Source: a virus | Lineage: Duplodnaviria; Caudoviricetes | Length of the DNA: 26,240 nucleotides | Virus record (IMG/VR): IMGVR_UViG_3300033416_000029 | Location: 1-26,240 of that record | Direction: 5' to 3' (one strand) | Shown: positions 1 to 26,240 of the stretch, piece by piece | How the letters are laid out: each line of letters begins with the position of its first letter | How positions within the stretch are numbered: the stretch's first letter is position 1 | The notes under the pieces: model-generated | Databases searched by the model: none | What the model was told of the DNA's origin: nothing | What the model saw: only the letters and a program-made list of their open reading frames with translations | Program-made: the position numbers and the translations under genes

Positions 1-120
1 ACAGGAATTGATCGAGTTGAAGCACTGGAAAATAACAACGATGCCCACAAATGGACGCGTGAAGAGTTAATTGAAATTAAGAAAACTTACAAAGAAAAAC
101 TCAAAGCATTAAAATCTTAA
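1..120 (+). CDS. ninG: C-terminal fragment of NinG/Rap-like recombination endonuclease (5' truncated by window)
   Basis: Frame 1 reads TGIDRVEALENNNDAHKWTREELIEIKKTYKEKLKALKS*, resembling the NinG C-terminus; lies upstream of a Q-like gene as in lambdoid nin regions. Confidence 0.65.
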   Translation, partial: TGIDRVEALENNNDAHKWTREELIEIKKTYKEKLKALKS

Positions 121-138
121 TGTTGTAAAAATACAACA
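121..138. repeat. Perfect inverted repeat TGTTGTA-AAAA-TACAACA, candidate operator
   Basis: Seen directly, intergenic, about 35 bp upstream of a predicted promoter. Confidence 0.5.
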
Positions 139-172
139 CTTAAAAATAAATGATAAATAACTAATAAAAGTG

Positions 173-200
173 TTGCATTTAATTATAATTGTGTTATTAT
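173..200 (+). promoter_or_regulatory. Sigma70-type promoter (TTGCAT-16-TATTAT, extended TG)
   Basis: -35 at 173-178, TG at 192-193, -10 at 195-200; palindrome AATTATAATT (181-190) in the spacer. Confidence 0.6.
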
Positions 201-251
201 AACTACATCGGGTAAGCAATAATGCAAACCCACAAACGATGGAGATATAAA

Positions 252-503
252 ATGAAACATGCATTTAATAATACCCAAGTTGAAATTATTAAAGATGTAA
301 CTGGCAATGGATTAACTTTTACAAAAGACGGTAAAACTTACACAATTACTCAACAAGCATATATGTGGGATTCTGAAACATACAGGGCGCAACTAGAATG
401 CGAAGGTGAAGAGTTTGGGATTGTTGTGTGGGATATTATTGACATTAATTGTGACGACGAAAGCAACGCATGTGATTGGGATAAGTTTAACGTATATCAA
501 TAA
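252..503 (+). CDS. Hypothetical phage protein (83 aa)
   Basis: GGAG RBS at 241-244 favours ATG 252 over 222; acidic C-terminus ending DESNACDWDKFNVYQ. Confidence 0.7.
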   Translation: MKHAFNNTQVEIIKDVTGNGLTFTKDGKTYTITQQAYMWDSETYRAQLECEGEEFGIVVWDIIDINCDDESNACDWDKFNVYQ

Positions 504-514
504 GGATCGCACCA

Positions 515-706
515 ATGGCAGACATAGCAATATTAACAATATTATTATTTTTAGCGTGGGGAATCGTTGGATTTTTTGCGAATGGTGGTAAGTTTTACAT
601 TAAACATGGGTATTTATATGCTAGGTGTGAGGTTATGCGTGACCCGCTTACTATTGCAATAAGCGGCCCGATTATATGGATATTTTATGCAAAATATGAA
701 AACTAA
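515..706 (+). CDS. Small membrane protein
   Basis: AAGGA RBS upstream; two hydrophobic segments. Confidence 0.6.
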   Translation: MADIAILTILLFLAWGIVGFFANGGKFYIKHGYLYARCEVMRDPLTIAISGPIIWIFYAKYEN

Positions 707-854
707 AAACCCAGTAGGCCGCCCACCAGTTGCCGACAAAGGCAGGAATCGCAGCTTTAAGCTCACTGATGCTCAGTATGCAAAATTAAAGTTATTGGGT
801 GGGGTAAAGTGGTTTAAAAAAATAATTGAGGAAACTTATGTCAGCAGACCATAG
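696..854 (+). CDS. Small DNA-binding protein (GRP motif plus ribbon-helix-helix-like), 52 aa, not in ORF track
   Basis: MKTKNPVGRPPVADKGRNRSFKLTDAQYAKLKLLGGVKWFKKIIEETYVSRP*; basic, GRPP hook then strand-helix-GG-helix pattern. Confidence 0.65.
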   Translation: MKTKNPVGRPPVADKGRNRSFKLTDAQYAKLKLLGGVKWFKKIIEETYVSRP

Positions 855-920
855 AAAACAAAACGAAGATAATTATTGAGAGGTCAGGAAGCATCTAGAA
901 CGCAAGTATAGGGGGTAAGC

Positions 921-1280
921 ATGGACTTTGATACGTTAGAATCAACAAAAGAACGCCTAGCTAACTGGCAGCGTGCATTTAGAAATAATATCCATTATCG
1001 CGTTACTGCTTCACTTGAAGGAAGCTATAAATGCCCACAATGTTGGGAGGAAAAGCAGGTTAATTCAATTGTTGATACTATAGATGCATTGACGGTAGAA
1101 CGCGCTGTTATCAGATTGCCAAAAGTAAACAAGGCTATAGTTAAATATAATTACTTCGAGAATTATAAAAACTTGCAGGGATGGTGTAGAAAGAATCAGA
1201 TACGTATAGATCAGTTTGAATCGGAGCTGCAAAGAAGTATTTGCATGATTCATAATTTATTACATAAACCTGTTGCATAA
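921..1280 (+). CDS. Antitermination protein Q-like late regulator
   Basis: LANW N-terminus and DALTVERAVIRLP...YNY pattern; followed directly by a promoter and terminator ahead of the late genes. Confidence 0.6.
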   Translation: MDFDTLESTKERLANWQRAFRNNIHYRVTASLEGSYKCPQCWEEKQVNSIVDTIDALTVERAVIRLPKVNKAIVKYNYFENYKNLQGWCRKNQIRIDQFESELQRSICMIHNLLHKPVA

Positions 1281-1301
1281 TAAAATTACTTATGTTATTT
1301 T
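1273..1301 (+). promoter_or_regulatory. Late promoter, pR'-like (TTGCAT-17-TATTTT, extended TG)
   Basis: -35 at 1273-1278, TG at 1293-1294, -10 at 1296-1301; overlaps the end of the Q-like gene. Confidence 0.6.
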
Positions 1302-1375
1302 AACAGTACAATTTAATCCGCTTATGCGTGCACATTCTGCCTAATGGCAGTTTTGTTGACGGCAAAAGAAATAAC

Positions 1376-1399
1376 AGCCCACTATATGTGGGCTTTTTT
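1376..1399 (+). terminator. Intrinsic terminator, tR'-like
   Basis: AGCCCAC-TATAT-GTGGGCT followed by TTTTT. Confidence 0.75.
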
Positions 1400-1412
1400 A
1401 TATGTGGAAAAT

Positions 1413-1802
1413 ATGAGTGAATTAAAAGTAGGACACGCTACCGCAACGCTAATGCCTTTTGATGATAAAAGATTAAGCAAAGAATCCATGGCAAGATTAT
1501 ATTTTCTATCTCATGTATTTGTGCCTAAAGAACACAGGCGCAAAGGTGCGGCAACAAAATTGCTTGCACAGATAGCTAAAGAAGCAGATGAAGCACAAAT
1601 AGCTGTTCTATTGGAACCTAAAGCATTTGATGATGAAGAATTATCAGGTGATGATCTCATAATGTTTTATTCACGTAATGGATACCAAATCATACAAGAC
1701 GAACCATTATTGATGATTAGATACGCAACACCGCTTAATTTAATACCAAAGAAAACAGTATTAGCAATACTAGATAGATACGGAAATACAATCAATAGTT
1801 AG
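1413..1802 (+). CDS. GNAT-family N-acetyltransferase
   Basis: Acetyl-CoA motif A HVFVPKEHRRKGAATKLL and motif B FYSRNGY; start moved to ATG 1413 because 1344-1412 spans the terminator. Confidence 0.8.
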   Translation: MSELKVGHATATLMPFDDKRLSKESMARLYFLSHVFVPKEHRRKGAATKLLAQIAKEADEAQIAVLLEPKAFDDEELSGDDLIMFYSRNGYQIIQDEPLLMIRYATPLNLIPKKTVLAILDRYGNTINS

Positions 1803-1835
1803 CGATTACTTTTATAATCGTGTGAAGGAATAATC

Positions 1836-2102
1836 ATGGCCGGAAAAGTAGGGATGCATAAAAAAGTATTGCATCCAGGTAGATTAGAAGAAATGCGTAA
1901 TAAAATACAATCTACCTTAATCATAAAAAAACTTGAGAACCACGTACTTGAAGGTGATGAAATGACATCATCACAGGTTAGTGCTGCTTTAGGTTTGTTA
2001 AAGAAGGTTGTTCCAGATTTATCTGCTGTAGAACATAGCGGAGAAGTTAATGTTGGATTCCATGAAATACTGTTAGCAGCACGTGAACGAGCTAGAGGTT
2101 GA
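1836..2102 (+). CDS. terS: Terminase small subunit (putative)
   Basis: Directly upstream of and overlapping TerL; LLKKVVPDLSAVEHSGEV C-terminal motif. Confidence 0.7.
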   Translation: MAGKVGMHKKVLHPGRLEEMRNKIQSTLIIKKLENHVLEGDEMTSSQVSAALGLLKKVVPDLSAVEHSGEVNVGFHEILLAARERARG

Positions 2103-3519
2103 GTTAATACAAGACATAGCTGGGTTCTATGATAATCCGCTAGGTTTTGTTAAATATGTATTTGCTTGGGGTGAAGGCTCATTAAAAGATGAATCTGGCC
2201 CTGATAAATGGCAAACATACGTACTTAATGAAATAGGTAGCGCTGTAAAGAATGGTTCAACTGTAGATGAGGCAATAAGAATTGCAATTGCTTCTGGTCA
2301 CGGTATAGGTAAGACTGCTTTTGTAGCATGGGTAATATTGTGGTTTATCTCTACGAGAGAGTTCCCACAGATTGTTGTTACATCAAATACCGCAAATCAG
2401 CTCAGTGCAAAGACTTGGCGTGAACTTGCTAAATGGCATCGGTTAGCTATAAACAAAGAATGGTTCGAGTGGACAGCAACCAAGTTTTACCATAAACAAT
2501 ATCCTGACACATGGTTTGCATCTGCTATTCCATGGTCTATAAACAACAGTGAAGCCTTTGCTGGTACACATGAAAAACATGTTCTGGTTGTCTATGATGA
2601 AGCTTCCGGCATTCATGACCAAATATGGGAAGTAACCGAAGGCGCAATGACAACACCCGGCGCAATGTGGCTTGCATTTGGTAACCCTACAAAAAACACT
2701 GGAAGATTCCGTGAATGCTTCGGTAAGTTCAAACATCGCTGGTTAACGCAACAGATTGACAGCAGAAGCGCGAAGCAAGCCAATAACAAACAGATACAAC
2801 AATGGATTGATGACTACGGAGAAGATAGCGACTTTGTGCGCGTTCGTGTTCGTGGTGTATTTCCTCGTGCTGGTTCCAATCAGTTCATCGGTGCTGATAT
2901 TGTAGAAGAATGCAGAAAATACAAAGCTGAAGGTTATGAAGGTTTAGCTAAAGTATTAGGCGTTGATGTGGCAAGATTTGGCGATGACCAAAGCGTTATT
3001 ATCAAGCGGCAAGGGCGTAAGGTTCACCAGCCTAACAAATACCGCGGATTAGACTTGATGCAGCTTGCATCCAAGGTTGTAGAACAGATAGACGAATTCA
3101 AGCCTGATGCTGTATTTATTGATGGCGTTGGCGTTGGTGCTGGCGTTGTTGACAGGGTAAAACAGTTAAGGCCGAGTGTTGCCATTATCGAAGTTAACGC
3201 TGGTGCAAGGCCTAGTGATTGCGAGAAATACTTTAACAAGCGTGCTGAAATGTGGGGATTGACAAGGGATTTCATTAAAGCTGGTGCAGAATTGCCAGAT
3301 GATAATGAACTATGTGAAGAGCTGCAATCAACAGAATATGGATTTACACCCAAACAACAAATTCAGATTGAGAAAAAGGAAGATATGAAAGCTCGTGGAT
3401 TAAGTTCACCAGACGTTGCAGATGCATTATGTCTAACCTTTGCTGAAAATGTGATTAAACATGAAGAAGCGAGTGTTCATGTTAGCTATTATAATGGTGA
3501 CATGGGCTGGGCTGGATAA
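2083..3519 (+). CDS. terL: Terminase large subunit
   Basis: Walker A ASGHGIGKT, Walker B VVYDEASG, GNPT coupling motif, nuclease motifs GVDVARFGDD and SPDVADAL. Confidence 0.95.
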   Translation: MNELEVELIQDIAGFYDNPLGFVKYVFAWGEGSLKDESGPDKWQTYVLNEIGSAVKNGSTVDEAIRIAIASGHGIGKTAFVAWVILWFISTREFPQIVVTSNTANQLSAKTWRELAKWHRLAINKEWFEWTATKFYHKQYPDTWFASAIPWSINNSEAFAGTHEKHVLVVYDEASGIHDQIWEVTEGAMTTPGAMWLAFGNPTKNTGRFRECFGKFKHRWLTQQIDSRSAKQANNKQIQQWIDDYGEDSDFVRVRVRGVFPRAGSNQFIGADIVEECRKYKAEGYEGLAKVLGVDVARFGDDQSVIIKRQGRKVHQPNKYRGLDLMQLASKVVEQIDEFKPDAVFIDGVGVGAGVVDRVKQLRPSVAIIEVNAGARPSDCEKYFNKRAEMWGLTRDFIKAGAELPDDNELCEELQSTEYGFTPKQQIQIEKKEDMKARGLSSPDVADALCLTFAENVIKHEEASVHVSYYNGDMGWAG

Positions 3520-5765
3520 TGGCTAAGAGCAAAGTATTAAAGACAGATAAATCTACTGTTGAGATGACCATTGTTGAGCGTGCCAAAGCATTCTATGAGC
3601 GTGCAAAGGTATATGAATCAGATCAGCGTAAAGAAGAACTGGACGATATTAGATTCTCTGGCTTACTTGAACAATGGCCTCCGCAGCTTAAAGCAATCCG
3701 CGAAGCTGACCCACAAGGTTCAAGGCCTTGTCTAGTTGTTGACAAGGTGAATCAGTATAAAAACCAGATTGTTAACCAGATGCGTCAGAATCGACCATCA
3801 ATCAAGGCTAGACCTGTTGATGATGCTGGCGATATTGAAGTAGCAGAGATATATCAGGGAATCATCCGCCACATTGAAGATGCAAGCAAGGCAGATATTG
3901 CCTATGATTGGGCTGGTGAAGGTGCTGTAACAAGTGGCACTGGATATTTCCGTATTATCACTGAATATGTAGGTGATAGCTTCCAGCAAGAGATTCGTAT
4001 TGCACGTATTCGCAATCGTTTTACTGTTTACTTTGACCCTGATGCAAAAGAGCCTGACGGTTCAGACCAGAAGGAATGCCTTATTACGATGATGGTCAAG
4101 CGTAGTGAGTTTAAAGAAATGTATCCTAATGTTGAGGTGTCTGAATGGAATGCATCAACAGGTGATAGTAATAATGATTGGTACGATAGGGATAATGTCC
4201 GTATTGCTGAATACTTCTATATTGAGAAAGTGCAGACTAAACTGTACCTACTTGAAGATGGAAACTCTATTTTCAAAGATGAGTATGATGAAAAGTACCT
4301 TGAAAAAGAATCAGAAGAAAAAGAAGAGTACGATACGGAAGGTGAACCAGAATCAATTGATGATACTGATGATTTAGAGCCAGAGGAAAGTTTACCTAAA
4401 GAACTGCCGCCAAAGATATTAAAGACTCGTGACGGATTCAAGTCAAAAGTAAAATGGTGCAAAGTAACTGGTGCTGATGAACTAGAATCAACAGAAGTCC
4501 CAGGGAAATATATTCCTGTTGTGCGTGTTATCGGAATCGAAACTGACATTGACGGTAAACTGCATTTACGTGGTATTGTGCGCGGTGTCAAAGATGCACA
4601 GCGCATGTACAACTATCAACGCTCAACTGTAGTCGAGACTTTATCGCTTGCCTCTAAAGCACCTTATGTTGCCGCTGCTGGGCAGATTGAAGGCTTCGAA
4701 GGTGACTGGGCTAGCTCTAATCGTGTGAATCGTGCTGTATTACGTTACAAGCCTGTTTCAATTAATGGAACATTAGCCCCTGCTCCGCAGCGTCAAGGTT
4801 ATTCAGGTGTTCCGACTGGACTTATTCAGGACATGCAGACATCTGAGCATGACATTCAGTCCGCTTTAGGCATGTATCAAGCCTCTATCGGACAGGATAG
4901 CAACGCCAAGTCTGGCAGGGCTTTGAACGCGCAGCAAAAACAGGGAGACATGGCAACATTCCAGTTCCCTGATAACCAAAGCAAATCTATCAGACACGCT
5001 GGACGCATCATTATGGACATGATTCCAGTGATATATGACACGGCTCAGATTGTGCGTATCTTGGGGGATGATGGGACTCCTGATTATGTGCAGATAAATC
5101 CAGACCAACAAGGTGCGGTAACTAAACAACGTGATGAAAATGGCGAGATTAAGAAAATATATAATCTTGGCGTTGGCAAATACGATGTAACGATAACAAC
5201 AGGCTCAAGCTATGCGACAAAACGCATGGAAGGTGCTGACTTCATGATGCAATTGGTACAGTCAAGTCCTGATTTGATGCCGATTATTGGAGATTTATTA
5301 TTCAAGTCTATGGATATGCCTTATGCACAAGAAATCAGCGACCGTATAAAAAAGATGATGATGCCGTCACAATTGCAGGAACAGAAAGACGGTGAGACAC
5401 CAGAAGTGCAACAAGTAAAACAACAGGCCAGCCAGTTTATCCAGCAGTTACAGCAACAACTTGAAGCAGCACATCAGGCTATGAGTGAAGCTGAACAGGA
5501 AGCCAAAGTATTGGAATCAAAAGCCAACGATACGAAAAACAAGAATGCACTAGAAGCAAAACGTGTACAGATTGAAGCCTACCGAGCTGAGACTGAGCGA
5601 ATCAAGGTAGAGATTGATTCTGCACAATCAGAGTTCACTCCTGACAGATTACAGAGCATAGAGGAAGCGGTAGCTCACTTGATTGGACATATTGCACAGC
5701 CAGAAGAACCAATGATGCAACCAGAAGAACCTCAAGAAAATTCAATGAATGAAGGGATGCAATAA
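3519..5765 (+). CDS. P22-like portal protein
   Basis: 748 aa following TerL; QWP...RPCLVVDKV, KDAQRMYNY, GKYDVTITTGSSYATKR motifs; Q-rich C-terminal coiled coil. Confidence 0.92.
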   Translation: MAKSKVLKTDKSTVEMTIVERAKAFYERAKVYESDQRKEELDDIRFSGLLEQWPPQLKAIREADPQGSRPCLVVDKVNQYKNQIVNQMRQNRPSIKARPVDDAGDIEVAEIYQGIIRHIEDASKADIAYDWAGEGAVTSGTGYFRIITEYVGDSFQQEIRIARIRNRFTVYFDPDAKEPDGSDQKECLITMMVKRSEFKEMYPNVEVSEWNASTGDSNNDWYDRDNVRIAEYFYIEKVQTKLYLLEDGNSIFKDEYDEKYLEKESEEKEEYDTEGEPESIDDTDDLEPEESLPKELPPKILKTRDGFKSKVKWCKVTGADELESTEVPGKYIPVVRVIGIETDIDGKLHLRGIVRGVKDAQRMYNYQRSTVVETLSLASKAPYVAAAGQIEGFEGDWASSNRVNRAVLRYKPVSINGTLAPAPQRQGYSGVPTGLIQDMQTSEHDIQSALGMYQASIGQDSNAKSGRALNAQQKQGDMATFQFPDNQSKSIRHAGRIIMDMIPVIYDTAQIVRILGDDGTPDYVQINPDQQGAVTKQRDENGEIKKIYNLGVGKYDVTITTGSSYATKRMEGADFMMQLVQSSPDLMPIIGDLLFKSMDMPYAQEISDRIKKMMMPSQLQEQKDGETPEVQQVKQQASQFIQQLQQQLEAAHQAMSEAEQEAKVLESKANDTKNKNALEAKRVQIEAYRAETERIKVEIDSAQSEFTPDRLQSIEEAVAHLIGHIAQPEEPMMQPEEPQENSMNEGMQ

Positions 5766-6052
5766 TGTCATTTTCAGGAACAGCAGATAGTTTAGGCTAT
5801 CAGCAAGCAACGGTTAACACCGCAACAGGATTAACACTACCAAGCAATACAACACCAGCTTATGCCTTGATTACAATTGAAGCACAGGCGGTTAGATGGC
5901 GCGATGACGGTACCGCACCGACCGCAGCAGTCGGTATGCCTTTAGCCGTAGGTGCTACGCTTAAATATGATGCCAACAACATCAATTCATTACAGTTCAT
6001 CGGACAAGTTGCTGGAGCAATTATTAACGTTACTTATTACGGGAAGAAATAA
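5765..6052 (+). CDS. Hypothetical virion-associated protein
   Basis: Coupled to portal (TAATG); VRWRDDGTAPTAAVGMPL beta-rich motif. Confidence 0.65.
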   Translation: MSFSGTADSLGYQQATVNTATGLTLPSNTTPAYALITIEAQAVRWRDDGTAPTAAVGMPLAVGATLKYDANNINSLQFIGQVAGAIINVTYYGKK

Positions 6053-6507
6053 TGGACATTACACAAGGGATTAACGTTTCTGACCATGTAACCCAAACCA
6101 CTGCGAAAGTAATGGTTAATGGTGACACTATTTTTAACGTTGTCGGGGATATTCAGATACTTAGCCTTCTTTCTGAATGCTACACAGATAACAATGCCAC
6201 AGCTAGTACATTGCAATACTCGGTGACTACATCGCGCGGAGCTACACAAACGATATGCAATGCCTCTACATCACTAGCAAGCGCAACTGCTGGTGCTACT
6301 GTTGCGCTATCTGCCGTCAGTACATTAGCGGAGGGGCCTATTGTAACTGCAAATGGTGTTTCTATAAATACAGCATCGCGTGGAGTTAGATGCCCGTCAG
6401 GAGTAATTAAAACAGTTATTGGTGTTGGTTCAACTACTGGCACATGGAAACATTATATAAGATATGAGCCGCTGGAAGAAGGCGCTTACGTAACAGCAGC
6501 ATTTTAG
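6052..6507 (+). CDS. Hypothetical virion-associated protein
   Basis: TAATG coupling; T/A/V/G-rich beta-sandwich-like composition. Confidence 0.6.
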   Translation: MDITQGINVSDHVTQTTAKVMVNGDTIFNVVGDIQILSLLSECYTDNNATASTLQYSVTTSRGATQTICNASTSLASATAGATVALSAVSTLAEGPIVTANGVSINTASRGVRCPSGVIKTVIGVGSTTGTWKHYIRYEPLEEGAYVTAAF

Positions 6508-6539
6508 CAGTAAGTCTATCGGCTGACTTTAACCGAGCC

Positions 6540-6565
6540 AAAACCATCTTGATTGATGGTTTTTT
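6540..6565 (+). terminator. Intrinsic terminator
   Basis: AAAACCATC-TTGATT-GATGGTTTT-TT. Confidence 0.65.
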
Positions 6566-6583
6566 CATTTCTAAGGATGAAAA

Positions 6584-7447
6584 ATGAGTAAGTATTTAAT
6601 CGCAATGTTATTACCTTTCCTAAATTTTAAATTAAGTTTTGGTGATGGCGATGTTGCAGCAGTAGAAACATCTCAAGGCGAAGAGATTAAAACAGCCGAA
6701 CAGTCACCTATCACTGAACAGGTAGAGGAAACAGCGAAGCCCGCTGAACAATCGGCTGAAAAGACATTCACACAAGCAGAGCTTGATGAAATTGTTCAAA
6801 AACGTATATCAAAGCTTGAACGTAAGGCGGAACGGCAACGGATTGAGGCAGAAACACGCGCCCAAGTCCTGCGCGAAGTACAATCAAAACCTGAACCTGC
6901 ACAAGGTAAACCTAATCCCGAGGATTTCACAGATTATTCTGAATATCAGGAAGCTTTAACCGATTGGAAGGTAGATCAGAAACTTGCATCTATCGAACAG
7001 CGTAAAGCTGCTGAGATTCAAAAGGAAAGTGAGAAATCCGAAGCGCAACGTGCAAGTGAGCGACAAGCAGAACTTGTTGAGTCTGGTGAGCGTAAATATG
7101 AAGACTTTGAGGATGTGGTTAAATCTGATAAGCATATATATTCACGTGCTGCATATCTTTCTATTTTAGAAAGTGATATTGGTTCTGACATTGTTTATCA
7201 TCTTGCAAAGAATCAGGATGAAGCTAAACGCATTGCTGAGCTACCAGCTTACGCACAAGCAAAAGAAATAGGCAAATTAGAAGATAGATTGTCTGCTAAA
7301 CCGCCAGTAAAAACATCAAGTGCACCATCGCCTATCAAGCCAATTGAAGGCAAGGGAAACCTTACCAAGAAGCTGGAAGATATGACTTACGAAGAAATGC
7401 TAGAGCATGACCGTAAACGTGGTGCGCGATACCTAAATAACCGATAA
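6584..7447 (+). CDS. Capsid scaffolding protein
   Basis: Precedes coat gene; KTFTQAELDEIVQKR, EIGKLE and SSAPSPIKP motifs; charged and helical. Confidence 0.85.
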   Translation: MSKYLIAMLLPFLNFKLSFGDGDVAAVETSQGEEIKTAEQSPITEQVEETAKPAEQSAEKTFTQAELDEIVQKRISKLERKAERQRIEAETRAQVLREVQSKPEPAQGKPNPEDFTDYSEYQEALTDWKVDQKLASIEQRKAAEIQKESEKSEAQRASERQAELVESGERKYEDFEDVVKSDKHIYSRAAYLSILESDIGSDIVYHLAKNQDEAKRIAELPAYAQAKEIGKLEDRLSAKPPVKTSSAPSPIKPIEGKGNLTKKLEDMTYEEMLEHDRKRGARYLNNR

Positions 7448-7463
7448 ATAAAGGAATTAAATC

Positions 7464-8681
7464 ATGGCAAACGTTCTAGCCACCTCAAGCATCATCGCAA
7501 AGAAAACGCTGGCAATTTTAGAGAATAGCCTTTCTTTTGCGTCAAATGTAAACCGCTCTTGGGAAGATGAGTACACGGGAAATATGTCACGTGGCTATGC
7601 CCCAGGCGCAACCATTAACATTAAACGTCCGTCACGTTATACATGGCGTGCAGGTCGCGTGTCTGTTCCACAGGCATCAACCGATTCAACCGTTCCGTTA
7701 ACACTGACTCAAGGTGGTACAGATTTAAACTTCACCAGCTTTGAGCGCACTGTTGGCATTACGGAAGATTCATTGGATAGCAAAATCCAAGCAGCAATGG
7801 CAACAGTAGTTAACGAGATTGACCGTCAAGGTCTTGAAATGGCTAAGTATGCAGCTTTCAATACACTGAACGTAACAGGTGCATTGCCTACAACCCAATT
7901 AGGTGCAGTACAGGTTTATACTGATGCGATGCGCCGATTGAATGAAATGGCAGCACCGACAAATCGCGGTGAAAAAGCATTTATCATGGGTCCGGGTCTT
8001 AACGGTGCCTCTGTTGCTGGCTTGGCAGGTCTTTTCAATTCTCAAGAGAAAATCAGCAAGCAATACGGTAACGGTATGATGGTTGATTCACTTGGTTTTG
8101 TGATCGGCATGGACCAGAACGTTTCAACATTAACCTTAGGTGCAGCTACTGCAACCAATATCAATGCTGCAAATATCATAGGTTCAAACATCACCGTAGT
8201 AGCAGTTGCGGGTGGTACATTGACTCGCGGTACTGCAATTACATTGCCGGGCGTTTATGCTGTTAACCCGCAAACCCGTCAATCAACAGGAGTATTGGCA
8301 GACTTCATTGTTACTGCCGATGTGGCTTTGGGTGCAACGACAATTCCGGTAAGCCCTGCATTGGTGACAAGCGGCGCGTTCCAAAACGTAACTGCATCAC
8401 CTACAAACGGTCAGCCTTATGTGATTAAAGGTGCGGCTTCCACATCATACCAATCTAATATCGCATTCCATAAAGATGCGTTCACTTTGGCTATGGTTCC
8501 GATGGAAATGCCACCTGCCGGTACTGGCGCTCGCGCTCACCAAGAATCACGCAATGGCTTTACTGTTAAGGTTACTGACGGTTATGACTTCATCAACGAT
8601 AATAGCTTAATGCGTATTGACGTGTTATTCGGCTGGGCTGCAACATATCCAGAACTATCAACTCGCTACCTAACTGTGTAA
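7464..8681 (+). CDS. Major capsid protein (P22 gp5-like coat)
   Basis: MANVLAT...GATINIKRP...NIAFHKDAFTLAMVPM...RIDVLFGW pattern of the P22 coat family. Confidence 0.92.
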   Translation: MANVLATSSIIAKKTLAILENSLSFASNVNRSWEDEYTGNMSRGYAPGATINIKRPSRYTWRAGRVSVPQASTDSTVPLTLTQGGTDLNFTSFERTVGITEDSLDSKIQAAMATVVNEIDRQGLEMAKYAAFNTLNVTGALPTTQLGAVQVYTDAMRRLNEMAAPTNRGEKAFIMGPGLNGASVAGLAGLFNSQEKISKQYGNGMMVDSLGFVIGMDQNVSTLTLGAATATNINAANIIGSNITVVAVAGGTLTRGTAITLPGVYAVNPQTRQSTGVLADFIVTADVALGATTIPVSPALVTSGAFQNVTASPTNGQPYVIKGAASTSYQSNIAFHKDAFTLAMVPMEMPPAGTGARAHQESRNGFTVKVTDGYDFINDNSLMRIDVLFGWAATYPELSTRYLTV

Positions 8682-8686
8682 ACAAT

Positions 8687-8706
8687 AGGGGAGCAATCCC
8701 CTTTCT
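8687..8706 (+). terminator. GNRA hairpin or weak terminator after coat gene
   Basis: AGGGGA-GCAA-TCCCCT-TTCT. Confidence 0.5.
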
Positions 8707-8724
8707 AAAATAAAGGAAAATATC

Positions 8725-9429
8725 ATGTCAGTAACACTTTTACGACCATACAGTACATACGCCACTGGTGCTGTTGTAACTTTGCCAGATGCAACAGAAT
8801 CTGCATTGATTGCACAAGGCTATGCGACCGCTTCATTAACCACAGCAGTGCCTGCTGTTTTTGGCGGCCCTGATCAGACCGTTACCCAAAACGGTAACAT
8901 TGCATCTATCCAGCAATATGGGCAATCTACCCCAACATATCCACAAGGCCCATCAATCCTGCCGGTTATTCCATTGGGAAGTGCGGCATTAACCGCAGTT
9001 GGCGCATCTTCTGTACACGTAGCAGGCACTTTGAACGTAACAGAAATTTATGTACCATATTGGGGCACATGGAAAGGCGCTGGTGTGCTTAACGGAACAG
9101 TTGTTGGTACCGATAACATGCTTGTGGCCTTGTACGGTTCTGATGGCAAACTATTAGCCAATTCTGCCGTAGCTGGTACGTTATCAGCTACTGCATCAAC
9201 CTTTCAGAACCGTGACTTCTTAACCCCTGTAACGTTAGCCCCCGGCCGCTATTTTGTAGCTGTGCAGTCTAATGGAACAACTGCAACTTCTAACAAGCTG
9301 GTTGCTGCTAACGGTGTTAACGTGCTTACTTCTGCAATCGCTGGTGTATTCGGTACTGTACCTGCAACTATTACAGTTCCAACAACCAACACAACTGCTG
9401 TCGGTTGTGTAGTTCAGCTTTACGCTTAA
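8725..9429 (+). CDS. Capsid decoration or accessory structural protein (putative)
   Basis: AAGGA RBS; T/A/V/G-rich beta protein right after coat. Confidence 0.6.
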   Translation: MSVTLLRPYSTYATGAVVTLPDATESALIAQGYATASLTTAVPAVFGGPDQTVTQNGNIASIQQYGQSTPTYPQGPSILPVIPLGSAALTAVGASSVHVAGTLNVTEIYVPYWGTWKGAGVLNGTVVGTDNMLVALYGSDGKLLANSAVAGTLSATASTFQNRDFLTPVTLAPGRYFVAVQSNGTTATSNKLVAANGVNVLTSAIAGVFGTVPATITVPTTNTTAVGCVVQLYA

Positions 9430-9442
9430 TAGTTTGCTTTTA

Positions 9443-9467
9443 CTGCCCTTTTCACAAGAGAGGGCAG
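9443..9467 (+). terminator. Stem-loop between head and tail genes
   Basis: CTGCCCTTTT-CACAA-GAGAGGGCAG; no clear U-tract. Confidence 0.45.
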
Positions 9468-9490
9468 AATAAAGCTAATTAGGAGAAATC

Positions 9491-10189
9491 ATGACAACCG
9501 CATTGGATATAATCAAAGATGCAATGGGAGTAGTTGGCGTTATCGCACAGAATGAAACTCCATCATCAAGCGAATCTGCATCAGGTTTAAAAGCATTAAA
9601 TAACATGCTTGCGCTATGGGCGAATGACAGAACCTTTGCTTATACAGTTATTAATAACAATGCACCGTTAAGTAATGGCGTTATATCGTACACAATAGGC
9701 GCAGGTGGCGTTATAAACATTCCACGACCTGTTACTATCGACTATGCTTATATTCGCCTTAATAACATTGATTATCCGATGCAGAAGATAAGCAGTCAGG
9801 ATTATGATTCCGTACCATACAAAAACAATCAAGGGTTCCCGCAATATTTCTATTACGATAAAGGCTTTCCATTAGGCACCATTTATATTTACGGTGCGCC
9901 GCAAGCCAACATGACATTGTATTTTGATACATGGGTGCAATTAACACAATTCACCTCATTGGTTAATGATTTAACATTCCCGCCCGGGTATGAAATGGCA
10001 ATCGTGCATAATCTGGCTAAATTTCTTGCACCACGTTATGGTATGACTTTAACATCGGAAGCAGCAGAGCTTGCAGTTTCATCATTGGCGATGGTACGTG
10101 AACGCAATATTCCTGATCTGGTATTAAAAACAGAAGTAGGATTGATTAATGGTAGAGTACCTTATGGTTATGGTGCTTGGAGTTACTGA
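9491..10189 (+). CDS. Head-to-tail adaptor (P22 gp4-like)
   Basis: MTTALDIIKDAM...LNNMLALW...FPPGYEMAIVHNLA pattern; precedes gp10-like gene. Confidence 0.75.
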   Translation: MTTALDIIKDAMGVVGVIAQNETPSSSESASGLKALNNMLALWANDRTFAYTVINNNAPLSNGVISYTIGAGGVINIPRPVTIDYAYIRLNNIDYPMQKISSQDYDSVPYKNNQGFPQYFYYDKGFPLGTIYIYGAPQANMTLYFDTWVQLTQFTSLVNDLTFPPGYEMAIVHNLAKFLAPRYGMTLTSEAAELAVSSLAMVRERNIPDLVLKTEVGLINGRVPYGYGAWSY

Positions 10190-11604
10190 TGCAAGCGATT
10201 AAACTTTTTGGCATCGGTCAATATGGTAAATCATTCAATGTAACCGCACAGGAAAGATTGAACTGTTATTTAGAAGTTCAGCCAGGTGATGATAGGTCTG
10301 TTGTAGCGGTTTACGGAACGCCGGGACTGGATTTGTTTACATCATTTGGTGATACCCCTGTACGCGGCATCTATCAGCGTGGTGATTATATTTACGCGGT
10401 CCATCGTGGCACATTCTATGAAGTGAACAATGCTGGTGTTAAAATTATAAGGGGCACAATAGGAACCACATCAGGGCGGGTATATATTGCTGATAATGGA
10501 TCACAGTTAATGCTTACCGATGGCACTTTAACGGGTGGTTATGTCTATAATTACTCTACATTGGCATTTACCAATATTACCAGCGCTGGATTCTTGGGAG
10601 CTGCTACTGTTACGTGGCAAGATGGTTATTTCATTACCGTAATCCCCGGTACGCAAAGATTCCAAGTTTCAGCTTTGAATGACGGGTTAACGTGGGATGC
10701 GCTTGATTATGCGTCAGCTGAATCAAATCCTGATAATCTAGTGATTGCGATCAGTGACAATTCAAACCTATACCTGTTCGGTACGGTATCGACTGAGTTT
10801 TGGACTAATAATGGGGCTACAGACTTCCCGTTTGGTCGTGTATCAGGTGGTGCTACGGAATGGGGATGCGCGGCTGTAAATACTGTAATAAAATATGACA
10901 ATTCGCTTGTTTTCCTTGCAAAAAACCGTATGGGGCAGGTAATTGTGGCGAGAATGAACGGTTACACTCCGGTTAGAATATCCACACCTGAACTTGAATT
11001 TATCATTAACAACTATTCTGCGGTATCAGACGCAACAGCATACAGTTATATGCTTGGCGGGCACCCAATGCTTGAAATAAGCTTCCCAACAGGTGATGCC
11101 ACATGGTTATATGATGGACTTTCTCAAGTATGGTCTAAATTATCCAGCTACAACCTAAACAGGCATCGCACAAGTATCAATATTAACTATCTTGAAAAAA
11201 CAATCGTAACCGATTATTCAAATGGCAATCTATATAGATTGAACCCATTAAGTTATACGGATAATGGCGACCCGATTACTTTTGAGATTATTTCAAGGCA
11301 TATCTACCAAGATGACAAAAGGCTTGTGATTGATAGTTTACAGTTGGATTTGGAAGCTGGCGTGGGAGCGGCAACTGGACAAGGTTCTAATCCACAGATA
11401 ATGCTGGCAGTATCAAAAGATGGTGGGCATGAATACGGTATAGAGCAATGGGTAAGCATGGGAGCGATTGGTAATTATAAATATCGTGCTATCTGGCGTA
11501 GATTGGGAATATCGCGTGACTGGGTATTCAAGTTCAGGATTACAGACCCAGTGAAGCGTGTTATTTTTGGAGCGACTGCGAGCATGAGGTTAGGTAAATC
11601 ATGA
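10189..11604 (+). CDS. Packaged-DNA stabilisation / tail hub protein (P22 gp10-like)
   Basis: GTPGL, DGYF, ASAESNPD, SKDGG...WRRLG motifs; TGATG coupling gives start 10189. Confidence 0.88.
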   Translation: MQAIKLFGIGQYGKSFNVTAQERLNCYLEVQPGDDRSVVAVYGTPGLDLFTSFGDTPVRGIYQRGDYIYAVHRGTFYEVNNAGVKIIRGTIGTTSGRVYIADNGSQLMLTDGTLTGGYVYNYSTLAFTNITSAGFLGAATVTWQDGYFITVIPGTQRFQVSALNDGLTWDALDYASAESNPDNLVIAISDNSNLYLFGTVSTEFWTNNGATDFPFGRVSGGATEWGCAAVNTVIKYDNSLVFLAKNRMGQVIVARMNGYTPVRISTPELEFIINNYSAVSDATAYSYMLGGHPMLEISFPTGDATWLYDGLSQVWSKLSSYNLNRHRTSININYLEKTIVTDYSNGNLYRLNPLSYTDNGDPITFEIISRHIYQDDKRLVIDSLQLDLEAGVGAATGQGSNPQIMLAVSKDGGHEYGIEQWVSMGAIGNYKYRAIWRRLGISRDWVFKFRITDPVKRVIFGATASMRLGKS

Positions 11605-11849
11605 TAATCAGTCCAGTACCAAACCAGCAGACAATGGATAATAATAATGACGGTGTTATAGACCCGGCATGGAAGCAGTTTTTTAGCTCTGTATATGATG
11701 GTATATTCTATACTCAACAAAGTGGAACAACAGCGCAAAGGCCAACAAGAAGCCTTTTTACAGGAAGGTTCTATTTCGATACTACCTTAGGTATGCCTAT
11801 ATGGTATAAAACGGCTGGATGGGTAAAGGCTGATGGCACAGCAGCTTGA
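11601..11849 (+). CDS. Small tail-associated protein
   Basis: ATGA overlap; GTTAQRP...YFDTTLGMPIW motif typical of tail proteins. Confidence 0.6.
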   Translation: MIISPVPNQQTMDNNNDGVIDPAWKQFFSSVYDGIFYTQQSGTTAQRPTRSLFTGRFYFDTTLGMPIWYKTAGWVKADGTAA

Positions 11850-12204
11850 TTATCTTACCATAGCACAGGATATGCACGATGTTGACAATTGCGTAGCAGT
11901 TGAAGATTATTTAAAAGTAATAACCCATTCAAAAGTATGGATGTATGAATGGGGTGTTATTTTGGCTGATGGCGATGAAATACACATGCATATCCTGAAA
12001 AATTACCGCAAGAGAGTGTTTTTAAGAAAGCCATTCAGGGAAGTAACAAAGTATTTGTTTAGTAAATATTCAGTGATAAAAACATCAATTCTTAAAAAAC
12101 CTGAATTACTTGAATTTGAATTAAGAACAGGATGGAAGATAGTGTCTGAAAGTGAAAAACTGATTAACTTAGAAATGAAGAAAGAAGATTTCAATTATGT
12201 TTAA
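11833..12204 (+). CDS. Virion assembly protein, P22 gp14-like (GNAT-like fold)
   Basis: Position between tail hub and ejection genes; EIHMHIL...RTGWK pattern. Confidence 0.5.
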   Translation: MAQQLDYLTIAQDMHDVDNCVAVEDYLKVITHSKVWMYEWGVILADGDEIHMHILKNYRKRVFLRKPFREVTKYLFSKYSVIKTSILKKPELLEFELRTGWKIVSESEKLINLEMKKEDFNYV

Positions 12205-13231
12205 ATGGTTATCTATTTTTAGCTTTATAGAATACTGCACATGCTATTGGACAGGGGCAGCCATGGTGGCTAGTTCTGTTATTTCAGGTGCCATGAGCAG
12301 TAAGTCTGCAAAAGACGCAGGTAAAGCAAGCTCTAAAGCTACTGCTGCAAGCAATGACATGTTGCAAGCCCAGATGCTAACTAACACCGGGTCATACCGT
12401 CCTTATACAGATTTGGGAGAGGGGGCATCTGCAAAGCTTTCATATCTGCTTGGCATTGGATCAAAGACAGACAAATATAGTGTTAATGATTTTGCTAATT
12501 ACAACTCGGATTACGCCCCGAGTTGGTATCAAGGTAGTGGAGGTCAAAGAAATGATACCAATCTACAATATAACGATTATTTAAAAAGCATTCAAGGTGG
12601 CAGAGCGCCAAATCTTGGCCCAGATAGATTGTATCAAAATGACGATCTATCAAACCATGGATTCAGAACTCTTAATGATTATACAGGCCAAGAATATGGC
12701 GGCTTATTAAATGGCTTTACAGAAGCAGATTTAAATAAAGATGTTGTCTATAACAAAGGCCTTGAATTTGGATTGAATGAAGGCGTTAAAGGGCTAAACA
12801 GGCAAGCGGCGGCGGCTGGTGGTCTTGGTTCTGGTGCTACATTAAAGGCGCTGACACGTTACGCTAACGATTACGGGACAACGAAAGCAAGCGGTGCAAG
12901 TGATAGATTCAACCAGAATAAGCTTAATGTGTATAATATGCTATCTGGCACTGCTGGGCAGGGATTGAGTGCGGTAAACGGATTGGCCGGGAACAATACC
13001 AATCTAGTTTCTGGGCAGTCTAACAATACAATGGCTAACGGAACTAACCAAGGTAATGCAGCAGTAGCAAGCGGCGCTGCATGGGGGAACGCCATCAATG
13101 GCGGCATAGGTAATTACCTGTATAATCAACGTACACAACAACAACCAGCCAATGCTCCTGTTGTAAGTAATAGTTACCTGCCTAATTACAATAATTCAGC
13201 AGGTTCAATCCCATGGTACGCAATGTCTTAG
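12197..13231 (+). CDS. DNA ejection protein (P22 gp7-like)
   Basis: G/A/N-rich; AAAAGGLGSGATLKALTRYANDYG motif. Confidence 0.8.
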   Translation: MFKWLSIFSFIEYCTCYWTGAAMVASSVISGAMSSKSAKDAGKASSKATAASNDMLQAQMLTNTGSYRPYTDLGEGASAKLSYLLGIGSKTDKYSVNDFANYNSDYAPSWYQGSGGQRNDTNLQYNDYLKSIQGGRAPNLGPDRLYQNDDLSNHGFRTLNDYTGQEYGGLLNGFTEADLNKDVVYNKGLEFGLNEGVKGLNRQAAAAGGLGSGATLKALTRYANDYGTTKASGASDRFNQNKLNVYNMLSGTAGQGLSAVNGLAGNNTNLVSGQSNNTMANGTNQGNAAVASGAAWGNAINGGIGNYLYNQRTQQQPANAPVVSNSYLPNYNNSAGSIPWYAMS

Positions 13232-13243
13232 GAAAATAAAATC

Positions 13244-14632
13244 ATGCCAATAGACTTCTCCCCAATTACAAACATGCAACCAGTGAATCTTGCACAGATT
13301 TATGGTGCTGCCGACCAAGCTAATGCGCAGCGTATTCATAACCAGTATCTTGGTATGCAAATGCAGAAAGCTCAAAAAGAACTTGCCGATGAAGAAGCGC
13401 TAAAAGGTGCTTATGCTCAATCAATCAGCCCGGAAGGAACGCTTGATAGAAAGACATTATTCGCCAACTTGTACAAGACAAATCCAATGAAGGCATTAGA
13501 AGCTCAAAAGGCTTTTAATGAGCAGGATATTGCACAATCAAAATCAAAGAGAGAAGATACAAAATCTCAACTGGATAATGCTGCAAGCATACTTAAATTA
13601 CAAGGTGACAGTGCAAAATCTGTGCTTGCTAATCCTACGCTTGACACCGCCATCTATACGACTAAACGCTTCGGTGAATTGACTGGGCAAGACGTGACAG
13701 GTGAGTTGCAAAATATTCAGGCAATCGGTGATAATCCTGATGCTTTGCGTAAATGGGCTGGTGGACATGCTTTATCAGCAGAGCAGATGCTAGGCAAGTT
13801 GCAAAACATCAATACAGGTCAATTTAACGTACAACAGATGGTTGAACCATTAACAGGTAAAGTTGTTGAAACTGGACGTACACAGATGCAAGCAACGCCT
13901 GATGCGGTCATGTCTAATGAACGTGCCATTAAAGAAGGTGCGCTTAATCGTGGGGTGACTATGCGCGGTCAGAATTTGACTGATGCTCGATCTAGAGAAA
14001 AGAATAGTATAGATAAGCTAGAAAAAGGCACATACGATTCAGAAAGAGGCGTTATAGTTGATACTCGCACAGGAATAGCAAGACCTGTAACTCAAGAAGG
14101 AACACCATTTACAGCGAAATTACCAGAGGCGCAGCAAAGGCAGATTGTAGGCACTAAAAACCTTAAAAATGCAATAAACGAATACACGTCACAACTAGAT
14201 AATTGGAAAGCAATGGATACCCTTAGCCCTGATGCGAGGGCTGCTATGGGCGTTAAATATAACAACATGATGTTGCAAGCCAAAGAGGCTTATAATTTAG
14301 GCGTAATTAATGGTCCAGACCTTGAAATACTGACTAGTGTAGTTACAGACCCTAGGTCACTTACAGGCGCAATAACAAGTAATAAGGCTTTAAAATCACA
14401 AGCTGATGAACTTAATAGAATTATGGGTGATGTTGGAGGTACGTCTGCGGATAAGGTAAGAGGCAATGATAAGCCTTATGAGGTAAATCAAATAATTCCA
14501 AATAATTCAAAAATGCCAAATAAAGTATCCGGTAAAATTGCAGTTCCTATTAAATCAGATAATGACTATAACAAATTACCTTCCGGCACTAGATTTGTAG
14601 CTCCAGACGGTACCACAAGGATAAAACCATAA
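13244..14632 (+). CDS. DNA ejection protein (gp20-like position)
   Basis: Q/A-rich helical; TMRGQNLTDAR motif; second of three internal virion genes. Confidence 0.65.
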   Translation: MPIDFSPITNMQPVNLAQIYGAADQANAQRIHNQYLGMQMQKAQKELADEEALKGAYAQSISPEGTLDRKTLFANLYKTNPMKALEAQKAFNEQDIAQSKSKREDTKSQLDNAASILKLQGDSAKSVLANPTLDTAIYTTKRFGELTGQDVTGELQNIQAIGDNPDALRKWAGGHALSAEQMLGKLQNINTGQFNVQQMVEPLTGKVVETGRTQMQATPDAVMSNERAIKEGALNRGVTMRGQNLTDARSREKNSIDKLEKGTYDSERGVIVDTRTGIARPVTQEGTPFTAKLPEAQQRQIVGTKNLKNAINEYTSQLDNWKAMDTLSPDARAAMGVKYNNMMLQAKEAYNLGVINGPDLEILTSVVTDPRSLTGAITSNKALKSQADELNRIMGDVGGTSADKVRGNDKPYEVNQIIPNNSKMPNKVSGKIAVPIKSDNDYNKLPSGTRFVAPDGTTRIKP

Positions 14633-16272
14633 TGGGATGGCAAGATGCGCCTTTAGAGCAGGAATCATCTACGGCATCATGGAAAGATGCGCCTATAGAA
14701 AATGCACAACAAGTAAATCAACCAATAAATGAAGAGTCGCCATCATTAGGTAAACAAGCATTAACTTTTGCGGCTAACAAAGTAAAAGATTATGCAAATA
14801 TTGGATTTGGTGGCATCCGCGGTGCTGGCTCTATAGGTTCTACAATATTACTCCCTGCTGACATGATTAATCAGAAATTACGCGGAGATGACTTTCTGTC
14901 TATGAAAGATAATGAACAGCGTAGAAATGACATGACAATGGCTTTAAAAGGAATGGGAGCAGATACTGATAGCAATGAATTTGGGTTAGGTAAATTAGGC
15001 GCAGAGATAGCAGGAACCTATGATATTGGTGGAGTTATAGGCGGGGGGAAATTGCTTGGCGGAACTGCACTAGGCAATTCTATAAAATCTGGCGGCATGG
15101 CATTAGATTTACCAAAAGCAAAGAATGCGTCCGAAGTTATCAAGCAATTCTTATTGCGTGCTGGTGGCGGTGCTGTGAGCGGTGCAACTACGGCTGGATT
15201 GGTTAATCCTAATGACGTAAAAACAGGGGCTATAGTTGGAGGTGCGCTTCCAGTTGCAGCTAAAGTTGCTGGCAATGTAGGAACTGGCATATATAACTCA
15301 ATAGTGCCAGAAGCTTCACCTAAAATTATACAATTGGCAGAAAAAGCCAAGAATCTTGGGATAGATATACCAGCCGATAGATTGACTAATAGCAAGCATT
15401 TAAATGCTGTTGCATCTACATTAAATTATGTACCATTCAGCGGCAGAGCTGCAACTGAGCAAAAATTTGAAAGTCAACTTAACAAGGCTCTATCAAATAC
15501 ATTCGGTCAGAATAGCGATAATGTAACTATGTCATTACGTAAAGCCAGCAATGAGCTAGGTCATAAATTTGATAACACATTAAAAAACAACGCTGTAAAA
15601 GTTGATGCTCAATTTTTAGATGATCTAGCAAGAACAAGACAAAACGCTGTTGATGATTTAGTCGGGGATGAGCTTACCCGTATTGATAAGCAAATAAACA
15701 ATATAACAAGTAAATTAAAAGACGGTGTTATTGATGGACAGGCTGCATATAACATCAAAAAGACACTGGATAGAATTGGCAACGGTAAAGGTAATGATGC
15801 TTTTCATGCCAGGGAACTAAAGAAAGATTTAATGAATGCTTTAGATCGCAGCCTTGGTGAGAAAGGTGCTAAAGATTTTGCAGAAGTCCGTAAACATTAC
15901 GGAACAATGCTTGATTTAGAAGGAATAGCTCAAAATGGGGCGGAGGGTGGAATATCTATTGCAAGATTAGCCAACATGAAAGGGATTAGAAATCCTGAAT
16001 TGCAAGACCTAGCAGACATTTCCGCGCAATTCTTAAAAGCAAGAGAAGGTCAGCACGGGGCTGCACAAAGAGCAGTTGTTGGCGGACTTGCTGGATACGC
16101 TGGCGGCATTCCTGCATTAGTAGGTGGGGCGGCTGTTGGACGTGGAATTAATACTGCATTAAATTCTGAGCTAGCTAAAAAGGCTGCATTAGGTAAATTA
16201 AATTCACCAAAATTGACGGCAGAAGAACTGAAAATATTAACTTCAACTTTGCCAATATTAGCCAATCAGTGA
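14632..16272 (+). CDS. DNA ejection protein (gp16-like position)
   Basis: MGWQDAP..SWKDAP N-terminal repeats; G/A-rich hydrophobic segments. Confidence 0.65.
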   Translation: MGWQDAPLEQESSTASWKDAPIENAQQVNQPINEESPSLGKQALTFAANKVKDYANIGFGGIRGAGSIGSTILLPADMINQKLRGDDFLSMKDNEQRRNDMTMALKGMGADTDSNEFGLGKLGAEIAGTYDIGGVIGGGKLLGGTALGNSIKSGGMALDLPKAKNASEVIKQFLLRAGGGAVSGATTAGLVNPNDVKTGAIVGGALPVAAKVAGNVGTGIYNSIVPEASPKIIQLAEKAKNLGIDIPADRLTNSKHLNAVASTLNYVPFSGRAATEQKFESQLNKALSNTFGQNSDNVTMSLRKASNELGHKFDNTLKNNAVKVDAQFLDDLARTRQNAVDDLVGDELTRIDKQINNITSKLKDGVIDGQAAYNIKKTLDRIGNGKGNDAFHARELKKDLMNALDRSLGEKGAKDFAEVRKHYGTMLDLEGIAQNGAEGGISIARLANMKGIRNPELQDLADISAQFLKAREGQHGAAQRAVVGGLAGYAGGIPALVGGAAVGRGINTALNSELAKKAALGKLNSPKLTAEELKILTSTLPILANQ

Positions 16273-16359
16273 TTATTTTAAATAACCAAATAATCCTGCC
16301 AAGAATGCTAATGCAACGATTATTCCAGCTTTCAAAAGCATGTAATCTGTAATTTCCAT
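16273..16359 (-). CDS. 28-aa single-transmembrane microprotein, not in ORF track
   Basis: MEITDYMLLKAGIIVALAFLAGLFGYLK*; fills the intergenic gap, convergent with the last ejection gene. Confidence 0.55.
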   Translation of the reverse strand: MEITDYMLLKAGIIVALAFLAGLFGYLK

Positions 16360-16379
16360 AAATATAAATTTAACACAAT

Positions 16380-16403
16380 AAACTGCAAGTGTGCAGTTTT
16401 TTT
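16380..16403 (+). terminator. Intrinsic terminator
   Basis: AAACTGCA-AGTG-TGCAGTTT-TTTT. Confidence 0.7.
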
Positions 16404-16417
16404 ATTTGGAGTAGCTT

Positions 16418-17830
16418 ATGAGTGTGCGTCTAGCCCCTGTGTTCAATAACGAACAATTTATTAATGGCCTACCAGCATCAGGCGGACTTCTCTTTAGTTA
16501 CGCAGCCGGCAGTAGCACAAAGTTAACGACTTATACCGATTCAACAGGTGTAACTCCGCAAGCCAACCCTATTGTACTGAATGCACGTGGTGAACCTGCA
16601 AGCCCTATCTGGTTGACGTCTGGCTTATCTTACAAGTTTGTATTTTCACCATCTACCGATACAGATCCGCCAACGTCACCGATTCGTACCATTGATAATA
16701 TTACAGGTATTAACGATAGCTCTACTACTATTGATCAATGGGTTGTTTCAGGATTAACACCAACTTATGTAAGTGCTACACAATTCACATTGGTAGGTGA
16801 CCAGACCAGCGCATTTGAAGTTAACCGCAGGGTTAAATTTTCAGTTACTGCTGGTACAGTTTATGGTTATATTTCAGTTTCAGCTTATACAACATTAACT
16901 ACTGTAACCGTGGTTCTTGATTCTGGTGCATTGGATGCTGGATTAAGTGCGGTATATTTAGGATTGCTCACGGCAACAAATGTTTCATACCCTAAAACCA
17001 TTGCTAAATCAGGCGCTAATTCTGATATTACTTCATTAACTGGATTAACTTCTCCAATAACAGGGGTTGGTGATAATAGTAAAATACAGCCTATTACAGC
17101 ATCAGTTTCCGCAAATGCTTTAACTATCACCTTAAATCCTACATCACTTGATTTTCGCTCTGCAACATTAGGAAGTGGAACGGTAAATACTCGCACCATT
17201 GCTGCTGCAATATCAGTAGTTGTTTCAAGCGGTTCTACATTAGGCACTGTTAGCACGATACAGAATAGACTTGCCGTACTCGCTATTGATAATGCCGGAA
17301 CAGTAGAACTTGCAGTAGTTAATATCTCTGGTGGTAATGACCTAACTGAAACAGGACTGATTAGTACAACGGCAGAGGGTGGAGCAGGTGCGGCAGATAG
17401 TGCAAATGTAATATACTCAACAACTGCAAGAACTAATGTTCCTTATCGAGTAGTTGGTTATGTAGAAAGTACACAGGCAACAGCAGGAACATGGGCAACA
17501 GCGCCTAGCACTATTCAAGGTTATGGCGGTCAAGCTTTAGCAGCTATGTCCAGCTTTGGCTATGGGCAGACACTGCAAGATGTAACTGCAAGCAGGGCAC
17601 TCTCAACGACATATTATAATACTACAGGAAAGACGATAACTGTTTATATTAAATTCGGTAACAGCAGCAGCGCTGATGTATCTGGATTACTCAATGGGGT
17701 TATAGCACTTCAAATGACTTTTGGTGCTTATTCTATATACCCTTGCATTACCCTTATAGTCCCTCCTAACATGGCGTACTCTATAACAAATTCAGCAGGA
17801 ACACTATCTTTTTGGAAAGAGCTTAGATAA
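16418..17830 (+). CDS. Tail fibre / receptor-binding protein
   Basis: N-terminal attachment motif NGLPASGGLLFSYAAGSST...NPIVLNARGE; AKSGANSDITSLTGLT; C-terminal GQTLQDVTASRALSTTYYNTTGK...WKELR. Confidence 0.85.
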   Translation: MSVRLAPVFNNEQFINGLPASGGLLFSYAAGSSTKLTTYTDSTGVTPQANPIVLNARGEPASPIWLTSGLSYKFVFSPSTDTDPPTSPIRTIDNITGINDSSTTIDQWVVSGLTPTYVSATQFTLVGDQTSAFEVNRRVKFSVTAGTVYGYISVSAYTTLTTVTVVLDSGALDAGLSAVYLGLLTATNVSYPKTIAKSGANSDITSLTGLTSPITGVGDNSKIQPITASVSANALTITLNPTSLDFRSATLGSGTVNTRTIAAAISVVVSSGSTLGTVSTIQNRLAVLAIDNAGTVELAVVNISGGNDLTETGLISTTAEGGAGAADSANVIYSTTARTNVPYRVVGYVESTQATAGTWATAPSTIQGYGGQALAAMSSFGYGQTLQDVTASRALSTTYYNTTGKTITVYIKFGNSSSADVSGLLNGVIALQMTFGAYSIYPCITLIVPPNMAYSITNSAGTLSFWKELR

Positions 17831-17839
17831 GGATATAAA

Positions 17840-18124
17840 ATGGCACTACACAAAGATTTAAACAACAACATTCACGATGATGATAATGGTAAAGCACTTC
17901 ATTTTCTACCTGATGGATGCGTTGAGATTACTCAAGCCGAAGCTGATACTTTACTTTTGCCAACTCAAGCCGAATTAAACGCCCAACGGAAACAAGCCAT
18001 CTACGCAGAGTTATCAGCACTAGACCAAAAGAAGATTAGACCGTTATCGGAAGGTGATGCGGTTTATCTGGCTATACTTAACGCTCAAACTCATGCATTA
18101 CGCGATGAGTTTAAAACATTATGA
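17840..18124 (+). CDS. Tail fibre assembly/chaperone-like protein
   Basis: Follows the fibre; LPDGCVEITQAEA and LDQKKIRPL motifs. Confidence 0.6.
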   Translation: MALHKDLNNNIHDDDNGKALHFLPDGCVEITQAEADTLLLPTQAELNAQRKQAIYAELSALDQKKIRPLSEGDAVYLAILNAQTHALRDEFKTL

Positions 18125-18198
18125 GTAGAGAATATAGCTAACGTTAGGGTTATCACTATTAAAGAATACTTGCCATAAAAAAAATGTAGAATGGAGCT

Positions 18199-19254
18199 AT
18201 GAATGAAAAAAGAAGAAACTTTATACTTTGATTGGCAGGTGGCGTAATGGGAACACTTGCTATCCGTCAACTGGCTAATCAGACAAAAGCTAATATGGAT
18301 AATGTCTTGTTGGAGTGTGATGCGATTGATGCAACTCCCCCAACTATAGGAACATTGCCAGCCATTATTTCAGCACCAAAACCTAATCAGGTATTTCAGA
18401 AATCATCTGCTTCTGGTAACGCAACATTCAAGGTTGAATGGCGCGGTGATGCAAATCTTGTTCGCATCAAGAATGGAACTGCAACGGTTGCAGAAAGCGC
18501 ATCAGGAGACTTTACATTGGCGGCAGGATGGTATGATGCGGTACTTGTCACCAATGGCGTTGAAGGTGATTTAATCAAGGTTGGTGTTGGTGATGTGTTT
18601 CTAGTTGCAGGTCAATCAAATGGCGTTTCTCCATTGCAGCCATATACATTTACTGCACCTGTTCCAGCACAAGGTAAGGTAATTCTATCCGACTATTACC
18701 GACATGGATTCTACGCATTTAGAGACCCTGCTGTGGAACCTTTAATTGCAGATGTTGCCAATGGTGTTTATGTTGGTGGCATCTGCTGGTTATATTGCGG
18801 AATCACATTAAACAGAAACTATCCTGTAATGTTTGTTAATGTGGCCCAAGGTAACACGTCAACCACAGATTGGGTGAATAATTATATACTGCGGGTTTTT
18901 GATGCGTGGGCGATTTATAAACCAAAAGCAATTCTATGGTTTCAAGGTGAGTCGGATGCTGTCAATGGCATTAGTCAAGCTACAAGTTATGCTAATATGG
19001 ATGCTTGTATATCTAGTTTAAGACAAGTAACAGTTACGCCATGGATTATTGCTAAAAACTCCATTAATGGTGGTTATGCACCTATCCGCGCAGCTCAACA
19101 ACAGGTGATTGATAAATGGTCTCATGTTTATCAGGGGCCTGATACAGACACAGTGAGAAACCCTGCTGTAAATACTGATAATGAGTTTTTCGGAACGCAA
19201 TTGCAGAGTATTGGAAACTTGTGGGCTAATTGTATTACATCGCTAGGGTTTTAA
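18199..19254 (+). CDS. SGNH/SASA-family (sialate O-acetylesterase-like) protein; Tat-like leader broken by in-frame TGA at 18229-18231 (possible pseudogene)
   Basis: GDVFLVAGQSN and ILWFQGESD blocks; in-frame upstream MNEKRRNFIL*LAGGVMGTLA. Confidence 0.75.
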
Positions 19255-19270
19255 ATGTAACTAACAAAAT

Positions 19271-19291
19271 AGACCGCTTCGGCGGTTTTTT
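19271..19291 (+). terminator. Intrinsic terminator
   Basis: AGACCGC-TTCG-GCGGTTT-TTT (cUUCGg tetraloop). Confidence 0.85.
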
Positions 19292-19306
19292 CATTTTTAG
19301 GAGTGG

Positions 19307-19633
19307 ATGTTGGAATCTTTAATTGTCATCAAGGGGTGGATAGTAGCGCATGTTCCTGCTGCTATCGGTTCAGCATTGTCACTGTATGTCAGCCGTGAAA
19401 AAACGGCAAATATGCGAAAGATTGAGATATTCGGCGTATTCTTTGCCGGAATTGCCATTGCCCATTATATCGGTGGTGGGGCTATTGAGTATTCAGATAT
19501 ATCAGCAGATTCGCTTATTGCCGATTCTATAAAAATGACCGTTGGTTTGATTGGCATGGCATTGGTAACGAATATAGTGATACAGGTTCCCCTTGTGTTG
19601 TCTGCAATCCGCAGGAAATGGCTAGGTGAATAA
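19307..19633 (+). CDS. Holin (putative)
   Basis: AGGAG RBS; three hydrophobic segments; basic C-terminus RRKWLGE; upstream of endolysin. Confidence 0.75.
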   Translation: MLESLIVIKGWIVAHVPAAIGSALSLYVSREKTANMRKIEIFGVFFAGIAIAHYIGGGAIEYSDISADSLIADSIKMTVGLIGMALVTNIVIQVPLVLSAIRRKWLGE

Positions 19634-19863
19634 TGATTTATTTATTTTTGTTTGCATTATGTATCGCAGTTGAATTGTCACTGAAAATAAACACTGACAA
19701 TATACTTAAAAAGCTAGGCATAGGATTTATCGCGGTTGGCGCTTTGGCAGAATACGACCATCATCATACACCTTTAATTGTTATTGGTATCGTGATCTAT
19801 TTCGTGGTTAATCTGTGTACAGCTTATTGCTCAAAACCAAAAAGAAGGATTATTGATAAATGA
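19633..19863 (+). CDS. Membrane protein, second holin or antiholin candidate
   Basis: Hydrophobic segments, basic tail KPKRR, coupled to both neighbours. Confidence 0.55.
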   Translation: MIYLFLFALCIAVELSLKINTDNILKKLGIGFIAVGALAEYDHHHTPLIVIGIVIYFVVNLCTAYCSKPKRRIIDK

Positions 19864-20273
19864 TTACCATTGATGAATATGTAGGCGTACATAAAAACAG
19901 TTTAGACTGGAATGGCGCTTGCCAACGTGCAGCAGAGATATTATTAGACCGTGCAAACAGGTTGATTGATGAATATGTTGCTGATGGTCATGTTATAGAA
20001 ATCAATCCAAAGACAGGTTCGCAAATATCAGGTGAGACTTATGGTGGATTCAGGCCGCAATCCTGTCCTATCGGTGCGCCATATTCCAGTCATAAGTTAG
20101 GCATGGCGGTAGATATTTACGATATTCATAATGAACTGGATAACTGGATTGATGCAAATCCTGATGTACTTGTTAAATACGATTTATATCGTGAAGCACC
20201 AATCTCGACCCTTACATGGACGCACCTTGCTACTAAAAAGCCGTTATCTGGCAGACGTACTTTCCTCCCCTGA
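19860..20273 (+). CDS. Endolysin, peptidase M15 family
   Basis: GGFRP, SSHKLGMAVDI (SxHxxGxAxD) and WTH zinc-binding motifs. Confidence 0.85.
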   Translation: MITIDEYVGVHKNSLDWNGACQRAAEILLDRANRLIDEYVADGHVIEINPKTGSQISGETYGGFRPQSCPIGAPYSSHKLGMAVDIYDIHNELDNWIDANPDVLVKYDLYREAPISTLTWTHLATKKPLSGRRTFLP

Positions 20274-20280
20274 GAATATT

Positions 20281-20838
20281 ATGATAATTTTATGGATATT
20301 ACGCATTAAATCAATTTTAAGCGCTCTGCTAAACTTAATTATTGAGAATTACAAGGTTTTTATTATTCTGGCAATGGTATTGGCTATCTTTTACTATAAA
20401 ACGCGCTATGAGCACGAAAAAGTGGCTTTTCAGGCATATAAAGCAGAAATAGCACAGCAAGCAAAAGAGCAGCAGATTAAAAATGATATTTTACGTAAGC
20501 AAGCTGAAACAACTGTAACAGAAATTGTTGCAATTCACACACAGCAATTAGCAGACGCAAAGCTAGACCGTAAACGTGTAGAGGATAAACTGAAAGGATC
20601 AATCAATGAAATTAGCAATGATATTAATATTTACCGTGATGCTGTCAGCTTGCGGAACTCAACCAGTAGCATTAACGTGTCCAAAGTGGCAGAAAATACC
20701 AGCGGAACTTCCAACCCCAGCGGGAACTGCAACGAGACCCTTGCGACAGTTGTAGATGCTTGCAAAGTCACTGATTATGATTACGAGGCGCTGTATAACT
20801 TGTATAATAAGCAATGTCAGATTTATGGGTGCGAATGA
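20281..20838 (+). CDS. Inner-membrane spanin (Rz-like)
   Basis: N-terminal TM then coiled coil; follows endolysin; contains an embedded lipoprotein gene. Confidence 0.75.
   Translation: MIILWILRIKSILSALLNLIIENYKVFIILAMVLAIFYYKTRYEHEKVAFQAYKAEIAQQAKEQQIKNDILRKQAETTVTEIVAIHTQQLADAKLDRKRVEDKLKGSINEISNDINIYRDAVSLRNSTSSINVSKVAENTSGTSNPSGNCNETLATVVDACKVTDYDYEALYNLYNKQCQIYGCE
20606..20755 (+). CDS. Outer-membrane spanin (Rz1-like lipoprotein) embedded in +1 frame, not in ORF track
   Basis: AAAGGA RBS; MKLAMILIFTVMLSA-CGTQPVALTCPKWQKIPAELPTPAGTATRPLRQL*; LSAC lipobox, Pro-rich. Confidence 0.85.
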   Translation: MKLAMILIFTVMLSACGTQPVALTCPKWQKIPAELPTPAGTATRPLRQL

Positions 20839-20959
20839 TATGTTTACGAAACGTGAAAATATAAACATATTGAACATGATATATTTACAAATTGTATTTT
20901 TATAATCATTTCCATTTGCGCGTATTAGTTCCATACTTAACCTTATCTACAATATCCAT

Positions 20960-21187
20960 TTACTTACCCCTCGCTCTAATAGCATGTGCTATAGCTGCTT
21001 TATTTTCGATACATGTTTCTGCAATCTTCGCACACTGTTCTTTTTCATCAGCCCTGATTAGATTTACGAAGGTTTCAAGTTGTGTTTTAGTGAATGTGTA
21101 CTCATGCCCTTGCTCATACACATTTTTGTTATACTCGTACTCAACTGCACCACACAATTTAGCCAATTTAAGTATCTTGCCTGTCAT
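20960..21187 (-). CDS. Hypothetical phage protein
   Basis: C-terminal EKEQCAKIAE...AHAIRARG motif common in phage early ORFs. Confidence 0.7.
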   Translation of the reverse strand: MTGKILKLAKLCGAVEYEYNKNVYEQGHEYTFTKTQLETFVNLIRADEKEQCAKIAETCIENKAAIAHAIRARGK

Positions 21188-21188
21188 A

Positions 21189-21485
21189 TCAACCTTTCAT
21201 TCCCTCTAAGCATTTTAAAATTGCAACTCTGGCCGCCTCGTATTTATCTCGATGATCTTCCGCGTATGCTATAACGCTGGCTCCATCCCCCGATGCTGTT
21301 GCAAATGAACCATTAGAATCAATTAATAAATGTTTATCGATGAAAAGTCTAAAACATCTGGCATCGTCATCGGCTAGCCAAATTGTATAAGTGCCTCCTA
21401 CAATATCGGTAACTTCTACGGAAGCATCAATACCGTACTTTTCTGCCACTCCATTGCTTATCTCAATTTTGTCTTGTTGGTTCAT
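21189..21485 (-). CDS. Hypothetical phage protein
   Basis: GGAGG RBS; closely packed with neighbours. Confidence 0.7.
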   Translation of the reverse strand: MNQQDKIEISNGVAEKYGIDASVEVTDIVGGTYTIWLADDDARCFRLFIDKHLLIDSNGSFATASGDGASVIAYAEDHRDKYEAARVAILKCLEGMKG

Positions 21486-21607
21486 TTTTTAGCCTCCTCC
21501 TTGTATTTAAGTTTAGGTTCGCGCCATATGAACCAGCCCAACCATAGCCCCATTACAATCCCAAAACTGTATGCAGCGATTACTACCCATCCCGGAATGT
21601 TCATCAT
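21482..21607 (-). CDS. 41-aa membrane protein, not in ORF track
   Basis: MMNIPGWVVIAAYSFGIVMGLWLGWFIWREPKLKYKEEAKK*; ATGA overlaps at both ends. Confidence 0.6.
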   Translation of the reverse strand: MMNIPGWVVIAAYSFGIVMGLWLGWFIWREPKLKYKEEAKK

Positions 21608-22083
21608 TCAGCCTTTCTTAGTGCATATAGAGGTGTAGTGCATTCAATGGTTTGTTTCCACATAATCCCATAGTCGCCATTATTTTTAAGCATTCCTATT
21701 GCTACTGGCTCACCTAACCTTCTCTCAATCTCACTCTCAACATAAGCATTAAGATCGTCTAGTGTTGGATAAGTTAAAGTCATTGCATCTTTTAGAGCCG
21801 CATTAAAATCATCATCTAGCGTATAGTCATACTCAAACTCGATACGATTTATTGCCGCTCTAAAATTATTATTCTCGAATTGTGATAGTAATAGGCATTC
21901 TTGTAGGAGTTCCATGCGCTCCAAAACATCGTCACTCGCAAATTGTGTTTTCTGAGTTAATTTACACTTAATTTCCGGCTTTAATGTCTCATATTGAGAT
22001 TTTAAACTTTCGAGTTCTATATACGCCGACTTTGCTGCCGATTCTGCATTCTGAAAACTAATTCGCCATGACTCGTAACTCAT
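21604..22083 (-). CDS. Hypothetical phage protein
   Basis: GGAG RBS before MSYESWRISFQ; ends EPVA...TPLYA. Confidence 0.7.
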   Translation of the reverse strand: MSYESWRISFQNAESAAKSAYIELESLKSQYETLKPEIKCKLTQKTQFASDDVLERMELLQECLLLSQFENNNFRAAINRIEFEYDYTLDDDFNAALKDAMTLTYPTLDDLNAYVESEIERRLGEPVAIGMLKNNGDYGIMWKQTIECTTPLYALRKAE

Positions 22084-22168
22084 AATATACTCCATATAAT
22101 CAATAACTTAATATTTAAAAACACACCTGACCAATTAAAAATAAAATACGTCATGTGGCTAATGTTAG

Positions 22169-22420
22169 TTATACGTCTTGCCCTGTCAGCGCTTTCCACG
22201 ACCGAGCTAGTTCTTCGGCCTGCGTCCCCGGCGTAAATTTTCCATCACTCGTAAAGTGCCAACTTCCGCAATACTCACGGCGAATCTCGCGCCTTGTCGT
22301 TTCGCTTTTCTTCCACCACAAAAATCCGGTTTCTGTTGTTACATCAACATCGGCGAAATACTCCAAGTCAATAGCGGTTCTCCCTTTGGTTTTTGTCCGT
22401 TCAAAATTACTTAGCTTCAT
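22169..22420 (-). CDS. Cassette 1 ORF, hypothetical (83 aa)
   Basis: GGAG RBS before ATG 22420; stop TAA is the complement of TTA in core GTTATAC. Confidence 0.7.
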   Translation of the reverse strand: MKLSNFERTKTKGRTAIDLEYFADVDVTTETGFLWWKKSETTRREIRREYCGSWHFTSDGKFTPGTQAEELARSWKALTGQDV

Positions 22421-22432
22421 TTTCTTCTCCAC

Positions 22433-22493
22433 GTATAACAGTGCCTTCAACGGCGACCGCCCTTACGGGCGTCGCGTTAAGGCGGCGTTAGCC
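22433..22493 (+). repeat. attC site 1
   Basis: R'' GTATAAC, L'' CTT[C]AACG, L' CGTTAAG, R' GTTAGCC; 61 bp. Confidence 0.9.
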
Positions 22494-22657
22494 CGCACAA
22501 AATCCACTATTGGAACATCGCACCAGACGCCATCCTCAAACCTCACTTGGAGAACCCGAAATCGTGAGTGTTGCTGCATATCAATAAAGAAGGCCGCAGG
22601 ATGTTTTGAAACCTCTCGGTCGCCTGCGGGTATATCGAGCCATCGAATGTCTTGCAT
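22463..22657 (-). CDS. Cassette 2 ORF, hypothetical (64 aa)
   Basis: GAAAGG RBS before ATG 22657; RVLQ...WCDVPIV motif; reads into attC1. Confidence 0.65.
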   Translation of the reverse strand: MQDIRWLDIPAGDREVSKHPAAFFIDMQQHSRFRVLQVRFEDGVWCDVPIVDFVRANAALTRRP

Positions 22658-22673
22658 CTTCAACCTTTCTGCG

Positions 22674-22740
22674 GGCTAACCCCGCATTGAACCCGGACTC
22701 GCGGAAAAGCGCCGCGAGCCGGTTAATTTAGACGTTAGGG
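22674..22740 (+). repeat. attC site 2
   Basis: R'' GGCTAAC, L'' ATT[G]AACC, stem CTCGCGG/CCGCGAG, L' GGTTAAT, R' GTTAGGG; 67 bp. Confidence 0.9.
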
Positions 22741-22994
22741 GCCTCGAATGTCAGCGCCTCCATCTTTGCGATGCTCTTGCGCAGAGACACAATCTTCGCC
22801 TTGCGCATTTCCTCTGCCCTGGCAAGCGCTGCTTCCGGCGTCAGGTGCCAGTCGTTACCGTGTGCGTATTGGCTGCCGTACCCGACATTCCCATAGGAAA
22901 TCATCGTTTCACTGCACAACTCCGCATCTACGGCGATGACCCCCTTTGTCAGCGCGTACTGAGTGATGTACGCCTTAATCTTCTCGTCCTTCAC
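22728..22994 (-). CDS. Cassette 3 ORF, hypothetical phage-type protein (88 aa)
   Basis: AAAGGA RBS before GTG 22994; ends EAPNV* inside attC2. Confidence 0.75.
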   Translation of the reverse strand: MKDEKIKAYITQYALTKGVIAVDAELCSETMISYGNVGYGSQYAHGNDWHLTPEAALARAEEMRKAKIVSLRKSIAKMEALTFEAPNV

Positions 22995-23020
22995 TTCGTT
23001 TCCTTTCCGGGGCGCACGGC

Positions 23021-23090
23021 CCATAACCATTCGGTCAACCGGACAGCCCTACGCTGAGCTCAGGTCTGCCGGTTACCTCAGACGTTAGCA
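23021..23090 (+). repeat. attC site 3
   Basis: R'' CCATAAC, L'' GGT[C]AACC, L' GGTTACC, R' GTTAGCA; 70 bp. Confidence 0.88.
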
Positions 23091-23091
23091 G

Positions 23092-23295
23092 TCAATCTAA
23101 TAGCTCATGTTTAAATACAGCCCACATTTGCCAGTTTTGTATTTCCGTTTCAGCTTTTTCAGCAAGCCGAGCTTCTTCTTGTTTGTGTCTTTCTATGGCA
23201 AGCTCTGCACCAGCTTCTGTTTTATGCAAGCTTAGTGTCGCAAAAGCGCTTTCATGTATGCAGTCGTTATAAACAGCAGCGTAAATTTCAGTCAT
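23092..23295 (-). CDS. Cassette 4 ORF, hypothetical (67 aa)
   Basis: GAGAGGA RBS; fully contained between cores. Confidence 0.75.
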   Translation of the reverse strand: MTEIYAAVYNDCIHESAFATLSLHKTEAGAELAIERHKQEEARLAEKAETEIQNWQMWAVFKHELLD

Positions 23296-23318
23296 AATAG
23301 TCCTCTCAATATTGTTAC

Positions 23319-23375
23319 TGCTAACCCATCCATCAAGCGGGACTTCTATGAAGCCCCTTATGTCAAACGTTGGGC
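23319..23375 (+). repeat. attC site 4
   Basis: R'' TGCTAAC, L'' CAT[C]AAGC, L' CCTTATG, R' GTTGGGC; 57 bp. Confidence 0.88.
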
Positions 23376-23632
23376 CTCATTCCCTTGATGTTCCCGAGCT
23401 TGCCTTTCGCCTGTTCCAGCCGCATGCGCAACGAGGCAACGTCCCGCTCTGCTTCTGCGATCAAAAACGAGTGTGCGGCTTCCCATGTGTCGTGCCAGTT
23501 ACTCCAGTCCGAAACCTTGTTTTCCCTACTACTCCGAAATCCATTTCGCGCCGGTAGCACAACCTGTTTGTCTGTTTCGCGATCGACTTCCAGCGCCTCT
23601 ATCTTGTCGAATCTTGTCCTGTACTTAATCAT
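23363..23632 (-). CDS. Cassette 5 ORF, hypothetical phage-type protein (89 aa)
   Basis: AAAGGA RBS before ATG 23632; ends GMRPNV* inside attC4. Confidence 0.75.
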   Translation of the reverse strand: MIKYRTRFDKIEALEVDRETDKQVVLPARNGFRSSRENKVSDWSNWHDTWEAAHSFLIAEAERDVASLRMRLEQAKGKLGNIKGMRPNV

Positions 23633-23662
23633 GCTTTTGTCCTTTCTTCGTAACCAACTGAG

Positions 23663-23728
23663 GCCCAACCCATCGGTGAACCGGACCTTCGCAAAAAGCG
23701 CGAAGGCCGGTTACCTCAGACGTTAGAC
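23663..23728 (+). repeat. attC site 5
   Basis: R'' GCCCAAC, L'' GGT[G]AACC, stem CCTTCGC/GCGAAGG, L' GGTTACC, R' GTTAGAC; 66 bp. Confidence 0.9.
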
Positions 23729-23902
23729 ACCTAATTGCGCACTATTGCTAAACCAGTCGCTTATCTTCGTTGCCAGTTCTTTTAATTTAGCTGGTCGTTT
23801 GCTATTGCAAAACCGTATTAAATCCCAAAACGCTGTCGCATCTTCTTCTGTTTCAAGAGTAATGGTTATAGGTTGAAATTTTGCTTTTTGTTCAAGTTTC
23901 AT
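23723..23902 (-). CDS. Cassette 6 ORF, hypothetical (59 aa), not in ORF track
   Basis: AAGGAG RBS; MKLEQKAKFQPITITLETEEDATAFWDLIRF...SNSAQLGV*; stop is the complement of TTA in GTTAGAC. Confidence 0.75.
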   Translation of the reverse strand: MKLEQKAKFQPITITLETEEDATAFWDLIRFCNSKRPAKLKELATKISDWFSNSAQLGV

Positions 23903-23922
23903 TTAAGTCTCCTTTAGATCGT

Positions 23923-23977
23923 GGCTAACCCTGCATTGGTATGGGACGCTTCGCGCCCCACAATTCAAACGTTAGGC
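23923..23977 (+). repeat. attC site 6 (slightly degenerate L boxes)
   Basis: R'' GGCTAAC, L'' ATTGGTAT, stem GGGACGC/GCGCCC, L' CCACAAT, R' GTTAGGC; 55 bp. Confidence 0.8.
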
Positions 23978-23998
23978 TACACTTTGATGTTCTAGATA

Positions 23999-24202
23999 TT
24001 ACAGCTTCGTCGCTTCAATAAGATTATCAATATGTACATTAATAGCTTCCCCAAGATTGCTAACTGCTACAACATTGTTTGCATTGCCAAGTGCCACAGC
24101 AATATCTCTAATAGCCTCTTTAGCTTCTCGTATAGCTTTGTTCTTGGCGCAAATACGACCATACTCCGCCATCTTTTCTATGTTGTCGTAATTATCAATC
24201 AT
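23999..24202 (-). CDS. Hypothetical protein
   Basis: AAAGGA RBS; helical 67 aa. Confidence 0.65.
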   Translation of the reverse strand: MIDNYDNIEKMAEYGRICAKNKAIREAKEAIRDIAVALGNANNVVAVSNLGEAINVHIDNLIEATKL

Positions 24203-24228
24203 ATCAATGTCCTTTGTAAATGTTGTAG

Positions 24229-24738
24229 TTAAAACTGAATATCGTCCTCAAAATAATCAAACCCAGACCCGCCTGCTGCAGGTTTAGCCGCAGCTTGTGC
24301 CGGTGCTGGTCGTGCTTGACCCTGACTTGGTGGCGCTTGATTGTAATCGCTATCACCTCCGCCCTGATCCATACCGCCATCATAGCTGGCATTTGACCCG
24401 GCGCTGTCACGACCACCCAACATTTGCATCTGGTCAGCGATAATTTCCGTGGTATAGCGGTCCTGGCCTTCCTTGGTTTGCCATTTGCGCGTTTGCAAGC
24501 GGCCTTCAACATATACCGGACGGCCTTTTTTGAGATACTCTCCGGCAATTTCTGCAAGCTTGCGGTACATCACAATATTGTGCCACTCGGTACGCTCCTG
24601 CTTCGCGCCTGATTTGTCTTTCCAGCTGTCAGTCGTTGCAATACTAAAATTACATACTGCCTCGCCATTAGGCATGTAGCGCACTTCCGGGTCGCGCCCT
24701 AAATTGCCTACCAAAATCACTTTATTCACTGATGCCAT
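24229..24738 (-). CDS. ssb: Single-stranded DNA-binding protein
   Basis: [21 protein letters not shown]...TEWH...[14 protein letters not shown] fold, G/Q/A/P linker, acidic tip EDDIQF. Confidence 0.97.
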
Positions 24739-24739
24739 G

Positions 24740-25228
24740 TTATGCCGCCTTATCTATTGGCGTTAGTTTTTCTTTACGTTTTGCCATGATTGAGTCATAG
24801 CCTTCCGGTGTTGCCCATGCAGGTAATGCAGGTGTTTCTTTAATGTGCTTATACTCATCTAGTGCAACCCATACATTAGGGAGTTGATAAAGATAGCGAC
24901 CTATGCCAAACATGACAGCAGCACGTTTAAACGCATCACTAATCGCCCCTTTTTCTGCTTCTATATCGCTATCACCTGCACCATTAGAGCGTGTAATCCA
25001 AGTGCCATCAACCAATACGATAATCTCGCAAATGGTCTTATTATCTGCATGGCTGTATCTGCATTGCCAGTTCATACCGAACACATCATCAAGCCTAGCC
25101 ATCACATCACGCGCGTCAATATAAGCTAGTGCAATACCTTTTGATTTATCTTTGCTGGTTGCACCTACACGCCAGCTAATTGACTTCACTGGGAACGGTC
25201 TTTTAAGTGCTTCTAATAATTCATTCAT
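24740..25228 (-). CDS. Rad52/Rad22-family (Sak-like) single-strand annealing protein
   Basis: [42 protein letters not shown]. Confidence 0.9.
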
Positions 25229-25373
25229 GATGTTCACCTTTTGCTAATGCTTCTAAGTATTGCTGATATTCCTGTTGTTCTTTCTGGTTATGTAGCCAGC
25301 ATTCATATTCTTCATGGTTAAGTTGCAATTCCCGATCATCACCATAATCATGAATGTATGAATCATTACTCAT
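25221..25373 (-). CDS. Small acidic protein (50 aa), not in ORF track
   Basis: AGGAG RBS; [50 protein letters not shown]; overlaps both neighbours. Confidence 0.6.
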   Translation of the reverse strand: MSNDSYIHDYGDDRELQLNHEEYECWLHNQKEQQEYQQYLEALAKGEHHE

Positions 25374-25534
25374 ATCAAACTCCTAAATGCCTCTAATGCT
25401 GACTGCTTCACCGTTAATCCAACGCTGCGATTCTTCGTGTAGTAGTCATAAAATATGTAGCCAATCATACTTAAAACTATGATGATGTAGCTGATGAAAA
25501 CGAACACACATAAATTATTGATAATCCAGTTCAT
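25370..25534 (-). CDS. Small membrane protein
   Basis: AAAGGA RBS before ATG 25534; one TM segment. Confidence 0.6.
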   Translation of the reverse strand: MNWIINNLCVFVFISYIIIVLSMIGYIFYDYYTKNRSVGLTVKQSALEAFRSLI

Positions 25535-25535
25535 T

Positions 25536-25919
25536 CTATTCCTTTGGTCGATAACAATACAAGGGTTTAGGTCTATAATCATTGCAATTCTTGTTACCTT
25601 TTATTTTGTTACATTTTGAACATAGAACTTGTAAATTTGTAAATTCAAACGTTAATTCAGGATAAAATTTACGAGGTTTTATATGATCAACATTTATTTT
25701 TATAGTATTAGATGCACATACTCCACATTTCATACATTTATACCCATATACAGATAAAACATTTTTTCTAAGCTCTTTCCATTCCTTTGAATAAAGTGCA
25801 GAGTTTGATGTTTTAGTTAAAATTGCAACTTCACAATCAGTCATTTTTGAAATTTTGTGCATTGATGAAATTTTCAAAGCTTTTTTGTTAAGTCTAATTT
25901 TTAACGCTTTTGTAGACAT
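25536..25919 (-). CDS. HNH endonuclease
   Basis: CMKCG, VDHIKP, NLQVLCSKCNKIKG motifs. Confidence 0.92.
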   Translation of the reverse strand: MSTKALKIRLNKKALKISSMHKISKMTDCEVAILTKTSNSALYSKEWKELRKNVLSVYGYKCMKCGVCASNTIKINVDHIKPRKFYPELTFEFTNLQVLCSKCNKIKGNKNCNDYRPKPLYCYRPKE

Positions 25920-25933
25920 TTGTTTCGCCCAAT

Positions 25934-26033
25934 AAAAAAGGCTTCACCTGGATACTCACCTTTAAGGTGTTGGTGGAGCGGTATAGTAACCGCCAGTATC
26001 CATGTGAAGCCTTACTATGTTTATTGCCACCAA
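25934..26033 (-). ncRNA. c4 antisense / P4 CI-like structured RNA with upstream complementary target sites
   Basis: 19-bp closing stem (25938-25956 with 25995-26013, 1 mismatch), two inner hairpins, single-stranded segments complementary to 26012-26018 and 26027-26033, U-tract after stem. Confidence 0.7.
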
Positions 26034-26046
26034 GCAATTAAACATT

Positions 26047-26074
26047 AGTTTACTTGATTTATTTACCATGTCAA
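26047..26074 (-). promoter_or_regulatory. Sigma70 promoter (TTGACA-16-TAAACT) for the RNA and HNH gene
   Basis: Consensus -35 at 26074-26069, -10 at 26052-26047. Confidence 0.7.
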
Positions 26075-26078
26075 GCAT

Positions 26079-26162
26079 TTACATTCCAATCAACACAGAT
26101 AAAACTTCGATCCTGCTAAATCCAGCTTTACGAAGTAGTTTATATTTAGCGATTAATTTCAT
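26079..26162 (-). CDS. Very small basic ORF (27 aa)
   Basis: MKLIAKYKLLRKAGFSRIEVLSVLIGM*; ATGA overlap with upstream ORF. Confidence 0.4.
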   Translation of the reverse strand: MKLIAKYKLLRKAGFSRIEVLSVLIGM

Positions 26163-26239
26163 GACAGCAACAACCACATAATCACTACCAGCACAATCAC
26201 AAAGCTTGCACCATGCGCGAACATTTCATATTTGTTCAT
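26159..26239 (-). CDS. Very small membrane ORF (26 aa; start context cut by window end)
   Basis: MNKYEMFAHGASFVIVLVVIMWLLLS*. Confidence 0.4.
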   Translation of the reverse strand: MNKYEMFAHGASFVIVLVVIMWLLLS

Positions 26240-26240
26240 T

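Follow-up and report, generated by a model that had tools for sequence, protein, structure and literature searches.

The principal finding of this analysis is that a phage early operon carries six attC cassettes whose genes are all antisense to their attC sites, and we consider it likely that this array was built and is reshuffled by the integrase IntI supplied in trans. The phage record, IMGVR_UViG_3300033416_000029, is the window itself, that is, the whole linear stretch of 26,240 bases that was analysed, and is about 70% complete. It holds more than the two attC sites within a few kb, with no intI nearby, that define a CALIN, and its sequence indicates a real phage CALIN of an inverted-cassette kind, one example of a class. 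The array has strong comparative support, while its activity is predicted.

The six attC sites have the positions and the anatomy of the original prediction, and both a looser attC scanner and a covariance model place all top strands on the plus strand (Table 1). Each site consists of an R'' ending AAC, a 5-nt spacer, an 8-nt L'' with one extra base, a stem-loop, a 7-nt L', a 5-6-nt spacer and an R' starting GTT; the extrahelical base in L'' and the asymmetric spacers define one recombinogenic strand, which is the same for all six. In all 26,240 bases the looser scanner returns these six sites alone. A stricter scanner returns four sites in 22100-24050 plus one hit at 9281, outside the array, and in a dinucleotide-shuffle control it found no site in 297/300 sequences and one site in 3/300. 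The covariance-model check that had been suggested was run with a model built from 52 bacterial attC only, none of them from the window or from phages, and it returned exactly the six sites at 35-61 bits, the next hit scoring 11.6 bits. Folding is weak or includes mismatches in two of the sites, attC4 and attC6. At 23301-23341, which spans the ribosome site, R'' and L'' of attC4, 41 bases are shared with another contig in runs X1 and X2; beyond these bases the contig diverges, with another gene start on one flank and, in X2, another stem-loop on the opposite flank, and we read it as a sister cassette that has its front end in common with ours.

As had also been predicted, the sites delimit units of 319, 247, 350, 285, 353 and 249 bp with one ORF each. 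The original prediction did not mention the polarity of these ORFs relative to attC. In the usual cassette layout the gene is on the attC top strand and the attC follows the gene; here all six ORFs, together with their ribosome sites, are on the minus strand and so antisense to the attC top strand (6/6). The ORFs end in three ways: in two the stop is the core TAA, three translate the core AAC into Asn and terminate inside the adjacent attC, and one stops just before the core. Since the stop codons of three of the six genes thus lie in the attC next door, reshuffling would alter the last residues of their products. A stop within three codons of the core is found at 5/6 sites of the window and at 64/252 viral versus 102/271 bacterial sites, which is no enrichment in viral over bacterial sites. 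The GC content is 48-55% in cassettes 1, 2, 3 and 5 versus 38-42% in the backbone.

Table 1. Features of the attC array and of the adjoining early region, in window coordinates
Feature	Position	Strand	Score or remark
attC1	22433..22493	+	35.2 bits
attC2	22674..22740	+	51.8 bits
attC3	23021..23090	+	56.8 bits
attC4	23319..23375	+	47.3 bits
attC5	23663..23728	+	61.4 bits
attC6, promoter-proximal array end	23923..23977	+	37.5 bits
Distal array boundary, GTT core at 22168, no hairpin before; candidate attI-like entry site	22159..22174	+	core pattern
Cassette 1 ORF, 83 aa	22169..22420	-	TAA stop inside GTTA core; cassette 22169-22487
Cassette 2 ORF, 64 aa	22463..22657	-	core AAC read as Asn, stop inside attC1; cassette 22488-22734
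Cassette 3 ORF, 88 aa, phrog_22725	22728..22994	-	end ...PNV* through core; cassette 22735-23084
Cassette 4 ORF, 67 aa	23092..23295	-	stop just before core; cassette 23085-23369
Cassette 5 ORF, 89 aa, viral family	23363..23632	-	end ...PNV* through core; cassette 23370-23722
Cassette 6 ORF, 59 aa	23723..23902	-	TAA stop in core; cassette 23723-23971
160-aa ORF, not a recombinase	21604..22086	-	occupies intI position of IntI-carrying phages; no PHROG/Pfam family
Early operon upstream of array: HNH nuclease, Erf-like annealing protein, SSB	24229..25919	-	PHROG; strand shared with cassette ORFs

In integron logic, complementarity of a unit with its own core is the mark of a unit that was circularised and then inserted at G^TT. 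The seven bases after the entry GTT match the R'' of the unit's own attC at 37/42 positions, versus 16/42 for the R' of that same site, and this match defines the first core at 22168, where no hairpin stands. At this boundary 6/7 bases after GTT match the R'' of attC1, and CTA-N6-GTT (CTA at -9..-7) is present, as it is at 5/14 hairpin-less boundaries of other phage arrays; the background for CTA at -9..-7 is 10/1011 GTTs in the window. Scored with a matrix of 28 attI sites from IntI-carrying phages, the boundary comes only 37th of 1009, a poor fit. The 160-aa ORF is similar at its N-terminus to an ORF from a cassette in phage L408 (32% over 63 aa, E 1.5e-4), so that a collapsed attC, rather than an attI, may stand at the boundary. 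A 375-base contig of run X1 shares 22093-22142 beside the boundary and has other DNA at the position of this ORF.

By PHROG matches, the terminase, portal and capsid genes of the phage are on the plus strand and the early operon is on the minus strand, with the array between SSB on one side and, on the other, small genes adjoining the lysis region. No Pfam family scored over cut-off for the ten ORFs inside and adjoining the array. As originally stated for the window, there is no integrase: PF00589 gave 0 candidates for a tyrosine recombinase in the record (~70% of the genome), and no intI stands beside the array, where 22 kb are present on that side and ~30% of the genome is missing. A promoter scan performed at chance level (12 found versus 13.3 expected), and its best consensus match is 26074-26047 on the minus strand. 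A long imperfect inverted repeat lies upstream of the early operon at 25944-26014, between this match and the HNH gene, and a lone palindrome at 18138-18147, between a tail-fibre assembly gene and the next gene, joins the two cores AAC and GTT directly and may be due to chance. BLASTN of the array found nothing among GenBank phages and a single attC-sized match among plasmids; an attC of the array matches a site on a Cupriavidus plasmid at 82%. The terminase relatives gave no host assignment, and the type of attC suggests a betaproteobacterial-like host.

Antisense gene polarity is the rule in phages. One attC-half pattern yielded 72 viral loci and 142 bacterial stretches of about 560, equal to 139 loci, some 60 of them short, and the viral side was enlarged by 80 Erf loci and 50 IntI loci to 202 loci. 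At least one attC-to-attC unit was found in 52/202 viral and 41/139 bacterial loci. With ORF orientation assigned by our own heuristic caller, the 166 unique viral cassettes comprise 134 antisense, 22 ambiguous and 10 sense, versus 103 sense, 40 ambiguous and 24 antisense among the 167 unique bacterial cassettes. Counted by locus, the ratio of antisense to sense is 47:3 of 52 viral versus 2:31 of 41 bacterial loci, the rest being tied (Fisher p 5e-17, for loci that are not fully independent). As a check on the caller, PHROG families were matched by 43/130 antisense viral ORFs versus 16/99 sense bacterial ORFs; BLAST between the two ORF sets gave no match. The top-strand purine content exceeds 0.5 in 1/121 viral versus 71/167 bacterial cassettes. 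Depositor annotations concur with antisense polarity for Rctr41k, MW202573 and PH101, and the array of TJE1 described by Qi et al. is sense; the covariance model assigns the same polarities to MW202573, PH101 and TJE1, and it found no site in 6/9 published or GenBank records examined. A named function is available for 21/43 PHROG-matching antisense phage ORFs, and 18/21 of these are DNA methyltransferases, Mom-like, queuine transglycosylase, PAPS reductase or Lar-like, that is, predicted functions in DNA modification or restriction evasion. Phage L408 has two inverted arrays (483-1741 and 7404-9508), one per divergent operon, and many long phage attC (L303 10117-10753; L405-L407) appear to hold a ribosome site and start codon in the hairpin loop.

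Some phages with such cassettes carry IntI themselves. An IntI over cut-off was found in 1/35 array-bearing viral records and in 0/10 of those at least 90% complete, and a search starting from this single IntI led to 50 viral loci with an IntI relative. Their 34 unique cassettes are antisense in 29 cases, ambiguous in five and sense in none. On TIGR02249 (cut-off 265) two phage IntIs scored 479 and 473 bits, and one of these two is 55% identical to IntI1 over its length. Two genomes, G442 and G452, are complete with terminal repeats and show a repressor, the early operon, the array, intI and then a separate lysogeny integrase; their virion genes differ. Phage identity was checked by PHROG for these two complete genomes only, because the PF17289 terminase matched in only 3/35 IntI-carrying records. 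In the IntI-carrying phages, intI is co-directional with the cassette genes and lies between the early operon and the lysogeny integrase, and where an attI is identifiable, intI starts within about 100 bases of it. A LexA-box pattern occurred near attI in 1/35 phage and 2/22 bacterial IntI loci, which is no contrast and gives no indication of SOS control. Repeated TGTCG/CGACA words, possibly accessory binding sites, are seen in L307-L342 around attI and inside the start of intI. A different arrangement is seen in virus Rctr41k (L355, KX853513), where an IntI-like gene is accompanied, within 4680-9434, by three long attC-like sites that run antisense to annotated genes; these sites are downstream of the integrase gene, not upstream, and the IntI-like gene is some 2.7 kb away.

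A quick tree of 75 IntIs and 2 outgroups, cleared of duplicates, of broken or short matches and of two unpublished loci, places 27 viral IntIs on one branch (SH-aLRT 98, no bootstrap) with 0 of 38 bacterial-type rows inside. Ten other viral IntIs are found elsewhere in the tree, which means that IntI was captured several times. The bacterial sample is small, with a best match of 65% identity among 401 genomes, whereas 120 database proteins, given with no genomic context, are 74-100% identical, so the clade may include chromosomal members.

The comparison of related phage arrays at G^TT that the original prediction proposed was carried out, and it reveals gains and losses at this position. L308 differs from the near-identical L307 by an additional 339-bp cassette, situated exactly at the attI G^TT, and by a further internal insertion, and the near-identical pairs L312/L313 and L336/L339 also part at GTT. 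The claim of a shufflable platform thus stands in that the attC cassettes are real and other phage arrays gain or lose cassettes at G^TT, while recombination in the present phage is only inferred, because no close relative with a changed array was found. Relatives of the Erf gene were searched in 80 viral and 80 metagenome loci, one of which is this record; arrays occur in 3 of the viral loci and in L421/L422, none of them a close relative and with no shared cassette, and the nearest Erf relative, L080 (88%), has other genes downstream and no attC within the 1 kb available. No RNA run was listed among the sequencing runs. In the contigs of three sequencing runs there is no joint that skips a cassette, and contigs drop rare variants.

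Homologues of single cassettes provide further traces. Cassette 5 has 73 homologues, and its atlas look-alikes are mostly viral; a protein identical to that of cassette 5 is encoded on a contig of 36,379 bases. An 86% homologue is itself a cassette, in L490, where DNA similarity begins at the crossover while the neighbours and attC differ. Among 64 parsed homologues, 32 keep the Asn, after which the tails differ, and 32 are without the Asn pattern. For cassette 6, the ORF of a cassette in L321, a phage that carries IntI, is a 47% homologue. Plain-gene homologues without attC exist for cassettes 1, 3 and 5: the 56% homologue of cassette 1 in L511 is such an ordinary gene, and the homologues of cassette 3 are ordinary genes in L002-L004 and stand beside an attC half in L008/L020.

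How might such an array work? IntI recombines the folded bottom strand of attC, according to the accessible text of two reports (PMC5371416, PMC8946536). Here this is the coding strand, which IntI would bind in its folded form and cut at the core, and the excised circle would consist of hairpin, ribosome site and gene, to be reinserted at an attI-like site or at another core. The cassette genes have ribosome sites and apparently no promoter of their own, and would be read from an early promoter beyond HNH/Erf/SSB. Transcription from this side would account for a hairpin that precedes its gene and for an entry site at the far end of the operon. The newest cassette would enter at the distal end and be read last, which is the reverse of a bacterial integron, and any Pc promoter pointing from attI towards the cassettes would read their non-coding strand. 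The likely purpose would be quick exchange of accessory early genes. As to the source of the enzyme, the record is without a tyrosine recombinase and IntI is absent in 10/10 near-complete array phages, which makes supply in trans likely. The original prediction had proposed a host IntI in trans or a phage tyrosine recombinase outside the window; a trans-acting enzyme is still the best reading, and the candidates go beyond these two, as the enzyme could be encoded by the host chromosome or by a temperate phage that carries IntI and is either resident or co-infecting.

Several other explanations have to be weighed. The array could be a frozen one, assembled by IntI in an ancestor and now without a cognate integrase, so that only Erf/SSB recombination between similar attC halves would act on it. 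The lack of an integrase in the record, the weak attI match at the left boundary, the 21 identical bases in common between attC3 and attC5, the presence of Erf and SSB just upstream and the decayed cassettes that occur in L001, L008 and L020 all agree with this. However, all six sites keep their cores, extra base and pairing, the own-core complementarity is so nearly intact that it suggests recent insertion, and the GC content is mixed, and we therefore regard a frozen array as unlikely. A somewhat smaller chance is given to an IntI or other tyrosine recombinase of the phage's own, encoded in the missing part of the genome. Such a gene is conceivable given the incompleteness of the record, the existence of phages with their own IntI and the distance between the IntI-like gene and its sites in Rctr41k, but the place that intI takes elsewhere is held by an unrelated ORF and none of the ten near-complete array-bearing phages has an IntI.

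It is very improbable that a piece of a host chromosomal integron was captured whole, as in the Vibrio/Shewanella prophages of Qi et al. The attC are indeed of ordinary bacterial type, and one resembles the Cupriavidus plasmid site, but a captured or flipped array keeps its genes sense to attC, as those of M16-3 and Va_90-11-286_p16 do, whereas here none is sense, and the genes of cassettes 3, 5 and 6 fall into phage families. That the sites are hairpins acting in RNA, as terminators or processing sites, or palindromes that arose by chance between early genes can hardly be maintained. Hairpins between the genes of an operon would fit this idea, but not the fixed box spacing, the one-sided extra base, the GTT/AAC cores, the own-core complementarity or the shuffle control, and none of the six was called a terminator. 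Recombination by an IntI in trans thus remains our preferred reading. A broader proposal, to which we give even chances, is that phages maintain a cassette economy of their own, in which a pool of inverted early and counter-defence cassettes, separated from the bacterial pool by polarity and served by a phage-specific IntI clade, would be mobilised in trans on integrase-less phages.

The original prediction regarded attC in phages as rarely reported, a novelty that falls away with the phage attC clusters already published (PMC9892861). The distinctive feature is the inverted gene polarity rather than attC in a phage. In the accessible text of Qi et al. 2023, 17 CALINs and 3 complete integrons are described in 10,705 phage genomes, IntI1 recombined 5/6 phage attC examined, and the PH101 attC was recombined by IntI1 with the bottom strand favoured over the top (PMC9892861). 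PH101 attC2 is on the plus strand between genes that its depositor annotated on the minus strand; being both IntI1-active and flanked by antisense genes, it in effect validates an inverted phage cassette site. The phage CALINs of that text share with ours an attC cluster without intI, small early and methyltransferase genes and a site type recombined by IntI1, and they are treated there as bacterial-type arrays (PMC9892861); the present phage differs from them in having six tandem one-gene cassettes, all antisense. The temperate-phage complete integrons of the same text (Va_90-11-286_p16, M16-3 and P1; PMC9892861) also place integron parts in a phage genome, but as captured integrons of bacteria; their genes diverge from intI, and their regular polarity was checked in M16-3 and Va_90-11-286_p16. 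The inverted-integrase integrons described in the available part of PMC13323075 are likewise an orientation variant, in which intI is flipped relative to attC, whereas in phage integrons the intI/attC geometry is regular and the cargo genes are flipped. The words 'antisense', 'reverse' and 'opposite' are absent from the accessible text of PMC9892861, and that of PMC13323075 and PMC13676570 does not describe inverted phage cassettes or a phage IntI clade. In the literature searched, outside which most subscription journals lie, no publication on either the polarity rule or such a clade was found. With bacterial integrons (class 1, and the sedentary chromosomal ones of Betaproteobacteria) the present array shares the anatomy, the G^TT crossover, own-core complementarity and one promoterless gene per cassette. 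It differs from them in its antisense genes, in a hairpin that stands before the gene, in predicted expression from the far end of the array, in the lack of intI or Pc alongside and in its phage-family cargo.

Integrons are viewed as bacterial adaptation devices and lately as stores of anti-phage defence. With their reversed polarity, the phage cassettes would fit into an early operon and would not be expressed from the Pc promoter of a host. The occurrence of the same families with and without attC, as for cassettes 1, 3 and 5, makes the origin of cassettes testable by comparison. If our reading is true, phages use integron chemistry for their own accessory genes, IntI would be a site-specific source of phage mosaicism, and the same enzyme would serve both sides of the arms race.

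Follow-up and report, generated by a model that had tools for sequence, protein, structure and literature searches.

Integron-type cassettes with inverted genes in the early region of a tailed phage

We found that the early region of a tailed phage carries six integron-type cassettes whose genes are all inverted, in a record that contains no integron integrase. The cassettes were probably inserted singly by an IntI acting in trans, and they are probably read from the early promoter of the phage. Site anatomy, polarity, self-pairing, mixed composition, phage-wide inversion and boundary-exact sharing among other genomes could all be observed directly. The window, that is, the whole stretch of DNA analysed here (26,240 nt of IMGVR_UViG_3300033416_000029), is 70% complete, and about 30% of the phage is absent, including the replication origin and possibly intI. 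Coordinates are shown in Table 1.

Table 1 Features of the cassette array and of the neighbouring early genes
Feature	Position	Strand	Remarks
attI-like head, crossover G^TT at 22168/22169	22154..22174	+	weak match to host-type attI; fits CTA-N6-GTT
Cassette 1 (body and attC1)	22169..22487	+	self-match 9/9; GC3 0.48
Cassette 1 gene, 83 aa, inverted	22169..22420	-	TAA stop from the inverted R' core
attC1	22433..22493	top strand +	extrahelical G and T on -
Cassette 2 (body and attC2)	22488..22734	+	self-match 11/11
Cassette 2 gene, 64 aa, inverted	22463..22657	-	crosses junction, stop inside attC1
attC2	22674..22740	+	core alignment, fold, detector
Cassette 3 (body and attC3)	22735..23084	+	self-match 9/10; GC3 0.73
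Cassette 3 gene, 88 aa, inverted	22728..22994	-	stop from attC2 spacer; phrog_22725, E 1e-19
attC3	23021..23090	+	core alignment, fold, detector
Cassette 4 (body and attC4)	23085..23369	+	self-match 9/9; GC3 0.28
Cassette 4 gene, 67 aa, inverted	23092..23295	-	one other cluster, 88% identity
attC4	23319..23375	+	core alignment, fold, detector
Cassette 5 (body and attC5)	23370..23722	+	self-match 11/11; phage L343 has an 80% DNA homologue
Cassette 5 gene, 89 aa, inverted	23363..23632	-	stop from attC4 spacer; phage homologues 39-86%
attC5	23663..23728	+	core alignment, fold, detector
Cassette 6 (body and attC6)	23723..23971	+	self-match 8/9; GC3 0.28
Cassette 6 gene, 59 aa, inverted	23723..23902	-	strong ribosome-binding site; stop in inverted R' core; faint PHROG, E 6e-4
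attC6, most degenerate	23923..23977	+	3-nt bulge replaces two single extrahelical bases; lowest detector score 31.7
Phage early genes: 67-aa ORF, SSB, Rad52/Sak-like	23999..25237	-	transcriptionally upstream of array
SSB	24229-24738	-	phrog_44
Rad52/Sak-like annealing protein	24740-25237	-	PF04098
Four small resident ORFs	20960..22095	-	downstream of head; related phage integrons have intI and int there

Plus-strand genes were assigned by PHROGs to terminase, portal, scaffold, capsid, head closure, DNA ejection proteins and holin, a set that, judged from these profile matches, is that of a P22-like podovirus. Pfam matches in the record comprised the Rad52-like protein (PF04098) and an HNH, and a tyrosine recombinase (PF00589) was matched nowhere in the 26,240 nt of this 70% complete record (22 kb on the head side of the array and 2.3 kb on the other). 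The array is located in the minus-strand early region, with SSB on one side and four small ORFs converging on the lysis genes on the other. This phage setting, the absence of an integrase and the inversion of every gene relative to attC were missing from the initial annotation of this DNA. The SSB shares 84% identity with that of Methylobacillus arboreus, versus 59-75% for the best match in four other selected genomes, and the comparison of this one gene with five selected genomes suggests a Methylophilaceae-like host. IntI was encoded in 66 of 201 sampled genomes of this likely host family, and the cassette 1 protein was absent from the 361 host-family genomes searched. No match to the array DNA was found among 50,697 GenBank phages. 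No close relative with an empty site was recovered: none of 55 candidates in viral contigs, reached through the 67-aa gene, qualified, and a search of metagenomes with the 159-aa gene gave, besides the record of the window itself, seven matches of 21-38 residues and nothing else. attC sites were present near 3 of 80 Sak relatives, the closest of which (L001) stops about 1 kb beyond Sak.

The attC sites were identified with a detector that combines a matrix with pairing and was trained on loci other than the window; it superseded an earlier regex detector, which had recovered four of the six sites. It reported exactly six attC within the 26,240 nt of the window, whereas shuffled DNA totalling 238,760 nt gave none. 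Each site, 55-70 nt long, has R'' (RYYYAAC-type) and R' (GTTRRRY-type) cores, spacers of 5-6 nt and paired L''/L' boxes. By convention, one arm of the bottom-strand attC hairpin has two extrahelical bases, a T and either G or C. In five of the six sites, the left arm on the plus strand has two extra bases, so that a G and a T stay unpaired when the minus strand folds; by this convention, the minus strand would be the recombining bottom strand and the plus strand the top strand. The convention was anchored by a bacterial control, in which the same pattern gave canonical genes. Whereas the canonical layout places the gene on the top strand with attC behind its stop codon, all six genes here lie on the bottom strand. 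With six attC sites (at least two are needed) and no integron integrase in the 70% complete record, the array is a CALIN; it is not a complete integron, as intI is absent beside it.

In each of the six minus-strand genes, a ribosome-binding leader lies directly behind the inverted R'', and homologues or a family on the minus strand were clear for five of the six cassettes. The cassette 2 gene encodes 64 aa as integrated and 58 aa in its own circle. GC3 of the cassettes spans 0.28 to 0.73, which indicates a compositional mixture. Searches of PHROGs, Pfam and other profiles returned for the cassette proteins no families above cut-off except PHROGs of unknown function. The Atlas entry for the cassette 1 protein was blank, and the nearest Atlas clusters of cassette 5 were 60-100% viral and without Pfam. 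Because the genes point at the head, a promoter on the attI side could not read them, which differs from the Pc arrangement. A promoter scan performed at chance level (12 found versus 13.0 expected) and included a sigma-70-like site at 26074-26047 on the minus strand. We found no LexA-type box in the window.

The initial annotation proposed that the start core of each cassette complements its own end core, as a footprint of circular intermediates. All 12 cores were recovered at the positions given there, and the same self-matches (Table 1) were reproduced. The array extends further than had been described: the proposed end at 23929 truncates attC6, and the last R' lies at 23971-23977. At positions 4-9, with GTT excluded, own start complemented own end at 34 of 36 positions, compared with a permutation mean of 17.7 (n=720), and the self versus non-self permutation check called for at that time showed that only the true pairing reaches 34 (1 of 720). 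Positions 8-11 alone, which lie outside the 7-nt core, again singled out the true pairing (1 of 720). At the same positions 4-9, R'' and R' inside the integrated sites paired worse (13 of 36), as had been claimed, and when the cassettes were circularised in silico the folding energy of the bottom strand dropped in all six, by 0.7 to 8.7 kcal/mol. This self-pairing is the textbook signature of integron cassettes. The further suggestion that near-perfect matches reflect recent activity was not supported. We compared attC-to-attC units of less than 1,000 nt: among the matches listed, viral cassettes (n=198) had a mean self-match of 5.03 of 6 and bacterial ones (n=134) a mean of 5.19 of 6. For six cassettes drawn at random, the probability of reaching 34 of 36 is 0.14 (viral) or 0.17 (bacterial). 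Thus, the match level of the six cassettes is commonplace and does not imply recent activity. No excised joints were found in runs X1 and X2, of which contigs only were searched; the window may itself derive from X1.

The analysis also covered other genomes. A single attC pattern gave at least 122 loci in viral DNA, where the collection is estimated to contain about 230, and at least 132 in bacterial DNA (estimate about 1,400), and matches without an R'' core (5 viral and 33 bacterial) were removed. A codon-based caller classed the R''-side gene as inverted at 93 of the 114 viral sites among the matches listed and as canonical at 10, leaving 11 uncalled; for the 101 bacterial sites the counts were 11, 59 and 31, respectively. 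Of whole cassettes among the matches listed, 179 of 211 viral ones were inverted, 8 canonical and 24 uncalled (the two of TJE1 excluded), whereas 6 of 148 bacterial cassettes were inverted, 118 canonical and 24 uncalled. Counted by contig, again among the matches listed, inversion was found in 67 of 70 viral and 1 of 39 bacterial contigs; these counts include possible same-species viruses, and the 313 cassette proteins formed 288 families. Inversion is therefore a phage-wide rule. The stop codon was supplied by the neighbouring attC in 46 of 145 viral genes, and 5 of 85 bacterial genes extended past their own R''. PHROGs matched 34 of 100 inverted viral ORFs drawn from 172 (including 8 methyltransferases, 2 Lar-like proteins, an RNA ligase, a PAPS reductase and an endonuclease VII) and 9 of 50 bacterial cassette ORFs drawn from 108.

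Some phages carry the integrase as well. IntI was present in 1 of 50 array-bearing virus records tested, G044, which has intI, attI, 14 attC sites, inverted genes and an adjoining phage integrase. An IntI alignment returned 178 relatives in viral contigs, of which 80 were retained, and six of seven viral IntIs tested passed the TIGR02249 cut-off, the truncated one in L455 falling just below it. In 46 of the 55 viral loci with 1,500 nt upstream of intI, attC was present there, always in the normal intI/attC geometry; the cassettes upstream of viral intI were inverted in 119 cases, canonical in 7 and uncalled in 14, and 37 of 40 loci were wholly inverted. In the IntI tree (78 viral and 61 bacterial rows), 68 viral rows and the row of prophage L470 formed one branch, with an SH-aLRT support of 98 and a FastTree support of 1.0 (midpoint root). 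It should be noted that the rows were picked by likeness to integron integrases, and the viral set and half of the bacterial set by likeness to that of G044. Ten of the 78 viral rows, four of them with inverted arrays, fell outside this main clade, which leaves a single origin of all phage IntIs unsupported. Genes beside bacterial intI were canonical in 34 cases, inverted in 10 and uncalled in 15 by the codon-based caller. The 10 inverted genes run against the rule; two were in prophage, one was the phage cassette of G470 described below, six were short ORFs with weak scores (3-11), and the last, in L360, looks real. Terminase was matched in 5 of 39 IntI-bearing or cassette-sharing records, an insensitive check, and phage identity was judged instead from the gene lists of G044, G821 and G620.

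The heads of phage arrays also have features in common. An own attI consensus was shared by 41 viral heads, and the motif CTA-N6-GTT was found in 13 of 34 viral array heads (among the matches listed, which include some with an undetected attC), 5 of 554 background GTT sites and 0 of 211 internal junctions. Scored with a matrix from 13 bacterial intI-adjacent heads, the window head ranked 8 of 1011 GTT sites (score 1.6), seven unrelated GTT sites of the window scoring higher, whereas with the phage attI matrix it ranked 47 of 1011. These ranks give a weak hint that the array may be served by a host-type IntI.

The unit that moves was most evident in two phages, L116 and L148, which have in common an inverted cassette that is 96% identical and lies between different neighbours. 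The identity runs from one G^TT to another, which belongs to the attC preceding the gene; this attC is 100% identical, the other attC 63%, and both flanks differ. A close homologue of the same cassette is the first after attI in a chromosomal integron between sdh and gltA genes (G470), in which the remaining called cassette genes are nearly all canonical. Thus, the handling of inverted cassettes appears to follow the normal polarity, even where the IntI is chromosomal. For the window cassettes, the initial annotation suggested a search in other contexts with identical boundaries, and this succeeded in part: cassette 5 has its L343 homologue with the same boundaries and a different attC on both sides, but no near-identical copy of any window cassette carrying its own attC was found. 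The cassette 1 protein has 16 homologues (51-88% identical), and a more distant one (37%) in phage L087 begins at an attC R'' in the same inverted layout. Seven homologues of the cassette 2 protein match it at 32-54 of the 56 residues ahead of the junction codon and at 0-4 of the 7 residues beyond, and five of the seven keep the Asn at this codon. Five phage homologues of cassette 3 (44-49%) and those of cassette 5 in L344-L347 have no adjoining attC. The proposal that these are independent mobile units and neither terminators nor REP repeats was thus borne out by the attC anatomy, the spread of GC3 and the ending of cassette 2 and 5 homologues at the cores.

Based on these data, recombination between two attC sites on the folded minus (bottom) strand would excise a cassette, which would take along the attC that precedes its start codon. 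Once excised, the circle would re-pair its two cores and enter at the G^TT of the head, 22168. As insertion would take place at the head, cassette 1 should be the newest and cassette 6 the oldest; the newest, at 22169, would then be last in a transcript expressed from the early promoter. The enzyme was more probably a host chromosomal IntI than a phage IntI, given the Methylophilaceae-like host and the host-type head. Inversion might keep the genes aligned with the early transcript, with the recombining strand as the non-template strand. If the layout is lambdoid, with the origin outside the record, the recombining strand may also be the lagging-strand template, where folding would be favoured. 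The sections of PMC5371416 covered here report that folding and recombination increase when the bottom strand is on the lagging template, an arrangement that 25 of 30 sedentary integrons avoid. Because genes co-directional with the fork have their coding strand as the lagging template, inversion would give both expression and fast shuffling.

The strongest competing explanation, although an unlikely one, is that the array is what is left, now inert, of a complete phage integron: it would have been assembled in a phage that encoded an IntI, would have arrived here in one piece through Sak-type homologous or illegitimate recombination, and would have ceased to shuffle. Complete phage integrons with inverted arrays are common, IntI was found in only one of the 50 array-bearing records tested, attC6 is degenerate, the X1 and X2 contigs contain no excised forms, and a Rad52/Sak gene adjoins the array, all of which would fit. 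However, the head fits host-type attI better than phage-clade attI, attC is intact in five of six sites and the GC3 of the cassettes is still spread. It is far less probable that the array is a canonical one on the minus strand, with the plus strand as the recombining one and every attC assigned to the gene that ends there. The array does read as an ordinary one in that direction (core, ribosome-binding site, gene and stop in the inverse core), and self-pairing is equal under both polarities, but the extrahelical bases sit on the minus strand and all attC upstream of viral intI have the normal geometry. At class level, this polarity is contradicted by L116 and L148, in which the gene moves together with the attC before it and not with the one behind.

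Slightly less probable again is a block cut from a bacterial chromosomal integron and inserted backwards in the phage. The attC types match those in proteobacterial genomes, and such capture has been described in Vibrio prophages (PMC9892861, sections covered). Flipping a block, however, turns gene and attC together and cannot invert one relative to the other; moreover, inverted cassettes are rare in bacteria (just the 6 of 148 among the matches listed), and the homologues of cassettes 1, 3 and 5 with context sit in phage contigs. Finally, the hairpins are intergenic palindromes that might be taken for terminators or REP-like repeats with incidental matches, but this reading, to which we assign a negligible probability, is refuted by the self-pairing (1 of 720 permutations), the full attC anatomy and the extension of three cassette genes into the hairpins; none of the four terminator-like sites in the region coincides with an attC, and neither a GC stem with a T-run nor many near-identical copies were found.

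Integrons are usually seen as bacterial devices and lately as stores of anti-phage defences, and the gene-by-gene mosaicism of phage early regions is normally ascribed to illegitimate or short-homology recombination. A reversed-cassette integron on the phage side, if true, would provide a site-specific route to this mosaicism. Phages likely keep a gene pool of their own that integron enzymes swap in and out. We lean, with some reserve, towards a broader scheme in which tailed phages run a mirror-image integron system, comprising their own IntI branch and attI together with arrays served in trans; it would shuffle backwards early-gene cassettes (methyltransferases, Lar-like and other small proteins), feed mosaicism and counter-defence, and at times seed bacterial chromosomal integrons. 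The findings also bear on the origin of cassettes, as the homologues of cassettes 3 and 5 in phages without adjoining attC make cassette birth traceable on trees, and the link of attC strand, transcription and replication becomes directly testable.

Several known systems can be compared with this array. Cassettes reportedly also insert at secondary (attG) sites, as Loot and colleagues are said to have found in 2024, so that IntI can seed arrays away from intI; here, by contrast, phage heads resemble attI above chance as a class, and secondary insertion would leave the inverted genes unexplained. In the sections of Cury et al. 2016 (PMC4889954) covered here, class 1 mobile and betaproteobacterial chromosomal integrons are alike in attC anatomy, G^TT crossover, self-complementary ends and cassette size. 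The intI/attC geometry is the same in canonical integrons and their phage relatives. Unlike in canonical integrons, the phage genes are carried by the bottom strand of attC and share the direction of intI wherever it is present, with attC before the start codon, and expression from the far end would place the newest cassette last in the transcript. The 'inverted integrase' integrons (Treponema type) are alike in having intI and cassette genes on one strand, but they flip intI relative to attC, whereas the phage type flips the genes and leaves intI/attC normal (PMC4889954 and PMC13323075, sections covered).

The closest relatives are the 17 phage CALINs of Qi, Rajabal, Ghaly, Tetu and Gillings (2023; PMC9892861), for which the covered sections report that five phage attC sites recombine. 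They are alike in having at least two attC, small genes and no integrase inside a tailed phage, and DNA methyltransferases are common cargo in this class (8 of the 100 viral cassette ORFs sampled here). The CALIN of Tetrasphaera phage TJE1 is canonical, with three attC and all genes on the plus strand, whereas the window array is inverted. Inverted genes, attI-like phage heads as a class and a phage IntI clade are not described in the main-text sections of that paper covered here, and its complete integrons are pieces of bacterial ones. A literature search that covered few subscription journals returned nothing on phage cassettes with inverted genes or on an IntI clade of phages. Therefore, while phage CALINs have already been published, the window array apparently belongs to an undescribed phage variant of the integron.

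A complete phage integron was identified in record G044, in which intI, the integron integrase gene, adjoins the phage integrase gene (int) and the array spans the record ends, continuing from L382 into L383. Every gene of this array is inverted, that is, located on the attC bottom strand, and methyltransferases and an RNA ligase are among the cassette products. Inverted cassettes were also observed in two bacterial genomes: the attI-proximal one in G470 is also present in phage loci L116 and L148, and at the prophage edge in G620 an array of inverted cassettes is followed by intI, then by a short excisionase-like ORF and int, beyond which chromosomal genes begin.

Features of the integron-bearing loci and of the window phage
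Feature	Location	Description
Complete phage integron	L382:7646-14914 + L383:1-3576 (G044)	intI, attI, 14 attC sites
Bacterial chromosomal integron	L494:14422-16000 (G470)	attI-proximal cassette phage-type, inverted
Prophage edge, bacterial genome	L498:494-6219 (G620)	7 attC sites with inverted genes
Acetyltransferase-like ORF	window 1344-1802	precedes terminase
HNH endonuclease	window 25536-25919	upstream of early genes

Comparison of L148:2502-2610 with L116 showed that the cassette common to both loci is 30 nt longer in L148, where its gene runs through the adjoining attC (153 aa versus 121 aa in L116). This difference in read-through length indicates that protein C-termini are altered by cassette order. 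In phage locus L343 (1066-1770), an open frame extends from the upstream cassette across attC into the cassette 5 homologue and could possibly encode a 234-aa fusion.

Contigs of two sequencing runs, X1 and X2, matched window 23301-23341 (cassette 4 leader and attC4 left arm) and diverged into different sequence beyond the match, which suggests a further cassette having this leader. The window SSB (24229-24738) is host-like in sequence, with a GC3 of 0.48 versus 0.24-0.38 in the other long phage genes, as if recently acquired from the host.

Three bacterial loci (L212, L224 and L274) had attI-like heads and no intI within 3 kb. Canonical cassettes, with genes on the attC top strand as is the bacterial norm, were present in viral records L400, L461, L091 and L150; the accompanying IntI belonged to the phage-rich branch of the IntI tree in L400 and was bacterial-type in L461.

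Follow-up and report, generated by a model that had tools for sequence, protein, structure and literature searches.

We consider it probable that the locus described here is an integron array, made up of an attI-like site and six attC sites, whose genes are mirror-imaged, likely read by the leftward early transcription of a phage, and carried in cassettes likely moved by an outside integrase, most probably that of the host. The window, i.e., the whole stretch of 26,240 nucleotides analysed, is the entire viral record IMGVR_UViG_3300033416_000029, a linear contig estimated to be ~70% complete. Its rightward genes include a terminase, a P22-type portal and a coat protein, which points to a P22-like phage. 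A leftward gene run extends from 25919 to 20960 and comprises an HNH nuclease, an Erf-like annealing protein, an SSB and then small ORFs. Within it, six attC-bounded cassettes occupy positions 22169-23971, and the whole element reaches from about 22118 (attI region) to 23977. A preliminary, sequence-only reading of this DNA had recognised the six cassettes, but it had missed the putative attI of host type at the left end, as well as the complete phage integrons described below. The features are listed by position.

20960-22095, minus strand: downstream leftward ORFs, the first in the slot held by intI in complete integrons; three distant homologues, function unknown
22118-22174, plus strand: attI-like docking site, crossover G/TT at 22168/22169, at the downstream end of the leftward genes (weight matrix, alignment)
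22169-22420, minus strand: ORF1, 83 aa, cassette 1 (22169-22487), stop in the R' of the attI junction
22433-22493, plus strand: attC1 (geometry detector; covariance model, 25.8 bits)
22463-22657, minus strand: ORF2, 64 aa, cassette 2 (22488-22734), stop 24 nt into attC1, cassette ends matching at 14/15
22674-22740, plus strand: attC2 (56.1 bits), with a 93% identical counterpart in each of two other viral contigs
22728-22994, minus strand: ORF3, 88 aa, cassette 3 (22735-23084), member of a phage family without assigned function (phrog_22725, E 7e-20)
23021-23090, plus strand: attC3 (geometry detector; 44.0 bits)
23092-23295, minus strand: ORF4, 67 aa, cassette 4 (23085-23369)
23319-23375, plus strand: attC4 (64.2 bits), of the type filling host-family chromosomal integrons, at most 90% identical to Methylobacillus-family sites
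23363-23632, minus strand: ORF5, 89 aa, cassette 5 (23370-23722), 72 homologues
23663-23728, plus strand: attC5 (49.7 bits), 82% identical to a site on a Cupriavidus plasmid, where the annotated gene is on the top strand
23723-23902, minus strand: ORF6, 59 aa, cassette 6 (23723-23971), 47% homologue in a phage integron
23923-23977, plus strand: attC6 (geometry detector; 39.3 bits), distal array end, on the side nearest the putative promoter
23999-25919, minus strand: upstream leftward phage genes (67-aa ORF, SSB, Erf-like annealing protein, small ORFs, HNH nuclease)

All six sites show the anatomy of attC, namely an imperfect R''-L''...L'-R' palindrome with an extrahelical base on the L'' arm. 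The geometry detector, which replaced two stricter earlier detectors that had recovered 3/6 and 2/6 of the sites, returned exactly six attC, all on the plus strand, and none in 10 resampled whole windows or in 100 resampled array regions. The strand was fixed without using the ORFs, by means of three outside references: attC flanking intI, a covariance model and DNA matches in the host family. The covariance model was built from 41 of 47 candidate bacterial attC, pointing away from their intI, with the structure supplied by hand, and it scores the six sites at 25.8-64.2 bits on the plus strand (E 4e-4 to 5e-13). The sequence-only reading had taken the extra base in L'' to mean that plus is the attC top strand, and had named a minus-strand placement by such a model as the outcome that would speak against it; the only minus-strand hit at the six attC reaches 8.6 bits. 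Furthermore, attC upstream of intI point away from intI in all cases (95/95 viral, 66/66 bacterial), and the strand of the attC4 matches in host-family arrays agrees in the seven genomes compared by eye, so that geometry, covariance model and intI-flanking polarity all support the original strand call. The cassette ends match in 8-9 of the first 9 bases and, beyond the GTT, in 5-7 of 7 bases for cognate and 2-4 of 7 for non-cognate ends, as expected of units that were once circular; the R' and R'' ends of the cassettes are thus complementary, as a circular form demands.

The host of the phage probably belongs to the Methylobacillus family, which we take to be the Methylophilaceae, since the phage SSB protein is 84% identical to that of Methylobacillus arboreus and 80% to that of Methylotenera. 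At the DNA level, the ssb gene (24229-24738) is up to 83% identical over its full length to genes of this family, the best GenBank phage reaching 69% protein identity; it was probably acquired from the host. Among the 23 loci retrieved via the Erf-like gene, the closest (89%) carries a different ssb and no attC. In the array itself, attC4 and attC5 are 80-90% identical to integron sites of the Methylobacillus family. A search in which two candidates were scored per genome gave array matches in 82 of 201 family genomes, and the 150 listed of 240 matches all fall at attC4 or attC5 and none in cargo. A nucleotide search with the array gave no match in GenBank phages and one in plasmids, confined to an attC.

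The left junction was compared with the attI regions of the same family, which share a CTA-N6-GTT core; IntI was found in 69/201 family genomes. In an ungapped weight matrix of 14 distinct cores, which anchored 24/30 loci, two of them wrongly, position 22168 ranks first of 1009 GTT sites (score 12.3; next site 10.4; training sites 2.6-22.8). A stretch of 53 nt at the junction also aligns to the attI regions of two host-family loci, L404 and L405 (z 5.8, 0/300 shuffles, as the best of 24 alignments), with z < 3 for most other host-family loci. A 78-nt attI profile HMM did not find the left junction. An attI at the proximal array end, as in canonical integrons, is therefore indicated by rank 1/1009 with a moderate margin and a negative HMM, and the evidence is moderate that the left junction is an attI of the host-family type. 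Given that the attC matches lie in host-family genomes and none in cargo, sites and dock appear host-like and the cargo does not.

It may be that the same cassette system is served by an integrase of the phage's own, its intI being located in genome sequence absent from the contig, or having recently disappeared from the position left of attI while persisting in a sibling phage. The contig is only partly complete, IntI is encoded at 72 viral loci, where in most cases intI adjoins attI on its left, and a second contig in a sequencing run (X1, possibly the source of this DNA) shares positions 22093-22142 and then continues leftward with other sequence, branching at the position where host integrons place the intI start codon. 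However, this branch is visible for 30 bases, too few to identify. A search for tyrosine recombinases (PF00589), positive in 14/14 control genomes, found none in the 26 kb of this ~70% complete contig, so that no intI adjoins attI within it and an unrelated ORF sits in the intI slot. In addition, the left junction resembles host-family sites without gaps, but phage-integron attI only with a gap introduced post hoc (rank 56 ungapped). We thus believe that an integrase of the phage's own is unlikely, and favour one acting from outside. Scans with the left-junction motif recovered, from metagenomes, the record analysed here plus two hits due to chance, and in degenerate form nothing from the viral collection; no close relative of the phage with another cassette set was found in the viral and metagenome scans, and no joint skipping a cassette was seen in the contigs of runs X1-X3.

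Regarding expression, the layout suggests that the array is read from the leftward phage transcript. In the window, 12 sigma-70 matches were counted against 13.0 +/- 4.0 expected, i.e., no enrichment, and a simple scan gave no terminator on the minus strand. Between the best leftward sigma-70 match (26074-26047) and the HNH gene, close to the latter, minus-strand RNA from 25938-26013 is predicted to fold into a branched hairpin (z -7.2; no match in Rfam) that has outer arms of 19 bases and precedes a U run. It is possibly a terminator or attenuator of the early transcript, and could stop transcription from that promoter match. Rfam gave no match in the window as a whole. If the ORFs are expressed, the geometry makes the non-template strand the recombining one; every segment of the mRNA would then have a hairpin (-19 to -36 kcal/mol) directly ahead of its ribosome-binding site. 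One may speculate that these cassette hairpins affect recombination or translation, and the strand arrangement may bear on recombination or on how cassettes originate.

A different source of transcription would be a bottom-strand promoter for each inverted cassette, located in the attC or the neighbouring cassette and independent of the phage operon. Antisense promoters are described for some Vibrio cassettes (10.1101/2023.11.21.568050), and one 9-of-12 sigma-70 match on the minus strand overlaps attC2 (22754-22725), but no such match precedes the other five ORFs. Moreover, self-sufficient cassettes need not follow the flanking genes, yet in the collections surveyed below the upstream flanking genes are co-directional with the cassette genes in 36/45 viral loci found by attC pattern and in 29/30 viral intI loci, compared with 6/34 bacterial loci. 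These counts make private promoters improbable, and they extend to other phages the earlier observation that the cassette genes read with the upstream phage genes. The phage transcript is hence retained as the likely source.

In canonical integrons the cargo lies on the top strand and is read from Pc, whereas here 6/6 ORFs lie on the bottom strand. Counted from the G of the GTT that R'' has on the bottom strand, the predicted starts of ORF1 to ORF6 are at 19, 23, 33, 30, 37 and 27 nt, and a Shine-Dalgarno-like word precedes each of them, the weakest at ORF2, so the proposed arrangement of six genes opposed to attC with ribosome-binding sites just inside R'' was recovered. ORFs 1, 3 and 5 have longer candidate starts inside R''/attC, the assigned starts being the predicted ones. 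At the other end, ORFs 1 and 6 stop on the TAA of R', and ORFs 2, 3 and 5 cross the crossover and end inside the neighbouring attC; as the latter borrow their stop from a neighbour, their C-terminal tails would change on reshuffling. A contig in runs X1 and X2 shares the 41 bases at 23301-23341 (ribosome-binding site and leader of cassette 4, R'' and L''), but departs from the window in its ORF on one side and in its attC interior on the other; the segment appears to be a leader plus half-site reused with an unrelated gene.

That the cargo consists of phage genes, a point that the sequence-only reading had proposed to check, is supported for ORFs 3, 5 and 6 by their phage homologues, but not for ORFs 1, 2 and 4, for which protein searches gave no homologue. 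ORF3 has 61 homologues; it is represented in 26 GenBank phage records and 0 plasmids, and the relatives with available DNA lack flanking attC (6/6). For ORF5, the viral relative nearest to it (86%) sits in an inverted cassette of another phage array, where both the attC and the neighbours differ, and four more distant viral relatives are not attC-flanked; the gene was not found in the 201 host-family genomes. In the three Atlas clusters nearest to ORF5, few members have a record, and 60-100% of these are viral, which we treat as a lead. ORF6 has its 47% homologue inside a complete phage integron (L002/L305), again in an inverted cassette. The families of ORF5 and ORF6 thus recur as inverted cassettes beside other neighbours, which suggests that they may move as units. 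An R'-encoded, Asn-containing tail is present in 21/32 of the closest ORF5 homologues versus 4/40 of the others, and in 21/30 versus 3/31 for ORF3, counts made at the protein level in which rank depends partly on the tail.

These observations also bear on the view that the array holds ordinary bacterial cassettes from the host integron, gene-less or with the real genes on the plus strand. Host-like attC4, attC5 and attI fit this view, as do the missing homologues of ORFs 1, 2 and 4 and two plus-strand ORFs, one of 118 aa spanning cassette 5 and one of 174 aa spanning cassettes 1-2. However, three plus-strand ORFs tested gave no PHROG hit, ORF3 and ORF5 are conserved on the minus strand in their 61 and 72 homologues, and among the 150 listed of 240 host-family matches none reaches more than ~20 nt past an attC. 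The view is largely refuted for cassettes 3, 5 and 6, and we regard it as very improbable overall. Normal cassettes inserted backwards are hardly credible: top-strand recombination is described as inverting cassettes relative to Pc at low frequency and at some sites (PMC5027507), but such an event flips attC together with the gene, and the uniform normal polarity of attC to attI and the matching R'/R'' ends place the inversion of the gene inside the cassette, unless the strand calls are wrong.

The mirror-imaged arrangement was then sought in larger collections, as the sequence-only reading had suspected a distinct class of phage cassettes and had suggested tabulating gene against attC orientation in phages and bacteria. 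One asymmetric attC pattern was run on both collections (130 of ~420 viral and 135 of ~2400 bacterial stretches). Among the matches listed, and with sites having <250 nt of flank left out, a bottom-strand Shine-Dalgarno word and start within 50 nt of R'' were present at 76/125 viral and 12/158 bacterial sites, and a top-strand start after R' at 3/122 viral and 30/162 bacterial sites. By a heuristic call, again among the matches listed, 98 of 136 complete viral cassettes were inverted, 14 normal and 24 unclear; the respective numbers for 123 bacterial cassettes were 16, 89 and 18, and for 54 complete host-family cassettes, called in the same heuristic manner, 2, 50 and 2. The suspected class is borne out by this contrast, and inversion of the gene relative to attC is general in phages. 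Since related phages were each counted separately, the very small p values for the viral/bacterial contrast overstate independence. Two mostly inverted arrays from bacterial genome assemblies (L223 and L232) lie on contigs carrying phage tail or terminase/portal genes.

PHROG hits were obtained for 18/60 viral inverted ORFs (drawn from 129) and 9/60 bacterial ORFs (from 106; p 0.08), and at E 1e-10 for 14 and 4, respectively (p 0.02), i.e., viral inverted cargo modestly exceeds bacterial cargo. Among the viral hits are DNA methyltransferases, PAPS reductase and RNA ligase, and they confirm that bottom-strand ORFs are real genes.

The arrangement is also found in complete phage integrons. The query with a viral IntI gave the above 72 loci, 41 with attC upstream of intI, in which a bottom-strand start inside R'' was seen at 55/95 attC and a top-strand start at 1/93. 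Among 56 complete cassettes, 35 were inverted, 13 normal (8 of them in a single locus, L335) and 8 unclear. The start of the phage intI is mostly 60-85 nt away from the crossover, intI and cargo share a strand, and genes mostly run toward attI and intI; most simply, the layout may be read as a single phage operon of co-directional genes with the cassettes, attI and intI at its end. Movement as a unit was seen in three independent pairs of phage integrons: within each, 600 nt of intI and 45 nt of attI are shared without a difference and divergence sets in right after the GTT, at G/TT, the footprint of insertion at attI. In a quick IntI tree with one viral query and few bacterial lineages, 31/35 viral rows form one group (SH-aLRT 95), with L350 apart, a grouping that we treat as a lead. 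No LexA-type box was found in 49 phage intI-attI gaps (50/72 loci, bacterial-type loci left out), a result to which we give no weight.

IntI is described as recombining the folded bottom strand of attC with double-stranded attI (PMC5371416; PMC5027507), and for this reason the polarity of each inserted cassette is fixed relative to attI; it is also reported to be active on sites outside integrons (10.1101/2022.09.11.507474). In the mechanism that we propose, host IntI would act in trans on a phage dock at the downstream end of a co-directional operon, where intI, if present, would be the next gene on the bottom strand. Only bottom-strand cassette genes would be read from the upstream phage promoters, and cassettes of this orientation would consequently be kept by selection. 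New cassettes would enter at the promoter-distal end and be the last in the transcript, the reverse of bacterial integrons, and the cargo would come largely from small phage accessory genes coupled to attC sites. A wider proposal, which we find credible but on balance lean slightly against, is that phages run a mirror-image integron branch of their own: a pool of phage accessory genes joined to host attC would be served either by a phage IntI clade or, in trans, by the IntI of the host; its genes would be expressed from phage operons, but in a bacterial integron they would be silent or antisense, and some families would show cassettes in the course of being created.

A number of known systems share parts of this organization. 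Clusters of attC without intI and integrons have been published for phage genomes, and five phage attC were reported to recombine with attI1 via the bottom strand (PMC9892861). With two or more attC and no nearby intI in the contig, our array falls among such CALINs, and DNA methyltransferase cargo is common to that work and the present viral set. However, the published phage CALINs differ in gene polarity and our array has an attI-like end; the accessible text of PMC9892861 calls its arrays typical, with no mention there of inversion relative to attC, and the complete integrons it reports, from temperate phages, are of bacterial types, whereas here genes are inverted and many phage integrons have intI co-oriented with the cargo. 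A literature search with little coverage of subscription journals returned no report of inverted phage cassettes. The sedentary chromosomal integrons of the Methylobacillus family share attC anatomy and sequence, attI core spacing and small single-gene cassettes with matching ends, but 50/54 of their genes are on the top strand; in our array genes are on the bottom strand, no intI is adjacent, and expression is predicted from the distal side, with the newest cassette last. Insertions at attG, as described (10.1101/2022.09.11.507474), likewise involve IntI in trans, on GWT sites, with inserted cassettes expressed from resident promoters, but the dock here is attI-like over ~50 nt, rather than a bare GWT, and appears to have been used repeatedly. 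The locus is an integron variant with normal sites and polarity to attI, mirror-imaged genes and a phage-specific distribution.

In the sources available, the asymmetry of attC is held to orient genes toward Pc and integrons are treated as bacterial devices (PMC5027507; PMC5371416), many bacterial cassettes are reported to be anti-phage (10.1101/2024.07.02.601686), and the origin of cassettes is listed as an open question (PMC8618304). If a widespread phage version is real, phages would shuffle their own accessory genes by the same recombination chemistry, and there would be two cassette pools with common sites and enzymes and separate expression. Gene families that are both free and cassette-borne, such as that of ORF5, found on two unrelated attC, offer before-and-after pairs, and if attC-less ancestors survive in other phages, as the wider proposal holds, the origin of cassettes would become testable. 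To this the present locus adds a link to a culturable host family via attI, attC and ssb, as well as cargo seen free and cassette-borne. One hypothesis holds that cassettes originate by reverse transcription; here, such an origin would yield the non-recombining strand first, a testable contrast with bacterial cassettes.

Finally, two further arrangements were seen around intI. In one viral contig (L006:1350-2685), five tandem near-copies of a single cassette (~90% identical, 316-base period) adjoin intI, and in one phage integron (L306:8078-8973) attC lie on both sides of intI.
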